Assembly (NCBI GenBank): GCA_963790025.1
Contig: CAWBMP010000005.1
Location: 352,001-416,000 of the forward strand
From: Nitrospirota bacterium
GTDB lineage: Bacteria; Nitrospirota; Thermodesulfovibrionia; Thermodesulfovibrionales; Dissulfurispiraceae
Direction: 5' to 3'
Length of the DNA: 64,000 nucleotides
How positions within the stretch are numbered: the stretch's first letter is position 1; each line of letters begins with the position of its first letter. Shown here in pieces: positions 1 through 64,000 of this stretch. The position numbers and the translations under genes were made by a program. The notes beneath the pieces were generated by a model that saw nothing but the letters and a program-made list of their open reading frames with translations, was not told the DNA's origin and searched no databases.

Positions 1-2
1 TT

Positions 3-256
3 GCCGTAGCCGAAGCCAAAAGGCTTTCCATCCCGATCGTTGCCGTTGTTGACACCAATTGCGATCCTGACGAAATAGATTATGTCATACCGGGTAACGA
101 CGATGCGATACGCGCCATAAAACTTATTTCTTCAAAGGTGGCCAATGCTATTCTTGAGAGCAAGAACGAACTCGAAAAAGCAAAAGAAGACGAGGCTGCT
201 AAACAGGAAATGAGCGCAAAGATTGCGGCAGACGAGGGCAAGGAGGTAGCTGCAGA

Positions 257-260
<4 letters not shown>
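3..260 (+). CDS. rpsB: 30S ribosomal protein S2, C-terminal part (5' truncated by window)
   Basis: Frame 3 translated by hand: [39 protein letters not shown]...; stop overlaps tsf start (ATGA). Confidence 0.97.
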
Positions 261-1622
<1,362 letters not shown>

Positions 1623-1626
1623 GAAA

Positions 1627-2181
1627 ATGCAGGAGATTAATAGAAAGACTACCGACAAAATGAATGGAGCAGTGGAGGCACTGAAGAAGGAACTTGTTTC
1701 CATAAGGACGGGAAGGGCGTCTCTTTCATTGCTGGATGGAATAATTGTTGATTATTACGGCACTCAAACGCCCATAAGCCAGGTCGCAACTCTTGGGATG
1801 CCCGATGTTAAATCGATAACTATCCAGCCCTGGGAGCAAAAACTTATTCCCGAAATAGAAAAGGCGATTCTCAAATCCGATCTTGGGCTGACCCCCGGAA
1901 ATGACGGCAAAACGATCCGGCTGAACATCCCTGCCCTGACAGAGGAAAGAAGGAAACAGTTGGTTAAAGTAGTGCGGAAAAGGGCCGAAGAAGCTAAAAT
2001 CGCCGTGCGAAATATACGAAGGGACATAATAGATAATGTGAAGAAGTCGGAGAAAGAACAACACCTGAGCGAGGATGATGTAAAAAAACTCCAGGAAGAG
2101 ATACAGAAGATCACTGATTCATTTATTGCTAAAGTGGATGAGGTCCTTCGGCATAAGGAAAAAGAGATCATGGAGGTCTGA
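1627..2181 (+). CDS. frr: Ribosome recycling factor
   Basis: [27 protein letters not shown] at 1627. Confidence 0.98.
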
Positions 2182-2182
2182 A

Positions 2183-2332
2183 ATGGCTGTTAACAACAAC
2201 TATATTGTTAAGGTAACCGATGCGAAGCTGCCCGATGTGCAAAAAGCCCTCGAACAGGCTGGCATAAAGGTCAGAAGCATTGTTGAAATATTTAAAGAAG
2301 AAGCACCCGCTGAAAAAGAAGTTAAAAGTTAA
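2183..2332 (+). CDS. Small hypothetical protein (49 aa)
   Basis: ATG 1 nt after frr stop, GGAGG upstream; MAVNNNYIVKVTDAKLPDVQKALEQAGIKVRSIVEIFKEE... Confidence 0.7.
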   Translation: MAVNNNYIVKVTDAKLPDVQKALEQAGIKVRSIVEIFKEEAPAEKEVKS

Positions 2333-2393
2333 AAGTAAAAAGTTAAAGGATTTAAAGAAAATGTCATCTGTCTGTCTACTTTACTTTTAACTT
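2319..2393. repeat. Tandem-heptamer palindrome (AAGTTAA/AAGTAAA units)
   Basis: AAGTTAA AAGTTAA AAGTAAA AAGTTAA ... TACTTTACTTTTAACTT (inverted arm). Confidence 0.75.
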
Positions 2394-2415
2394 GTCGTTA
2401 GGGGAAGGAGGAATT

Positions 2416-2877
2416 ATGCCGGACAAGGCAAAAGGAAAAACAAAAAAAATATCGGAAGAAAAGCCTCAAAAGAAATCAAAGAAGTCTGCCGAAGATGAAA
2501 GTTCGCGTAAAGAACGGTTGAGGAAGCTGTTGATTCACAGGAGAGAGGAAATAATCAGGGAGGCAAAAACCGAGATAAAGAAATTCAAGTCCGGCGAAAA
2601 TAAACAGCTTGTTGAGAGTGTGATGGATGATGGAGACCTATCTGTCGTTGATCTGGCGGAGGACATCAGCCTGAAGCAGCTCAGCACGCACAGAGATACG
2701 CTTATCAAAATCGATGCTGCTATCCGTAAGCTTGAGGAAGGCACATACGGGATATGCGAAGAATGCGGCGAAGAGATCAGCGAGGAACGGCTGAAAATAA
2801 TGCCCTTTGCAATTTACTGCCGGGACGACCAGGAAAAAAAAGAAATAATGGAAAAGATCGAACGGGAAGAGCGATAA
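2416..2877 (+). CDS. DksA/TraR family protein
   Basis: Coiled coil with DDGDLS tip, GTYGICEECGEEISEERL...PFAIYCRDDQ; GGAGG before ATG 2416. Confidence 0.9.
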   Translation: MPDKAKGKTKKISEEKPQKKSKKSAEDESSRKERLRKLLIHRREEIIREAKTEIKKFKSGENKQLVESVMDDGDLSVVDLAEDISLKQLSTHRDTLIKIDAAIRKLEEGTYGICEECGEEISEERLKIMPFAIYCRDDQEKKEIMEKIEREER

Positions 2878-2885
2878 AACTGTGC

Positions 2886-3653
2886 TCAGTAGTTGACCCG
2901 TTCAAGGAAAAGACCTTTTGCCGGTGCTGTGGGGCCTGCAAGCTTTCTGTCCCTGGAGTTAAGAAGTTCAGGAATCATTTCGGCCCCAAGCCTCCCTTTT
3001 CCGACTTCAACGATTGTTCCTGCAATATTTCTCACCATATGCCTCAAGAAAGCGTCTCCTTCAATCCGCAGCTTTAGAAATTTGCCTCGTATCCCGGTTG
3101 TCATGAAATCGATGACATCGATTTTTTCTACAGAGCTGTAAAATATTGTCCTTGTAGGAGTTTTTGCACCGCATCCATGTGCCCTGAATGATGTGAAGTC
3201 GTGGGTCCCCTGCAATAGACTGATGGCGCTGCACATTACGTGAAAATCGAGGTCCTGGGGTATCCTCCATGCATAGTTACAGACAAATGGAGACAGTACC
3301 TGCATGTTGGCTATAATATAAAAATAGACCTTTCCTTTTGCGTCATATCGCGGATGAAAAGACTCATCGATATCGAGTGCTTCCGTGATTTTTATGTCCC
3401 GCGGGAGCAGGGCATTGAGCGCGGTTCTGATGGTGTCGCATGGGAGTCTTGATACTGTTTTAAATGATGCCACCTGTGCAAGTGCGTGCACCCCAGCATC
3501 GGTCCTCCCTGCTGCAATAACAGGGACCTGTTCGCCCGTTATTTTCGCAATTCTTTCCTGCAGGACCCCTTGTATAGTCAGCCCTTCGCGCTGAATTTGC
3601 CAGCCGCGATAGCGCGTTCCATCATACTCAATAACCAGTTTTACATTTCTCAT
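2886..3653 (-). CDS. truA: tRNA pseudouridine(38-40) synthase
   Basis: IEYDGTRYRGWQ, AGRTDAGVHA, FLRHMVRNI. Confidence 0.97.
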   Translation of the reverse strand: MRNVKLVIEYDGTRYRGWQIQREGLTIQGVLQERIAKITGEQVPVIAAGRTDAGVHALAQVASFKTVSRLPCDTIRTALNALLPRDIKITEALDIDESFHPRYDAKGKVYFYIIANMQVLSPFVCNYAWRIPQDLDFHVMCSAISLLQGTHDFTSFRAHGCGAKTPTRTIFYSSVEKIDVIDFMTTGIRGKFLKLRIEGDAFLRHMVRNIAGTIVEVGKGRLGAEMIPELLNSRDRKLAGPTAPAKGLFLERVNY

Positions 3654-3733
3654 AATGAATAGTGTACTGAAAATGTGCAGGTGATGTCAGTAGGGGGTAG
3701 CAGGACAGCCGATTGTGATATAATTTTAGCAGC

Positions 3734-4363
3734 ATGTCAAAAAGTGCACGCCTCCGTTTCCCCGATGATGAGAAGCGACTCCAATGGCTCCCTCTGCTTT
3801 TGGATGCGTTTGCCATTATTGATGAAGGAATATCTGCAGCTATCCGGGACCATGAGAAGAAATTCAAAAGCAGGCTCGCCTGCAAGAAAGGTTGCGGGTC
3901 GTGCTGCCGGACTCATAATGATATCCCCCTCTACCCTTTGGAAATGGTGGGGATTTATTGGCATACCATCGAAAAGTTAGACCAGCCTTTGCGCGGCATT
4001 ATAAAAAAACAACTGGTGGAACACCGTAAAGGCGGCGCATGTCCTTTTCATTGGGACAACGCCTGTTCCATTCATACCATCCGTCCAATAGCTTGCAGGC
4101 AGTTCAACGTGTTCGCCGCGCCCTGCTCCGAAGGCGAAGACCCATACTACACACGAAGGAAGGATGTCCTGACGCCGTTTGAAAAATACACTCATAGGGC
4201 AATTATGGTCATGCTGCCGTTTTACGGCATCACTGACGAATCGGCTAAAGCCCGCGCCGTCGAAACAGGCTTCATTCACTCCCAGGCGCGCGTACTTCAG
4301 GCTTGCAACTGGATAGAACTGGCCATAAAGATGGACCAATTCAATTTCAATAAAAAGCGGTGA
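3734..4363 (+). CDS. YkgJ-family cysteine-cluster protein
   Basis: CKKGCGSCC and CPF...CSIHTIRPIACRQF motifs. Confidence 0.85.
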   Translation: MSKSARLRFPDDEKRLQWLPLLLDAFAIIDEGISAAIRDHEKKFKSRLACKKGCGSCCRTHNDIPLYPLEMVGIYWHTIEKLDQPLRGIIKKQLVEHRKGGACPFHWDNACSIHTIRPIACRQFNVFAAPCSEGEDPYYTRRKDVLTPFEKYTHRAIMVMLPFYGITDESAKARAVETGFIHSQARVLQACNWIELAIKMDQFNFNKKR

Positions 4364-4394
4364 ATGGGTAAATGGTGCCCATTTACCCATTCAC
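4360..4394. repeat. Perfect 16-bp hairpin made of two octamer units; possible terminator
   Basis: GTGAATGGGTAAATGG-TGC-CCATTTACCCATTCAC overlapping the stop codon. Confidence 0.85.
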
Positions 4395-4484
4395 TCATAA
4401 AGAGTATAATACTAACAGCAATAATAGGCCCAGTGAAAGCCCTGTTAACAGGGCATTATTCTAGGGCCGGGAAAGGGGTTTGCA

Positions 4485-5267
4485 GTGATACGGCACACAT
4501 TCTCGCTGCTTAACGGCATAGGAGAGAAACTTGAGCGCACTATATGGAAAAAGAAAATACTTACATGGGATGACTTTTGCGGGTGGAGTGAAATAGAGGG
4601 GATAAGCCCTGAAAGGAAAAGGATTTACGACGATCAGCTGACCCAGGCATCGATGGAACTCAGCGTGGGTAATGCGGAATATTTTGCCAGGATAATGAAG
4701 CGAAGGGAGCACTGGCGGCTTTTCGATGTTTTTAAGGATGGGGCCGTCTGTCTTGATATCGAGACCAATGGCTTTCAGCCGGACCACGGCGGATATGTAA
4801 CGGTTGTAGGGCTCTATGACGGCTACGAAGAACACTCACTGATACGGGGGGAGAATTTGACTGCAGACAGCCTTAGCCGTGCGTTGAAAGGATACAAGTG
4901 TCTGGTTACGTTTTATGGGGCTGCTTTCGATGTCCCTTTTCTTCTGCGGTCCTTTCCGGGAGTCAGGTTTGACATTCCCCATTTCGACCTCTGCTTTGCA
5001 GCCAGGAAGCTCGAAATCAACGGAGGGTTGAAAAAACTTGAGACATTGTTCGGGATAGAGAGGGACGATGTTGTCAAGGGCATGAACGGCTATGACGCAG
5101 TTAAGTTGTGGGAGCAGGTAAAAAAAGGAAGTATAGAGGCTAAGGAGCTGCTGTTGATGTACAACAGAGAAGATACAACGAACCTGTTGAAACTTGCCGA
5201 TATTTTATATCAGCGGTTAAAGAGTGCGACAGGGATAGAGGAATTTATAGCCTGTGGATATGCTTAA
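4485..5267 (+). CDS. RNase H-like (YprB-type) exonuclease domain protein
   Basis: LDIETNG, VTFYGAAFDVPFL, GGLKKLE, YNREDT; N-terminal GIGEKLE HhH-like segment. Confidence 0.85.
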   Translation: MIRHTFSLLNGIGEKLERTIWKKKILTWDDFCGWSEIEGISPERKRIYDDQLTQASMELSVGNAEYFARIMKRREHWRLFDVFKDGAVCLDIETNGFQPDHGGYVTVVGLYDGYEEHSLIRGENLTADSLSRALKGYKCLVTFYGAAFDVPFLLRSFPGVRFDIPHFDLCFAARKLEINGGLKKLETLFGIERDDVVKGMNGYDAVKLWEQVKKGSIEAKELLLMYNREDTTNLLKLADILYQRLKSATGIEEFIACGYA

Positions 5268-6186
5268 TAGCAGTGACCGGGTTGAAGTTCAAAGGCCGGT
5301 GTCAGCCCGCCGCACGTTATTGGAACAGTTTATTGCTTACCTTTCTACTGAAAGAGGACTGTCCAGGAATACGGTGGCGTCTTATTCGCTGGACTTGCAG
5401 TCCTTCGGCAACTTCCTGTCGGAGAACGGCAGGGATTACGCATCTTTCGCGAGGGAGGACATAGTCAACTTTATCGGCAGACTGAAGGACAGCGGCTATT
5501 CTCCGGCCAGTATATGCAGGTTTATTTCTTCGATAAAAGGGTTTTGCAAGTATCTGGTCACTGAAAAGATCATTGCCGATAACCCTTCTGAAACCCTTAG
5601 AATGCCGCGCCAATGGGAAAGGCTGCCCAAGGCACTAAGTATGGATGATACGAAGAAAGTGCTTGAAGCAGAAGTAAAAAGCAGCATGTTTATAAGGGAT
5701 GCCGCGATGCTGGAATTATTGTATGCATCCGGGTTGAGAGTCAGCGAAGTCATTACGATAAGGGTCAACGATGTTAATTTTGAGGCTGGTTTTTTGCGGG
5801 TGATGGGTAAGGGCTCCAGGGAAAGGGTAGTGCCCCTGAATCAAAGGGCAGCTGAAAAAATAAAAAGATACATGCATGAACTGAGGCCTGTGCTTTTGGG
5901 CGGCATGCAATCGCCCTATCTGTTCCTGACCGGCAGGGGAAGGCCGATGACAAGGCAGCGTTTTTGGCAGACCCTGAAGAGTTTTGGCAGCAGTGCGAAT
6001 GTAAAGCTGACACCTCATATGCTTAGACATACTTTTGCGACGCACCTTTTGGACGGAGGCGCCGACCTGCGTTCCGTGCAGAAGATGCTTGGACACTCTG
6101 ATATAGCGACGACCCAGATTTATACAAAGGTGTCGTCCGACAGAATTAAAAAAGTCTACCGTGAGTATCATCCCAGGGCAAAATGA
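5260..6186 (+). CDS. xerD: Site-specific tyrosine recombinase XerD
   Basis: ERGLSRNTVASY, LYASGLRVSE, TPHMLRHTFATHLL, LGHSDIATTQIYT. Confidence 0.92.
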   Translation: MLNSSDRVEVQRPVSARRTLLEQFIAYLSTERGLSRNTVASYSLDLQSFGNFLSENGRDYASFAREDIVNFIGRLKDSGYSPASICRFISSIKGFCKYLVTEKIIADNPSETLRMPRQWERLPKALSMDDTKKVLEAEVKSSMFIRDAAMLELLYASGLRVSEVITIRVNDVNFEAGFLRVMGKGSRERVVPLNQRAAEKIKRYMHELRPVLLGGMQSPYLFLTGRGRPMTRQRFWQTLKSFGSSANVKLTPHMLRHTFATHLLDGGADLRSVQKMLGHSDIATTQIYTKVSSDRIKKVYREYHPRAK

Positions 6187-6196
6187 GGAGGCGTTG

Positions 6197-8716
6197 ATGA
6201 CTGAACCGCTTAAACCTGAAGAACTGTATACATGCTGTGATCTTACGGACTTCGATTTTACGACGACACAGGAAGTGAGAGGACTTATTGGAACGATCGG
6301 CCAGAACAAGGCCATGCAGGCCCTGGATTTCGGTCTTAGTCTCGAAAGCCGGGGGTTTAATATTTTTGCTATGGGCGAGGAAGGCACCGGCAAGATGAGC
6401 ACCATCAAAACGCTCTTGCACGACCGGGCGGCAAATGAAAAAATACCTCCTGACTGGTGCTATGTGCACAACTTCAAAAATCCTGATTATCCCCTTGCCA
6501 TTTCGCTTCAACCCGGCAAGGCCGCCGTCTTTCAAAGTGACATGAATGAGCTTGTAAAGATATTAAGGGATGAAATACCAAAATCATTTGATTCCAAGGA
6601 GTACGGAAAGCAGCGGGGCAGGATTATCGAAGAGTTTCAGCAGAAACAGAAAGAACTCTTTGCGGGGCTTGAAGAAGAGGCCCAGTCTAAGGGGTTTGCA
6701 ATAAGGAAAACGGCATCGGGTCTGATGATTGTACCCGTGAAAAAGAACGCCGAGCCGCTGACCGAAGAGGAATTTGAGGCCCTGGATGAAAAGACAAGGA
6801 AAACGGTTGAAGAGGTAGGCAAGTTGTTACAGGAAAAACTGGATGATGTGGTCAGGGCAGTCCGGGAGGCTGAAAAACTCGTAAAGGAGTTGCTTGTCAG
6901 GCTCGAAAGGGAGATTGCTTTGGGCGCGGTGGGGCACCATATCCAGGATATCAAGAGAAAATACACAGACCATGAAAAGATCCTCGATTACCTTAACATT
7001 GTACAGGAGGACATCCTTACCAATCTCGACGATTTCAAGCCTGCCGAAGAACAGGCCCCGGCTTTGCCTTTTATGAAGATGCCGAAGCAGGAAATGTCGT
7101 TTGTCAAATATGCAGTGAATGTATTTGTCAACAACGGTGAGACAAAAGGTGCGCCTGTTGTGCTGGAGAGCAATCCTACCTACCTGAATCTTTTCGGCAG
7201 AATGGAATACAAAGTCCAGTACGGGATGGCGACGACGGATTTCTCGTTGATAAAGCCTGGTTCGCTCCATAAGGCGAACGGCGGATATATTGTGATAAAT
7301 GTCATGGACCTTTTGAAAAACATTTTTTCCTATGATGCGCTGAAGCGCACATTAAGGACCAGGGAAATCAAAATGGAGGATGTATGGGAGCAGTACCGGC
7401 TGGTAAGCACCGCAGGCATGAAACCTGAAGCGCTGCCGCTGGACATCAAGGTAATCCTTGTCGGCAACCCTTACATTTACTACCTGCTTTACAACCTGGA
7501 CGATGAGTACAGGGAGCTTTTTAAGGTCAAGGCCGATTTCGACAGCAGAATGCCGAGGACAAAAGAGAACATGGGTAAATATGCCCTTTTCATCGCCAGT
7601 TGCCAGAAAGAGGAGAACCTGACCCCGTTCGACCGCTCAGGTATGACAAAAATAATCGAATACGGCTCGAGGCTTGCAGAACATCAGGGGAAGCTTTCGA
7701 CGCAGTTCAGCAACATAACGGACCTTATACGCGAGTCACATTATTGGGCAAAAAAAATGGGCGGCGAAATGGTCAAGGCCGAACACGTGGTGAGGGCCAT
7801 CGAAGAGAAAATGCTCAGGGCAAACCGGATTGAGGAACGGATCAGGGAAGCCACGCTGGAGGATACGCTTATTATAAACACCTCCGGCGAAAAGGTCGGA
7901 CAGGTGAACGGGCTCGCGGTGCTTTCCCTGGGTGATTACTCCTTCGGCAAACCGTCAAGGATAACAGCCCTTACTTATACCGGGAAGGCAGGTGTGGTAA
8001 ATATAGAGCGTGAGACAAAGATGAGCGGCAAGATCCATGAAAAGGCGATCATGATAATAACCAGCTATCTGGGAAGCAAATATGCGTTCAATAAGCCTAT
8101 CAGCCTCTCGGCTTCCATCACCTTTGAACAGCTCTATGACATGATAGAGGGAGACAGCGCCACTTGTGCAGAGCTCTACGCGCTCCTTAGCAGCATAGCG
8201 GGTATTCCGTTGAAACAAAGCTTTGCCGTGACCGGCTCAATGGACCAAAACGGCGATGTACAGCCCATCGGCGGCGTGAACGAGAAGATTGAGGGCTTTT
8301 TTGATCTCTGCAAAGACAGGGGCCTGAACGGAAACCATGGTGTGATAATCCCGAGGAGAAATGTAAAAAACCTCATGCTGAGGCAGGATGTGGTCGACGC
8401 TGTGAAAGAGGGCAAGTTCGTTATATATCCTATTGACAGGGTTGAAGAGGGCATGGAGATACTTACAGGGATGAAAGCCGGGGAGGCGGGCGATGACGGG
8501 ACCTATGCTGAAGGAACCGTCAATTACCGCATCATGAAACGTCTCGGGGAAATGGCAGAGGCGATGGAGAAGAAGAAGGAAAAGGAAAGCGAATCGGAAA
8601 ATGCAACAGTTGCGCACAAGCCTGAAGGTGAAAAGAGTTCTGATGAGACCGTTCAGTATCTCTTGAAGAAAGTAGAAGAACTGTCGAAGATGCTTGAGAA
8701 GCGTCAGGAAGGGTAA
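6197..8716 (+). CDS. Lon-like (S16) ATP-dependent protease without membrane domain
   Basis: Walker A GEEGTGK, PGSLHKANGG, catalytic EGDSA...GGVNEKIEG Ser-Lys dyad; GAGGAGG before ATG 6197. Confidence 0.92.
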   Translation: MTEPLKPEELYTCCDLTDFDFTTTQEVRGLIGTIGQNKAMQALDFGLSLESRGFNIFAMGEEGTGKMSTIKTLLHDRAANEKIPPDWCYVHNFKNPDYPLAISLQPGKAAVFQSDMNELVKILRDEIPKSFDSKEYGKQRGRIIEEFQQKQKELFAGLEEEAQSKGFAIRKTASGLMIVPVKKNAEPLTEEEFEALDEKTRKTVEEVGKLLQEKLDDVVRAVREAEKLVKELLVRLEREIALGAVGHHIQDIKRKYTDHEKILDYLNIVQEDILTNLDDFKPAEEQAPALPFMKMPKQEMSFVKYAVNVFVNNGETKGAPVVLESNPTYLNLFGRMEYKVQYGMATTDFSLIKPGSLHKANGGYIVINVMDLLKNIFSYDALKRTLRTREIKMEDVWEQYRLVSTAGMKPEALPLDIKVILVGNPYIYYLLYNLDDEYRELFKVKADFDSRMPRTKENMGKYALFIASCQKEENLTPFDRSGMTKIIEYGSRLAEHQGKLSTQFSNITDLIRESHYWAKKMGGEMVKAEHVVRAIEEKMLRANRIEERIREATLEDTLIINTSGEKVGQVNGLAVLSLGDYSFGKPSRITALTYTGKAGVVNIERETKMSGKIHEKAIMIITSYLGSKYAFNKPISLSASITFEQLYDMIEGDSATCAELYALLSSIAGIPLKQSFAVTGSMDQNGDVQPIGGVNEKIEGFFDLCKDRGLNGNHGVIIPRRNVKNLMLRQDVVDAVKEGKFVIYPIDRVEEGMEILTGMKAGEAGDDGTYAEGTVNYRIMKRLGEMAEAMEKKKEKESESENATVAHKPEGEKSSDETVQYLLKKVEELSKMLEKRQEG

Positions 8717-8737
8717 GGGTCACGCTGAGCCCGGCCC

Positions 8738-9676
8738 ATGGAGCTGTTTCCGAACAGAGGAATTGTCCAGAGAGTGCTTTGGCTCCTGGAAATTGCTGTT
8801 GTTGTCACTCTGTCTTTTCCTCTTGCCGTCCTCCCATACAAAAGTGCATTAAAGGCCGGGAAAGTCCTTGGCCTTGTACTTTTTCATGTGTGGGGAGAAA
8901 GGCGTAAGATTGCGGTCGGGAATATTGAAAAATCGATCCGGACTGGAGCACTTCCGGCATCGGGATTATTATCACCTACGGAAGCGGCTGCAAGGATTGC
9001 GAGAGAGAGTTTTATTAATTTCGGGCAATCCTTTGCCGAGGTTGTCAAGATTTATTATGGCTTTGGCGATTTCCTGGTTCATAGTGTTTTAGTCAGGGGA
9101 GACGAACATTTTAGTAAAGCAAAAGCGAAAGGGCTGGGAGTTATCATTATCACCGGACATTGCGGCAACTGGGAACTCATGGCGCTGGCCTTTGGTATTA
9201 AGGTCGCCCCTGCTTCTGTTGTGGCACGGGTACAGGATAACCCTTATATAAACCGCATGATAGAGAAGGTCCGGGCGCGGTACGGTAACAGCGTTATCTA
9301 TAAGAAAGGTGCCTTGAAGGGGATACTTTCATGCTTGAAAAAAGAAGGTGTGGTAGGGATTCTGATGGACCAGGCAGTTATAAAAGATGAGGGTTTTATT
9401 GTAGACTTTCTGGGCAGGGGAGCGTGGACCACCAGGATGCCCGCTCTTATTGCCAGGAAGACCGGGGCCCCGGTAATCCCGGTATTCATTAACAGGGAGG
9501 GCGCCGCTCACGTGATTACAATTTATCCTGAGGTTCAGTTAAGAAGGGAAGATGGCGTTGAGGCGCTTAAAGAGGATACGCAGCTCCTGAGCAATTATGT
9601 TGATGAGTGCATAAGGCAGCACCCTACGGAATGGCTGTGGATACACAGACGATGGAAGAGGGTCTATGAAAGCTAA
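8738..9676 (+). CDS. Lipid A biosynthesis acyltransferase (LpxL/HtrB family)
   Basis: TGHCGNWE, ILMDQ, PTEWLWIHRRWK. Confidence 0.9.
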   Translation: MELFPNRGIVQRVLWLLEIAVVVTLSFPLAVLPYKSALKAGKVLGLVLFHVWGERRKIAVGNIEKSIRTGALPASGLLSPTEAAARIARESFINFGQSFAEVVKIYYGFGDFLVHSVLVRGDEHFSKAKAKGLGVIIITGHCGNWELMALAFGIKVAPASVVARVQDNPYINRMIEKVRARYGNSVIYKKGALKGILSCLKKEGVVGILMDQAVIKDEGFIVDFLGRGAWTTRMPALIARKTGAPVIPVFINREGAAHVITIYPEVQLRREDGVEALKEDTQLLSNYVDECIRQHPTEWLWIHRRWKRVYES

Positions 9677-10430
9677 AGAGATAATCAGCGATCTGCAGGA
9701 TTATTACCTGCTTGCACTCCGGGGCCTTGCAGGCACGGTCACGAAGCCTTTTTATTTCAGGGACACTATTGAACAAATGGATTACGCCGGTGCAGGATCT
9801 TTTTTAATCATTGTGCTTGTGTCACTTTTTATCGGAATGGCGCTTGCACTCCAGCTGTCTGCCGAGTTCTCGCGGCTGGGGCTCAAAATGTATACCGGCA
9901 AGGCAGTCGGCATAACAATCATCAGGGAAGTCGGCCCGGTAATGGCTGCCCTGGTATTTACAGGGCGGGTTGGGGCAGGAATGGCATCGGAATTGGGGTC
10001 CATGGTGCTGGGCCACCAGGTGGACTCTCTTAGGGTCTTTGGCGTGGACCCGATAAAGAAACTGGTGACGCCACGGATAATCACTTCGATAATCATGCTG
10101 CCGGTCCTGACTATAATTGGCGATGCGCTCTCTATTTTCGGGGCATATTATGTCGTTGTATTTGTAAGTAACCAGAGCGGCTATGTCTACTGGAGGGCCA
10201 TTCGTGATGTCCTGATTTTTGAGAACGTTGTTGCCGGCACTGTCAAGCCTTTCATTTTCGGGTTCCTGATATCCAGTATCAGCTGTTATAGCGGATTGAC
10301 GACCACGGGGGGCGCAATAGGCCTCAGACGTGCCACAACGCGTGCTGTTGTATTTTCCATCATAGTGATTATCATCTCCGATTTCACGCTCACCCGGATA
10401 TTGCTCTACGTGTTGGGGTTCTCGGTATGA
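9666..10430 (+). CDS. mlaE: MlaE-family ABC permease
   Basis: REVGPV, GRVGAGMASELGSM, GGAIGLRRATTRAVV. Confidence 0.92.
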   Translation: MKAKEIISDLQDYYLLALRGLAGTVTKPFYFRDTIEQMDYAGAGSFLIIVLVSLFIGMALALQLSAEFSRLGLKMYTGKAVGITIIREVGPVMAALVFTGRVGAGMASELGSMVLGHQVDSLRVFGVDPIKKLVTPRIITSIIMLPVLTIIGDALSIFGAYYVVVFVSNQSGYVYWRAIRDVLIFENVVAGTVKPFIFGFLISSISCYSGLTTTGGAIGLRRATTRAVVFSIIVIIISDFTLTRILLYVLGFSV

Positions 10431-11164
10431 TAATCTTCGACCACATAAGCTTTTCTTACGGTCAGCGCATTGTTTTAAATGACGTAAGTTTCTCCCTCAA
10501 TGCCGGTGAGAGGGTAGCCATACTCGGCGGCAGCGGGGAGGGCAAGACTACGATACTGAAACTTATACTCGGGCTTCTGAGGCCGGATTCCGGCAGAATC
10601 ATGATTTATGGACAGGACATAACCAATAAAACCGAGAGGGAACTCAGGGACGTTCGCATGAAGTTCAGCATTGTCTTTCAGGAAGGGGCGCTTTTTGATT
10701 CATTGAATGTGAAGGAGAACGTGGCGTTTTGCCTGAGGGAGTATACACAACTCGGGGAGGAAGAAATAGTCAGCCGTGTACGGGAGTTACTGAGGATTGT
10801 TGGAGTTGAGCAGGCAATTGATCTCATGCCCGACGAATTGAGCGGGGGCATGCACAGGAGAGTTGCCGTTGCACGTTCTCTTGCGGCTTGCGACCCGATA
10901 ATGTTTCTGTACGACGAACCGACTTCCGGGCTTGATCCTATAAATGCAGACACCATTACCCGGCTTATTGTCGATCTGTCGAGTAATGAAAAGGGTTTTA
11001 TCATTGTTACGCATAAAGTGTATGATGCTCTGAAGGTGGCGGACCGGTTCCTGTTTTTGCAAAATGGCGTTATCGTATTCGATGGGGATAGAGAGGAGCT
11101 TCTGCATACGACTATTCCTGAAATAAGGTTATTTATGAGAGAACTCCAGGTGGTGTACGGATGA
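10427..11164 (+). CDS. mlaF: MlaF-family ABC ATPase
   Basis: GGSGEGKT, VFQEGALFDSL, LSGGM, YDEPTSGLDP. Confidence 0.9.
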   Translation: MIIFDHISFSYGQRIVLNDVSFSLNAGERVAILGGSGEGKTTILKLILGLLRPDSGRIMIYGQDITNKTERELRDVRMKFSIVFQEGALFDSLNVKENVAFCLREYTQLGEEEIVSRVRELLRIVGVEQAIDLMPDELSGGMHRRVAVARSLAACDPIMFLYDEPTSGLDPINADTITRLIVDLSSNEKGFIIVTHKVYDALKVADRFLFLQNGVIVFDGDREELLHTTIPEIRLFMRELQVVYG

Positions 11165-11192
11165 CAAATTTTTTTGGCGCGGGGGGAGCACC

Positions 11193-12173
11193 ATGTCTGA
11201 TATGAAAAAACAACTTATGTGGTCCAAACTCAGGGTCGGGGTGGTTATAAGCATCGGCTTAGCATTAGTGCTGTTAACGGTCTTTTTTGCCGGGAAAATA
11301 GAAGACCTGATTTCATCGAAAGTGATTATCAAGGCGAAAATCGATGATGTAAGGGGACTCAGACGGGGCGCTCCGGTTTGGGTTTCGGGCATCGAAGTCG
11401 GTTTTGTGAAAAACATAAGCCTTAATCCCCCGTATGGCCCGGTAGTCACGATGGCGATAAACAAGAGTGCGCTGCCCTATGTAAGAACCGATTCTTATGC
11501 CAACGTTATTACCCAGGGACTCCTCGGCGATAAGTATATAGAGTTGACCTGCGGAACGACTGAGGCCGGGCAGATCAAGGAAGGCAGTTTCATAAGTGGT
11601 GGAGCGCAACTGGAAGTGAAGGACATGGTTGAAGCCAGTTCCAGGTCACTGGAACAGTTTTCCGAATTTGTGAATAAACTCAACACAGTTATAGAGCATT
11701 TCGGGAATAAAGAGGGGACTGTGGCAAAACTGCTTAACGATCCGGCTCTTTATAACAATTTAAAGGAATCTTCCGCTGCTCTCCTCGCAATGCTGAAGGA
11801 GATTAAAGAATCTGAAGGCTCCGCGAAGATGTTGATAAATGACCCATCTGTTTACAACAATTTGCTTTCGGCCTCATCTTCCATGGAGCAATTCGGCAGG
11901 AAAATAAACGAGGGGAATGGCGCGCTTAAAAAGCTTGCCGAGAGCCCGGAGATTTACGATAATATCAATAATGCATCCCGGAAACTCGATGCCGCCCTCT
12001 CCGAGATCGATGCAGGTAAAGGTGCCTTAGGGACGCTTGTCAAAGATAAAAAGCTTGCCGCGGACCTGAAAGAAAGCGTCACAGGACTAAGGGATGCAGT
12101 GGATGAATTAAAGGAACTGACGAAAGACATAAAGGCCAACCCCAGGAAATATTTTAAATTCAGCATTTTTTGA
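11193..12173 (+). CDS. MlaD/MCE family protein with helical extension
   Basis: N-terminal TM, GLRRGAPV..SGIEVG.V, QGLLGDKYIEL. Confidence 0.9.
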   Translation: MSDMKKQLMWSKLRVGVVISIGLALVLLTVFFAGKIEDLISSKVIIKAKIDDVRGLRRGAPVWVSGIEVGFVKNISLNPPYGPVVTMAINKSALPYVRTDSYANVITQGLLGDKYIELTCGTTEAGQIKEGSFISGGAQLEVKDMVEASSRSLEQFSEFVNKLNTVIEHFGNKEGTVAKLLNDPALYNNLKESSAALLAMLKEIKESEGSAKMLINDPSVYNNLLSASSSMEQFGRKINEGNGALKKLAESPEIYDNINNASRKLDAALSEIDAGKGALGTLVKDKKLAADLKESVTGLRDAVDELKELTKDIKANPRKYFKFSIF

Positions 12174-12282
12174 TGGATGAGGCATTTCTTTATTCATAGT
12201 TTCCTGCGCTATTTATTTCATCAATTAACGCGCGACCCTGTATAATAAGAAGTGAACTACAGCGAGAAGGGAGAATAAGGTA

Positions 12283-12537
12283 ATGAGCGATGAGACAAAA
12301 GATAAACAGACAACCGAAACGTTGAAGACATGCGGACTGTGTTCTCATATGAGGATGACGAACCAGGGAAAAACGGCGGAGTGCGAGTTAAAGGGTAAGG
12401 GCATGCACTACGGTGTCAAATTCCGGCGGAAGCCGAGCGGTGACTTTGACACATTCGCGTGGCTGAAGGCCCGGGACTGCGTCCATTACGACGGGGACGA
12501 TGAGGAGATGCCTGAAGAGGAAAAGACGGACTCGTAA
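12283..12537 (+). CDS. Small hypothetical Cys-containing protein
   Basis: CGLC plus two more Cys, acidic tail; TATAAT and GGGAG upstream. Confidence 0.65.
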   Translation: MSDETKDKQTTETLKTCGLCSHMRMTNQGKTAECELKGKGMHYGVKFRRKPSGDFDTFAWLKARDCVHYDGDDEEMPEEEKTDS

Positions 12538-12542
12538 CACTC

Positions 12543-14015
12543 ATGAATGGGACTGATAGGCGACACCGGACTATTCTGGGCAGAATCGCCCGGAGGGTGA
12601 TGCTTGAAAGAGGATTGCTTCCTGACTTTTCCGCCGAAGCACTTGCTGAGCTTGCTGCTATGCAGGGCCCTGCGACAGCGGACGCTGATCACATCCGCGA
12701 TCTGAGGAATCTTCCCTGGGCTTCCATTGACAACGATGACTCGCGTGACCTTGACCAACTGACAGTTGCCGGGGAGGCGCCGGGCGACAGTGTAAAGATT
12801 TTTGTTGCTGTGGCAGACGTGGACTCACTCGTTCGGAATGGCTCGGCAATCGACGCTCACGCCCGCCACAATACGACTTCTGTCTATACCGCAGCTCAAA
12901 TATTCCCCATGCTTCCTGAAAAGCTTTCCACGGGCCTCACATCTCTCAACTTCAATGAGGACCGGCTCGCTATAGTAGCTGAAATAGTGATCGCGTCAGA
13001 CGGCTCGATGCAGGGTTCTGATATCTACCGGGCGCTTGTGCGCAATCGTGCGAAGCTCGCCTATAACAGTGTTGCAGCGTGGCTTGACGGAAATGCTCCT
13101 CTGCCTGGGCCCATAGCTGGTGTAAAGGGACTCGATGATAATCTCCAAATGCAGGACAGCGCAGCACAAAGTATGAAGAATTTCCGTCATGTGCACGGTG
13201 CATTAAGCTTCGAGACTGTCAAGGCAAAAACGATATTTGACGGCGATGAAATTCACGAACTCGAAACAGAAAAGAAGAACCGCGCAAAAGACATTATTGA
13301 GGACTTCATGATAGCGGCAAACGGTGTGGTAGCAAGGTATCTTGCATCAAAAAACGTCCCGTCCATCCGCCGCGTAGTGCGCACTCCCAAACGATGGGAA
13401 AGGATTGTCGAGATTGCCCATGACCATGGTTTCGCTCTCCCTGCCAGGCCGGATCCAATAGCCCTTGAGAAATTCCTGGCGATACAGAAAGCGGCAGATC
13501 AGCTCAGATTTCCCGATCTGTCCCTCATTATTATTAAACTTATGGGGTCCGGTGAATATGTTGCAGAGTTTCCTGGAGAGCGTGCCCCGGGCCACTTTGG
13601 TCTCGCTGTCAGAGACTATACCCATTCTACGGCGCCGAACCGCCGGTATCCCGATCTGATCAGTCAACGTTTGCTCAAGGCCGCATTTGAAGGTACAGCC
13701 TTGCCATACAGCAACGATGAACTTGTGGAACTTGCGCAACATTGCACCAGGGAAGAGGATGTTGCCAACAAAGTTGAGCGTCAGGTTTATAAGTCCGCTG
13801 CTGCACTTCTTCTGGAATCCAGAATAGGCGAAAAGTTTGATGCCATCGTTACAGGGGCAGCCCAGAAAGGGACCTGGGTCCGGCTTCTAAGCATGCCTGT
13901 CGAAGGCAGGCTGGTCCATGGGTTCGAAGGCGCTGACATCGGCCATCGGATGCGTGTGCAACTGGTCTTTACCGATGTTGAGCGGGGCTACATAGATTTC
14001 AAAAAAGTCAGGTAA
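12543..14015 (+). CDS. RNB-domain exoribonuclease (RNase II/R family, short form)
   Basis: SIDNDDSRDLDQ, IEDFMIAAN, YTHSTAPNRRYPDL. Confidence 0.93.
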   Translation: MNGTDRRHRTILGRIARRVMLERGLLPDFSAEALAELAAMQGPATADADHIRDLRNLPWASIDNDDSRDLDQLTVAGEAPGDSVKIFVAVADVDSLVRNGSAIDAHARHNTTSVYTAAQIFPMLPEKLSTGLTSLNFNEDRLAIVAEIVIASDGSMQGSDIYRALVRNRAKLAYNSVAAWLDGNAPLPGPIAGVKGLDDNLQMQDSAAQSMKNFRHVHGALSFETVKAKTIFDGDEIHELETEKKNRAKDIIEDFMIAANGVVARYLASKNVPSIRRVVRTPKRWERIVEIAHDHGFALPARPDPIALEKFLAIQKAADQLRFPDLSLIIIKLMGSGEYVAEFPGERAPGHFGLAVRDYTHSTAPNRRYPDLISQRLLKAAFEGTALPYSNDELVELAQHCTREEDVANKVERQVYKSAAALLLESRIGEKFDAIVTGAAQKGTWVRLLSMPVEGRLVHGFEGADIGHRMRVQLVFTDVERGYIDFKKVR

Positions 14016-14100
14016 TCTACGAGAGGCTGTAACTTAAAGTCCTCAATTAAAAAGTTTATCGACAGTCGCATTTGCCGGGTTCCGAAGGACCGTTTAATTG

Positions 14101-14109
14101 TGTTATAAT
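14101..14109 (+). promoter_or_regulatory. Extended -10 promoter (TGnTATAAT) for def-fmt operon
   Basis: TGTTATAAT, 5 nt before def ATG. Confidence 0.65.
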
Positions 14110-14114
14110 TTGAC

Positions 14115-14633
14115 ATGGCCGTTTTGGAGATCAAGAAATACCCTGAGGAAATCCTGAAGAAGAAATCGCTGAGGGTTGAGCGCGTGGATGGCCCGCTTAG
14201 GGGCCTCATTGATGATATGATCGAAACTATGTACGCGGCGCCGGGTGTCGGCCTTGCAGCTCCCCAGGTCGGGGTTTCCAAAAGGCTTATTGTTGTCGAT
14301 GTGAGCACAAGGGAAGAGAAATGCCCCCTCATTGTGCTTATAAATCCAGAGATAGTTGAGGCCGATGGCTTTGACGACGCTGAAGAGGGTTGTCTGAGTG
14401 TGCCTGAATATACCGCAGTTATCACCAGGGCGGAAAGCATAAAGGTAAAGGGGCTGGACAGGAATGGCGACCCCTTGGAAATAGTTGCAGTCGGTCTCCT
14501 TGCCAGGGCGCTCCAACATGAAATCGACCACCTCGAAGGCGTATTGTTTATCGATAGGTTAAGCTCGATCAAGAGGGAATTTTTTAAAAAGCGGTACCGT
14601 AAAGCAGTTAAAGAAATCCACGCAGGCACGTAA
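14115..14633 (+). CDS. def: Peptide deformylase
   Basis: GVGLAAPQ, EGCLS, QHEIDHLEG. Confidence 0.98.
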   Translation: MAVLEIKKYPEEILKKKSLRVERVDGPLRGLIDDMIETMYAAPGVGLAAPQVGVSKRLIVVDVSTREEKCPLIVLINPEIVEADGFDDAEEGCLSVPEYTAVITRAESIKVKGLDRNGDPLEIVAVGLLARALQHEIDHLEGVLFIDRLSSIKREFFKKRYRKAVKEIHAGT

Positions 14634-14642
14634 AGGTATCTT

Positions 14643-15569
14643 GTGTCCTTAATCTTCTTCGGCACTCCTCACTTTGCTGTCCCGTCGCTGCAGGCATTAA
14701 TAAGCGCACACGAAGATATCGCTCTGGTGGTAACACAGCCCGATAAAATAAAAGGTAGAGGACATGTTCTGGCGTCTCCGCCGGTAAAAGATATTGCAAT
14801 TGCTCACGGCATCAACGTCGTACAGCCGGCCAAAATAAGGAATAATGAGGAATTTTATAATATCCTTGAAGAGGTCAGCCCGGAGTTTATTATTGCTGTG
14901 GCATACGGGAAAATACTGCCCGAACCAATTCTTAGAATACCGCGGTCGGGGTGTATTAATGTCCACGGTTCGCTCCTGCCGAAATACCGGGGCGCGGCTC
15001 CTGTCCAATGGGCGCTCATCAATGGAGAAAAAATCACCGGTGTCACGACGATGCTTATGGACAGCGGCATGGATACAGGTGATATACTGGTGCATGCCGA
15101 AATGGAGATTCGGGATGACGATAATTCCGAAACGCTTTCACGGAAACTCGCCGATCTTGGGGGAAGAACGCTTGTCGAAACTGTTGAGAGAATAAGGTCG
15201 GGCACGGTGAAGGCGGTGCCGCAGACCGGCAATGCAACCTATGCGCCTCCTCTCAAGAAGGAGGATGGCAGAATCGACTGGAACAGGAGCGCGGAGGAGT
15301 TATTACATTTTGTAAAGGGCATGTTCCCGTGGCCTTCCGCATTCTGTTATCTTAACGGAGAGATGATAAAGATAATCAAAGTGAAACCGCTCAATGGAGA
15401 GGGCTTTCCGGGGAGGATCGAAAAGGCATCGGGGAGACAACTCGTGGCCGGTACCGGAAAGGGCCTCCTTTTGGTGGAAGAACTCCAACCGGCGGGGAAG
15501 AGGATAATGTTAGCCGAGGCATTCCTGTCCGGCAGAAGATTGAAAGAGGGACATGAAACGTTTTCTTAG
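14643..15569 (+). CDS. fmt: Methionyl-tRNA formyltransferase
   Basis: FFGTPHFA, VVTQPD, INVHGSLLPKYRGAAP. Confidence 0.98.
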   Translation: MSLIFFGTPHFAVPSLQALISAHEDIALVVTQPDKIKGRGHVLASPPVKDIAIAHGINVVQPAKIRNNEEFYNILEEVSPEFIIAVAYGKILPEPILRIPRSGCINVHGSLLPKYRGAAPVQWALINGEKITGVTTMLMDSGMDTGDILVHAEMEIRDDDNSETLSRKLADLGGRTLVETVERIRSGTVKAVPQTGNATYAPPLKKEDGRIDWNRSAEELLHFVKGMFPWPSAFCYLNGEMIKIIKVKPLNGEGFPGRIEKASGRQLVAGTGKGLLLVEELQPAGKRIMLAEAFLSGRRLKEGHETFS

Positions 15570-16089
15570 GGGTTTTGTTTTAAAGGTGCTCTATCCGTTG
15601 CTCATGCTCGCCGGGGCTTTTCTGAAGGACAGAAAAGAACGGTTGCAGCGTTACATTATCGATCTTAATAATTGGCTCATCAGGTCGGAGCCCGAGAGGT
15701 ACAGGACGAAGAGGATTCTCCTGCTCTTGCCTCATTGCCTGCAGACCAATGATTGTGATGTCAGAATAACCAATGATATTTATAATTGCAAGCGGTGCGG
15801 CAAGTGTGGAATCAAGGACCTCATAGAGGTAGCTGATGATAACGACCTCAAGCTCTTCGTTGCTACAGGAGGCAATCTGGCCCGGCGCATTGTAAGTGAT
15901 GTGAGGCCGGAGGCTATTGTTGCCGTTGCCTGTGAAAGGGATTTAAGCAGCGGCATTGCCGACAGCTATCCCCTGCCGGTTATGGGCGTCCCGAATGAGC
16001 GGCCTTGCGGCCCCTGCCGCAATACGCGTGTGGATATGGAAAAGGTAAGGGAAGCTATTAAATTTTTCGGGGTAGATGGTAAGCAGTAG
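15553..16089 (+). CDS. DUF116-like metal-binding protein
   Basis: LLPHCLQ, CKRCGKC, ATGG, VACERDL; usual position between fmt and rsmB. Confidence 0.85.
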   Translation: MKRFLRGFVLKVLYPLLMLAGAFLKDRKERLQRYIIDLNNWLIRSEPERYRTKRILLLLPHCLQTNDCDVRITNDIYNCKRCGKCGIKDLIEVADDNDLKLFVATGGNLARRIVSDVRPEAIVAVACERDLSSGIADSYPLPVMGVPNERPCGPCRNTRVDMEKVREAIKFFGVDGKQ

Positions 16090-16095
16090 GAAAGT

Positions 16096-17481
16096 ATGTC
16101 GCCGACCAGAGAACGTGCTGTTGTTGCCCTGAATAAAATTTTCAAAAGAGGTAAAAAGCCCAGGGAAGTGATAGAGGCATTGTCATGGCAGGAAGACAAC
16201 AGGGAGCGGGCCTTCCTCATGGAACTGGTATACGGTGTTTTGAGGTACAGGGACTTCCTTGACTGGATGCTGAAGGACTTCCTGGTGAAGCCGTCAGGAT
16301 TGTCTTTTGATACTATCAATAATCTGAGAATTGCAGTGTATCAGATTGCATATATGCGTGTTCCGGAATGGGCTGTGGTGAATGAGGCGGTTGATATAGA
16401 GAAGTCGCAAAGGGGAAGGGCATCGCTAGTGAACGCGGTCTTGAGGAACTTTCTCAGACACCGAGAGGATGCTTCGAGCCGAGCACTCAGCACGCTACCG
16501 ACTGGCGATTTGAGCGCGTGGGGGGGTTCCCTTACCTCTATTGCAATTGCAACATCACATCCGGCATGGATGGTAAAACGGTGGACCAAGCGGTTGGGAC
16601 ATGATGGGGCCCTCAGACTGGCCCAAAAAAACAACGAGGTACCGCGGCTTGTTATAAGAATAGATGATCCGGATGCACGGGAAAACGCGGTATCAGTCCT
16701 CGCAGCAAAGGGCGTGCGCGCTCATAAAACTATTTACTCACCGTCCGGAATTGTACTGGACGATCTGCATTCTTTCGGAGACATTTCCGGTTTACTGGAT
16801 TTCCCCTGTATCGTCCAGGATGAGGCAGCTCAGCTGATAACTTTTCTGCTGGCCCCCTGTCAGGGAGAAACAATACTGGATGCCTGCGCTGCTCCGGGGG
16901 GAAAAACAACACATATTGCAAAACTTATGGGTGACAGCGGGAAGGTCATAGCGGTCGAGAACGAACCGGAAAGAATAGGGAGGCTTCAGGAAAATATCTC
17001 GAGGCTGGGGTTATGCTCGGCGGTGGTTTTGCGGGGCGACGTTCGTGAGTTACCCCAAAATTTTATGCGAATTTTCGGGGACGCCGGGCCTGATTCCTGC
17101 CGGTTTGACCGTATTCTTCTGGACGCCCCTTGTTCGGCCCTGGGTGTAATAAGAAGAAACCCTGATGTAAAGTACCGGCATTGCCCGAAGGACCTGCAGC
17201 GGTTCGGAGAAAATCAACTGGTGCTCCTCCAGGCTGTTTCGAGATATCTGAAGGCTGGTGGAATTATGGTATATTCAGTGTGCTCAACAGAGCCTGAAGA
17301 AGGAGAGGAAGTAATCGGAATGTTTTTGCGCAGCAATCGTAATTTCAGTATTATAAAAGGTGAGCGGGATTTTCTGAAACCGTTTGAATATTGTGATTCG
17401 GGACGGTCATTTTACAGGACTTTTCCCCACGAGCATGATATGGATGGGTTTTTTGCGGCACGGTTGAAAAAGATTGAATGA
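16096..17481 (+). CDS. rsmB: 16S rRNA m5C967 methyltransferase
   Basis: NusB-like N-terminus, LDACAAPGGKT, DAPCS, YSVCS, DGFF. Confidence 0.95.
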   Translation: MSPTRERAVVALNKIFKRGKKPREVIEALSWQEDNRERAFLMELVYGVLRYRDFLDWMLKDFLVKPSGLSFDTINNLRIAVYQIAYMRVPEWAVVNEAVDIEKSQRGRASLVNAVLRNFLRHREDASSRALSTLPTGDLSAWGGSLTSIAIATSHPAWMVKRWTKRLGHDGALRLAQKNNEVPRLVIRIDDPDARENAVSVLAAKGVRAHKTIYSPSGIVLDDLHSFGDISGLLDFPCIVQDEAAQLITFLLAPCQGETILDACAAPGGKTTHIAKLMGDSGKVIAVENEPERIGRLQENISRLGLCSAVVLRGDVRELPQNFMRIFGDAGPDSCRFDRILLDAPCSALGVIRRNPDVKYRHCPKDLQRFGENQLVLLQAVSRYLKAGGIMVYSVCSTEPEEGEEVIGMFLRSNRNFSIIKGERDFLKPFEYCDSGRSFYRTFPHEHDMDGFFAARLKKIE

Positions 17482-18029
17482 GGAGTTTAATAAAAATACT
17501 GGCTTATATAATTGTCTTACTGTTCTTAGGTGTTGTTGCAGGCCATTTTACTTTTCAACTTCTCAGCTTCAGCAGGACTGTGGTTGTTCCCGATCTGAAG
17601 GGAAGGGAAATGATGGAAGCCAACAACATCATCAGGAACAAGGGGTTGTATATCCGCCTTGAAGGTGAAGATTACGACCCGGCCATACCTCAGGGTAACA
17701 TAATCCGTCAGGACATACCTTCCGGCAGTAAGGTAAAGGAGGGCAGGGAAATAGGTATCGTGCTGAGCAAGGGGCCCAGGATGCAGTACGTCCCGGATAT
17801 TGTGGGGCAGCCTCTCGACATGGCCGGAGCGATATTAAAGGAGAAGGGCATACGTATCGACAAGATATTATATGTGCATTCTGAGAAGACACAGCGGAAT
17901 ATTGTTTTGGCACAGAGACCGGAGACTAACGAAAGCGGTGCCGATGTTTTCAGTGTTATCGTCAGCCTCGGTGATTTCGAGGACGCCAATAGAACAAAAG
18001 AAAAAATGGCTATAGGCAACAGGCAATAG
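17478..18029 (+). CDS. PASTA-domain membrane protein
   Basis: N-terminal TM, two VPDL.G/VPDIVG PASTA repeats. Confidence 0.88.
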   Translation: MRSLIKILAYIIVLLFLGVVAGHFTFQLLSFSRTVVVPDLKGREMMEANNIIRNKGLYIRLEGEDYDPAIPQGNIIRQDIPSGSKVKEGREIGIVLSKGPRMQYVPDIVGQPLDMAGAILKEKGIRIDKILYVHSEKTQRNIVLAQRPETNESGADVFSVIVSLGDFEDANRTKEKMAIGNRQ

Positions 18030-18140
18030 GCTATAGGCAACGGACAAAAAAAGAAAACCGCGATGCATGATATTATGATATTGGCCAAGTTGAATTTAGG
18101 AATCTTTTGCCTTTCGCATATAGCCTATTGCCTATAGCCT
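18008..18140. repeat. Tandem-heptamer palindrome (GGCTATA/GGCAATA units)
   Basis: GGCTATA GGCAACA GGCAATA GGCTATA GGCAACG ... TTGCCTT TCGCATA TAGCCTA TTGCCTA TAGCCT. Confidence 0.85.
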
Positions 18141-18158
18141 GAATTTTTGGGAGGAAAC

Positions 18159-18836
18159 GTGATTAAAATTGCCCCATCATTATTATCTGCGGATTTCTTG
18201 AGACTCGGTGAAGAAATAAAGGCTGTTGAGGCCTCCGGAGCCGATATACTGCATCTCGATGTAATGGATGGGCATTTTGTCCCCAATATAACCATAGGGC
18301 CGGCCATTGTGGAGGCAATACGGAAGGCAACTGCCCTGCCGCTCGATGTCCACCTGATGATCGACAATCCGGACAGGTTTTTGGATGATTTCATCAAGGC
18401 CGGCGCCGATTATCTCACAGTTCATGTCGAGGCATCTGTTCACCTGCACCGGATCGTTGAGTATGTCAAGGATAAAGGTGTAAAGGCCGCAGTATCTTTG
18501 AATCCGGCAACACCGCTTTTAACACTCGATCAAATCCTGCCGGACCTTGACATGGTGCTTCTGATGTCGGTCAATCCCGGCTTTGGAGGACAGAAATTCA
18601 TTCCCTTTCTTCTGGATAAGATACGCTTGCTTAAAACCGTTATCAGGGAAAGGGGCCTCAACACACTTATCGAGGTTGATGGAGGCATTAAGCCCGACAA
18701 TGCGACGGAAATAGGCTCTGCAGGGGCCGATATTCTCGTCATGGGGTCCGCATATTTCTACTCAGGGAATTATAATTCGCTGATTAAGGATCTCAGGACG
18801 CGATTGGCCGGAATCGGAGAGCTGCATGGAAAATAA
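18159..18836 (+). CDS. rpe: Ribulose-phosphate 3-epimerase
   Basis: IAPSLLSADF, HLDVMDGHFVPN, MSVNPGFGGQ; GTG 18159 after GGAGG. Confidence 0.97.
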   Translation: MIKIAPSLLSADFLRLGEEIKAVEASGADILHLDVMDGHFVPNITIGPAIVEAIRKATALPLDVHLMIDNPDRFLDDFIKAGADYLTVHVEASVHLHRIVEYVKDKGVKAAVSLNPATPLLTLDQILPDLDMVLLMSVNPGFGGQKFIPFLLDKIRLLKTVIRERGLNTLIEVDGGIKPDNATEIGSAGADILVMGSAYFYSGNYNSLIKDLRTRLAGIGELHGK

Positions 18837-19920
18837 GATTATTGCTCTTATAAGGAAGGCGGAAGTTTTAAGGGAGAAGGCGCAATACAGAGAAGCGTTG
18901 AAGATTTTTAAAAGTGCCCTCTCTATGAGCAAAAGACATGGCAACGTGGAAGGTGTTCTCGATGCTACCCTTGCCACTGCTGATATCAGCAGGATGACCG
19001 GCGATTTTGCCCGTGCCATAAGGGATTATGAAGAGGCGCTTGAGGCGTCGGAAGCCCTGGGGAACCGGCTCACTGCTGCGGACTGCATGGTCGGGATGGG
19101 ACTCTCCCTGAGAGCAATCGGAATGTGGAAAGAGGCCCTGCGGTTTATCACTGCAGCAAAAAAAATATACGTTAGGGAACAGGATAAGAAGGGTACGGCA
19201 TTTTCTCTGTGGGCTGAAGCAGGAGTGCTCCGGGTTGCCGGGAATATCAGCAAGTCTATTGCACTATTCAAGGATGCGGAAGCGGCATTCTCTTCAATCA
19301 GGTTTAATCCAGGTGTCGCATATGCCCTATGCGGGTTAGGCGGCACACACCGCATTGCCGGGAAATACGGCGATTCACTCCGCTATTACCGGCGGGCGAA
19401 TGAAATGTTTGGTAATATGAAGGACAAGTTCGGGACCGCATATTCCCACTGCGGCATCGGAAACGCATATAGAATGAAAGGCCAATACGGGGATGCGATG
19501 AAGCACTTCACGAAAGCGGCACAACTTTATGAAGATATCGGCGACATTGTCAGCTATTCCTATACGCTATGGAGTGTTGCCACTCTTTACAAAATGCAGC
19601 GGGACTTTGATAGAGCAAAACTCAACATAGCTGTTGCAGTGCGTAATTTCAAGAAAACCAAAGACCCGCGGGGGATAATTTATTGCAACCTGGCCCTTGG
19701 AGAAATAGACTTAATTGGCGGCAGAAACGCCGCTGCCGGAAAAAGGCTTCGGGGAGCATTGATCGATGCCGAAAAGAATGGCTTCAGCCTCGAGCAATGC
19801 CATGCAAAGACACTCCTTGCATTCCTGTCAGGGGCCTCCGGAAACCAAGTGCCTTTATCTTGCTACAAGAGGATTGGAGTTGCGATACAAGCCGCTGCAA
19901 TTCCTTTTAATATTCCATGA
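18826..19920 (+). CDS. Tetratricopeptide repeat protein
   Basis: About 40-aa helical repeats (AYALCGLGG, AYSHCGIGN). Confidence 0.85.
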   Translation: MENKIIALIRKAEVLREKAQYREALKIFKSALSMSKRHGNVEGVLDATLATADISRMTGDFARAIRDYEEALEASEALGNRLTAADCMVGMGLSLRAIGMWKEALRFITAAKKIYVREQDKKGTAFSLWAEAGVLRVAGNISKSIALFKDAEAAFSSIRFNPGVAYALCGLGGTHRIAGKYGDSLRYYRRANEMFGNMKDKFGTAYSHCGIGNAYRMKGQYGDAMKHFTKAAQLYEDIGDIVSYSYTLWSVATLYKMQRDFDRAKLNIAVAVRNFKKTKDPRGIIYCNLALGEIDLIGGRNAAAGKRLRGALIDAEKNGFSLEQCHAKTLLAFLSGASGNQVPLSCYKRIGVAIQAAAIPFNIP

Positions 19921-20465
19921 GCCGCGCCAAAGTCCTTACCTTGCCGAACAGCATCACATTTGTCAGAATTGTGATCATACCCGTTTTTGTGACGGCCCTG
20001 ATTTATAAGCGATACTATTACGCGCTGTTTCTTTTTATAGGGGCTGGGGTCTCGGACCTCCTAGACGGCCTTCTCGCAAGAATGACGGACCAAAAAACGC
20101 TACTCGGCGCATTTCTCGATCCGCTGGCAGACAAATTCCTGCTAATGACATCGTTCATACTGTTTTCAGTTTACGGGTGGATACCGATGTGGGTGACCGT
20201 GACCGTGATAAGCCGTGACGTGATCGTCATGCTGGGCTGGCTCCTGCTGTATCTCCTATATGACATAACTAAGGTTGAGCCATCGCTGACCGGAAAGACT
20301 GCCATCGCTGCAGAGCTTGTGCTGATAGCCTATACGCTTCTTTCTCTTACTTTGCGCGGTTTCCAGCCTCCCCGGAACTGGATGTTCGCGGTCGTTGCCC
20401 TGCTGACTACGCTCTCGGGGCTTCAGTATATTTATAGGGGGTTGAGACAGGCTGGTGAAAGGTAA
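19917..20465 (+). CDS. CDP-alcohol phosphatidyltransferase (PgsA-like)
   Basis: LPNSIT, DLLDGLLAR...GAFLDPLADK. Confidence 0.93.
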   Translation: MSRAKVLTLPNSITFVRIVIIPVFVTALIYKRYYYALFLFIGAGVSDLLDGLLARMTDQKTLLGAFLDPLADKFLLMTSFILFSVYGWIPMWVTVTVISRDVIVMLGWLLLYLLYDITKVEPSLTGKTAIAAELVLIAYTLLSLTLRGFQPPRNWMFAVVALLTTLSGLQYIYRGLRQAGER

Positions 20466-21783
20466 TCCGGGTGTCGAAATAGAATCAATCGCCAAAGGGA
20501 GTATTGCCGAAAGGGCCGGCCTGCTTCCGGATGACAAGCTTATCGGGGTCAACAACAATAGGATCAAAGATGCAATAGACCTCATGTTTTATAGTCATGA
20601 GTCTGACCTGAATTTCACTATTGGCAGGAAGGGGGCAAGGCTTGTCATTGCCGCCTCCAGGGGCCGGAATGAAACCGGTGGACTGGGGATTGTGTTAAAA
20701 GCGTTCCACGTCAGAACATGCAGAAACAATTGCATTTTCTGTTTTGTCTCGCAGCTTCCCAAAGGAATGAGGAAGTCTCTTTATATTAAGGACGACGATT
20801 ACCGGATGTCCTTTCTCTACGGCAATTATATCACTTTGACCAACCTTTCCCCACAGGAGAAAGAAAGAATCATAACTCAGCGCCTTAGCCCTCTGTATGT
20901 TTCGGTCCACGCAACCAATACGGCGATAAGAAACAAGCTGCTCGGTACCCAGGCAAATGTAAATATTCTCAAGGACATCAAAATTTTCGCCGACAGAAAA
21001 ATACACATGCACACACAGATTGTTTTGTGTCCGGGCTATAATGACGGCAAAGTACTCGAAAAAACAATTTCCGATCTGTACCGTTTTTATCCCTACGTCC
21101 AATCGATAGCTGTTGTCCCGGTTGGCCTGACGGCTTACCGGAAAAAGCCGTTGAAACCCGTTGAACTGGACGATGCGGTAAGGGCGCTCGCTATTGTCCG
21201 CAAGTTTCAGAACAGGTTCAGGAGGAAGCACGGAGAAAACATTGTATATGGTGCCGACGAGCTGTATATCAAGGCTGGGGCTGAGTTCCCTGCCGTGGAT
21301 GATTACGGTGAGCTTCCGCAAATCGAAAACGGTATCGGCATGGTCCCTTTATTTCTGCAGCAAGCGAAAAAAGTCAGGGTCCCACAGGCCCTGCAGCAGG
21401 CGGCCGGCAGGGCGCGCAGACGCTTTATCACTTTTTCAGGAATATCTTTCCATCCTTATATCTCGGTGTATGTCAGTAAGCTTGCGAAAGCCGGCATCGA
21501 CATAGAGGCAGTTCCCGTAGAGAATACTTTTTTCGGTTCAAGTATCACTGTAACGGGGCTCCTGACCGGTCGTGATGTAATCAAGACCCTCTCCGGACTT
21601 GTGGATAAAAGTAATACAATACTCGTCCCTGATGTCGTTTTGCGTGAGGAAAGAGACATGTTTCTCGACGATATATCCCTGCATGATATAGAAGAAGTCC
21701 TGGGTGTGGCTGCAGTAGTCATCCCATCAACGCCACAGGGCGTCATTGAAGCGATTGCAGCGGAATACCGCAAGTCACTGTAA
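20455..21783 (+). CDS. PDZ/radical-SAM-like DUF512 protein
   Basis: N-terminal PDZ, CRNNCIFC, KDDDYRMSF, QIENGIG. Confidence 0.9.
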   Translation: MKGNPGVEIESIAKGSIAERAGLLPDDKLIGVNNNRIKDAIDLMFYSHESDLNFTIGRKGARLVIAASRGRNETGGLGIVLKAFHVRTCRNNCIFCFVSQLPKGMRKSLYIKDDDYRMSFLYGNYITLTNLSPQEKERIITQRLSPLYVSVHATNTAIRNKLLGTQANVNILKDIKIFADRKIHMHTQIVLCPGYNDGKVLEKTISDLYRFYPYVQSIAVVPVGLTAYRKKPLKPVELDDAVRALAIVRKFQNRFRRKHGENIVYGADELYIKAGAEFPAVDDYGELPQIENGIGMVPLFLQQAKKVRVPQALQQAAGRARRRFITFSGISFHPYISVYVSKLAKAGIDIEAVPVENTFFGSSITVTGLLTGRDVIKTLSGLVDKSNTILVPDVVLREERDMFLDDISLHDIEEVLGVAAVVIPSTPQGVIEAIAAEYRKSL

Positions 21784-21813
21784 GATTGCATGACTTTTCA
21801 ACTTGGTGTTAAC

Positions 21814-22146
21814 TCACAGCGACATCTTGTCCACAGCGTTGTGGGCCTGAATGCCGTGAATAAGTGAAGCGCCGCCTCTTACCGCAGAGGCCACATGCAA
21901 GGCCTCGGTGATATGTTCGAGACTCATCCCTTCTTCAAGGCAACTTTTTGAATATGCGTCTATGCAGTACGGACACTGAATGACATGGGCCACAGCAAGC
22001 CCGATAAGCACCTTTTCCCTCTTGCTCAAGACGCCTGGTTGCAGTGCGGCGTTGTACCAATCCATGAACTTCCTGAAGAGTTCGGGATCATATTTCCCTA
22101 TCTCGCCGAATCTTTCAAGGTCTTCATCTTTGTAATATTCCGGCAT
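21814..22146 (-). CDS. AhpD/carboxymuconolactone-decarboxylase family protein (arsenosugar-associated peroxidase-like type)
   Basis: LSKREKVLIGLAVAHVIQCPYCIDAY...RGGASLIHG; GGGAGG before ATG 22146. Confidence 0.88.
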   Translation of the reverse strand: MPEYYKDEDLERFGEIGKYDPELFRKFMDWYNAALQPGVLSKREKVLIGLAVAHVIQCPYCIDAYSKSCLEEGMSLEHITEALHVASAVRGGASLIHGIQAHNAVDKMSL

Positions 22147-22343
22147 GTAATCCCCTCCCATGCGCCTTATGAGTTTTCGGTCCTGCAAGCTCTGCCCTGA
22201 CTACTGTCAGCGGCAATCTCTTTTAAGATGAGTGTATCAAATATATAAGAAATAGCAAGATGGCACATATAGTAGGCTATAATTTATTATATAGTAGTAA
22301 GTGAGGCCGCCTCCGAAATTTCGGCAGGGCCTTTTTTAAGGAA

Positions 22344-23570
22344 GTGAGCGGTATGATGAATGGCGCGAGCTTGACCAGGACCACCGGGAATCCCGCAATT
22401 TTTGTGGGACTTGTCTATTTATTGCTGTCTGTTTCGTTGATCCTTTTGGCAGCTATTCCCCTCTATGCAGCTTATGTCAGCAATGAGAACGTCCGGCAGG
22501 TTGGCAACAGGATACTCTTTGAGTTTGACATAGACGGAGGTACGAATGAAGAGGCACATGTGAGTCTCACCCTGACTATTAATGGCAAGCAATACACCGC
22601 AGGACAACTGCACCTTGAGGGAGACTTTGGCAAGACGAAAACAGGCAAGGGCAGGAAGATATACTGGAACGTGCTTCAGGACTTTCCGGGCGGGCTCTCG
22701 TCCAATATGCATTGGGATTTGACTGTAGACAACGGCACTGCTTTTAAAGACCCCATCACCGGGATGGAGTTTGTCTTTGTCAGAGGCGGGTGTTATCAGA
22801 TGGGCAGCCCAGCCGGAGAGACCGGCAGGTCTGACGATGAGGGACCTGTACACGAGGTCTGCGTGGACGATTATTATATGGGAAAAAATAATGTGACTGT
22901 CGGCCAATTCAGTAAATTTGTTAATGAAACGGGATACAGGACCGACGCCGAAAACGACGGTGGGTGTTATGTCTGGAAAGGAAACGGATTTAAGAAAGAT
23001 AATAAGGTGACCTGGCTCAATCCCGGATTTTTACAGGATGACAAACACCCCGTAACCTGTGTTTCATGGAACGATGCAAAAGAGTTTTCAGCCTGGCTGT
23101 CGAGGAAAACCGGAAAGCGGCTCCGCTTGCCGACAGAGGCTGAATGGGAATATGCGGCACGAGGCGGAACGAGAACGAGCCGCTATTGGGGTGACATTCC
23201 CGATGAAACAGGCAGCTTTGTGAACATCGCGGATTCGACTGCAAAGAAGCAATTCGGCAATTTGACAGTCCATAACGGTGATGACGGATATTCTTATGCC
23301 TTACCTGAGGGAAGCTCCCGGCCCAATGCCTTCGGCCTCTATGACATGCTCGGTAATCTTTGGCAGTGGACGCAGGACTGGTATGACATAAACGGCTATA
23401 GGAATAGTCCGCGTTATAATCCACAGGGACCGAGTTTGGGCGATAAACGTGTGTTGCGTGGCGGCAGTTGGGGCTACTACCCGCGGTACGCTCGTTCTGC
23501 CCTCCGCTTTTACGCCGAGCCTGGCTACCGTCGCCGACATATCGGTTTCCGACTCCTCATGACTCCCTGA
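22344..23570 (+). CDS. Secreted FGE-sulfatase (SUMF1/CLec-fold) domain protein
   Basis: Signal-like N-terminus; MEFVFVRGG.YQMG, RLPTEAEWEYAARGG, NAFGLYDMLGN, RVLRGGSW...GFRL; start uncertain. Confidence 0.88.
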   Translation: MSGMMNGASLTRTTGNPAIFVGLVYLLLSVSLILLAAIPLYAAYVSNENVRQVGNRILFEFDIDGGTNEEAHVSLTLTINGKQYTAGQLHLEGDFGKTKTGKGRKIYWNVLQDFPGGLSSNMHWDLTVDNGTAFKDPITGMEFVFVRGGCYQMGSPAGETGRSDDEGPVHEVCVDDYYMGKNNVTVGQFSKFVNETGYRTDAENDGGCYVWKGNGFKKDNKVTWLNPGFLQDDKHPVTCVSWNDAKEFSAWLSRKTGKRLRLPTEAEWEYAARGGTRTSRYWGDIPDETGSFVNIADSTAKKQFGNLTVHNGDDGYSYALPEGSSRPNAFGLYDMLGNLWQWTQDWYDINGYRNSPRYNPQGPSLGDKRVLRGGSWGYYPRYARSALRFYAEPGYRRRHIGFRLLMTP

Positions 23571-23702
23571 ACATCATACGTCACCTGCCGGAAGATCAGC
23601 GATGGAGAGCGGACGGCTATCTCTGAGATCAAAATAATCTGTTACTTCTGAAGAGTTGATGAAATGAAAGGCTCCCAAGGTGTACTATACGCTAGGATTA
23701 GT

Positions 23703-24095
23703 ATGGATGATTATCTAAAGGATAGAATATTCGAGCGGATGAGAGAGGGAGCTCTTGATGAGGTCATTGATATGTTCAAACGTGACGAGAGACTTCATCC
23801 TCTGATTATCGATATGATACGGGATGAAAGCATGCGCATCAGGGCAGGAGGCGCTGCAATTGTCGAAGAGTTAATGAAGGAGCACAAAGAGGAGATGGTC
23901 AGGCTTATTCCGATGATTGCAGGACTCTTGAAAAGCGCAAGTCCCATGATTCGCGGGGATGGCGCATACCTGCTTGGATTGGTAAAGCATAGGGAGGCAC
24001 TCCCTTTTCTTAGGGAAGTCGCAGACGACAATCACCAGTACGCAAGAGAAATAATCAGGGAGACAATTGACGAGATTGAAGATTCTTCCCAATGA
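23703..24095 (+). CDS. HEAT-repeat protein
   Basis: PMIRGDGAYLLG...ALPFL helical repeats. Confidence 0.7.
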   Translation: MDDYLKDRIFERMREGALDEVIDMFKRDERLHPLIIDMIRDESMRIRAGGAAIVEELMKEHKEEMVRLIPMIAGLLKSASPMIRGDGAYLLGLVKHREALPFLREVADDNHQYAREIIRETIDEIEDSSQ

Positions 24096-24347
24096 CGCCA
24101 TCCTTTGTGCAGCTTGCTTCTATATGTATACTCCTTAAAATGATTTTGAGATAGCTTTTAATATTCAGTAGACCTATAAGGTTTGTGTTTCGGAACTTGT
24201 GGTCCTTTAGGCATGATTCAGAGTAGCACATCCAGCGAACCTTATCAATAGCTCTGAGATTCAAAGTGAGACACTACCGTATAATACGTTGCCTTGAGTT
24301 TTTGGGCGGCTATCGGTTAAGGTCAAATAATGAGTGCAGGAGGAATA

Positions 24348-25187
24348 ATGCATATAAGCGGAAAAACCAAAATAATGGCCCTTTTCGGCTATCCCGTGGA
24401 ACATAGCTTCTCACCTGCCATGCATAATGCTGCTTTTGATCATCTCGGCATGGATTATTGTTACGTAACGTTTTCGGTAAAGCCCGATCTCCTGCGGGAA
24501 GCGGTAGAGGCAATTCGCGCGCTGGACCTTAGAGGAGTCAATATAACTGTTCCCCACAAAGAGAAGGTGATCCCATTTCTTGATTCGGTGCGTGAAGAGG
24601 CTTCATTTATTGGCGCGGTCAATACAATCAGAAACGACGGCGGCATGCTGACTGGCTATAACACCGACGGCAGGGGGTTCATGCAGTCATTATCAGAGGC
24701 AGGCATCGATGTTTCGGGCAAGAAAATTATTATTGTGGGTGCGGGAGGCGCAGCACGCGCAATTGGTTATTATCTTTGCAAAGTCGCCTCTGAGGTATGT
24801 CTTTATGACGCTGTTACTGAAAAAGCGGAAGAGCTGGCGCACCATCTCAACACTCTGAATGGCAATGCCTCCGCAATTGACGGCGCAACGTTCAAAGAAG
24901 GCCGGATTCTTTCGGGGATGGACATTATTATCAATGCCACAGCTCTCGGGCTTAATCCTGATGATCCTGTTCCCGTCGACCTCTCGCTGCTCAATAAGGG
25001 CCATACAGTGTGCGATCTCATTTACAAAGAGACCCCGCTGCTCCGTCAGGCATCGGCAAGTGGATGCAAAACAGTTAACGGCCTCGGTATGTTGCTGTGG
25101 CAGGGGATTTTTGCTTTCGAACTCTGGACAGGAAAGATGCCTCCTGTTGAGGTAATGCGATCCGCGTTAAACATAGCTAAGAGCTGA
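24348..25187 (+). CDS. aroE: Shikimate dehydrogenase
   Basis: GYPVEHSFSPAMHN, NITVPHKE, GYNTDG, GAGGAARA; GGAGG before ATG 24348. Confidence 0.96.
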   Translation: MHISGKTKIMALFGYPVEHSFSPAMHNAAFDHLGMDYCYVTFSVKPDLLREAVEAIRALDLRGVNITVPHKEKVIPFLDSVREEASFIGAVNTIRNDGGMLTGYNTDGRGFMQSLSEAGIDVSGKKIIIVGAGGAARAIGYYLCKVASEVCLYDAVTEKAEELAHHLNTLNGNASAIDGATFKEGRILSGMDIIINATALGLNPDDPVPVDLSLLNKGHTVCDLIYKETPLLRQASASGCKTVNGLGMLLWQGIFAFELWTGKMPPVEVMRSALNIAKS

Positions 25188-25256
25188 TTGCTAAGTGTGA
25201 CTAGCGAAGGAATATCTTTTTTTGGCTCTTGGCTCTCGACTTTTGGCTCTTAGCTA
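25174..25256. repeat. Tandem-heptamer palindrome (TAGCTAA/GAGCCAA units)
   Basis: TAGCTAA GAGCTGA TTGCTAA ... TTGGCTC TTGGCTC TCGACTT TTGGCTC TTAGCTA. Confidence 0.75.
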
Positions 25257-25297
25257 ATTTGTGCGCAGACCCTAAGGTGTGTTAAAATTTTACGTGT

Positions 25298-25810
25298 ATG
25301 AAAAAGATGCTATTTCTGGTTGTTTTTATATGTTTTTCAATAGTCATCATATTGTTTTCAAACAGAGAAGGAAGCTTTAATACTAAAGTGAATTTGTCTG
25401 AAAACTCTTTTATGGATGATGTCCATATTATCCAGAGGAAGGAAGGCGTAGTTAAATGGACCCTGGGTTCGAAAAAGGCGATTTTTCTTAACGAAAACGA
25501 TGTAAAGCTGAATGGGCTGAAGATAACTTTTCCGGAAAAGGGGCTTACCCTGAACTCTGAGGGGGGCATGTACGATATCGAAAAAAGAAATCTGAAAATT
25601 GAAGGTCGTATCAAGGCGTCAACCAAGGATTATGATATACTGACCGACAAACTTTTTTGGGATGCTTCGAAGAATGAACTCTCTACTGACCAAAGGGTGC
25701 GGATAATAGGCAAGAGGTTTTATGTGGAAGGTGACGACCTGGTTTCAACTAATGACGTGGCAAAACTAAATAAAAATGTGAAGGCGATATTTTATTATGA
25801 AAGAAAATAG
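25298..25810 (+). CDS. lptC: LPS export protein LptC
   Basis: Single TM plus beta-jellyroll; upstream of lptA/lptB. Confidence 0.85.
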   Translation: MKKMLFLVVFICFSIVIILFSNREGSFNTKVNLSENSFMDDVHIIQRKEGVVKWTLGSKKAIFLNENDVKLNGLKITFPEKGLTLNSEGGMYDIEKRNLKIEGRIKASTKDYDILTDKLFWDASKNELSTDQRVRIIGKRFYVEGDDLVSTNDVAKLNKNVKAIFYYERK

Positions 25811-26312
25811 CAGGATGGCAGGAGTTGTGGTGGTCTTTTTCTTTGTGGCAGCTTTGTGCACAACATTGGTTTTTGCCGAAGAAAAGAAGAATGTTGAAGA
25901 AAAAAAGAACATTAGGGAGCCGATAGTTGTCACGTCGCAGACAATGACGACGGACCAAAAGGCGAAAACCGCTCTCTTTGAAGGAAATGTGGTGGCGAAA
26001 AAAGGTGATCGGACGATGTATGCGGACAAGATGCTTGTTTACTATTCTGAAGAAAAAGGCAGCAGTAACGTTAAGAAGATCGAAGCCGAGGGCAATGTCA
26101 AATTGATAAGGGGTGACAGAATCATTACTTCAAAGTTTGCGACCTACTTTTCCGAGCCTGAGGAGTATTCCGTATTTACCGGTGAGCCCCGGGCATCGCA
26201 AGGCGAAAATGTTGTAATAGGGACCAAAATTACGTATTTTATGAAAGATGATCACTCGATCGTTGAAAACAGCAAGGTCTTTATTGTTAATAAGGACAGA
26301 CAAAAACAATAG
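25797..26312 (+). CDS. lptA: LPS transport protein LptA (OstA family)
   Basis: Signal peptide, FEGNVVA, AEGNV, TGEP. Confidence 0.9.
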   Translation: MKENSRMAGVVVVFFFVAALCTTLVFAEEKKNVEEKKNIREPIVVTSQTMTTDQKAKTALFEGNVVAKKGDRTMYADKMLVYYSEEKGSSNVKKIEAEGNVKLIRGDRIITSKFATYFSEPEEYSVFTGEPRASQGENVVIGTKITYFMKDDHSIVENSKVFIVNKDRQKQ

Positions 26313-26417
26313 GCGATAGGCTATGGGAAAAGAAAATATAAACAAAGTCAACATAAACCAGGGCAATCGGCGATGCCTGATTTTTCCTGCAGCCTGTAGC
26401 CTATAGCATATTGCCTG
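26310..26417. repeat. Tandem-heptamer palindrome (TAGGCTA-type units)
   Basis: TAGGCGA TAGGCTA TGGGAAA ... CAGCCTG TAGCCTA TAGCATA TTGCCTG. Confidence 0.7.
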
Positions 26418-26422
26418 ATTTT

Positions 26423-27160
26423 ATGCATATTCTTGAAATAAGGGACCTTGCAAAGGCGTACGGGAAGAGATACGTTGTTAAAGATATTAATATCTCAGTC
26501 AGTACGGGTGAAATTGTTGGGCTTCTGGGCCCCAACGGCGCCGGCAAGACTACAACTTTTTATATGGTTGTTGGTATGATACACCCGGAGCAGGGCAGTA
26601 TCATGCTTGACGGCGAAGATATACAGGGATTGCCGATGTATAAGAGAGCAAAAAAGGGAATGGGTTACCTGCCGCAGGAGCCTTCAATATTCAGAAAGCT
26701 GAGTGTGCGAGATAATTTGAGGGCTGTTCTGGAAATCAAGGGCTTGGGCTTAAATGGCTGGTCAAAGGCATCGATGGACGAGGAAGTCGAAACTCTGCTT
26801 GGGGAGTTTAACCTGAAAGAATTTGCCGACAGGGACGGTTATCGATTGTCCGGCGGAGAGCGCCGCCGTGCCGAAATTGCAAGGGCCATAGCATTGCGTC
26901 CCACATTCATGCTTTTTGATGAGCCCTTTGCAGGTATCGACCCTATAGCAATAATTGAATTGAAGAAGATGCTCAACTATTTGAAATCAAAGCAGCTTGG
27001 GATATTGATCACAGACCACAACGTGAGAGAAACTCTGTCTATAACCGACAGGGCATATATAATAAACAACGGGTCGATTCTGGCGGAAGGGATGCCGGAT
27101 GACCTTATTAATAACCCGGCTGTCAAGGAAGCGTATCTCGGGGAGGAATTCAGACTCTAA
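26423..27160 (+). CDS. lptB: LPS export ABC ATPase
   Basis: GPNGAGKTTTF, YLPQEPSIF, LSGGERRR, DHNVRETL. Confidence 0.97.
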   Translation: MHILEIRDLAKAYGKRYVVKDINISVSTGEIVGLLGPNGAGKTTTFYMVVGMIHPEQGSIMLDGEDIQGLPMYKRAKKGMGYLPQEPSIFRKLSVRDNLRAVLEIKGLGLNGWSKASMDEEVETLLGEFNLKEFADRDGYRLSGGERRRAEIARAIALRPTFMLFDEPFAGIDPIAIIELKKMLNYLKSKQLGILITDHNVRETLSITDRAYIINNGSILAEGMPDDLINNPAVKEAYLGEEFRL

Positions 27161-28605
27161 TGGCCCTGGAAAACAGACTGGATTTGAGGCTTTCGCAGAA
27201 GCTTATCCTTACTCCCCAACTGCAACAGGCTATAAAACTCCTCCAGATGCCGCAGCTTGAGCTGACCCAGGTATTGAACCAGGAGCTGGTCGATAATCCT
27301 TTTCTTGAGGAGTCATTTGAAGAGCCGGATGCAGAACAGTATCCTGAAGAAGGGCCGCCGGTTGCAACTCCTGATGTCGGCCCTGATACGGAGATCTCTT
27401 TTGAGAACATTACCAACTTTACTGTAGACGATTATTTTGATGAGCGGAGCAGTGACGGAAGGGACCTGGGCTATTTCTCTCCCGGCATCGATGAGCAGCC
27501 CTCGTATGAACTTTTTTATTCTAAAAAACCCGACCTTTACGACCACTTGCTGTGGCAGCTCAGGCTGAGCAATGCAGATGACAACATCAGAAAGGTGGCT
27601 GAGGCGGTAATAGGCAACATCGATGAAGACGGCTACCTCAGGGCTTCAGAGGAAGAGCTGGCTTCAACACTGGATACGGACAGCGATACGGTTGATACAG
27701 TCAGGGCCGCTATTCTACTGGTACACAGCTTTGATCCGCCAGGCGTCGGTGCAAGAGACCTCAAAGAGTGCCTGCTGTTGCAGCTTAATGCCCTTAATCT
27801 TGGAGAGACGCTCGTTGGAACGATTGTAGGCAACAACATGCAAGATCTGGAACGGAAAAAATACGGCAATCTGGCAAAGCTGTATAACGTGACGCTGGAT
27901 GACGTCATGGCTGCCGTAAAAATAATCGAGGGTCTCGAACCCCGGCCCGGCAGGAGTTATTCGAGTACTGAGACCAACTACGTTGTGCCGGATGTTTATA
28001 TCAGCAAAACGGATGACGGCTATCAGATAGTTCTGAATGATGAGGGAATGCCGAGATTGAGCCTCAATAACGGCTATCGCAAGCTTCTTTTGAGAAAAGA
28101 TATGCTTACAAGGGAAGAACGGGAATTTCTGAAAGAGAAGCTCAAAAGGGCCACAGAGTTGATAAAGAGCCTTGACCAGAGGAATAAGACCATTTACAAA
28201 GTTTCAGCAAGCATCCTGAAGTTCCAGATTGATTTTTTTGACAGGGGGATACAGTTTTTAAAACCGTTGAACCTTAAAGACGTTGCTAACGACATAGGTA
28301 TGCATGAAAGCACTATCAGCAGAGTCACCTCCAATAAATTCCTCGCCTGCGATCACGGGGTATATAGTTTCAGGTTCTTTTTCAGCAGTGCGATACAGTC
28401 GGGGGCCGGCGACGTTTCTTCCACTCTTGTAAAAGATTTGATCCGGAAGGTCATCATCGAGGAGAACGCGGGGCGGCCTTTTAGTGATCAAATGATAGTC
28501 GATAAACTGAAAGAACAGAATATAAGCATCGCACGCAGAACTGTCGCAAAATACAGGGAGGAGCTGAAGATCCCCCCGCAGAACCATAGAAAAAGGGTTG
28601 AATAA
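27160..28605 (+). CDS. rpoN: RNA polymerase sigma-54 factor
   Basis: LTPQLQQAIKLLQ, HESTISR, RpoN box ARRTVAKYRE. Confidence 0.98.
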   Translation: MALENRLDLRLSQKLILTPQLQQAIKLLQMPQLELTQVLNQELVDNPFLEESFEEPDAEQYPEEGPPVATPDVGPDTEISFENITNFTVDDYFDERSSDGRDLGYFSPGIDEQPSYELFYSKKPDLYDHLLWQLRLSNADDNIRKVAEAVIGNIDEDGYLRASEEELASTLDTDSDTVDTVRAAILLVHSFDPPGVGARDLKECLLLQLNALNLGETLVGTIVGNNMQDLERKKYGNLAKLYNVTLDDVMAAVKIIEGLEPRPGRSYSSTETNYVVPDVYISKTDDGYQIVLNDEGMPRLSLNNGYRKLLLRKDMLTREEREFLKEKLKRATELIKSLDQRNKTIYKVSASILKFQIDFFDRGIQFLKPLNLKDVANDIGMHESTISRVTSNKFLACDHGVYSFRFFFSSAIQSGAGDVSSTLVKDLIRKVIIEENAGRPFSDQMIVDKLKEQNISIARRTVAKYREELKIPPQNHRKRVE

Positions 28606-28625
28606 CAATTAAAGGAGGAAGAACC

Positions 28626-29144
28626 ATGAATGTCATCATAAATGGCCGTCATCTTGAGGTAACACCTGCATTAAGAAGTTATGCAGAGGAGAAAATCGGG
28701 AGGTTCGATAAGTATCTGTCTAATATTACCGAGGCGGTAGTGACCCTTAGTGTGGACAAGTTCAGACATAAGGCGGAAGTGCTTTTGAAAGTCAACGGTG
28801 TAAAAATCCAGGCTGAGGGAAAGACGGAAGAGGTATACTCTGCTATCGATCAGGTAGTGGATAAGCTCGAAAAGCAGGTCATCAAGTATAAAGAAAAGCA
28901 GCATGATTACCGCAAAGGTGAAAAGAGGACAGTGGAGACGCACGCGGCCGGAAGAGTGGAGCCGGAAACAATAATAAAACGCAAGCAGTTTACAATGAAG
29001 CCGATGAGTTCCGAAGAAGCGGTCAACCAGATGGAACTTCTCGATAAGGACTTTTTTATTTTTACGAACGAAAGAAGCGGTGACATCAATGTCGTTTATC
29101 GCCGTAACGACGGTAATTATGGATTGATAGAACCAGCAAAATAG
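28626..29144 (+). CDS. hpf: Ribosome hibernation promoting factor (long HPF)
   Basis: GRHLEVTPALRSY, YSAID, C-terminal EEAVNQMELL...VYRR.DG.YGLI. Confidence 0.95.
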   Translation: MNVIINGRHLEVTPALRSYAEEKIGRFDKYLSNITEAVVTLSVDKFRHKAEVLLKVNGVKIQAEGKTEEVYSAIDQVVDKLEKQVIKYKEKQHDYRKGEKRTVETHAAGRVEPETIIKRKQFTMKPMSSEEAVNQMELLDKDFFIFTNERSGDINVVYRRNDGNYGLIEPAK

Positions 29145-30020
29145 ATGGAGACCTCCCCTATCGAGGTCATCATTGTAAGCGGGCTTTCGGGGGCCGGCAA
29201 AACCGTTGCCCTGAGGGCACTCGAGGATGCAGGCTATTTCTGCACCGACAATCTTCCCCTGTCACTCATAGAGCCTTTTCTGTCCAAAATCAGGATGGGA
29301 GAAAACATCACCAAGATCGGCATAGGCGTTGATATCAGGGAATACTTATTCCTTTCCGATTCATATAGTGACCTTGCAGCGCTGAAAAGCCGGTACAATA
29401 TCAGCATATTGTTTCTCGACGCGGAAGATGAAGTCATGGTCCGCCGCTTCAAAGAAACCAGGCGGCCACATCCGATGGTACCCATCAGCGGCGAGATGAA
29501 TCTCGAAAAGGCCATAGAAAAGGAACGCAAGCTCCTTTCAGTCATCAGGGACGCGGCTGATACAGTGCTGGACACATCCAACTTAACGCCGCATCAGTTG
29601 CGGGGACTGATCAGTTCGAGATATGGGGCCGGAGAATCCGCAGCAGGACTTAAAGTCACCATGATCTCTTTCGGTTTTAAGCTCGGGGAGCCGAAGAATC
29701 TGGACCTCCTCTTCGATGTGAGATTTCTTCCTAATCCCTATTTTATTGTCGATCTCAAGCCACTTAAAGGCACTGACGCTGCCGTCGCCAATTTTGTTCT
29801 GAAGCAGGATGAGACCCGGGAATTTATCGCACGTGTGAGCGCATTATTTGATTTCCTTTTGCCTTCCTATATTAAAGAGGGGAAGTCTTATCTGATTATA
29901 GGAATAGGCTGCACTGGCGGCAGGCACCGCTCTCCTGCCATTGTTGAAGAGCTGGCAAAGTTAATTAAGTCAAAGCATGACATTGCAGTGGATATAGTGC
30001 ATCGGGACATCGACTCCTGA
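29145..30020 (+). CDS. rapZ: RNase adapter RapZ
   Basis: GLSGAGKT, RRFKETRRPHP, DVRFLPNP, GCTGGRHRS. Confidence 0.96.
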   Translation: METSPIEVIIVSGLSGAGKTVALRALEDAGYFCTDNLPLSLIEPFLSKIRMGENITKIGIGVDIREYLFLSDSYSDLAALKSRYNISILFLDAEDEVMVRRFKETRRPHPMVPISGEMNLEKAIEKERKLLSVIRDAADTVLDTSNLTPHQLRGLISSRYGAGESAAGLKVTMISFGFKLGEPKNLDLLFDVRFLPNPYFIVDLKPLKGTDAAVANFVLKQDETREFIARVSALFDFLLPSYIKEGKSYLIIGIGCTGGRHRSPAIVEELAKLIKSKHDIAVDIVHRDIDS

Positions 30021-31138
30021 TGATTTACCTGGACCACAATGCCACCACGCCTCTTGATGCAGAAGTAATAAAAACTATAATAGAAACGTTTCCTTACTAT
30101 GGCAATCCTTCAAGCAGCCACGACATGGGGATTACTGCAAAAGCTTTAATAGAGAACGCCAGGCAGCAGGTCGCGGGTTTAATTGGGGCAGGCCCCTCAG
30201 AAATTATTTTTACCTCGGGAGGGACGGAATCCAATAACCTGGCTATTATCGGGACGGCCTTCCGTTATGGTGAAGGGCACATAATAACCTCGGTTATCGA
30301 GCACCCGTCAGTGCTTAATCCCGTCAAGTGGCTTGAGGGAAAGGGCTTTGCAGCTACATATGTTCCGGTCGACGCTGAAGGACGGGTTGCCCCGGAAGAC
30401 ATAAGGGCCGCACTGAGGAAAGATACTATATTGATTACGGTCATGCACTCCAACAATGAGACCGGCGTTCTACAGCCGGTTGAGGAGATCGGACGTATTG
30501 CACGATCTGCCGGGATACTCTTCCATTCTGACGCGGCCCAGAGCGTCGGCAAGGTGGAAGTGGACGTGTCCAGGTTGATGGTTGACATGCTTACCATTGT
30601 TTCCCACAAATTTTACGGACCAAAGGGGACCGGCGCCCTTTATTTGAAAAATGGCGTTGCGCTCACGCCTGTTATGTTCGGCGCCTCTCATGAACGGGGC
30701 CTAAGGCCGGGCACCGAAAACACTCCTCTCATTGCCGGTCTTGGCAAGGCATGCGAAGCGGCGAAGATGGGGTTGACGGAACGTTATGCGCATACGCTGA
30801 CGCTCAGGGACACCATGCATGCCTTGCTCTCCGCGGGGCTGGAAGTCAGGCTGAATGGGCACCGTGAATTGAGGCTGCCCAACACATTAAATATTGTATT
30901 AAAGGGTGTCATAGCTGAAGATATAATAGCGCGACTGCATGATACGATTGCCCTCTCGACGGGCTCGGCTTGTCATGCCGGCATGCGTACGCCGTCACCG
31001 GTTTTAAAGGCAATGGGAGTTTGGGATTCCGACGCGCTGGCATCCGTACGCATAAGTGTCGGAAAGGACAATACCGCAGCGGAAATTGAACAGGCTGCTC
31101 AAATACTGATTGGATGTATCAAAAAGGACCGTTCTTAA
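30020..31138 (+). CDS. Cysteine desulfurase (IscS/NifS family)
   Basis: IYLDHNATTP, SHKFYGPKG, STGSACH. Confidence 0.95.
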   Translation: MIYLDHNATTPLDAEVIKTIIETFPYYGNPSSSHDMGITAKALIENARQQVAGLIGAGPSEIIFTSGGTESNNLAIIGTAFRYGEGHIITSVIEHPSVLNPVKWLEGKGFAATYVPVDAEGRVAPEDIRAALRKDTILITVMHSNNETGVLQPVEEIGRIARSAGILFHSDAAQSVGKVEVDVSRLMVDMLTIVSHKFYGPKGTGALYLKNGVALTPVMFGASHERGLRPGTENTPLIAGLGKACEAAKMGLTERYAHTLTLRDTMHALLSAGLEVRLNGHRELRLPNTLNIVLKGVIAEDIIARLHDTIALSTGSACHAGMRTPSPVLKAMGVWDSDALASVRISVGKDNTAAEIEQAAQILIGCIKKDRS

Positions 31139-31355
31139 TAATAAGTGGTTGTTTGTTAGATATATTTATTTGTCTACTATGAGTTATTTTCCGAGTGATA
31201 TTATTCAGTTCTGTCCTCTAATTTTATAGTTATATTTTGATTATATAATTATAAAAAATTATAATTGATAATTCATGACAAAATCTTGACAAAGATGTAC
31301 GCTTCTGTGGTATCGTTCTTATCAACGTCCTAAAAACCATTAAGAAGGTGACCAT

Positions 31356-31778
31356 ATGTTAGACTTTCACGCAATGTGGTTTTGTGTCCTCCTTGTCAAT
31401 TTCCTTGTTCTTCTCTTTATCCTGAATAAACTCCTTTTTCAACCTCTTGCAAGCATTTTTAAGGAGCGGGAAAAAGCAACCATCGGCGCTCTCGATGAGG
31501 CCAAAACCATGACCGAAAAGAAAGATCAGGCCGTAGCAAAAATGAACGTCGAATTGCTCGCGGCGAGAAACGCGGCAAAAGCTGCGTATGATGCTTTGAA
31601 AGAGGAGGGGCAGGCTGCGCAGAAAGAGACATTGTCAAAGGCCGAAGCACAGGCCGTGGCATTGATTGAGCAGGCGAAGAAGGAATTGCAGGCTGAAGCT
31701 GAAAAGGCGAGGGCCGCCTTAAAAGCAGATATCGAAAAATTCTCCGAGGAAATTGTAACAAAACTGGTGAAAGCATGA
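31356..31778 (+). CDS. ATP synthase F0 subunit b'
   Basis: TM plus Ala-rich coiled coil; first gene of the atp cluster. Confidence 0.9.
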   Translation: MLDFHAMWFCVLLVNFLVLLFILNKLLFQPLASIFKEREKATIGALDEAKTMTEKKDQAVAKMNVELLAARNAAKAAYDALKEEGQAAQKETLSKAEAQAVALIEQAKKELQAEAEKARAALKADIEKFSEEIVTKLVKA

Positions 31779-32386
31779 AAAAAATAACACAAACGGAATT
31801 TAAGTCTCATATGTTTCGTTTTTTGAGTTTTATCCTGGCTTGCGGCTTCTGGCTTCTGGCTTCCTCTGCTTATGTTTTTGCTGCTGAAGGAGGAGAGCAT
31901 GCCGGCTCCCCTCTGGAATGGGTCTGGCGTTTTCTTAATTTCGGCATCCTCGTATTTGTGCTTGTAAAATATGGCGGTAAACCCATGAAGGACTATTTCC
32001 AGCAGAGAAAGTCATTGATCGAGAAAAGCATACGGGAGGCGCAGGAGGCTAAAGCGCTTGCTGTAAAGGCACTCGCCGAGGTTGAAGAACGGCTTAAGCT
32101 TAAAGACAAGGAAATAGAGGAAATTAAGGCGGCTTCGGTCAGTTCGGGTGAACGTGAGAAGGCCCGGCTGATTGAGGACAGTGAACGGCTCAAGACAAAA
32201 ATACTTGAACAGGCCAAGTCCAATATCGAGTACGAGGTCAAAAAAGCGAAGGACGTCATCAGGGCAGAAGCGGTAGAGGCTGCAATGCAGCTTGCAGAAG
32301 AAAAAATCAAATCGAAAATGACCAAAGAGGACCAGGACAGGCTGTTGCAGGAATCACTCAAACTGTTAGAGGGTAATAAAAATTGA
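31775..32386 (+). CDS. atpF: ATP synthase F0 subunit b
   Basis: N-terminal extension, WRFLNFGIL TM, coiled coil. Confidence 0.92.
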   Translation: MKKITQTEFKSHMFRFLSFILACGFWLLASSAYVFAAEGGEHAGSPLEWVWRFLNFGILVFVLVKYGGKPMKDYFQQRKSLIEKSIREAQEAKALAVKALAEVEERLKLKDKEIEEIKAASVSSGEREKARLIEDSERLKTKILEQAKSNIEYEVKKAKDVIRAEAVEAAMQLAEEKIKSKMTKEDQDRLLQESLKLLEGNKN

Positions 32387-32922
32387 AAAAGATCAAGGGT
32401 GTGAAAAGATACGCAAAGCAATTCATAAGTGCCGTAGATTTGAATGAAGTGCCGCAGGGCATCGAACAGTTGAGCGCCATTGCCGATTTAATGGAGAAAG
32501 ACAAGAGCTTCAGAAACCTGATGATAAGTCCTGTCTTTAGCGTGGATGAGAGCGGGCGTATCATTACTTATTTAAGCGAGAAGCTCAAAATGTCCGACAA
32601 GGCCTCAAAATATCTTCATTATCTGGTGGAGTCCGGGGTGATTGGAGGGATTTCCGAGATAATTGGCGCCATACAGGCCCAGTATCTCGAGATCAAAAAG
32701 CGGTCTAAGGCCGTGGTCACTACGCCGGTGCAGGTGGGAAAGGAATATGTAACACAATTGTCCGGATCGCTGAAGCGGGTCACCGGCCGTGATATCGACA
32801 TAGAGTTTGTCGTTGACCCTTCGCTTCTGGGCGGCGTGAGTATACAGGTCGGCAGTACAATGTATGACAGTAGTATAAGAGGCCAGTTAGGGCTCTTAAA
32901 AGATAAGCTTATAAAGGGGTGA
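32383..32922 (+). CDS. atpH: ATP synthase delta subunit
   Basis: [14 protein letters not shown]...G..YD.SIR; TTG start. Confidence 0.93.
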
Positions 32923-32926
32923 TTGC

Positions 32927-34435
32927 ATGGAAATCAAGGTAGATGAGATTAGCGAGTATCTGAAGAAGCAGATAACCGATTTCGAGAAGCGCGTTGATGT
33001 CAGTGAGATAGGTGTCGTCGTCAGTGTCGGTGATGGTATCTCCAGGATTTACGGACTGGACAACTGCATGTCCTCCGAGCTTCTCGAGTTTCCCAATAAT
33101 GTCTTCGGCATGGCGCTCAACCTTGAGGAAGACATAGTTGGAGCCGTCCTTTTCGGCGAAGATACCGCCATCAAGGAAGGCGACGTTGTCAAAAGGACCG
33201 GAAAGATCATGTCTGTTCCGGCCGGAGAGGAAATGATCGGACGTGTTGTTAATGCTATAGGGCAGCCTATTGACGGCAAGGGTCCGATCAATGCAAAGAC
33301 AACCAGAATTGTTGATGTAGTTGCTCCCGGTATTGTTGACAGGCAGCCGGTCAGGGAGCCGCTCCAGACGGGATTAAAGGCTATTGACGCCATGATCCCT
33401 ATCGGAAGGGGACAGAGGGAGCTGATTATCGGCGACCGCCAGACAGGAAAAACAGCTATTGCCCTCGATGCGATTATTAATCAGAAGGGCGGCGATGTCG
33501 TCTGCATCTATGTTGCTATAGGCCAGAAAAGGGCGAGCGTCGCGCGCGTGGTGAAGACCCTGGAGCAGTATGGCGCTATGGAGCATACAATCGTGGTTTC
33601 GGCAACAGCCAGCGAGCCGGCCCCTCTTCAGTATATTGCCCCTTATACCGGATGCGCTCTCGGTGAATATTTCAGGGACAATAAGAGACATGCATTGATT
33701 ATATATGATGACTTGAGCAAACAGGCCACGTCATACAGACAGCTTTCGCTCATTCTGAGGCGTCCGCCCGGACGTGAGGCATTCCCCGGCGACGTGTTCT
33801 ATCTCCATTCAAGGCTGCTGGAAAGAGCTTCGAAACTTAGCGATGAACTCGGCGGAGGCTCACTTACCGCCCTTCCTATAATTGAGACGCAGGCCGGCGA
33901 CGTTTCCGCATATATTCCTACAAACGTTATTTCCATTACCGACGGACAAATTTACCTTGAGCCGGACCTCTTCTATGCCGGTATCAGGCCCGCGGTCAAC
34001 GTCGGCCTCTCCGTCAGCCGCGTCGGCAGTGCGGCACAGACAAAGGCGATGAAGCAGGTTGCCGGAACGCTAAGGCTCGATCTTGCACAGTTCAGGGAAC
34101 TCGCGGCATTTGCACAGTTCGGTTCAGACCTCGATAAATCTACAATGGCACAGATCGAGAGAGGAAAGAGGATGGTGGAGATCCTGAAGCAGGACCAGTA
34201 TGTACCGCTCCCGGTTGAGGACCAGGTCATGCTTCTCTTTGCAGGATCGCAGGGTCATCTTGATGATATTCCGGTCGAAGCATTGAAAAAGTTCGAAGCC
34301 GAATTTTTCAGCTTTATGAAGGACAGGAAAGCGGATCTGCGAAATGAAATCAGGGACAAAAAGGCGATTGATGACACGTTGAAAGAGAAACTCAACAGCG
34401 CCGTAGCAGAATTCAAGAAAGGCTTTGTTGCATAG
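32927..34435 (+). CDS. atpA: ATP synthase alpha subunit
   Basis: [31 protein letters not shown]. Confidence 0.99.
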
Positions 34436-34485
34436 AGGCTGATCGCTCAGCGCCAAAAATTAATTTTAAGGTTGAGGTATAAATA

Positions 34486-35364
34486 ATGCCTGGATTAAAA
34501 GAGATACGAAAGAGAATAGTGTCTGTTAAAAGTACAAAGCAGATTACAAAAGCCATGAAGATGGTTTCGGCAGCCAAGTTCAGGAAAGCGCAGACAAGGA
34601 TTTTCGAACTGCGGCCATATGCCGATAAGATGCACTCAGTCCTTAGCGGACTGGCCAGGACCGTTGAAACAGGACATCCCCTTCTTGAAGTCAGGCCGCG
34701 GAGAAAGGTCGAGGTTATGGTCCTCACGAGTGATAAAGGCCTTTGCGGCGCCTTTAACACCAACATTATGAAAGCCTCGATAAAAACTATCAAGGCCATT
34801 CAAGCTGACGGGGCAGAGGTAAGCGTCAGCGCCATCGGCAAGAAGGGAGTAGATCTTTTCAGGAGGGGAGGCTTTACTACGAGGCGCTCCTGGACAGGCA
34901 TTTCAGGCAGAATCAACTATATGAATGCAAAGGAAATCGCAGCGGACATTATAGAGAATTACACCGGCGAGCTATTTGACGAAGTCGTTCTTGTGTATAA
35001 CGAGTTCAAGTCAGCTCTCGTACAAAAGGTATCGGTAGTCCGCCTGCTGCCTCTTGCTCCGGTAGATGGCCACGCTGAACAGGCCGCTGCCCAGGAGGAG
35101 GCCACGGATTTTCTGTACGAGCCTTCCCAGCAGGCTATATTTGATGCACTGCTGCCCAAGAACCTTGAGATACAGGTTTTCAGGGCACTCCTTGAGTCAC
35201 AGGCATCGGAAGAAGCGGCCCGCATGACCTCAATGGAAAATGCGACGAAGGCAGCGGACGACATGATCGCCGCTTTGACTTTGCAATACAACAAGGCACG
35301 TCAGGCGGCCATTACGAAGGAATTGATGGATATTGTCGGCGGTTCCGAAGCACTGAAACAGTAA
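34486..35364 (+). CDS. atpG: ATP synthase gamma subunit
   Basis: QITKAMKMVSAAK, DKGLCGAFN, YNKARQAAITKE. Confidence 0.99.
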   Translation: MPGLKEIRKRIVSVKSTKQITKAMKMVSAAKFRKAQTRIFELRPYADKMHSVLSGLARTVETGHPLLEVRPRRKVEVMVLTSDKGLCGAFNTNIMKASIKTIKAIQADGAEVSVSAIGKKGVDLFRRGGFTTRRSWTGISGRINYMNAKEIAADIIENYTGELFDEVVLVYNEFKSALVQKVSVVRLLPLAPVDGHAEQAAAQEEATDFLYEPSQQAIFDALLPKNLEIQVFRALLESQASEEAARMTSMENATKAADDMIAALTLQYNKARQAAITKELMDIVGGSEALKQ

Positions 35365-36813
<1,449 letters not shown>

Positions 36814-36831
36814 CGTTGACAGGAGTTTGGA

Positions 36832-37242
36832 ATGGACAATAAGATACGGCTGGATATTGTAACGCCTTACGGACTTATACTGAGCGAGGATGTCGATGAG
36901 CTAACTGCCACGGGTACCGAGGGCGAGTTTGGCGTACTTCCCGGTCACGTGCCGTTCATCACGACTCTGAGCATCGGTATGCTCATCATCAAGAAAGACG
37001 GCAAAACGGAATACGTTTTTGTGAGTTCAGGGTATGCTGAAGTGACCTTTGAAAAAGTGGTGGTCCTTGCCGATAGCGCCGAGAAGGCGGAGGACATAGA
37101 CGTCGACAGGGCACTCGCAGCCAGAAAACGGGCTGAAGAAAGGCTTGCACAGACCGAGAAGGTTGATTTTGCGCGTGCCACTGCTGCGGTTGAAAGGTCA
37201 ACCATAAGAATCCAGGTAGCAGAGAAAAAATCGGCCAGATAA
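36832..37242 (+). CDS. atpC: ATP synthase epsilon subunit
   Basis: DIVTP, GEFGVLPGH, C-terminal helices. Confidence 0.97.
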   Translation: MDNKIRLDIVTPYGLILSEDVDELTATGTEGEFGVLPGHVPFITTLSIGMLIIKKDGKTEYVFVSSGYAEVTFEKVVVLADSAEKAEDIDVDRALAARKRAEERLAQTEKVDFARATAAVERSTIRIQVAEKKSAR

Positions 37243-37257
37243 TAAAGATTATTAACG

Positions 37258-37290
37258 TAAAGGGACGGCGTTATGCGCCGTCCCTTTTTT
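37258..37290 (+). terminator. Rho-independent terminator of atp operon
   Basis: AGGGACGGCG-TTATG-CGCCGTCCCT followed by a T-run. Confidence 0.9.
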
Positions 37291-37305
37291 ATTCTGAAAT
37301 AAACC

Positions 37306-37638
37306 ATGTCTGACGAAAAATCTAAATTGGTTTACTCTACGGAACAGGCCATATCCAGGAAGGAGAAGCCAGTTGAAAAAATCCTTCACGATGTGCGTCC
37401 TGCGCAGCAGAGGGTGACTGTCCGGCTTGACAGGAAAGGAAGGAGCGGGAAAACAGTCACGGTTGTCGACGGTCTCCATATGACGCAAAATAATATGGAA
37501 GGATTGCTCAGGCAGTTGAAGGCGCAACTCGGCGCCGGCGGCACGGTTAAGGACACTTCCCTCGAAATTCAGGGCGACCACCGCGACATGCTGATGTCGG
37601 TGTTGGAGAGGATGGGCCACACACCGAAACGATCATGA
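37306..37638 (+). CDS. yciH: Translation initiation factor SUI1/YciH family
   Basis: LVYST, RKGRSGKTVTVV, GAGGTVKD, IQGDHR. Confidence 0.93.
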   Translation: MSDEKSKLVYSTEQAISRKEKPVEKILHDVRPAQQRVTVRLDRKGRSGKTVTVVDGLHMTQNNMEGLLRQLKAQLGAGGTVKDTSLEIQGDHRDMLMSVLERMGHTPKRS

Positions 37639-37658
37639 TGAGGAGGACCTCCAACTAT

Positions 37659-38855
37659 TTATAGTCTTCTTCTGAAGAACGAGAAAAAGTATTCTTTAAT
37701 TTTTTCCTGCAGCGGTCTTCTGCGCCATTCTTCCCCATCTATTTTTGCAGAGTGCTTCAGGTCTTCCTCAAACAGGTCATTCATTTTTGACGCGACGTTA
37801 AGATCGAGAATGCCCACATTGCCTTCGTCGTTGTAGCGCAGAGACTGGAAATCCAGATTGGTGGAACCGATGATCCCCCAGCATTCGTCGAAAAGGGAGG
37901 TTTTCGCATGGAGCATTTCTCCGGCATAGCAATAGATTTCAACTCCGGCCTTCAGGAGCCTGGTAAAAAAAGCCCGCCCAGCATATGCTGCCGGAGGAAC
38001 GTCGGTTATCCCGGGCACAAGCAGCCTGACGCGCACTCCACGTGCCACGGCCTGCTCAAGAGTCTCAACCATTCTCCGGCTGGGCGTGAAATATGCGGTA
38101 GTCAAAGCGATGTTTTTTCGGGCATGGTTGATGCTGTAATAGAGCAGACGCCTCATCTTTCTCCTGCCTTTAGCTGCATTTACGAAAATGGGCATAACCG
38201 GAATGGCAAAACCTTCAGCGCCGTACCCGCGGCCCGATAAGTGCTCGTCCTGGCTGATCTCTGGACCGGAACTCCCTGCGGCATCTCTGGACCAGGCAAC
38301 CCAGTTCTTTCTGAAACCCTTGAAGAGCTCATACACTACCGGACCTTCGAGCATTATGCCGGTGTCCCGCCATCCCTTAATCTTGAGCCTCAGATGGAAC
38401 CCGCTATATTCGTTTGCGATGTTCAGTCCCCCGGTAAATGCCTTATGAGTATCGATCACAATAAGCTTCCGGTGGTTCCGGTGTACATAATGGAAGGGTG
38501 AAATCCATTTAAACGGGTGCGATGCCGCTATCCTGATGCCCGATTTTTTCATGTCTTCCCAGAAGCTCCGCGGTGTTCCGATAGAGCCGAAATGGTCGTA
38601 CAGCAGGTAAACCTGCACGCCGTTCCGGCTCTTCTGTTTCAGGATTTCGGCCAGCTCACAGCCGGTCTCGTCATTTCTGAATATATAAAATTCAAGGCAG
38701 ATGAGCCGTTGAGCGTCCCGGACAGCATCAAAAATGGTAGTAAAGGATTCCCTTCCCTTCCATAGGAGTCTTATGTGGCTTGCGGTGGAAAACCTTTCCT
38801 TCACGATACCTTCGATAGACGGTGCGGTGAATGTCTCAGTCAATTCGGCAGCCAT
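37659..38855 (-). CDS. Phospholipase D family / cardiolipin synthase (ClsB-like)
   Basis: Two HKD motifs: HRKLIVID and HAKTSLFD. Confidence 0.92.
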   Translation of the reverse strand: MAAELTETFTAPSIEGIVKERFSTASHIRLLWKGRESFTTIFDAVRDAQRLICLEFYIFRNDETGCELAEILKQKSRNGVQVYLLYDHFGSIGTPRSFWEDMKKSGIRIAASHPFKWISPFHYVHRNHRKLIVIDTHKAFTGGLNIANEYSGFHLRLKIKGWRDTGIMLEGPVVYELFKGFRKNWVAWSRDAAGSSGPEISQDEHLSGRGYGAEGFAIPVMPIFVNAAKGRRKMRRLLYYSINHARKNIALTTAYFTPSRRMVETLEQAVARGVRVRLLVPGITDVPPAAYAGRAFFTRLLKAGVEIYCYAGEMLHAKTSLFDECWGIIGSTNLDFQSLRYNDEGNVGILDLNVASKMNDLFEEDLKHSAKIDGEEWRRRPLQEKIKEYFFSFFRRRL

Positions 38856-39065
38856 GTTGTTTCCGTTGTTGTACAGAAATCCATCTTAAGTTAGCGTACC
38901 GCATTCGGCGTGCTTTTTCAACGGGCATGATGTGTAGTGGGTCAAAATACATTTATTTATTTATACCCGCGGGAAATGGTATTTTAGTAGTGTTCGGGAT
39001 TTCCTGAATAAGGGCCTGTTGAGTTATTTTCACCGGCCATAGAATAAACAGTATGGAGGTCTTCA

Positions 39066-41501
39066 ATGGCAAGGTCTCAGAAAATGTTTCAGGAATCTCT
39101 CATCGATCACCTTACCTTCTCTCTCGCAAAAGATACATACTCTGCCACCCAGAGAGACAAATTTGATGCGGCTGTGTTGGCCGTAAGAGATTGCATGGTT
39201 GAACAGTGGATTAAAACCCAGGAGCGTTATTACGATGTTCAGGCAAAAAGGCTATATTATCTTTCGCTCGAATTTCTTCTGGGCAGGCTTTTAGGCAGCT
39301 ATATCAGCAACCTTGGACTGTTCGGAGAAAATGAGCAGGCATTTAATGCTTTTGGGTTATCATATGATGATATTGTTGAGCTTGAATGGGATGCCGGCCT
39401 GGGTAACGGCGGTCTCGGGAGGCTCGCTGCATGTTTTCTTGACTCGCTGTCCACGCTTCAATATCCTGCCTATGGTTATGGCATTAGATATGAGTATGGT
39501 ATTTTTTTACAGAAGATCAGAGACGGTTTTCAGGTTGAAACGCCGGATAACTGGCTAAGATATGGCAGCCAGTGGGAATTCCCGAGGCCGGAAGTATTGT
39601 ACCCGGTCCGGTTCTTCGGCAAAGTCAATTCCATTAATTATGGAAGCGGCCGGATGCGCATGGTATGGACCGACACAGAAGATGTCATGGCGATGGCTTA
39701 CGACTATCCGGTCCCCGGATTTCGCAACGACACGGTCAATACTCTCCGTCTCTGGTCTGCAAAGTCAAGCCGTGATTTTAATCTGGAATATTTCAATAGC
39801 GGTGATTATATCAAGGCAGTGGAAGACAAGAACAACAGTGAGAACATCTCCAAAGTCCTTTATCCTGACGACCAATCACTTGCCGGAAAGGAACTGCGTC
39901 TCAAACAGCAATATTTCTTTGTTGCGGCAACATTAAGAGATATCATCAGGAGATACAGGAAGTCTCATAAAACGTACGTCGAGTTTCCTGATAACGTTGC
40001 CGTTCAGCTCAACGATACACACCCTTCCATAGCCATTGCAGAACTGATGCGCATTCTGGTCGATGAGGAAAGCATCAGCTGGGAAGATGCGTGGGACATA
40101 ACAACTAAAACCTTTGCCTATACAAATCACACGGTCTTGCCGGAAGCCCTGGAGATATGGTCCGAAGGGCTGATGGGACATCTTTTGCCCCGCCACCTGC
40201 AGATCATTCAGGAGATTGACAGAAGATTATTAATAGAGGTAAACACGCAATTCCCCGGCGAACATGAGCGCGCGAGGAACATGGCCCTGATAACGGGGGA
40301 TGGTGAGAGATGGGTGCACATGGCGCGTCTTGCGATAGCCGGAAGTCATACGGTCAACGGTGTTTCGGAGCTGCATTCCAGTATTTTAAAAGAAAAGGTG
40401 TTCAATAGTTTTTACACGATGTCTCCGGACAAATTCCGGAATGTGACAAACGGCATTACTCCAAGGCGCTGGCTTTTGGAAGCGAACCGACCGCTTTCAC
40501 GACTGATAACGGAAGCCATTGGAGATCTGTGGACAAAGGACCTCGATGAGCTGGAAAAGCTCGAACCCCTTGCCGATGATAGTGAATTTTGCAAACATTT
40601 CCGCGAGGTCAAGGAAACGAATAAGATTGCCTTGTCCAACTATCTTGGTTTGACCGCTAAATTGTCATTTCGTCATCAGTATCTCCTGGATTGTCAGGTC
40701 AAGCGGTTGCATGAATACAAGCGGCAATTGCTGAATGTATTACATGCCATAACCCTTTACAACAGGCTCAGGGAAGGAAGGGTCGACGAGACATTCACCC
40801 CTAGAACTATCCTGTTTGCAGGAAAAGCGGCGCCAGGATACTACCTCTGCAAACTGATCATTAAACTGATACACGCTGTTGCCGATACGATTGCAGCACA
40901 TCCTTTGGTGAGGGAGAAACTACAGGTAATGTTTGTCCCTAACTACAACGTTTCTCTGGCCGGGCGTATTATCCCTGCTGCAGATCTGTCCGAACAGATT
41001 TCGACTGCCGGGCTTGAAGCTTCCGGGACCGGCAATATGAAATTTACCCTGAATGGGGCCTTAACGATCGGCACACTTGATGGGGCTAATGTCGAAATAC
41101 GGGAACAGGTCGGCGCTGAGAACTTTTTCCTCTTCGGACTTAAAGCCGAAGAAGTTATGGCGATGAGTTCCGGCTACAACCCCCAGCAATATTATGAGAC
41201 GGAAGGGGAGCTTCGTCAGGCCATCAATCAGATACTCGAAGGCCACTTTTCACATGAAAACCAGGGTCTTTTTCATCCGATCGTCAGGTCCCTTCTGGAT
41301 GGGGACAGGTTTTTTGTTTTGGCCGATTATGCTTCATATATCAGTTGTCAGGATAACGTAGCCAACGTCTATAAAGATAAAGACAGGTGGACCAAAATGG
41401 CAATACTGAATGTTGCCCGTTCAGGCAAATTTTCGAGTGACAGGGCCATTCGGGAGTATGCAGAAAACATCTGGCATATATCTGCAGTACAAATAATGTA
41501 A
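39066..41501 (+). CDS. glgP: Glycogen/alpha-glucan phosphorylase
   Basis: GLGNGGLGRLAAC, QLNDTHP, EASGTGNMKF. Confidence 0.98.
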   Translation: MARSQKMFQESLIDHLTFSLAKDTYSATQRDKFDAAVLAVRDCMVEQWIKTQERYYDVQAKRLYYLSLEFLLGRLLGSYISNLGLFGENEQAFNAFGLSYDDIVELEWDAGLGNGGLGRLAACFLDSLSTLQYPAYGYGIRYEYGIFLQKIRDGFQVETPDNWLRYGSQWEFPRPEVLYPVRFFGKVNSINYGSGRMRMVWTDTEDVMAMAYDYPVPGFRNDTVNTLRLWSAKSSRDFNLEYFNSGDYIKAVEDKNNSENISKVLYPDDQSLAGKELRLKQQYFFVAATLRDIIRRYRKSHKTYVEFPDNVAVQLNDTHPSIAIAELMRILVDEESISWEDAWDITTKTFAYTNHTVLPEALEIWSEGLMGHLLPRHLQIIQEIDRRLLIEVNTQFPGEHERARNMALITGDGERWVHMARLAIAGSHTVNGVSELHSSILKEKVFNSFYTMSPDKFRNVTNGITPRRWLLEANRPLSRLITEAIGDLWTKDLDELEKLEPLADDSEFCKHFREVKETNKIALSNYLGLTAKLSFRHQYLLDCQVKRLHEYKRQLLNVLHAITLYNRLREGRVDETFTPRTILFAGKAAPGYYLCKLIIKLIHAVADTIAAHPLVREKLQVMFVPNYNVSLAGRIIPAADLSEQISTAGLEASGTGNMKFTLNGALTIGTLDGANVEIREQVGAENFFLFGLKAEEVMAMSSGYNPQQYYETEGELRQAINQILEGHFSHENQGLFHPIVRSLLDGDRFFVLADYASYISCQDNVANVYKDKDRWTKMAILNVARSGKFSSDRAIREYAENIWHISAVQIM

Positions 41502-41597
41502 GAAGTAAAAAGTAAAAAGTAAAAAGTGAAGGCACAAAGTAATGACGTTTTTTTATTGTTCCGTGCTTTTTACATTTTTGACTTTTTACTTTTTGTC
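41498..41597. repeat. Tandem-heptamer palindrome (GTAAAAA units)
   Basis: GTAAGAA GTAAAAA x3 GTGAAGG ... TTTTTAC ATTTTTGAC TTTTTAC TTTTTGTC. Confidence 0.8.
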
Positions 41598-41616
41598 TTT
41601 GTTTTTTGGGGGGACC

Positions 41617-42354
41617 ATGATTATTCTTGAAAACATTACGATGACCAGGTTCAGGAAGTTTTTGCGTCATACGAAAACTATTGTTTTTCCATTCGGCACT
41701 ATAGAGGAGCACGGCAGCCATCTTCCGCTGAACACGGATTCTCTAATCATTTACGAGGCGCTTAAACGGGTGGAAAGGAAAAAGGATTTTTTCGTAGCGC
41801 CGGTTGTTGATTACGGGGTTTGTACAACGACAAAAGATCACCCCGGGACCCTCAGCATCTCTCCTGAAACGCTCAGATTTCTCTCAAGAGATCTTGTGAC
41901 CGAAGCATATAAAAAGGGACTTAGAAAATTCGTGCTCGTCTCCGGCCATGGGGGCGGCCTCCACATGGCGGCACTGAAGGAAACCGCGGAAGACCTTGTC
42001 GAACTGCTTGAGGAGATAACAATCGCTGTATTTACCCCGTACGATATGCTATGGAAGGAACTCTCCGCAATAACCGAGACCCCCAACGATTCACACGCGG
42101 GAGAACTTGAAACGTCAATGGTGCTGTACCTCTCTCCGGAACTGGTCGATGGGAGGGCTAGGGAGGAATATCCGAAAATACCGAGGCCCCTGATCGTAAG
42201 AAACAAAGTGAGTTACTGGCCCGGCGGTGTATGGGGAAATCCCGGTAAGGCATCAGCGTCAAAAGGCGAAAAGGCAGTGGCCCTGATTGCAGCCAAGATC
42301 AGTGAAGTGCTTGATGTGATTGAAAGGGAGGGGAGCAAGGGGCGGCGGCATTAG
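41617..42354 (+). CDS. Creatininase family amidohydrolase
   Basis: PFGTIEEHGSHLPLNTD, SGHGG, HAGELETS; ATG 41617. Confidence 0.92.
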   Translation: MIILENITMTRFRKFLRHTKTIVFPFGTIEEHGSHLPLNTDSLIIYEALKRVERKKDFFVAPVVDYGVCTTTKDHPGTLSISPETLRFLSRDLVTEAYKKGLRKFVLVSGHGGGLHMAALKETAEDLVELLEEITIAVFTPYDMLWKELSAITETPNDSHAGELETSMVLYLSPELVDGRAREEYPKIPRPLIVRNKVSYWPGGVWGNPGKASASKGEKAVALIAAKISEVLDVIEREGSKGRRH

Positions 42355-42564
42355 TATAAATCAGATTACCAAGTTTATATAAAACTCCAAACTCGCCGAA
42401 GGTCATCCACCACTATCACTTTTGCTCCCGTAACATACAGGTTTGAATCATAGGCCTTTATGCGGGTTACCCGAAAACAACTGTTGTTTCCCGACAAGTT
42501 TTTTTGGCTTTCATAGTGAATACTCAATTATAGCAGGCGAATTGTTAAGTTCAAATTGAAATAT

Positions 42565-42620
42565 GGGAACAACCAACATATTTGTTTACAACCTCCCCGA
42601 GATAATATGCTGGTTGTCCC
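42565..42620. repeat. Imperfect inverted repeat downstream of the MCP gene (possible terminator)
   Basis: GGGAACAACCAACATATT ... AATATGCTGGTTGTCCC. Confidence 0.55.
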
Positions 42621-42677
42621 CTTTATTTCTCCAGATCTTCAGAATGAGCGATTATCAATATGTAATAGAAGGTGCCT

Positions 42678-44306
42678 CTAAGATCGTCCGGTCACCCTAA
42701 ACTTGCTCATGTTATGGTTGAGGCTTACCGACAGATTCAATAGGTTGGTCGCCTCCTTATTTATCTGACCGGAGGCAGTGGCTGTTTCCTTTGACACTGT
42801 TGCTACGATCTCAATGTCACTGCTTATATGCTCCGAAACAGTTGACATCTCCTCTGTTGCTGCCGCTATCTGCTCTACCATGGAGTGCAGCCCGCTCACG
42901 CTGTCGAGTATCTTGTTAAGACTTGCCCCCGCTCGAGTGGCGAGGTCCACCCCCACGCTTACCTTTCTTGATCCCTCTTCCATCGATCCTACAGCAGTTT
43001 CCGCCGCCTGTTGTATTGCCGCTATCATATCTCCTATCTCTTTGGCCGAGTTGGTTGTTTTTTCCGCGAGTTTCCTCACTTCATCCGATACCACTGCGAA
43101 TCCCTTGCCCTGCTCCCCTGCACGCGCAGCTTCTATTGCGGCATTTAGCGCAAGAAGATTCGTCTGGTCCGCTATGTCCTTTATCACATTGACAATTTTC
43201 CCTATCGCCTTTGATTTCTCTCCAAGTGACTTCATTGTCTGCGCAAGACCTTCAACCGTATTTGCTATTTCCTGTACCTCCTCCACGGTTTTGTTTACAA
43301 CGTTAGCCCCCTCATTTGCTGTTTTTGAAGTGTCTGTTGCAGCTTCTGATATATTTGAGGCATTTCTTGCTATATCAATAACTGTTTGGGACATTTCTGT
43401 TGAGGCCGCTGCAACCTGTGACGCTCTCATTGTCTGCTCCTCTACACGTTTAGTCATCTGCACAACTGTTGTGGAAAACTCTTCAGACGTGGATGCAAGG
43501 CGACCGGAAGTGTCTAAAAGATTACCTATTATTTCTTTCAGAAACTTCTGCATGTTGTTAATAGCTTCGGCAAGAATGCCTACTTCATCTGCCGACTTTA
43601 TATCCACGTTTTCGAACGATAAATCCCCGCGTGCTATCGATTCAGCTCTTGTAGTCAGATTTGATAAGGGACCTATTATCTTTTTAGTAAGAATGACGTA
43701 AAACCCTATGCATCCCACTATGGAAATCACCGAGACTGTTGCTATTACAATTTTAACCTTAAACATGAAATTCTTTATATTTTCAATTCTGACTTTAAAT
43801 GTTTCCTTCTGTACTTTTATTATTCCGAGCAGTTCTGACCTCACACTTCTCCATTTTGGGGTCTCCGTTTGAACCAGCAATGCGGTTGCTTCCTCTTTCT
43901 TGTCCGAAATTGCAAGTTGCTGGACCTCTGTTTTCAATTTGTCAACTTCGTCCCAGAGTAGTCTTATGTTCCTTAATCTTTCCTGCATGCCGTCCTGAGA
44001 TAGTTTAATGGCTTCGTCGCAGGCTTTAATAAAATCCTCATTAGCGTTCCTATAATTTTCTTTTGCCTTTTGGTCACCAGGGTTTAACAAGACATTTCTT
44101 GTAGCTTGTTCAGTCTGAAGTCCATTAGCATACATATTGTTCAAATCCAGCAATAATGTCTGGTCAATGCGTATTAGATTTTCCGTTTCCGTATTTATTC
44201 TTTCATTAGTGACAAAAGAAAGGCCGATGAGTCCGCTTAAAATTACTATGCCTGCAACTATCGAATACTGCAAAAAATGTTTAATGGTCAAATTAGTCAT
44301 AATCAT
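42678..44306 (-). CDS. Methyl-accepting chemotaxis protein (2 TM, helical sensor, HAMP, signalling domain)
   Basis: [41 protein letters not shown] before ATG 44306. Confidence 0.97.
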
Positions 44307-44397
44307 AGATATCCTCCGCAAAACTTATGTCAAATTTGATCTGGAGTAAAGCATTCTTATTCTATTCCTAATTGCAACGATAAATATAACATAAAGT

Positions 44398-44922
44398 TTA
44401 GCATAATTTATATTTCGTAATGATTTGAGAGCATACTTCCTCCTGCCTAAGATCCCCGCACTCGATTGTGATATCGGCATACTTCCTGTACAGGTCGAAA
44501 CGTTCTTTAAACAGGTCCGCCATGCTCTGGTCCGGGCGTCTGGCAAGGCCCCTCTCGTCAAAATTGGCAACCCTCGCTTCCAAAACAGGCAAGTCCACGT
44601 CAAGAAAAACAATGACACCGAGTGATTTCAGGTGCTGCATGGCAGAATGGCTATATACGGCACTGCCCCCGGTGGCGATTACATGGCTGATGCATCGGAG
44701 GTTTAAAAGAATATCTTCCTCTATCTTGCGCAAGGCCATGTGGCCTTCCATATTGACTATATCCTGAAGGGAACGTCCCTGTGATGTCTGAATGATGACG
44801 TCGGTATCAACAAAATTGCGCGATGTCATTTTGGCCAGAATGACTCCGACCGTGCTCTTGCCTGAACCAGGCATCCCGATTAAAACGATATTGGACTTGT
44901 ACCGGTCCGTTTCACTGCCCAT
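44398..44922 (-). CDS. aroK: Shikimate kinase
   Basis: IGMPGSGKST, VDTD, IATGGS. Confidence 0.9.
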   Translation of the reverse strand: MGSETDRYKSNIVLIGMPGSGKSTVGVILAKMTSRNFVDTDVIIQTSQGRSLQDIVNMEGHMALRKIEEDILLNLRCISHVIATGGSAVYSHSAMQHLKSLGVIVFLDVDLPVLEARVANFDERGLARRPDQSMADLFKERFDLYRKYADITIECGDLRQEEVCSQIITKYKLC

Positions 44923-45268
44923 ATTTCACCTGCGCTCTCTTTCTGCTCTTTGATTTTTGTTTTCTTATTCGCTTCCTTTCGGCGTCTTCAGCTGTAGGTC
45001 CGCCGGACCTGCGCTCGATTGCTTCGGCAAGTTCGCGCCGGGCGAGAAAGCGGTTCACCGATTGACTCCGCTCCCTCATGCATTTTATTTCTATGCCGGT
45101 TGGTATATGCCTTAGATAAACGCAACTGGACGTTTTGTTTACATGCTGCCCGCCTTTTCCTGAAGATTGTATGAATTGCTCCTCGATGTCCTTCTCGGCA
45201 ATTCCGAGTTCCTCCATCTTCTTCCGGAGCCACCTGTTTTTTTCATCGCTGACAGCGAAACTGATCAT
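44912..45268 (-). CDS. Small GGQ peptidyl-tRNA hydrolase / release-factor-like protein (ArfB/mtRF-R-like)
   Basis: SSGKGGQHVNKT, RERSQSVNR, basic C-terminal tail. Confidence 0.9.
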   Translation of the reverse strand: MISFAVSDEKNRWLRKKMEELGIAEKDIEEQFIQSSGKGGQHVNKTSSCVYLRHIPTGIEIKCMRERSQSVNRFLARRELAEAIERRSGGPTAEDAERKRIRKQKSKSRKRAQVKYGQ

Positions 45269-45384
45269 GCTATCCCCGCAAAAAGAACTTTTTTAGTGAT
45301 TATAGCATACAAGAAATCAGACACCGGCATGTCGGTAGCGGTTTGACTGCCGTCTTATCTTATTTTCTGTGCTATCATTTTACT

Positions 45385-45798
45385 ATGCAATTCGAGATAA
45401 TCGATATTTCGGGGGATGTCGGCATTAAAGCATATGGGAACAGCATCTCAGAAGCATACGCGAATGCCGGCATGGGAATGTACAGCCTTATTACTGATCT
45501 CGGTGGCGTCGATGAGCGCGAAACCGTCACTTTCGAAGTCAGCGGAGGTTCCGCGGAGGGTTTGCTTGTCGCCTATCTCAATGAACTGATATTTCGTTTT
45601 GACACCTACGGTTTTATCGGCAGAAGGGTTGAGGTGCCTGACATTTCGGACCGGAGCATACGTGTAATAGTGCACGGCGATGAGTTTGATCCTGAGAGGC
45701 ACGAACGGCGATTGCTTATAAAGGCTGCAACATACCATAATATTAAAGTAAGACATGATGACGGTGCCTGGGAAGTGGAAGTTGTTTTTGATATATAA
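45385..45798 (+). CDS. Archease
   Basis: IDISGDVGIKAYG, IKAATYH, VVFDI; directly upstream of rtcB. Confidence 0.92.
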   Translation: MQFEIIDISGDVGIKAYGNSISEAYANAGMGMYSLITDLGGVDERETVTFEVSGGSAEGLLVAYLNELIFRFDTYGFIGRRVEVPDISDRSIRVIVHGDEFDPERHERRLLIKAATYHNIKVRHDDGAWEVEVVFDI

Positions 45799-45811
45799 AG
45801 GGTAATTTTAC

Positions 45812-47257
45812 ATGATGAATGAGAAGCTCAAAAGAATAGATGAAAACAGGCTTGAAGTGCCTCGTGAATACAAACCGGGCATGAGGACGCACGGCATTAT
45901 CTATGCCGATAGTGTTCTCGAGGAAGTACTGGAGCAGGGCTCTGTGGATCAGGTGGCCAATGTCGCTTCGTTGCCCGGTATTGTAGGAGCTTCAATGGCA
46001 ATGCCGGATGTGCATACCGGGTATGGGTTCCCAATAGGCGGTGTCGCTGCATTTGATCTTAAGGAGGGGGTAATTTCTCCCGGCGGCGTCGGATACGATA
46101 TCAACTGTGGGGTAAGGCTCTTGAGAAGTAATCTTGACAGGGACCACCTGCTGCCGCATGTTAAGGGGCTGATGGACATGCTTTTTAAGGAGGTCCCGGC
46201 TGGTGTGGGGTCAAAAGGAAGGGTCAGGCTGGCGCCTGCAGATGAGGAAAGAGTGCTGCTCAAGGGAGCCGGTTGGGCGGTCGAAAAAGGCTTTGGCGAG
46301 GCGGATGATCTCGATCGGATTGAATCAGGTGGCTGCCTTGAAGGCGCTGATCCATCACTGGTGAGCAAAAAGGCTTATGAAAGGGGCAGGGCGCAGCAGG
46401 GCACACTGGGATCGGGAAATCATTTCCTCGAAATCCAGTATGTCGATATGATATATGATGAAGAGGCCGCAAGGGCGCTGAATCTCTTTGCAAATCAGAT
46501 AACGGTAATGATACATACGGGCTCGCGTGGGTTCGGCCATCAGGTCTGCACCGACTTCCTTGAGGTGATGGCGCGGGCCGCCCAGAAGTACCGCATCGAA
46601 CTTCCCGACAGGGAACTTGCCTGTGCACCCTTCGGCAGTGTCGAGGCGCAGGAGTATCTTGCTGCAATGAAAGCGGCGGCCAATTATGCATGGGCCAACA
46701 GGCAGTGTCTTATGCACTGGGCGCGGGAGGCCTTCATGTCGGTGCTTTCGATCGGGCCTCGTGATCTGGGCATGGCGCTCGTTTACGATGTTGCCCATAA
46801 TATAGCAAAGGTCGAAGAACATACGGTGAACGGGCGGAAGATTAAACTGGTAGTTCACAGAAAAGGCAGCACCAGGGCATTTCCTCCCGGTCATCCGGAA
46901 CTGCCTGCTGCATATCGTGATATTGGGCAGCCCGTGCTAATTCCCGGAGATATGGGGCGGGCGTCGTTTGTCCTTCTGGGAACGGAAAAAGCAATGCAGG
47001 AGACCTATGGTTCTACTTGCCATGGCGCGGGGAGAATGCTTTCCAGGCATCAGGCCATCAGACAGGCAAAGGGGCGTGCTATCTGGAGAGAATTGGCGGA
47101 CAAGGGGATTACAGTGAAATCATCAGGAAGAGAAACACTTGCCGAAGAGATGCCTGAGGCATACAAGGATGTGTCCAGTGTAGTTAATGTAGTTCATAAC
47201 GCAGGTATTTCCAGAAAGGTGGCCCGTCTACGGCCTATAGGTGTCATTAAGGGATGA
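45812..47257 (+). CDS. rtcB: RNA-splicing/repair ligase RtcB (archaeal/eukaryote-like long form)
   Basis: MPDVHTGYGFPIGG, GYDINCG, GNHFLE, HRKG, CHGAGR. Confidence 0.97.
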   Translation: MMNEKLKRIDENRLEVPREYKPGMRTHGIIYADSVLEEVLEQGSVDQVANVASLPGIVGASMAMPDVHTGYGFPIGGVAAFDLKEGVISPGGVGYDINCGVRLLRSNLDRDHLLPHVKGLMDMLFKEVPAGVGSKGRVRLAPADEERVLLKGAGWAVEKGFGEADDLDRIESGGCLEGADPSLVSKKAYERGRAQQGTLGSGNHFLEIQYVDMIYDEEAARALNLFANQITVMIHTGSRGFGHQVCTDFLEVMARAAQKYRIELPDRELACAPFGSVEAQEYLAAMKAAANYAWANRQCLMHWAREAFMSVLSIGPRDLGMALVYDVAHNIAKVEEHTVNGRKIKLVVHRKGSTRAFPPGHPELPAAYRDIGQPVLIPGDMGRASFVLLGTEKAMQETYGSTCHGAGRMLSRHQAIRQAKGRAIWRELADKGITVKSSGRETLAEEMPEAYKDVSSVVNVVHNAGISRKVARLRPIGVIKG

Positions 47258-48072
47258 TCGGCAAAAAACTTGTTATAGGCAGGATACCGTACGCAAATTT
47301 ATATCCTATTTTTTATATACTCGATCATGATATCGATTGCTCGTCATATACTTTCGTGGAGGGCGTGCCTTCCCGCCTGAACAGGATGCTCAGGGAAGGC
47401 GAAGTGGATGTCAGTCCCTCCTCATCCCTGGAATATCTCAGGAACCTTGAACTTTACGGTATAATCAGTAATCACTCTATCAGCTCCAGGGGACCAGTGG
47501 GGAGCATCTTCCTTTTTGCCCCGAAGCCAGTTGAAGAACTGGACGGTAAAGTAATCTTTGCATCATCACAGTCCGAAACATCGGTTGCCCTCCTCAAGAT
47601 TATTCTGAGGAAGTTTTACGGCTTGTCTGTGACTGTAGAGACGGTGCCGAATCCCGTGCGGTACGGAGCGGCCTTTCTTGTGATCGGCGACGATGCATTG
47701 AAATACGGTGCGGAAGTGCGCAAACGCGGGGCCGCGGGACTACCGGGCTTCGGTTCTACAGTGCTTATGTATGATCTCGGCGAGATATGGTACCGGCAAA
47801 CCGGCCTGCCTTTCGTTTTTGCCCTCTGGATAGTGCGGAATGATATGTCCGGCAAGCAGGAACTCTTTGATAAATTTGCTAAAGACCTGGACAGGGCCAA
47901 AGAAGCCGCTCTCAAAAAGCTTCCCGAGATTGCCCGACACCCTCCGATAGGGTCATTCATGACGCAAGAAGATATCCTGGCGTACTGGGAGAAGCTCGAT
48001 TACGAGCTTTCGGCAGAGCACTTGAAGGGCCTCGCACTGTTTGACCGGTACAGGAAAGAGGTTTCCGGCTGA
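47254..48072 (+). CDS. mqnA: Chorismate dehydratase-like (futalosine pathway)
   Basis: GRIPYANLYP, SETSVAL, VIGDDAL, DLGEIW...GLPFVFALW. Confidence 0.88.
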   Translation: MIGKKLVIGRIPYANLYPIFYILDHDIDCSSYTFVEGVPSRLNRMLREGEVDVSPSSSLEYLRNLELYGIISNHSISSRGPVGSIFLFAPKPVEELDGKVIFASSQSETSVALLKIILRKFYGLSVTVETVPNPVRYGAAFLVIGDDALKYGAEVRKRGAAGLPGFGSTVLMYDLGEIWYRQTGLPFVFALWIVRNDMSGKQELFDKFAKDLDRAKEAALKKLPEIARHPPIGSFMTQEDILAYWEKLDYELSAEHLKGLALFDRYRKEVSG

Positions 48073-48081
48073 TGTTATTCC

Positions 48082-48110
48082 TTGAGATTTTTAGTGAAGA
48101 TTGTTAGTAT
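48082..48110 (+). promoter_or_regulatory. Sigma70-type promoter for yajC-secDF
   Basis: TTGAGA-N17-TAGTAT. Confidence 0.55.
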
Positions 48111-48180
48111 ATAAGTCGAACTTCAAAAGCTTCCTTTTGTTAATTATAGTGAAAATTATTGTCCAATACGGAGGTGTATA

Positions 48181-48534
48181 ATGTTGAGTTTATTTAATTT
48201 CGCTACGGATGCGTATGCCATGGGAGCTGTTCCGCAGGCCGGCGGGCAGGGAGGCGGGGTAGCTGGTATGCTGAGCAGTCTTCTGCCTCTTGTACTTATC
48301 TTTGTTGTTTTTTATTTCCTGCTCATACGGCCCCAGCAGAAGAAGGCGAAAGACCACCAGCACATGCTCGACAGTGTCAAAAAGGGTGACAAGGTTATCA
48401 CCGCAGGCGGCATTTATGGCGTTGTTGAAAGTGTAGGCACCAATACTCTTGTCGTTAAAATAGCGGAAAACGTTAGGGTAAAATTCGGCAAAGGCTATAT
48501 CGCGACGGTGCGTGCGGCAGCCGACGAGGATTAA
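48181..48534 (+). CDS. yajC: Preprotein translocase subunit YajC
   Basis: FYFLLIRPQQKK, GDKVITAGGIYG. Confidence 0.97.
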   Translation: MLSLFNFATDAYAMGAVPQAGGQGGGVAGMLSSLLPLVLIFVVFYFLLIRPQQKKAKDHQHMLDSVKKGDKVITAGGIYGVVESVGTNTLVVKIAENVRVKFGKGYIATVRAAADED

Positions 48535-48552
48535 CGGGGGGATACACGGCTC

Positions 48553-50175
48553 ATGAAGAAAGGTATAATTTGGAGGGTCGGTATTATTGCTGTAATGGTC
48601 GTGGTTGCGGTCATTTTCTTTTTGCCGAACACGCCGCTGTTTCAGGACATGCCCGATTTCTGGAAGAAGAATATGCCTAATAAAGGCATAGTTCTAGGTC
48701 TTGACCTGCAAGGCGGTATCCATCTTGTATTTGAGGTGGAGGGTGATAAGGCGGTCGAAATAGCTACCGAGCGTGTCGCCACTACCCTTAATGGTATTTT
48801 CGAAAGAAAGAAAATCAATGCCGGCGCCAGGCAGGAAGGGCTGTTTGTCACGGTGACACCGGCCAATATGGATGTGAGAAAGGTTGTGGAGGATACGTAT
48901 CCTGCACTGTCGCTCGCAGAAAGCTCGGGTGTCCTGAAATACCAGCTGTCTGTGAAGGAAAAGCAGCATATTAAAGATACGGCCACGGACCAGGTATTGG
49001 AAATTATCAGGAACAGGATAGACCAGTTCGGCGTTTCGGAACCGACTATCCAGCGCCAGGCCGAAAACGAGATCGTCGTTGAACTGCCGGGCGTAAAAGA
49101 TCCTAAGAGGGCTGTGGAGATTATCGGCAAGACGGCGCAGTTGGAGTTCAAGCTTGTTGACGATGAGACCCCGGTTGCCGCCGAACTGCCTGCTTCAATC
49201 CTGCCCGGTGAAGAAACTCAGATGATTGAGCGGCTGAAAAATAAACTGCCCGATGGCGATGAAATACTGTATCAGAGGGTTGTGAACAAGGAGACTGGTG
49301 TTGTTACAAGGAAGCCTATTGTCCTTAAGAAGCGGACACTGCTTACCGGCGACCTTTTGACAGAGGCAAAGGTGAATATTGACCAGAGGTTCAACGAACC
49401 ATATGTGTCGATAACGTTTAACGCCACAGGTTCAAAGATTTTTGAAGACATTACAGGTCAGAACGTTAAGAAGCGGCTTGCTATTATTCTTGACGGCAAT
49501 GTTTACTCAGCTCCAGTTATACAGGAGAAGATAAGCGGCGGGAATGCCCAGATAACGGGGAGCTTTGGTATGGAAGAGGCGAGAGATCTGGCAATCGTTC
49601 TCAGGGCCGGTGCGTTGCCTGCGCCTGTCAAGATCCTCCAGAACGTCACGGTCGGCCCCTCTCTCGGCAGGGATTCAATTGAGGCCGGCAAACTGGCCGG
49701 AATAATAGGCACGATAATGGTCGTAGTTTTTATGATTTTCTATTACCGGTTGTCCGGCGTCATCGCGGATTTTGCGCTTATACTGAATTTACTGCTCCTG
49801 ATGGGAGCTATGGCGTCAATCAATTCGACACTTACCATGCCGGGAATCGCAGGGATTATCCTTGCCGTCGGTATGGCCGTCGATTCCAATGTCCTGATGT
49901 TTGAAAGGATGAGGGAGGAACTGCGGAGCGGAAAAGGTCCGAGGGCTTCTGTGGACGGCGGCTACAAGAAGGCGTTCTGGACTATTTTCGACTCGCATGT
50001 TACGACACTTATAACAGCCGCAGTATTATTCCAGTTCGGCACTGGCCCGATAAAGGGGTTTGCCGTTACCCTGAGTTTGGGAGTTGCGATCAATCTGTTC
50101 ACAGCGCTTATCGGGACCAAGACTGTCTTTGACATTATGTTTTCCAAAAAAGAAACGCAGGGGCTCAGCATATGA
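48553..50175 (+). CDS. secD: Protein translocase subunit SecD
   Basis: [29 protein letters not shown]. Confidence 0.98.
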
Positions 50176-51096
50176 TAGAGCTTATAAGAAATCCCAATAT
50201 AGATTTTATGGGCAAAAGGAAGTACGCATTTACGTTTTCGGGCATCCTTTCTCTCATCGGCATTTTTGCCATTATCCAGATTCTCGCTCGGCAACGCAAA
50301 CCTGGGTGTTGATTTTGCCGGTGGGACCGCTGTACAGATCAAGTTTGCCCATTCGGTCCCGCTACACCAGGTTAGGCTTGCGCTCGAACAGGGCGGGCTT
50401 AAGGATTTCGATCTCCAGGACTTGCCTACTGAAAACAAAATACTTGTCAGAGTAAAAAAACAGGAAGAAAAACTGGGCGGCGTTTCCGACAAAATAACAC
50501 AGGTGCTATCGCAGAAGTTTTCTGAACAAAAGCCTGTTATTGACTCCACCACTGAAATAGGCCCGAAAGTAGGCTCCAGGCTGAGAAAGGATGCGCTGTG
50601 GGCTGTTCTCATTGCAACAGGCGCGATACTGCTGTATGTCGCCTGGAGGTTCCAGTTCAGGTTCGGCATAGGGGCCACCATTGCCACATTTCATGATGTG
50701 CTTGCCGTGCTCGGCGTTTTTTATTTGCTGAATAAGGAGATGAATTTAATTGTCCTTAGCGCGCTGCTGACTATTGCAGGTTACTCTCTTACCGATACAG
50801 TTGTGGTATTCGACAGGATAAGGGAAAACATCAAGCGCTATGTGAAGGACCCTGTAGACGTTGTGATCAACAAGAGCATTAATGAAGTGCTTTCCAGGAC
50901 TATTGTGACCTCTTTAACTGTCTTTCTGTCAGCGCTCGCCTTATTCCTGTTCGGTGGAGAGGTCATTCATGACTTTGCACTGGCCATGCTATGCGGTGTT
51001 GCTGTGGGCACTTACTCCTCCGTCTTCGTTGCAAGTCCGGTTGTCATTCTTCTCGGAAAAAAAGGTAGCGGCAAAGCGGCAATAGGCGGCCGTTAG
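50172..51096 (+). pseudogene. secF: SecF with +1 frameshift near 50282 (real lesion or sequencing error)
   Basis: ATG 50172 gives [20 protein letters not shown]...IIQI then a stop at 50310-50312; the rest (SLGNANLGVDFAGG...FHD...DRIREN) is in the +1 frame. Confidence 0.93.
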
Positions 51097-51122
51097 GCTG
51101 CCAGGCCAAGGAGGGCCGGCTC

Positions 51123-52892
51123 ATGGCTACAAACGGGATGACAAGCAGGTGGACCGTAAACAGGACCAATCCCGAATATATTGCATATATTTCGGGGACA
51201 GCTTCAATATCACAGCTGCTTGCGCAGGTGCTGGTCAACAGGGGCGTGAAAACCCCGGCACAGATTGACGCCTTTCTGAATCCAGATATCGGCAAATTTG
51301 CCGATCCCTTTGAGTTGCCTCAATTGAAAACCGCAATTGAAAGAATACGTGTGGCCAAAAAAAATGGTGAGCGGGTCCTGGTTCATGGTGATTACGATGC
51401 CGATGGCGTTACGGCAACTGCGATCATGGTGGAGGGTTTGAGAGAGTACGGGCTCGAGGTCTATTTCTTCGTTCCCGATAGGATACAGCACGGCTATGGG
51501 TTCGGCGCCGCAGGTGTCGAAAGGGCAGCAGCGCTGGGGACAAAGCTCATTGTGACAGTTGACTGCGGTATCTCTTCCTTTGACGCTGCGGCAGCCGCAC
51601 GCTCCCGTGGTATCGATGTCATTATTACCGACCATCACGAACCTGTTAGAAAAACAGGTACAGGCAAAGGTATAGGCAGAGAAGAAAAGGAAAACACTAT
51701 ACATGTACCTTTACCTGTTTTACCGGATGCCGTGGCGGTTGTCAACCCGAAGGCTGAAGAGTGTCCCCTTGAAATGGCACATCTGTCCGGGGCGGGCGTA
51801 GCTATGAAGTTTGTTCAGGGACTATTTGAGAATAACATCGACGCTGTTTATAAGTTTTTTGATCTTGCAGCAATAGGGACGCTTGCGGATGTCGTGCCGG
51901 TCCTTAATGACAACAGGATCATTATAAGGGAAGGCATGAAAGTACTGCAATCAGGTGAGCGTATTGGCTTCAAGGCGCTCCGGCAAGCGGCGGGAATCCG
52001 CGCAGACTCATTCAAAGCGTCATCTTTAAGTTATACGCTTATTCCGAGAATCAATGCCGCCGGCAGAGTGGACAATGCGACGGATGTCGTAAAACTCCTG
52101 ATAGCCAGGTCTGAAAGCGAGGCTGAACAACTTGCCGGATGGATGAACGGTCTGAATACCAGGCGGCAGGAAATAGAGGGGTCTGTTTATAACGAGGCGC
52201 TGAAAATGGTGGACACAATGGACTCCATGGACAGTGCGTTGGTCATCGCCTCCGAGGGATGGCATGTGGGGGTCATCGGTATTGTGGCGTCGAAGATTGC
52301 CGAGAAGTATTACCGGCCCACTATTGTTCTTTCGATCGACGGTGGAATTGCAAAGGGTTCCGGCCGGAGCATACCTTCTTTTGATCTTTATGAAGGGCTT
52401 ACGCAGTGCAGAGATGTTCTTACCCGATTCGGAGGGCATAAGCAGGCAGCGGGGTTAAGCCTGCAGGCTGCGGATCTCGAACACTTTAGAAGCCTGTTCT
52501 GCCGCGAAGTTCGCGAGAGTCTGTCCGAGGAGGATTTTCAGCCGGTCCTGTTTATCGATAGTGCAGTAAGAATATCGGATATCAGCACCGGGCTTGTAGA
52601 TGAGCTTGCAAGGATGGAGCCTTTCGGCTATAGTAATGATGAGCCGGTATTCGGCTCCAGGGGGCTTGAGGTTGTGCAGCCACGGATAGTGGGAAATAAT
52701 CACCTGAAGATGCGTCTTAGGCAAAACGGCAGCAGGATAGACAGCATAGGTTTTGATTTTGGTGCTATGCTCGGTGCCGTTGAAGAGAGCGGTATGATAG
52801 ATGCGGCCTTTGTGCCGACGATCAATGAATGGGATGGCGGCAGATTTTTGCAGTTAAACCTTAAAGCGATAAGGCCGTCGGTGAGAGAATAA
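51123..52892 (+). CDS. recJ: ssDNA exonuclease RecJ
   Basis: GDYDADG, TVDCG, TDHH, PRINAAGR, GGHKQAAG. Confidence 0.97.
   Translation: MATNGMTSRWTVNRTNPEYIAYISGTASISQLLAQVLVNRGVKTPAQIDAFLNPDIGKFADPFELPQLKTAIERIRVAKKNGERVLVHGDYDADGVTATAIMVEGLREYGLEVYFFVPDRIQHGYGFGAAGVERAAALGTKLIVTVDCGISSFDAAAAARSRGIDVIITDHHEPVRKTGTGKGIGREEKENTIHVPLPVLPDAVAVVNPKAEECPLEMAHLSGAGVAMKFVQGLFENNIDAVYKFFDLAAIGTLADVVPVLNDNRIIIREGMKVLQSGERIGFKALRQAAGIRADSFKASSLSYTLIPRINAAGRVDNATDVVKLLIARSESEAEQLAGWMNGLNTRRQEIEGSVYNEALKMVDTMDSMDSALVIASEGWHVGVIGIVASKIAEKYYRPTIVLSIDGGIAKGSGRSIPSFDLYEGLTQCRDVLTRFGGHKQAAGLSLQAADLEHFRSLFCREVRESLSEEDFQPVLFIDSAVRISDISTGLVDELARMEPFGYSNDEPVFGSRGLEVVQPRIVGNNHLKMRLRQNGSRIDSIGFDFGAMLGAVEESGMIDAAFVPTINEWDGGRFLQLNLKAIRPSVRE
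51651..51721. repeat. In-frame hexamer palindrome inside recJ
   Basis: AAAACAGGTACAGGCAAAGGTATAGGC ... TATACATGTACCTTTACCTGTTTT; 10-bp perfect terminal inverted repeat. Confidence 0.8.
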
Positions 52893-52893
52893 T

Positions 52894-53694
52894 ATGGACG
52901 AACGGGTCACTATCCCCTCCTTGATGAAAAAGAAACAGGCGCAGCAGAAAATTTCGATTATAACTGCCTATGATTACCCTTTTGCTCAAATAGCCGATGA
53001 GGCAGGTGTTGATGCCATTTATGTCGGGGACTCTCTGGGAATTGTTGTACAGGGTCAGGACACTACGCTTCCCGTTACTATGGATGAGATGGTATACCAC
53101 ACCAGGATGGTCTCCAGGGCCGCAAAGAGAGCGATGATTATCGGCGATATGCCGTATCTGTCGTACCAGGTGAGTACAGAGGAAGCAGTGAGGAATGCAG
53201 GAAGATTTCTTAAGGAGGCGGGCGCCCAGGCAGTAAAGCTTGAGGGTGGCAGTGAAGTGGCCCGGACAGTTGAGGCACTGACAAAAATCGGGATCCCTGT
53301 TATGGCGCATATAGGGCTTACTCCACAGGCGATTTATCGTATGGGCGGCTACAGGGTCCAGGGCAGAACGGACGAAGAAGCGAAGAGATTGATTGAGGAT
53401 GCCGGGCTTCTTGAGAGTGCCGGCGCGTTCTCTATTACTCTTGAGGCAATTCCGGCAGCTCTGGCGCAACGGATAACCGGTATGCTTTCGATTCCTACCA
53501 TCGGTATCGGGGCAGGGCCATACTGTGACGGTCAGGTCCTTGTTATTCACGATGTGCTCGGTATGTTTGACCGCTTTGTGCCGAAGTTCGTAAAAAAATA
53601 TGCAAACCTTAAGTCCGACGCTATAGGCGCCGTCAAAAAATACAGGGAAGAGGTAGAAAAAGGAATTTTCCCCGGCCGTGAACATTCGTTCTAA
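52894..53694 (+). CDS. panB: 3-methyl-2-oxobutanoate hydroxymethyltransferase
   Basis: TAYD, VGDSLG, AVKLEGG, HIGLTPQ, IGIGAG. Confidence 0.98.
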   Translation: MDERVTIPSLMKKKQAQQKISIITAYDYPFAQIADEAGVDAIYVGDSLGIVVQGQDTTLPVTMDEMVYHTRMVSRAAKRAMIIGDMPYLSYQVSTEEAVRNAGRFLKEAGAQAVKLEGGSEVARTVEALTKIGIPVMAHIGLTPQAIYRMGGYRVQGRTDEEAKRLIEDAGLLESAGAFSITLEAIPAALAQRITGMLSIPTIGIGAGPYCDGQVLVIHDVLGMFDRFVPKFVKKYANLKSDAIGAVKKYREEVEKGIFPGREHSF

Positions 53695-53696
53695 AA

Positions 53697-53765
53697 AGTG
53701 TCAGTGGCAATGTCAGTGGCAGTAGAGGAATCCTTAAACTGACACTCATCACTTACACTTACACT
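53697..53765. repeat. Tandem-hexamer palindrome (AGTGTC/AGTGGC units)
   Basis: AGTGTC AGTGGC AATGTC AGTGGC ... ACTGAC ACTCATC ACTTAC ACTTAC ACT. Confidence 0.75.
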
Positions 53766-53781
53766 ATAAGGGGGGCCTGGA

Positions 53782-54201
53782 ATGGCAAGTAAGACGATTT
53801 TCGTTTGTGTCCAAAGAGATCTCACTCATCCGATCAGTTGGGCGCTCAGGGAGTTTGAGGGCAAACTGCTTGTTCGTTCTGTGGACAATCTCAAACAACT
53901 TGGAATGGTGTTGGCTGACGTTACGGAAGGATGCACTGTCATTCTCGATTCGATGATAGGGAATGAATCGACCATAGAGTTTGCAAAGAATGTTAAAAAA
54001 GAAAGACCATTGATTAAATTTATTCTTATTGTATCATCAGGCACCAAAAAGGAAGAGGTTGTGGCGCTGATACAGTCCAAGACGGTCAGTGGTGTGCTAA
54101 CGAGGCCTTTTAATGCCGAGCAGATTAGCGATTATATCCACAAGCTGTACGGTTTTCAAAAGAAGGGGGTTCCCTGGTACATGCAGACAGGCTTTAAATA
54201 G
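53782..54201 (+). CDS. Atypical stand-alone receiver (CheY-like) domain protein
   Basis: VILDSMIG, FILIVSS, VLTRPF pattern matches the receiver fold; acidic pocket absent. Confidence 0.6.
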   Translation: MASKTIFVCVQRDLTHPISWALREFEGKLLVRSVDNLKQLGMVLADVTEGCTVILDSMIGNESTIEFAKNVKKERPLIKFILIVSSGTKKEEVVALIQSKTVSGVLTRPFNAEQISDYIHKLYGFQKKGVPWYMQTGFK

Positions 54202-54231
54202 AGGATAAGCTTTTGTTGCCGATGGGATAAT

Positions 54232-54395
54232 TATAATGGAGACTTTAATTATCTCTGACTGGAGGTGCGGCAGTCTTCCACCGTAAACGCCTCGACGGGC
54301 ACGTTAACATCCAGTCTGTAAGCCTCAATCCCTAAGCCCTTTCGGCGACTATCAGGGGACTCGTTATCAAAGAGCCCGATCAGAGCAAGACCTTC
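54232..54395 (+). other. Structured non-coding stretch; possible orphan IS110-family non-coding end or small RNA
   Basis: TATAAT at 54232; GACTGGA/TCCAGTC stem with internal loop; CCCT/AGGG hairpin; CTCTGA/TCAGAG outer pairing. Confidence 0.4.
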
Positions 54396-54400
54396 TTTTC

Positions 54401-55177
54401 CTATGCAGTGGTATTAACTCCATTTGAACTCGTGGTTGCACCGTTTTGTCCTGATTGTCCGTTTAATGTTTCGAGAATATTCGTCAATTGGGATGCCTGG
54501 GTTGAATTTCCGCTTGATGCTTCAAGAAGTTGAACAAGTGAAGACACACTATTACTGTTGGTTCCGTTCCCGAACATTGCCGTCAATATACCGTTGTTTA
54601 CCGAACTTCCCTCTAATACGTTCAATAATTCATCGGAAACATCGTTCGCGGTGGAGTTGGTAACTGTAGTTGTTGGAGTAGCACTTGAGGTCCCTGCTGT
54701 CGTTGCACCAGAGTTTGTTGTGTCTTCCGCGTCTGAGTTACCTCCTTCGTGGTGGTGGTGATGATGTCCGTGTCCTTTCATTGCAGACATATCACTTTCA
54801 ACCTGGTTCAATGCATTACCAACTGCATTCTGTGAAGAAGTTCCAGCAGTAGACGTTCCCTGACTTGTCGTTGTACTTGATGTGGCTGATGTCAAGGCAC
54901 TTACAAGAGCCTGAACATCGTTTTGAAAATTCTGCATATTGCTGCTGGTGCTCGCACTATTAGTCGACTCTCCTTGCTCTGTACCAGACATGTCACTGAG
55001 CAACTGCGTTGCAGACGCCGACAACGCCTGTTCCGATAGGGTCACCTGGTCTTGGTTTCCAGAATTCATCGCACTCTGAAGAGATTGCAAATCATTCTTG
55101 AAGTTATTGAAGTCGGATCTCATTGAATTTTGGGTATTTTGTGTCTGATAGTCACTACCGATTGGTGAAATTGTCAT
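54401..55177 (-). CDS. Ser/Thr/Asn/Gln-rich poly-His hypothetical protein (paralog 1)
   Basis: 258-aa ORF, AGGGGG RBS, conserved blocks shared with 55513..56211. Confidence 0.85.
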   Translation of the reverse strand: MTISPIGSDYQTQNTQNSMRSDFNNFKNDLQSLQSAMNSGNQDQVTLSEQALSASATQLLSDMSGTEQGESTNSASTSSNMQNFQNDVQALVSALTSATSSTTTSQGTSTAGTSSQNAVGNALNQVESDMSAMKGHGHHHHHHEGGNSDAEDTTNSGATTAGTSSATPTTTVTNSTANDVSDELLNVLEGSSVNNGILTAMFGNGTNSNSVSSLVQLLEASSGNSTQASQLTNILETLNGQSGQNGATTSSNGVNTTA

Positions 55178-55217
55178 TTGCCACCCCCTTGTGGAGAAGT
55201 TCTCCTCGTCTTTACTG

Positions 55218-55244
55218 TTATCGTTACTTTTATAAAAAACTTGA
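55218..55244 (-). promoter_or_regulatory. Sigma28 (FliA)-type promoter
   Basis: Minus strand TCAAGTTT-N11-AACGATAA vs consensus TAAAGTTT-N11-GCCGATAA. Confidence 0.65.
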
Positions 55245-55462
55245 ATGTGGATTATAATTTAAGCAGATATTTTGTGTATAGTATTGCTGGACAATTAAAT
55301 ACTCATGAGCACAAGTGACGGCGAGAATGTGTTGCAAAGAATACCGGAGTCTGAAGAAAAAGCTTCCATCCACGCATTCAGAGCAACTCTTTGACAAGGG
55401 CACTTTATTATCTTAAAAGTTGCCTACCGCATATTTTTGAAAATTAACTTTTTATTTAATAA

Positions 55463-55490
55463 TGAGAAAGAGTTCCCCTTCTCTTTCTCA
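55463..55490 (-). terminator. Hairpin downstream of paralog 2
   Basis: TGAGAAAGAG / CTCTTTCTCA 10-bp stem, AT-rich flank. Confidence 0.55.
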
Positions 55491-55512
55491 CTTTTCGAAA
55501 TAATTCAAATCC

Positions 55513-56211
55513 CTACAGTGTTGAATTAACAGTTCCGTCGTTGTTTTGAGACTGCTCTTCTTCAACGTCTGAAACCAGAGAAGAAGCAGTAGTACTGGAC
55601 AGTCCACCAAGCATTGACATCAAGGAAGAAATAGTGATGCTATTGCCGGAGTTGCCGGTTGTATTGGAGCCATTTGCCGAAACAATACTGCCGCTGTTTT
55701 GAGACAGTGAGCTAAGCATCGACATCAAGGATGAAACGGTGTTGCTAATGTCGGAGTTGTATGTTGTATTGGAGCCGTTCGTTGAAACAGAGGCTTTCGC
55801 ATTGTTATGGTGATGATGGTGACCATGCCCTTTCATGCCGGAGAGATCACTTTCGACTTGGCTCAAGGCGCCCGATACTGAACTCTGCGACGCAGTGCCC
55901 GAACTCTGACTCGCTGATGTCAACGCACTCTGAAGGACCTGCAGATCATTTTGAAGATTCTGCATATTGTTGTTTCCCGAATTCTGCCCCTGATTAGTGT
56001 TACCGGATGCCTGTCCTTGGGTGTTGTTTGACAAGTCACTTTGTATTTGACTCAACGACTGGGATAAGGCATTTTCCGATATCGTAACCTGGTCCTGGTC
56101 TCCTGAATTCAACGCAGTCTGAAGAGCTTTCACATTTCTGCGAAAAGTCTGAAAGGAGCTCCTTGCAGAGTTTTGATTCTGATTGTTGCTGTCTAAAGGT
56201 TGTATTGACAT
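55513..56211 (-). CDS. Ser/Thr/Asn/Gln-rich poly-His hypothetical protein (paralog 2)
   Basis: 232-aa ORF, AAGGAGG RBS, conserved blocks shared with 54401..55177. Confidence 0.85.
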   Translation of the reverse strand: MSIQPLDSNNQNQNSARSSFQTFRRNVKALQTALNSGDQDQVTISENALSQSLSQIQSDLSNNTQGQASGNTNQGQNSGNNNMQNLQNDLQVLQSALTSASQSSGTASQSSVSGALSQVESDLSGMKGHGHHHHHNNAKASVSTNGSNTTYNSDISNTVSSLMSMLSSLSQNSGSIVSANGSNTTGNSGNSITISSLMSMLGGLSSTTASSLVSDVEEEQSQNNDGTVNSTL

Positions 56212-56264
56212 TCTTCTTAACCTCCTTTCTTATAAAGATAACAAAAGATGACATGAAACAGAAG

Positions 56265-56279
56265 GCAATTTGCATGCCA
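56265..56279 (-). promoter_or_regulatory. Sigma54 (-24/-12) promoter
   Basis: Minus strand TGGCATG-CAAA-TTGC, exact spacing of TGGCACG-N4-TTGC. Confidence 0.8.
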
Positions 56280-56586
56280 AATAGTTGATAAGACAACAAA
56301 ATGTATGATTTTGATGGTATGATGCAACTGCACTCTGCCTAATTATCGGCAGACATAAAGATTCTTAACTTGGTAAAAAGCTATCGGTAACTATGACATT
56401 TGTTAAAACATGAGATTGTTTCTTATGATTGCTGATTCTTAACCGGGCAACATTTTACCTTTAATTGATTCCAACAGGGAAAAAATTTCCTGCACCCCGG
56501 CAGAGGAATTGCAGTATAATTCCATAAAATCCAAAAATTGTTTTGATTCATTGTAACCTTCTGATTATCCTGCTCGACTTAAAATA

Positions 56587-56739
56587 GATGAGTTTGCTTA
56601 TGCAGACAGTTGGCTGCTCAGCAGATTGGGGAATCTCCTCAGGAGACGGCGAAGCGGAATACTGCCACCACCGCTGCCATCGGATTTCGGTGCCGAGCCT
56701 TCTACTTATTACCCGGCTCTGCCGCCGCCGCCGCAATAA
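56587..56739 (+). pseudogene. Decayed fragment of a probable glycine-zipper family lipoprotein gene
   Basis: CRQLAAQQIGESPQETAKRNTATTAAIG in one frame joined to a YYPALPPPPQ* tail in another; no start codon. Confidence 0.45.
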
Positions 56740-56835
56740 CTATAAGTTGGACGAAATGTGTTTGTTGATCGTTGAATGATCACAAGGGGACCTGGCAACA
56801 CGAGTTAGAAAATATGAACCGGGACGTGGTTTCCA

Positions 56836-57525
56836 TTGAACAAAATCGAAATAGTTCAAAGAATAATTGATAGGAAAAAAGCCCGCACATACCTGGAAAT
56901 AGGGGTATATCAAGGAGATAATTTTTTCCCAATCAAAGCAAAACGAAAAATTGCAGTTGACCCAAAATTCGGGTTCTCAAGAAAATACAGAATAAAGTGG
57001 ATTCTAAAAAATGTACATAATTTTAAAGCAAAGTACTACGAGTTCAGTAGCGATGGCTTCTTTTCATCTATTAGCTCAATTGATCGTTTCGACGTGGTGT
57101 TTATTGATGGGTTGCATACTTACCGGCAATCATTGAGAGACACCATTAACTCCTTGGGCAACCTAAATGAAAATGGCATAATTGTTTTGCATGATTGCAA
57201 TCCACCAAATCAGGTAGCAGCGTATCCGGCAGAGTCCCTTGACGCTGCTGCTGCCTTGAAGTTACCTGGATGGAATGGAGAGTGGTGTGGAGAGGTATGG
57301 AAGACTATCTGCTACTTAAGAAGTCAGATGAGGGATTTGCGAGTATTTGTGTTAGATTGCGATTTTGGATTAGGAATGGTGATGAAAGGAGCGCCTGATA
57401 ATTTGCTGAACTTGAGTGAAGAGGTATTGAACAAAATGACTTATGAAGATTTATTGAGAGAAAGAAGAGACCTTCTTAACTTAAAAGATGAAAGCTACCT
57501 GTTCGAATTTTTGGAGACGATCTGA
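56836..57525 (+). CDS. Class I SAM-dependent methyltransferase (Methyltransf_24-like)
   Basis: YLEIGV, AVDP, FDVVFIDGLH, IVLHDCNP; AT-rich, TTG start. Confidence 0.85.
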   Translation: MNKIEIVQRIIDRKKARTYLEIGVYQGDNFFPIKAKRKIAVDPKFGFSRKYRIKWILKNVHNFKAKYYEFSSDGFFSSISSIDRFDVVFIDGLHTYRQSLRDTINSLGNLNENGIIVLHDCNPPNQVAAYPAESLDAAAALKLPGWNGEWCGEVWKTICYLRSQMRDLRVFVLDCDFGLGMVMKGAPDNLLNLSEEVLNKMTYEDLLRERRDLLNLKDESYLFEFLETI

Positions 57526-57567
57526 TCAAAAACAGGTGAAAGCAGCATCAGGCCTGTCCTCCGGGTA

Positions 57568-58647
57568 TCAAGGCTGAAACGACTCCTTAAGCGCCGCATT
57601 CATGATCTCTCCATTGCACGTATTCAGGGCGCTTCTCAGCTCGGGATCCTCTGTGATCGCTGCCTCGACGCCCCTGTCCGCAAGGGTAGTTATGTAGGGC
57701 AGTGTTGCATTGGTCAGGGCAAGTGTGGATGTGCGGGGATATGCCCCCGGCATGTTGGCAACGGCATAGTGGATTATCCCTTCTACACTGTAGACAGGGT
57801 TGTCGTGTGTAGTAGGCTTTGATGTTTCTACGCATCCTCCCTGGTCAACGGATACGTCGATGATAACAGAACCCCTCTTTATGGTCTTCAGCATTTCTTT
57901 TGTAATGAGAAGTGGTGTTCTGCTGCCCGCAATCAGGACCGCTCCGATGATTATGTCGGCTTGCCTGATTTCTTCCTGAACAGTGTAATGGTCGAGAGGC
58001 AAGGTCTTGACGTCTCCCATAAAGATTTCATCAATATGCTGCAACCTGTCTTCCCTCCTATCCATGACCACGGAGTCAATGCCGAGGCCGTGAGCCACAC
58101 GGGCGGCATTAGTGCCAACGACGCCAGCGCCCAAAATTAGCGCTTTTGCTGGTCTGACCCCAGGGACGCCTGCAGGCAGTATGCCGCTCCCTCCGAAAAT
58201 TTTCTGGAGGTAATACGCAGCCATCAGAGGCGCCATCCTCCCTGCAATCTCGCTCATTGGAGCAAGCAGGGGAAGAGCATTGCCTTTTTGCAGCGTTTCG
58301 TAGCCAAAGGATGTAACTTTTTTATGGAGCAGCATCCTGGTGAGGTCGTTGTTGGGTGCAAGGTGCAGAAATGTGAATACGGCTTGTCTCTTACGGATAA
58401 GCCCGAATTCAACCGGCAGGGGTTCTTTGACTTTAACGATCAACTCCGTTTCTTTAAAAAGCGCTTCCCTGTTGGCAATGCGGCCGCCGGCGGCGAGGTA
58501 TTCGGCATCGGGAAAGCCGCTGCCTTCTCCCGCACCTGTTTCAACGTATACGCTGTGACCGTGTCTCTTAAGTTCGGCAACACCAATAGGGGTGATGCTG
58601 ACCCTGTACTCTTCTTTCTTGACTTCCCTCGGCACTCCTATAATCAT
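57568..58647 (-). CDS. ald: Alanine dehydrogenase
   Basis: IGVPREVK, KVKEP, LLAPMSEIAGR, VANMPGAYPRTST. Confidence 0.97.
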   Translation of the reverse strand: MIIGVPREVKKEEYRVSITPIGVAELKRHGHSVYVETGAGEGSGFPDAEYLAAGGRIANREALFKETELIVKVKEPLPVEFGLIRKRQAVFTFLHLAPNNDLTRMLLHKKVTSFGYETLQKGNALPLLAPMSEIAGRMAPLMAAYYLQKIFGGSGILPAGVPGVRPAKALILGAGVVGTNAARVAHGLGIDSVVMDRREDRLQHIDEIFMGDVKTLPLDHYTVQEEIRQADIIIGAVLIAGSRTPLLITKEMLKTIKRGSVIIDVSVDQGGCVETSKPTTHDNPVYSVEGIIHYAVANMPGAYPRTSTLALTNATLPYITTLADRGVEAAITEDPELRSALNTCNGEIMNAALKESFQP

Positions 58648-58789
58648 CGCAGGCTCCCCTGTCAGATTTACATCACATATTAGCATAAATTGACTACTAC
58701 CGGCTTGTTGGCATACGTTCTCATTTTATTTTGCGGGTCCCTGCTTTTAGTGATATAATATGCCGATTGAACGGAAAGGATGACCTCCC

Positions 58790-60343
58790 ATGAAAGTTGT
58801 TACTGCTGCTGAGATGAGAGAAATAGATAGGCTCACCATTGAAGACTGCGGTATACCCGGTCTTGTGCTGATGGAGAGGGCGGGTCTCGCTGTAGCGTCC
58901 CGGGTAAGGGAGCTTTATCGGTCAACAAAGGCGGTTGTACTTTGCGGCGGAGGCAACAACGGCGGCGATGGTCTGGTCGCCGCTCGGGAACTTTTTAATC
59001 GGGGTTTTAAGGTGAAGGTTGTTATGCTGGCAAAGAAGGAGGCGCTCAGCGCCGACTGTGCTTTACAGTACCGGATTTCAAAAAAAATCGGGGTGCCGAT
59101 TGAGTTCCGCAATTCACTGGATGCAAAAGATATCCATGGCGCGGTGGTCATTGATGCGGTATTCGGCACAGGTCTTGCCCGTCCGGTTAAAGGCGAAATT
59201 GCAGCGCTGTTCTCTTTCCTGAATACTGCAGACATACCGGTGATTGCTGTTGATATGCCATCAGGGATCTCATCGGATACAGGTGAAATTTTGGGCGAGG
59301 CTGTCATGGCTGACTGCACAGTCACTTTCGGTTTGCCCAAAAGAGGGCACTTTCTCTATCCAGGTGCTGAACATACGGGCAAGCTATATATAGAGGATAT
59401 CGGATTTCCAAGCCGTCTTATCGAATCTGACTCTATTAAGGTTTCGTTGTCCGACAGGGAAACTGCTTCCGGACTTCTTTCTTCAAGGCCTGGAAATTCT
59501 TTCAAGGGAGATTACGGTCATGTGCTGGTAGTTGCCGGCTCAAGGGGCAAGACAGGCGCTGCGCTGATGTCCTCTCAAGCAGCAATGAGGAGCGGTTCAG
59601 GGCTTGTTACAATCGGCATTCCTGAATCACTGGTGGCCAGCCTCCAGGGCAGGATAACAGAAGAGATGCTCCTGCCGCTCCCTGACGACGGCAGCGGCAT
59701 GATGTCCTCTAAAGCTCTGGACCGCATACTTGAATTTGCGTCTAAAAAAATCGATGTCATTGCCGTAGGCCCCGGTATTGGTGTATCACCAGCTACGAAA
59801 AAGATCGTAAAAGAGCTGGTGCTGAGGTCCGCTATCCCTATTGTGGTGGACGCTGACGGACTGAACTCTATAAGCGCATCAGGGGGGGATGCCCAGGGGG
59901 TAAAGAAGCTCTTACAGAGGGCAAAAGCTCCCATCATACTTACGCCGCATCCGGGTGAAATGGCGCGGCTTATTCATCAGCCGAAGGTTACGGAGCGGAT
60001 CGGCGTTCCCCTGTCTTTTGCCGGAGAAGCAGGTATTTATCTTGTATTGAAGGGAGTCCCCACAGTAACAGCAATGCCTGAAGGAGATGTATTCATCAAC
60101 ACGACGGGGAACCCAGGCATGGCCACAGCTGGGGCCGGCGATGTCCTTACAGGGATTATCTCGTCCCTGCTCGGACAGGGTATGAATCCGGCAGATGCGT
60201 CTATGCTCGGCGTCTTCATCCATGGCATGGCCGGGGACAAGGCGGCGGCAAAGGTGGGAGAATACTCGCTCATCGCGTCTGATCTCATCAATGCGCTCCC
60301 CGATACCTTTATGGAATTGCAAGGCATGAAAGATAGTGATTAA
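58790..60343 (+). CDS. nnr: Bifunctional NAD(P)H-hydrate epimerase/dehydratase
   Basis: GGGNNGGDG, VDMPSG, KGDYGH, TPHPGE, AGAGDVL. Confidence 0.96.
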   Translation: MKVVTAAEMREIDRLTIEDCGIPGLVLMERAGLAVASRVRELYRSTKAVVLCGGGNNGGDGLVAARELFNRGFKVKVVMLAKKEALSADCALQYRISKKIGVPIEFRNSLDAKDIHGAVVIDAVFGTGLARPVKGEIAALFSFLNTADIPVIAVDMPSGISSDTGEILGEAVMADCTVTFGLPKRGHFLYPGAEHTGKLYIEDIGFPSRLIESDSIKVSLSDRETASGLLSSRPGNSFKGDYGHVLVVAGSRGKTGAALMSSQAAMRSGSGLVTIGIPESLVASLQGRITEEMLLPLPDDGSGMMSSKALDRILEFASKKIDVIAVGPGIGVSPATKKIVKELVLRSAIPIVVDADGLNSISASGGDAQGVKKLLQRAKAPIILTPHPGEMARLIHQPKVTERIGVPLSFAGEAGIYLVLKGVPTVTAMPEGDVFINTTGNPGMATAGAGDVLTGIISSLLGQGMNPADASMLGVFIHGMAGDKAAAKVGEYSLIASDLINALPDTFMELQGMKDSD

Positions 60344-60357
60344 GGATCGTTCCTGAA

Positions 60358-61044
60358 GTGCGTGATACCGTCGTTATTCCACCTGTCTTCCATGGGCAGC
60401 ATGTTAAGGCGTTTTTTACTACTAAGGCATTGAGCTGTGATGTGCATGAGCTTGCAAGGTTTCTCGCTGTCCCTTCTGAGAATATCTACATGCCGATCCA
60501 GAAACATACTGACAAAGTTGTGGTCCTGGATTATGAGCGTGGACCCAAAGTCGGCGATGCGGTTATAACTCAAAACCGTGACATTTTCATTGGCGTGCAG
60601 GTGGCGGACTGCGTGCCTGTTCTTTTATTTGATAAAAAACGGCATGTGGCAGGGGCTGTTCATGCCGGATGGCGCGGGACCGCTGCTTCAATAGTGACAA
60701 AAACAATCGAAACGATGTCCGAGCGTTTCTTCACAAACCCGGCGGATATTATCATGGCTATAGGCCCCGGAATACGAGGCTGCTGTTACGAGGTGGGACC
60801 TGAAGTCATGGAGGCGGTAACGAGAGCGAGCGGAGAAGGGGACTATCGCAGTATCAAACGAGGGAAATACTGTCTTGATCTGGCCAGGGCCAACAGGCAG
60901 CAGGCCGTCTCCTCAGGCGTGACCCCTGAACAAATATGGCTCTCCGGTGAATGCACATTTTGTCTGCCGGAAAAATACTACTCATTCCGTTTTGCGAATG
61001 GGACTACAGGACGTCAGTGCGGCGTTATCGGAATTGTTTTATAA
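60358..61044 (+). CDS. pgeF: Peptidoglycan editing factor / YfiH-family protein
   Basis: QKHT, VADCVPV, HAGWRG, IGPGI..CCYEVG. Confidence 0.92.
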   Translation: MRDTVVIPPVFHGQHVKAFFTTKALSCDVHELARFLAVPSENIYMPIQKHTDKVVVLDYERGPKVGDAVITQNRDIFIGVQVADCVPVLLFDKKRHVAGAVHAGWRGTAASIVTKTIETMSERFFTNPADIIMAIGPGIRGCCYEVGPEVMEAVTRASGEGDYRSIKRGKYCLDLARANRQQAVSSGVTPEQIWLSGECTFCLPEKYYSFRFANGTTGRQCGVIGIVL

Positions 61045-61057
61045 TACAGGCAATAGG

Positions 61058-61110
61058 AAAAGTAAGAAGTGCTCCTCACTTTTTTTACTTTTTACTTTTG
61101 ACTTTTTACT
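61058..61110. repeat. Tandem-heptamer palindrome (GTAAAAA-type units)
   Basis: AAAAGTAAGAAGTG ... CACTTTTTTTACTTTTTACTTTTGACTTTTTACT. Confidence 0.7.
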
Positions 61111-61129
61111 CGTGTTTAAAGGAGAGAGA

Positions 61130-61579
61130 ATGCTTAAGGCAAAAGACATCATGACGAAAGAGGTGATAACGGTAAAACCCTTGACCTCGCTCGAAGATCT
61201 GGCCCGTATCCTGATAGAGCATAATATCAGCGGGGTCCCTGTTGTAAACGATGAAAATGATTTGACCGGCATAGTCACTGAAAATGATCTGATCAGCAAG
61301 AACAAACGTTTGCACATCCCCACAGTCATGAGGCTATTCGATGCCTATATAATGCTTGAAAGCCCGGCGACAATTGAAAAAGAGATCAGGAGAATGGCGG
61401 CTGTCACCGTCAATGATATATTTATCAAAGACGTTGTTACTGTTACCGAAGAAGCTACTGCTGAGGAAATAGCTACCATTATGGCCGAAAAGAAGGTGCA
61501 TCTTATACCCGTCGTCGCCGGAAAAAAGATCCGCGGCATAATCGGGAAAATGGACCTGATTAAAGGGATTGCAAGATAA
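61130..61579 (+). CDS. CBS-domain protein
   Basis: AKDIMT..V, ISGVPVV, GIVTENDL; ATG 61130. Confidence 0.92.
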   Translation: MLKAKDIMTKEVITVKPLTSLEDLARILIEHNISGVPVVNDENDLTGIVTENDLISKNKRLHIPTVMRLFDAYIMLESPATIEKEIRRMAAVTVNDIFIKDVVTVTEEATAEEIATIMAEKKVHLIPVVAGKKIRGIIGKMDLIKGIAR

Positions 61580-61629
61580 AGATAGGTAAAGGTAAAGGTA
61601 AAGGCCTGATATAGGGTGGTTCTTTGTAA

Positions 61630-62160
61630 ATGAAAACAGAATGTCTTTCAGCGAAAATTATTACCGGGTCACCTGAAGAAACGGAGATGATAGGTTTTAA
61701 GCTCGGGACTTTTTTAAAGTCCTATGTGAGTATAAAGACAGTAATGCTTTATGGCGATCTTGGTTCCGGTAAAACAACGCTGATAAAGGGAATTGCCTCT
61801 GCCTTTGGCATTCCGCGGAGAGACCTGTGCAGCGCCAGTTTCGTGATGGTTGCTGAGTATGAAACTTCTCCTCCATTTTATCATATAGACCTGTACCGTC
61901 TGGAAAGCCCTGAAGCTGTCGATGCAGCGGGGGTCTGGGAATATATTGAGACAGGCGGCGTTGCTGTTATCGAGTGGGCTGAAAGGCTTCGCGGGGAGCC
62001 TGAAAATGCCGTTAAAGTATACATTACTCATCTAACGGCCCAGAAAAGAGAAATTACAATAACGTTCAGCGTACTGAGTACAGCGTACTGCGAAAAAGAA
62101 TTTTTTTCGGCGCTGAACGCCGAACTCAGAACGCTTTACGCAGTGCGGAATAAGGGATGA
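61630..62160 (+). CDS. tsaE: t6A biosynthesis ATPase TsaE
   Basis: GDLGSGKTT, HIDLYRL, VIEW; atypical C-terminal extension. Confidence 0.93.
   Translation: MKTECLSAKIITGSPEETEMIGFKLGTFLKSYVSIKTVMLYGDLGSGKTTLIKGIASAFGIPRRDLCSASFVMVAEYETSPPFYHIDLYRLESPEAVDAAGVWEYIETGGVAVIEWAERLRGEPENAVKVYITHLTAQKREITITFSVLSTAYCEKEFFSALNAELRTLYAVRNKG
62061..62135. repeat. In-frame heptamer palindrome in tsaE 3' end
   Basis: AGCGTAC TGAGTAC AGCGTAC TGCG ... CGCTGAA CGCCGAA CTCAGAA CGCT. Confidence 0.75.
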
Positions 62161-63008
62161 ACCGGATAGGGATTATATGTAAAACCGGCAGGCCGGAACC
62201 CGCCGGAATTTTGAAGATTCTTCTCCCCTGGCTTACAGACAAGGGTTACGAGGTGTTTATCGATGAAGAAACCGCGGCGTTCCTGCAGGTCAGGGGATAT
62301 TCAAGAGCAGATATTCCCTCACTCTCGGAGGTAGTTATTGTGTTCGGTGGTGATGGGACCATGCTTGGCGTGGCCAGGCTTATAGCTGGTAAAGGGGTGC
62401 CGATACTCGGAGTCAACCTGGGAGGGCTCGGTTTTATTACCGAAGTGAACAGGGATGAGGTGTTTGAAATCCTGGACGAGATGCTGTCCGGCAAGTGCTC
62501 CATTGAGGACCGGATCATGCTCGCAGTCAGAGTACAACGCAATGGTAAGGCTGTAGCCGATTTTACCGTGCTTAACGATGTGGTCATAAATAAAGGGGCG
62601 CTGGCAAGGATTATAGACCTGGAAACATATGTCAGCGGCAAATATGTTACCACGTTCAGGTCTGACGGTCTCATCATCTCCACCCCGACAGGGTCCACGG
62701 CTTACTCTCTTTCTGCCGGGGGCCCGATACTATATCCAACCCTTAGCAGCATAGTGCTCACCCCTATATGTCCACACACCCTGACCAATAGACCGATTGT
62801 CCTCCCTGACAACGTCGCCATTCTGGTTACACTCAGGGCGGCGAGCGAGGATGTCTTTCTCACGCTCGACGGCCAGATAGGTTTTTCTCTTCAGAGAGAC
62901 GATACCGTGGAGGTAATGAAAGCGTTATTTACCACCAAACTTCTCATACCAATGGAGCGGGACTATTTTCATGTACTCAGGACCAAACTCAAATGGGGCG
63001 AAAGATAG
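62157..63008 (+). CDS. nadK: NAD(+) kinase
   Basis: GGDGT, GVNLGGLGF, LNDVV, DGLIISTPTGSTAY. Confidence 0.97.
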   Translation: MNRIGIICKTGRPEPAGILKILLPWLTDKGYEVFIDEETAAFLQVRGYSRADIPSLSEVVIVFGGDGTMLGVARLIAGKGVPILGVNLGGLGFITEVNRDEVFEILDEMLSGKCSIEDRIMLAVRVQRNGKAVADFTVLNDVVINKGALARIIDLETYVSGKYVTTFRSDGLIISTPTGSTAYSLSAGGPILYPTLSSIVLTPICPHTLTNRPIVLPDNVAILVTLRAASEDVFLTLDGQIGFSLQRDDTVEVMKALFTTKLLIPMERDYFHVLRTKLKWGER

Positions 63009-63067
63009 GCTTCTTAAAAAATCCATGCTTATAGCCGATTATCCGTGCTTGCGCTTGGACAGAACTT

Positions 63068-63829
63068 ATGAATAATTTGGATAGTATACGGATGGTGATT
63101 GAATATTACGGGGAGCTTGGGTTTGACCGGTTGCCGCTGAGTTGCTGCACCGGGTTGCCGGCAGCCGATACAATTAATGGAGAAAGCATTTCTGACGTCT
63201 CGACACCTGCAAATCGTTTACTGACGCATGAAAGGGAAGCTGCGCTTAGGGACTTACGTGAGTTCATCGGCGATTGCCGGAGGTGCAAGCTCTCTCAGGG
63301 CAGAACAAATATTGTTTTCGGCGAGGGCAAAGTCAACGCGCGCATCATGTTTGTCGGTGAAGGACCCGGGAGGGAAGAGGATTTACAGGCCAGGCCCTTT
63401 GTCGGCGATGCAGGACAACTTCTCACTAGGCTCATTGAAAAAATGGAACTTAATGGAGTGAATCTCAAACGCGAAGATGTGTATATTGCCAATATCGTTA
63501 AATGCAGGCCGCCGATGAACCGCGATCCCCAGGCAGATGAGATTGCGACCTGTTTCCCTTTTCTTCAAAAACAGATCGAGATTATATCACCCCAAGTTAT
63601 AGTTTCACTGGGAAAAGTGGCCGCTTACACACTTTTAGGCCTGTCAGACCCGATGGCCAAGTTTTCGATCACAAGAATCCGGGGGAAATTCAGTGACTAC
63701 AAAGGAATACCGCTTATGCCGACCTTTCATCCCGCGTACCTGCTCAGGAACCCGCGTGATAAATGGCTCACATGGGAGGATGCTCAGGCTGTCTTGAAAA
63801 AACTCGAATCATTGGAAAATGATATATGA
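63068..63829 (+). CDS. Uracil-DNA glycosylase family 4 (Fe-S)
   Basis: CRRCKL, GEGPG..ED, PFVG, NIVKCRPP, TFHPAYLLR. Confidence 0.95.
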   Translation: MNNLDSIRMVIEYYGELGFDRLPLSCCTGLPAADTINGESISDVSTPANRLLTHEREAALRDLREFIGDCRRCKLSQGRTNIVFGEGKVNARIMFVGEGPGREEDLQARPFVGDAGQLLTRLIEKMELNGVNLKREDVYIANIVKCRPPMNRDPQADEIATCFPFLQKQIEIISPQVIVSLGKVAAYTLLGLSDPMAKFSITRIRGKFSDYKGIPLMPTFHPAYLLRNPRDKWLTWEDAQAVLKKLESLENDI

Positions 63830-64000
63830 AAACACTCTGGGCGCCGTGGAGAATGGAATACATCCTTGGCAAGAAAGATCCCGAATGTCTTTTTTGCGTC
63901 AAGCCGGAGGAACAGAAGGACAGGGAGAACCTTATCCTGTACAGAGGCGGGAACGCGTATGTGATTATGAATAAATATCCATACAACAACGGCCATCTTA
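63826..64000 (+). CDS. HIT-family hydrolase, 5' part (truncated by window)
   Basis: Hand translation MKTLWAPWRMEYILGKKDPECLFC...MNKYPYNNGHL. Confidence 0.9.
   Translation, partial: MKTLWAPWRMEYILGKKDPECLFCVKPEEQKDRENLILYRGGNAYVIMNKYPYNNGHL

Follow-up and report, generated by a model that had tools for sequence, protein, structure and literature searches.

Two adjacent genes of a Nitrospirota genome, here termed A and B, encode histidine-tract proteins whose setting gives little away, and the question arises whether they are genuine genes and to which cellular system their products belong. In the window (the whole stretch of DNA analysed, 64,000 nt), the surroundings of the pair consist of housekeeping DNA and one MCP gene and contain no flagellar hint; the flagellar genes of this genome are all located on another contig. 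A third paralog is found elsewhere in the genome, and all three family genes are placed apart from the flagellar clusters, on contigs C5 and C2 as against C4. An earlier note on this DNA had described A and B as tandem paralogs of 258 and 232 aa. Both open reading frames are present on the minus strand (Table 1), and the sequence blocks reported as shared were recovered by BLASTP of A against B (48% identity over 138 residues, E 1e-31). Its description of the proteins was accurate as well: neither contains Cys or Trp, S+T+N+Q+G account for 60% (A) and 62% (B) of the residues, the N-termini read MTISPIGS and MSIQPLDS, and the ends are those given in Table 1. The maximal Kyte-Doolittle mean over 19 residues is below 1.0 in both proteins, so that no membrane helix and, again as the note had it, no Sec-type signal is predicted. 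The net charge is -18 for A and -8 for B.

Table 1. Features of the A/B locus, with positions counted from the first letter of the window.
Feature	Position	Strand	Details
Gene A	54401..55177	minus	258 aa; HGHHHHHH at residues 136-143; C-terminal GVNTTA; paralog of B
Sigma-28-like element, gene A	55218..55244	minus	TCAAGTTT-N11-AACGATAA; ends 40 nt before gene A ATG; scores 13/15
Hairpin	55464..55489	minus	9-bp stem; 24 nt 3' of B stop; no clear T run
Gene B	55513..56211	minus	232 aa; HGHHHHH at residues 129-135; C-terminal TVNSTL; parts: conserved N-terminus, predicted two-hairpin four-helix bundle (~9-127), His tract, disordered S/T/N-rich tail
RBS, gene B	56221..56226	minus	AGGAGG
Sigma-54 promoter, gene B	56264..56279	minus	TGGCAT-N5-TTGCC; GG 67 nt before ATG; predicted by motif
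Sigma-28-like element, gene B	56343..56368	minus	TTAAGAAT-N10-GCCGATAA; upstream of the B sigma-54 promoter
Proximal enhancer-like site	56446..56458	.	GTAAAATGTTGCC; PWM 9.9 bits; 32 bp from distal site
Distal enhancer-like palindrome	56478..56490	.	GGAAATTTTTTCC; PWM 22.1 bits

A family profile searched against 1.84 billion proteins returned 159 cluster representatives at E<=1e-3 (50 at E<=1e-10), a metagenome scan yielded at least 378 family relatives, and 24 distinct close relatives of A/B were obtained from related genomes. The subfamily of the window aligns with the broad family at an hhalign probability of 98.8% (E 4.5e-17). Members measure 125-390 aa, are found in several phyla, start with M-x-I/V-x-x-I/V-S and end with [LIV]-[ND]-x-x-[AV]. 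The N-terminal motif is kept in 23/24 close relatives and 66/73 complete metagenome relatives and the C-terminal motif in 22/24 and 66/73, respectively; the His tract is present in 20/24 and 55/73, being missing from four close and 18 metagenome members. Genomes of the genus carry 2 to 6 family matches each, with the second hairpin in one to four copies and low-complexity, highly variable tails. As the note had surmised, the family is uncharacterised: neither A nor B reached the cut-off of any Pfam or NCBIfam model, and the database names of relatives are 'hypothetical' or plain misnomers. No paper on the poly-His family was found in a search of the openly accessible literature. Judged from its sequences, the family is real, widespread and unnamed.

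AlphaFold2 predicted helices at residues 9-36, 39-65, 80-102 and 107-127 with a pLDDT of about 70-85 and a tail below 50, in agreement with the helices and intervening disordered linkers that had been proposed for these proteins. An internal repeat was detected at E 3e-9. A short, conserved N-terminus rich in Ser and Ile comes first. According to the model, the four-helix bundle is composed of two homologous hairpins, with the His tract placed directly after helix 4; the tail that follows is Ser/Thr/Asn-rich, disordered and variable in length and is closed by the conserved C-terminal pentapeptide. A Foldseek search of the PDB produced nothing at E<=0.001, and the family profile matched only recombinant His-tags among the sequences of solved structures. 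The first 110-130 residues are predicted to fold like the PsbQ, CyanoQ and MPH2 bundles and those of cytochrome b562 or c', a likeness also seen in the Foldseek rows. Up-down four-helix bundles were aligned by VIA-align with Z 10-11 and an rmsd of about 3 A over about 100 residues, a match to be taken as generic because Z values under about 13 between helical bundles may reflect a common arrangement alone. The sub-threshold or marginal HMM matches to MPH2 (PF20675) and CYP38_PsbQ-like models are brought about by the recurring hairpin motif A-L-x-S-G-D-x-x-x-A-x-x-A-F. B scored 16.7 bits against CYP38_PsbQ-like (cut-off 27), and neither A nor B matched MPH2 or DUF4363 (PF14276) at E<=1; two of the 37 distant members just passed the MPH2 cut-off of 29 (30.5 and 30.8), and multi-repeat members reached 36 (MPH2) and 37.9 (DUF4363). 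The PsbQ, MPH2 and cytochrome-type bundles are lumenal or periplasmic, carry signal peptides and have no flagellar link, whereas A and B lack a signal peptide; no haem or metal ligands are conserved within the helices of the A/B family.

Of the 24 close family genes, 22 combine a sigma-54 motif, located no more than 200 nt from the ATG, with a pair of enhancer-like sites of the consensus GGAAA-N3-TTTCC, compared with 0.06 (motif) and 0.0 (pair) per 24 in shuffle controls. The motif lies 50-69 nt before the start in 21 of these genes and 17 nt before a doubtful start in the 22nd, and both the motif and the site pair are kept in six more distant Nitrospirota members. Neither a sigma-54 promoter nor an enhancer pair was detected upstream of gene A. 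With a position weight matrix trained solely on family sites of other genomes, the 31 strict sigma-54 sites with a downstream ORF in the genome of A and B were ranked. Gene B ranked first, the flgF-flgG operon second and the fliK operon fourth; the same kind of site is located 5' of the flgF and fliK-flgE operons, and the flgF pair is kept in 8/9 genomes of the genus. The flagellar cluster contains two sigma-54 activator genes, in the C4:118239 and C4:122498 regions. The two sites are spaced by 31-32 bp at most family genes and by 20 bp at flgF, so a related but different activator is possible. An RBS word, AAGGAGGT or GGAGGTGA, is common to 15/24 family upstream regions. The hairpin downstream of B may attenuate read-through from B into A; it was not among the results of a terminator scan, and an Rfam search of positions 53600-57000 returned a single row at chance level (E 0.51).

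Sigma-28-like elements were detected upstream of both genes (Table 1). The element at gene B has an exact -10 octamer, a poor -35 region and an aberrant spacing, and its assignment as a sigma-28 promoter is uncertain; that at gene A is weak when taken alone, because 12 such sites occur genome-wide compared with 7.7 in shuffles. The close relatives do not conserve the sigma-28 motifs, and a common control of these genes by sigma-28 was rejected for that reason. Among the metagenome relatives, TAAA-N15-GCCGATAA was matched at >=11/12 positions in 11/69 upstream regions, 66-105 nt before the ATG, against 0/69 for the opposite strand, 0.15 for shuffled sequences and 2/228 for other ORFs of the same loci; a strong match is absent from the other 58/69 distant members. 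At one locus (L049), the element TTAAGTTT-N11-TCCGATAA has the same form as the flagellin promoters of the A/B genome.

The phyletic distribution points in the same direction. Among 401 sampled genomes of the phylum, the family was found in 18 and FlhA in 225, and all 18 family-positive genomes were FlhA-positive. The earlier note had stated that a family common in genomes without flagellar genes would speak against its reading; in the one phylum sampled, no family-positive genome (0/18) lacks FlhA. The link also holds within families that seldom have flagella (f5, 1/5; f23, 2/12; f6, 2/4; f25, 17/64). Since kin share traits, the test overstates independence; with the seven families counted as one event each, our own arithmetic gives roughly 1e-3. 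The presence of the family in just 18/225 FlhA-positive genomes implies that it is dispensable for the flagellum. Two loci lie inside flagellar clusters, with one family gene directly upstream of flgD-flgE (L115) and two family genes beside two flagellin genes (L113); flagellar structural genes were located within 3 kb in 2/28 longer metagenome loci, for which 95/160 neighbouring ORFs were scanned. No conserved partner gene adjoining the family genes was found, the neighbours varying by locus. A dedicated regulator next door was rejected on the same grounds: an NtrC-type activator lies ~3 kb off at L024 and OmpR-type pairs are found elsewhere. Flagellar promoters are thus predicted upstream of family genes, and in the sampled phylum the family is present only in flagellate genomes. 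Together with the two clustered loci, these sequence-based indications lend substance to the motility regulon postulated for A and B, and the family very probably belongs to the flagellar regulon.

The closest named family is YjfB_motility (PF14070, 'putative motility protein'), whose terminal motifs and regulon are common to the A/B family, statistical homology not having been found. PMC11607428 places it in the sigma-28 sub-module of flagellar superoperons and calls it 'an uncharacterized small protein'. Like A and B, YjfB-type proteins are small and soluble, lack a signal peptide and have no known function. Their N-terminus, M-x-I-S-G-I-S, is akin to the start motif of the A/B family, and the C-terminus G-x-x-[IV]-[DN]-[IVLM]-x-[VA] occurs both in 12 Nitrospirota YjfB members and in the family; sigma-28 matches (>=11/12 positions) precede 4/12 YjfB-like genes, compared with the 11/69 family regions. 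Proteins of the YjfB type are 60-72 aa long, contain a single short helical stretch and lack a His tract, whereas members of the A/B family have 125-390 aa and combine one to four long hairpins with a His tract and a lengthy tail that is disordered. The PF14070 model (cut-off 27 bits) picked up nothing genome-wide at E<=10 and nothing in A or B at E<=1. Homology to YjfB was unsupported by hhalign, in which three family alignments gave probabilities of 0.06-0.5% against the 12 Nitrospirota members and the last 11 columns alone aligned (E 0.12). The 18 family-positive and 14 PF14070-positive genomes do not overlap, with an overlap of about 0.6 expected by chance.

Other flagellar proteins were considered as counterparts. 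FlgM (PF04316) resembles A and B in its flagellar regulon, small size, lack of Cys and Trp, Ser/Thr/Gln-rich and partly disordered sequence and the start M-x-I, and the motif D-x-V-x-L-S-x-x-A is one that we take to be common to FlgM and the A/B family; it differs in its predicted fold and in the His tract of A and B. The FlgM model did not match A or B (no Pfam match at E<=1), and two FlgM genes above cut-off (C4:199970-200134 and C4:80409-80573) are present alongside a sub-threshold one (15 bits) on C4; an FlgM-like anti-sigma factor was rejected in view of the missing HMM match and the two canonical genes. FliK (PF02120, Flg_hook), suggested by the gene order at L115, was rejected as the L115 member has no Flg_hook match; the genuine FliK of the A/B genome is encoded at C4:108716-110440 (E 8.6e-14). 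Replacement of FlaG or FliS was likewise rejected, given that the genome has FliS and, next to the flagellin genes, a weak FlaG-like match that scores 18.8 bits against a cut-off of 23.8 bits. The non-flagellar proteins secreted by Campylobacter in a flagellum-dependent manner (FspA, CiaI, FlaC and others; PMC5223770) are comparable in that they too are small, belong to the flagellar regulon and lack a Sec signal; no link between CJM1_0791 or CJM1_0395 and the A/B family could be made from PMC5223770. In the protein Atlas, the nearest flagellum-related named cluster was Cj0814 (PF28266 of Pfam 38.1, 'Cj0814 flagellar-dependent secreted protein'), whose feature scores of 0.77 and 0.80, exceeded by three other named clusters, are leads only, as is any score under 0.9; a third of shuffled proteins reach 0.8. 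None of the titles of papers found to name Cj0814 bears on its function.

A histidine tract is also seen in Hpn-like storage proteins and in the ZraP/CpxP/Spy group (PF13801, PF07813), genes of the latter two families being occasional neighbours. Transcription of zraP depends on sigma-54, as predicted for gene B. A and B have no HMM match to any of these families and no signal peptide, and one distant member gave a sub-threshold score of 16.9 bits against the ZraP/CpxP/Spy group. Comparison with His-rich metal-binding proteins leaves the flagellar promoters and the phyletic pattern of the A/B family unexplained.

The best explanation as a whole, to which we give an even chance, is that A and B are accessory proteins of the flagellar regulon that would be exported and bind metal. 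Sequence analysis shows gene B to be under a sigma-54 promoter that is activated via a GGAAA-N3-TTTCC pair of the kind also found at flgF (rod) and fliK-flgD-flgE (hook), and the family in other phyla to be under flagellar sigma-28. Beyond this, the proteins would be made late in flagellar assembly and threaded in an unfolded state through the type III export gate of the flagellum; their site of action would be extracellular or the surface of the flagellum, and the His tract would bind a divalent metal such as Ni, Zn, Co or Cu. The missing Sec signal, the conserved disordered N-terminus and the lack of Cys are permissive for type III export; with both termini conserved and disordered, they make unfolded passage through the flagellar export gate the most likely route. 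We know of no flagellar export signal that is recognisable from sequence. Export of the family through the flagellum is proposed tentatively, at below an even chance, and binding of metal by the His tract in vivo is evenly balanced.

Three other accounts were weighed. Spurious ORFs within low-complexity DNA, which are no genes at all, would agree with the composition and with the several ORFs overlapping on the opposite strand. The reading frame and termini, however, are kept across many genomes and phyla, ribosome-binding sites are strong, promoters lie at a fixed distance and the helices are confidently predicted; because of the conservation data, this account is refuted for practical purposes and its probability is negligible. 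Rather unlikely, in our estimate, is a cytoplasmic flagellar assembly or regulatory factor whose bundle binds a flagellar partner (an export substrate, the gate, a sigma factor or a sigma-54 activator), with the His tract and tail as modulators, after the model of the helical chaperones FliS, FliT and FlgN or the feedback regulators FlgM and FliX. The regulon evidence serves it equally well, the bundle is small, helical, soluble and acidic, and the strongest enhancer sites of the genome lie at a family gene, as might suit a feedback component. Against it, 2 to 6 copies with variable hairpin number and tails are unusual for a stoichiometric regulator or chaperone, FlgM (two copies), FliS, FliK and the weak, sub-cut-off FlaG-like match are located elsewhere in the genome, and no conserved partner gene adjoins the family genes.

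A sigma-54-induced, Hpn-like cytoplasmic protein for metal stress or storage (Ni, Zn, Co, Cu), whose flagellar link is coincidental, would account for the nearly invariant His tract and for several metal- or envelope-stress genes located nearby at some loci, namely HAMP histidine kinase and OmpR-type regulator pairs (L032, L034, L038, L039), a Metal_resist (PF13801) protein (L034), NikR with a CusB/HlyD-like protein (L089), a YHS domain protein (L135) and an LTXXQ protein (L104). Over about 40 loci, however, such metal-related genes amount to a handful and vary by locus, and the sigma-28 promoters (11/69 against 2/228 controls), the 18/18 co-occurrence with FlhA, the enhancer sites common with flgF and fliK and the conserved N- and C-terminal motifs are left unexplained; we consider this account improbable.

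Returning to the reading of A and B as exported accessory proteins, a broader form of it would join the family and YjfB-type proteins into a pan-bacterial, unrecognised class of cargo for flagellar type III export, whose terminal peptides serve as export or docking signals and whose bundle and His tract form a metal-binding module that is set free extracellularly or placed on the filament. This extension is quite unlikely, and would, if true, mean that swimming cells secrete a metal-capturing or surface-conditioning protein via the flagellum.

In model bacteria, the flagellar regulon includes a few uncharacterised small genes, for instance yjfB in Bacillus and flxA in E. coli, and to our knowledge the accessory part of the flagellar regulon beyond these models is almost unexplored. 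None of the curated libraries searched contains the A/B family, yet it spans several phyla, has hundreds of metagenome relatives and carries what appear to be textbook flagellar promoters. The GGAAA-N3-TTTCC palindrome offers a usable enhancer motif for the sigma-54 tier of the Nitrospirota flagellar hierarchy. Being both defined and abundant, the family itself is a candidate in three respects: as a new substrate of export, as a link between motility and metal handling, and as a route to the meaning of the terminal motifs that it has in common with YjfB-type proteins.

The earlier note had described genes A and B, the two minus-strand poly-His genes of the window, as tandem His-tract paralogs free of Cys and Trp and dominated by S/T/N/Q/G, and this was confirmed in coordinates, identity and composition. 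The proteins are 48% identical across their first 138 residues (E 1e-31), Cys and Trp are absent from both, and S/T/N/Q/G account for 60–62% of each. Hydropathy over 19 residues peaks below 1.0 in A and B, with no hydrophobic stretch. They are surrounded by housekeeping genes (ATP synthase operon; lptCAB-rpoN-hpf-rapZ; secDF, recJ and panB; RtcB with archease), and the only motility-related neighbours in the window are an MCP gene and an ORF convergent with gene A, which looks like a degenerate or pseudo-receiver, as judged by sub-threshold receiver-domain similarity (PF00072 18.9 bits, cut-off 30.2; CheY E 5e-4). Elsewhere in the window, the archease-RtcB RNA ligase pair and an adjacent small gene with an RF-1 domain (ArfB-like) make up a corner for RNA repair and ribosome rescue, and the ATP synthase operon carries two b-type subunit genes in succession (140 and 203 aa), followed by the delta subunit gene.

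Features of the window discussed in the text
Feature	Coordinates	Strand	Description
Gene A	54401-55177	-	258 aa ORF; tract HGHHHHHH
Gene B	55513-56211	-	232 aa ORF; tract HGHHHHH
Predicted sigma-54 promoter of gene B	56279-56264	-	motif
Distal enhancer-like site of gene B	56490-56478		palindrome motif
Proximal enhancer-like site of gene B	56458-56446		palindrome motif
Hairpin between B and A	55489-55464		9 bp
Receiver-like ORF	53782-54201	+	139 aa
MCP gene	42678-44321
Archease-RtcB pair	45343-47257	+
RF-1-domain (ArfB-like) gene	44912-45268	-
Two b-type subunit genes	31356-32386	+

A scan of A and B against Pfam and NCBIfam returned zero families at cut-off, and their relatives are annotated at source as 'hypothetical protein' or under evident misnomers, so that the family was rightly called uncharacterised. 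The genome encodes a third paralog on a different contig. Among 5.8 billion proteins, a word-indexed search retrieved only 5 relatives. Whole-genome searches with a first, narrow profile yielded 2–6 family matches in each of 9 other genomes of the genus and no family match in 31 genomes from other genera of the same family and order; in named records, 16 family loci were found, all in Nitrospirota, Nitrospirae or Dissulfurispiraceae MAGs. From the genus genomes and named-record loci, 24 distinct proteins (close relatives) were drawn. Profile A2 (28 sequences) matched 159 of 1.84 billion cluster representatives at E<=1e-3 and 50 at E<=1e-10, the distant matches being mostly 140–170 aa long and aligned end to end. 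Comparison of the window subfamily with 87 distant members by hhalign gave a probability of 98.8% (E 4.5e-17). When metagenomes were scanned with a narrower alignment, at least 378 relatives were detected; the 80 loci returned contain 81 family ORFs, of which 73 are complete. The nearest protein Atlas clusters, all 'hypothetical', belong to Acidobacteriota, Verrucomicrobiota, Pseudomonadota and Planctomycetota. Local duplication is frequent across family loci (L007/L020 (G009:C6), L087, L103, L109, L113), which makes the tandem state of A and B a recurrent family feature; among the duplicated loci, one divergent pair has a single common enhancer region and several other pairs are tandem.

In the family alignments, the proteins comprise five parts: a start, two homologous helical hairpins, a His tract, a tail and an end. 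The start follows the pattern M-[ST]-[IV]-x-[SGP]-[IVL]-S in 23/24 close and 66/73 distant members, and the end follows [ILVF]-[NDS]-x-x-[AVTLIS] in 22/24 and 66/73, respectively. The hairpin consensus of distant members is D-F-x-A-L-Q-S-A-L-Q-S-G-D-L-x-x-A-Q-x-A-F-x-x-L-Q-x-D, and the window subfamily carries a 7-residue insert in the first turn (S-G-N-Q-D-Q-V-T-L-S-E). The internal repeat is evident in B (residues 83-124 versus 20-61, 40% identity, E 3e-9), and hairpin number varies, with one in some members and three or four in others. The His tract, directly after helix 4, is present in 20/24 close and 55/73 distant members, and the S/T/N-rich, low-complexity tail is variable in length. 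An AlphaFold2 model of B (pTM 0.43, mean pLDDT 59.7) places helices at residues 9-36, 39-65, 80-102 and 107-127 (pLDDT 70-85), with a disordered tail; for a distant member of 153 aa (87 aligned sequences), four helices were modelled at pLDDT ~90 (pTM 0.52). The predicted fold, an up-down four-helix bundle, is generic; the best structural matches (PsbQ/CyanoQ, cytochrome c', designed bundles) had Z scores of 10–11, which are unspecific for helical bundles. No conserved His, Met or Cys was found in the helices of the family alignments. Sequence analysis characterises these proteins as putative four-helix bundles, soluble and acidic, that also bear a His tract and a disordered tail. One subfamily has additional hairpin repeats (L030, L032, L034 and L038, from relatives of the genus; 260–380 aa) and is always encoded directly 3' of an NTPase_1 (PF03266) gene (4/4 loci), adjoined in 3/4 by a divergent pair of HAMP histidine kinase and OmpR-type regulator genes and once by a Metal_resist (PF13801) gene.

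A sigma-54 motif (GG[CT]A[CT]-N5-TTGC) precedes 22/24 close family genes, 50–69 nt before the ATG in 21 and 17 nt before an uncertain start in the 22nd. Farther 5' lies a pair of 13-bp palindromes, GGAAA-N3-TT[TG]CC, usually spaced 31–32 bp apart; shuffled controls contained 0.06 sigma-54 motifs and 0.0 site pairs per 24 upstream regions. Promoter and site pair are missing at only two of the 24 genes, namely gene A and L029, and the same layout recurs in six more remote members, drawn from other families within the phylum. The genome itself is flagellate: contig C4 carries its four flagellin-like genes, both flgM copies, flhA, fliS and a genuine fliK. The sigma-54 activator domain is matched at 25 places in the genome, and two of these lie within the flagellar cluster. 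This genome has 31 strict sigma-54 motifs with a downstream ORF, and they were ranked with a matrix built from 38 family sites of other genomes only. Gene B came first (22.1 bits), followed by the flgF-flgG-flgA operon (16.1 and 11.7 bits, 20 bp between sites), an unrelated gene (16.1 bits) and the hook operon led by fliK (14.3 bits). The flgF site pair (GGTATAATTTTCC, GGTAAAATTTTCC) and sigma-54 promoter are kept in 8/9 genus genomes; in the ninth, the promoter was present and the site pair was not found in 420 nt near flgF. Similar sites also lie 5' of pseB (a flagellin-glycosylation-type gene) and pilM. We read this as pointing to a single flagellar sigma-54 activator, or two close relatives, acting on the family genes as well as on the rod and hook operons; the main reservation is the site spacing of 20 bp at flgF versus 31–32 bp at family genes.

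At the flgF loci of the genus (L063-L071), a small conserved ORF of ~65 aa, Glu/Lys-rich and ending in ...GIDIEV, lies just 5' of flgF. The conserved enhancer pair is exactly where this ORF ends. Some genomes provide the ORF with a separate sigma-28 promoter, and in three genomes ORF and site pair are inverted relative to flgF. Beyond the window, the region 5' of pilM-pilN-pilO (contig C5, ~164022-164400) contains a perfect sigma-28 site (TAAAGTTT-N11-TCCGATAA, 15/15), a GGAAATATTTGCC site resembling the enhancers, and sigma-54 motifs in divergent orientation; from these three elements, the flagellar hierarchy may extend to the genes for type IV pilus assembly.

The flagellin promoters of the genome are textbook sigma-28 sites (TAAAGTTT-N11-TCCGATAA), and sites scoring at least 14/15 number 10 versus 0.3 in shuffles. 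In L049, a Nitrospirota locus from another bacterial family, the family gene is preceded by TTAAGTTT-N11-TCCGATAA. Upstream regions of 300 nt were scored out of 12 for TAAA-N14-16-GCCGATAA: among 69 non-redundant metagenome relatives, 11 reached at least 11/12 and 21 at least 10/12, versus 0 and 0 on the wrong strand, 0.15 and 2.15 in shuffles (mean per 69), and 2 and 7 among 228 other ORFs of the same loci. All 11 strong matches lie 66–105 nt 5' of the ATG. Strict sigma-54 motifs occur in 4/69 of these regions (0.15 in shuffles). Gene A has a sigma-28-like element (TCAAGTTT-N11-AACGATAA) whose end lies 40 nt 5' of the ATG, in a score class of no genome-wide significance (12 sites versus 7.7), and an exact copy of GCCGATAA, poorly matched at -35, lies 5' of gene B's sigma-54 promoter; a promoter role of these elements is possible but unproven. 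Gene A may be transcribed by read-through from B past the intervening hairpin or from its own weak promoter; a sigma-70 scan remained at chance level. Taken by sequence, A and B belong to a conserved protein family with predicted flagellar promoters.

In 401 genomes evenly spread over the phylum, the broad profile A3 detected the family in 18 genomes (11/162 genera) and FlhA was present in 225, including 18/18 family-positive genomes; one of these, G206, has a weak partial match that is possibly false. In bacterial families with few flagellates the coincidence was as follows: the single FlhA-positive genome of five in f5 is the family-positive one (G268); in f23 (2/12 FlhA-positive) and f6 (2/4), one of the two carries the family (G114 and G410, respectively); and in f25, all 7 family-positive genomes fall within the 17/64 with FlhA. 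With seven bacterial families each counted as one event, chance co-occurrence has a probability of ~1e-3, a figure that is rough owing to kinship. Within the sample, the family is restricted to flagellate genomes; as it occurs in only 18/225 of them, it is accessory rather than a core component. In 28 longer metagenome loci (95/160 adjoining ORFs scanned), neighbours were mostly unrelated. In L115, the family gene lies directly 5' of flgD, a 'Flagellar_put' gene and flgE, and in L113 two family genes adjoin two flagellin genes and glycosyltransferase genes. The earlier assignment to the motility regulon is supported by independent lines of evidence, namely promoters, phyletic pattern and synteny.

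The closest named family is YjfB_motility (PF14070); 12 of its members, taken from Nitrospirota genomes, are 60–72 aa long, start with M-[ED]-I-S-G-I-S or similar, end in G-x-x-[IV]-[DN]-[IVLM]-x-[VA] and show a sigma-28 match at >=11/12 positions in 4/12 cases. In PMC11607428, YjfB is called 'an uncharacterized small protein' in the sigma-28 sub-module of flagellar superoperons. Termini and regulon are common to both families; HMM and profile-profile tests were negative, and the A/B family was therefore not filed under PF14070. The A/B family could represent a longer relative of YjfB_motility or have only terminal signals in common with it. YjfB_motility matches occurred in 14 genomes of the phylum sample and in none of the 18 family-positive ones (~0.6 overlaps expected, not significant). 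FlgM, FliK, FlaG and FliS were each considered and excluded for the A/B family, and the repeated hairpin motif probably accounts for the marginal MPH2, DUF4363 and PsbQ-like matches. The Campylobacter 'Cj0814 flagellar-dependent secreted protein' (PF28266) is a weak Atlas lead (scores 0.77–0.80).

The family proteins would be expressed late in flagellar assembly and then pass through the flagellar export gate, because they lack Sec/Tat signals and Cys, have termini that are disordered yet conserved, and vary in copy number and repeats as is typical of surface or secreted proteins. The main rival is that they act as a cytoplasmic assembly or regulatory factor. The His tract is an obvious candidate for divalent-metal binding, and metal- or envelope-stress genes are occasional neighbours (Metal_resist, NikR, YHS, LTXXQ, HAMP kinase and OmpR-type pairs); a purely metal-related role without a flagellar link fits poorly with the promoters and the phyletic pattern. 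Of the proposals in the earlier note, 'uncharacterised' and 'motility regulon' stand; export, self-assembly and metal binding are still hypotheses. The family joins a known kind, the small accessory proteins of flagellar regulons with function unknown.
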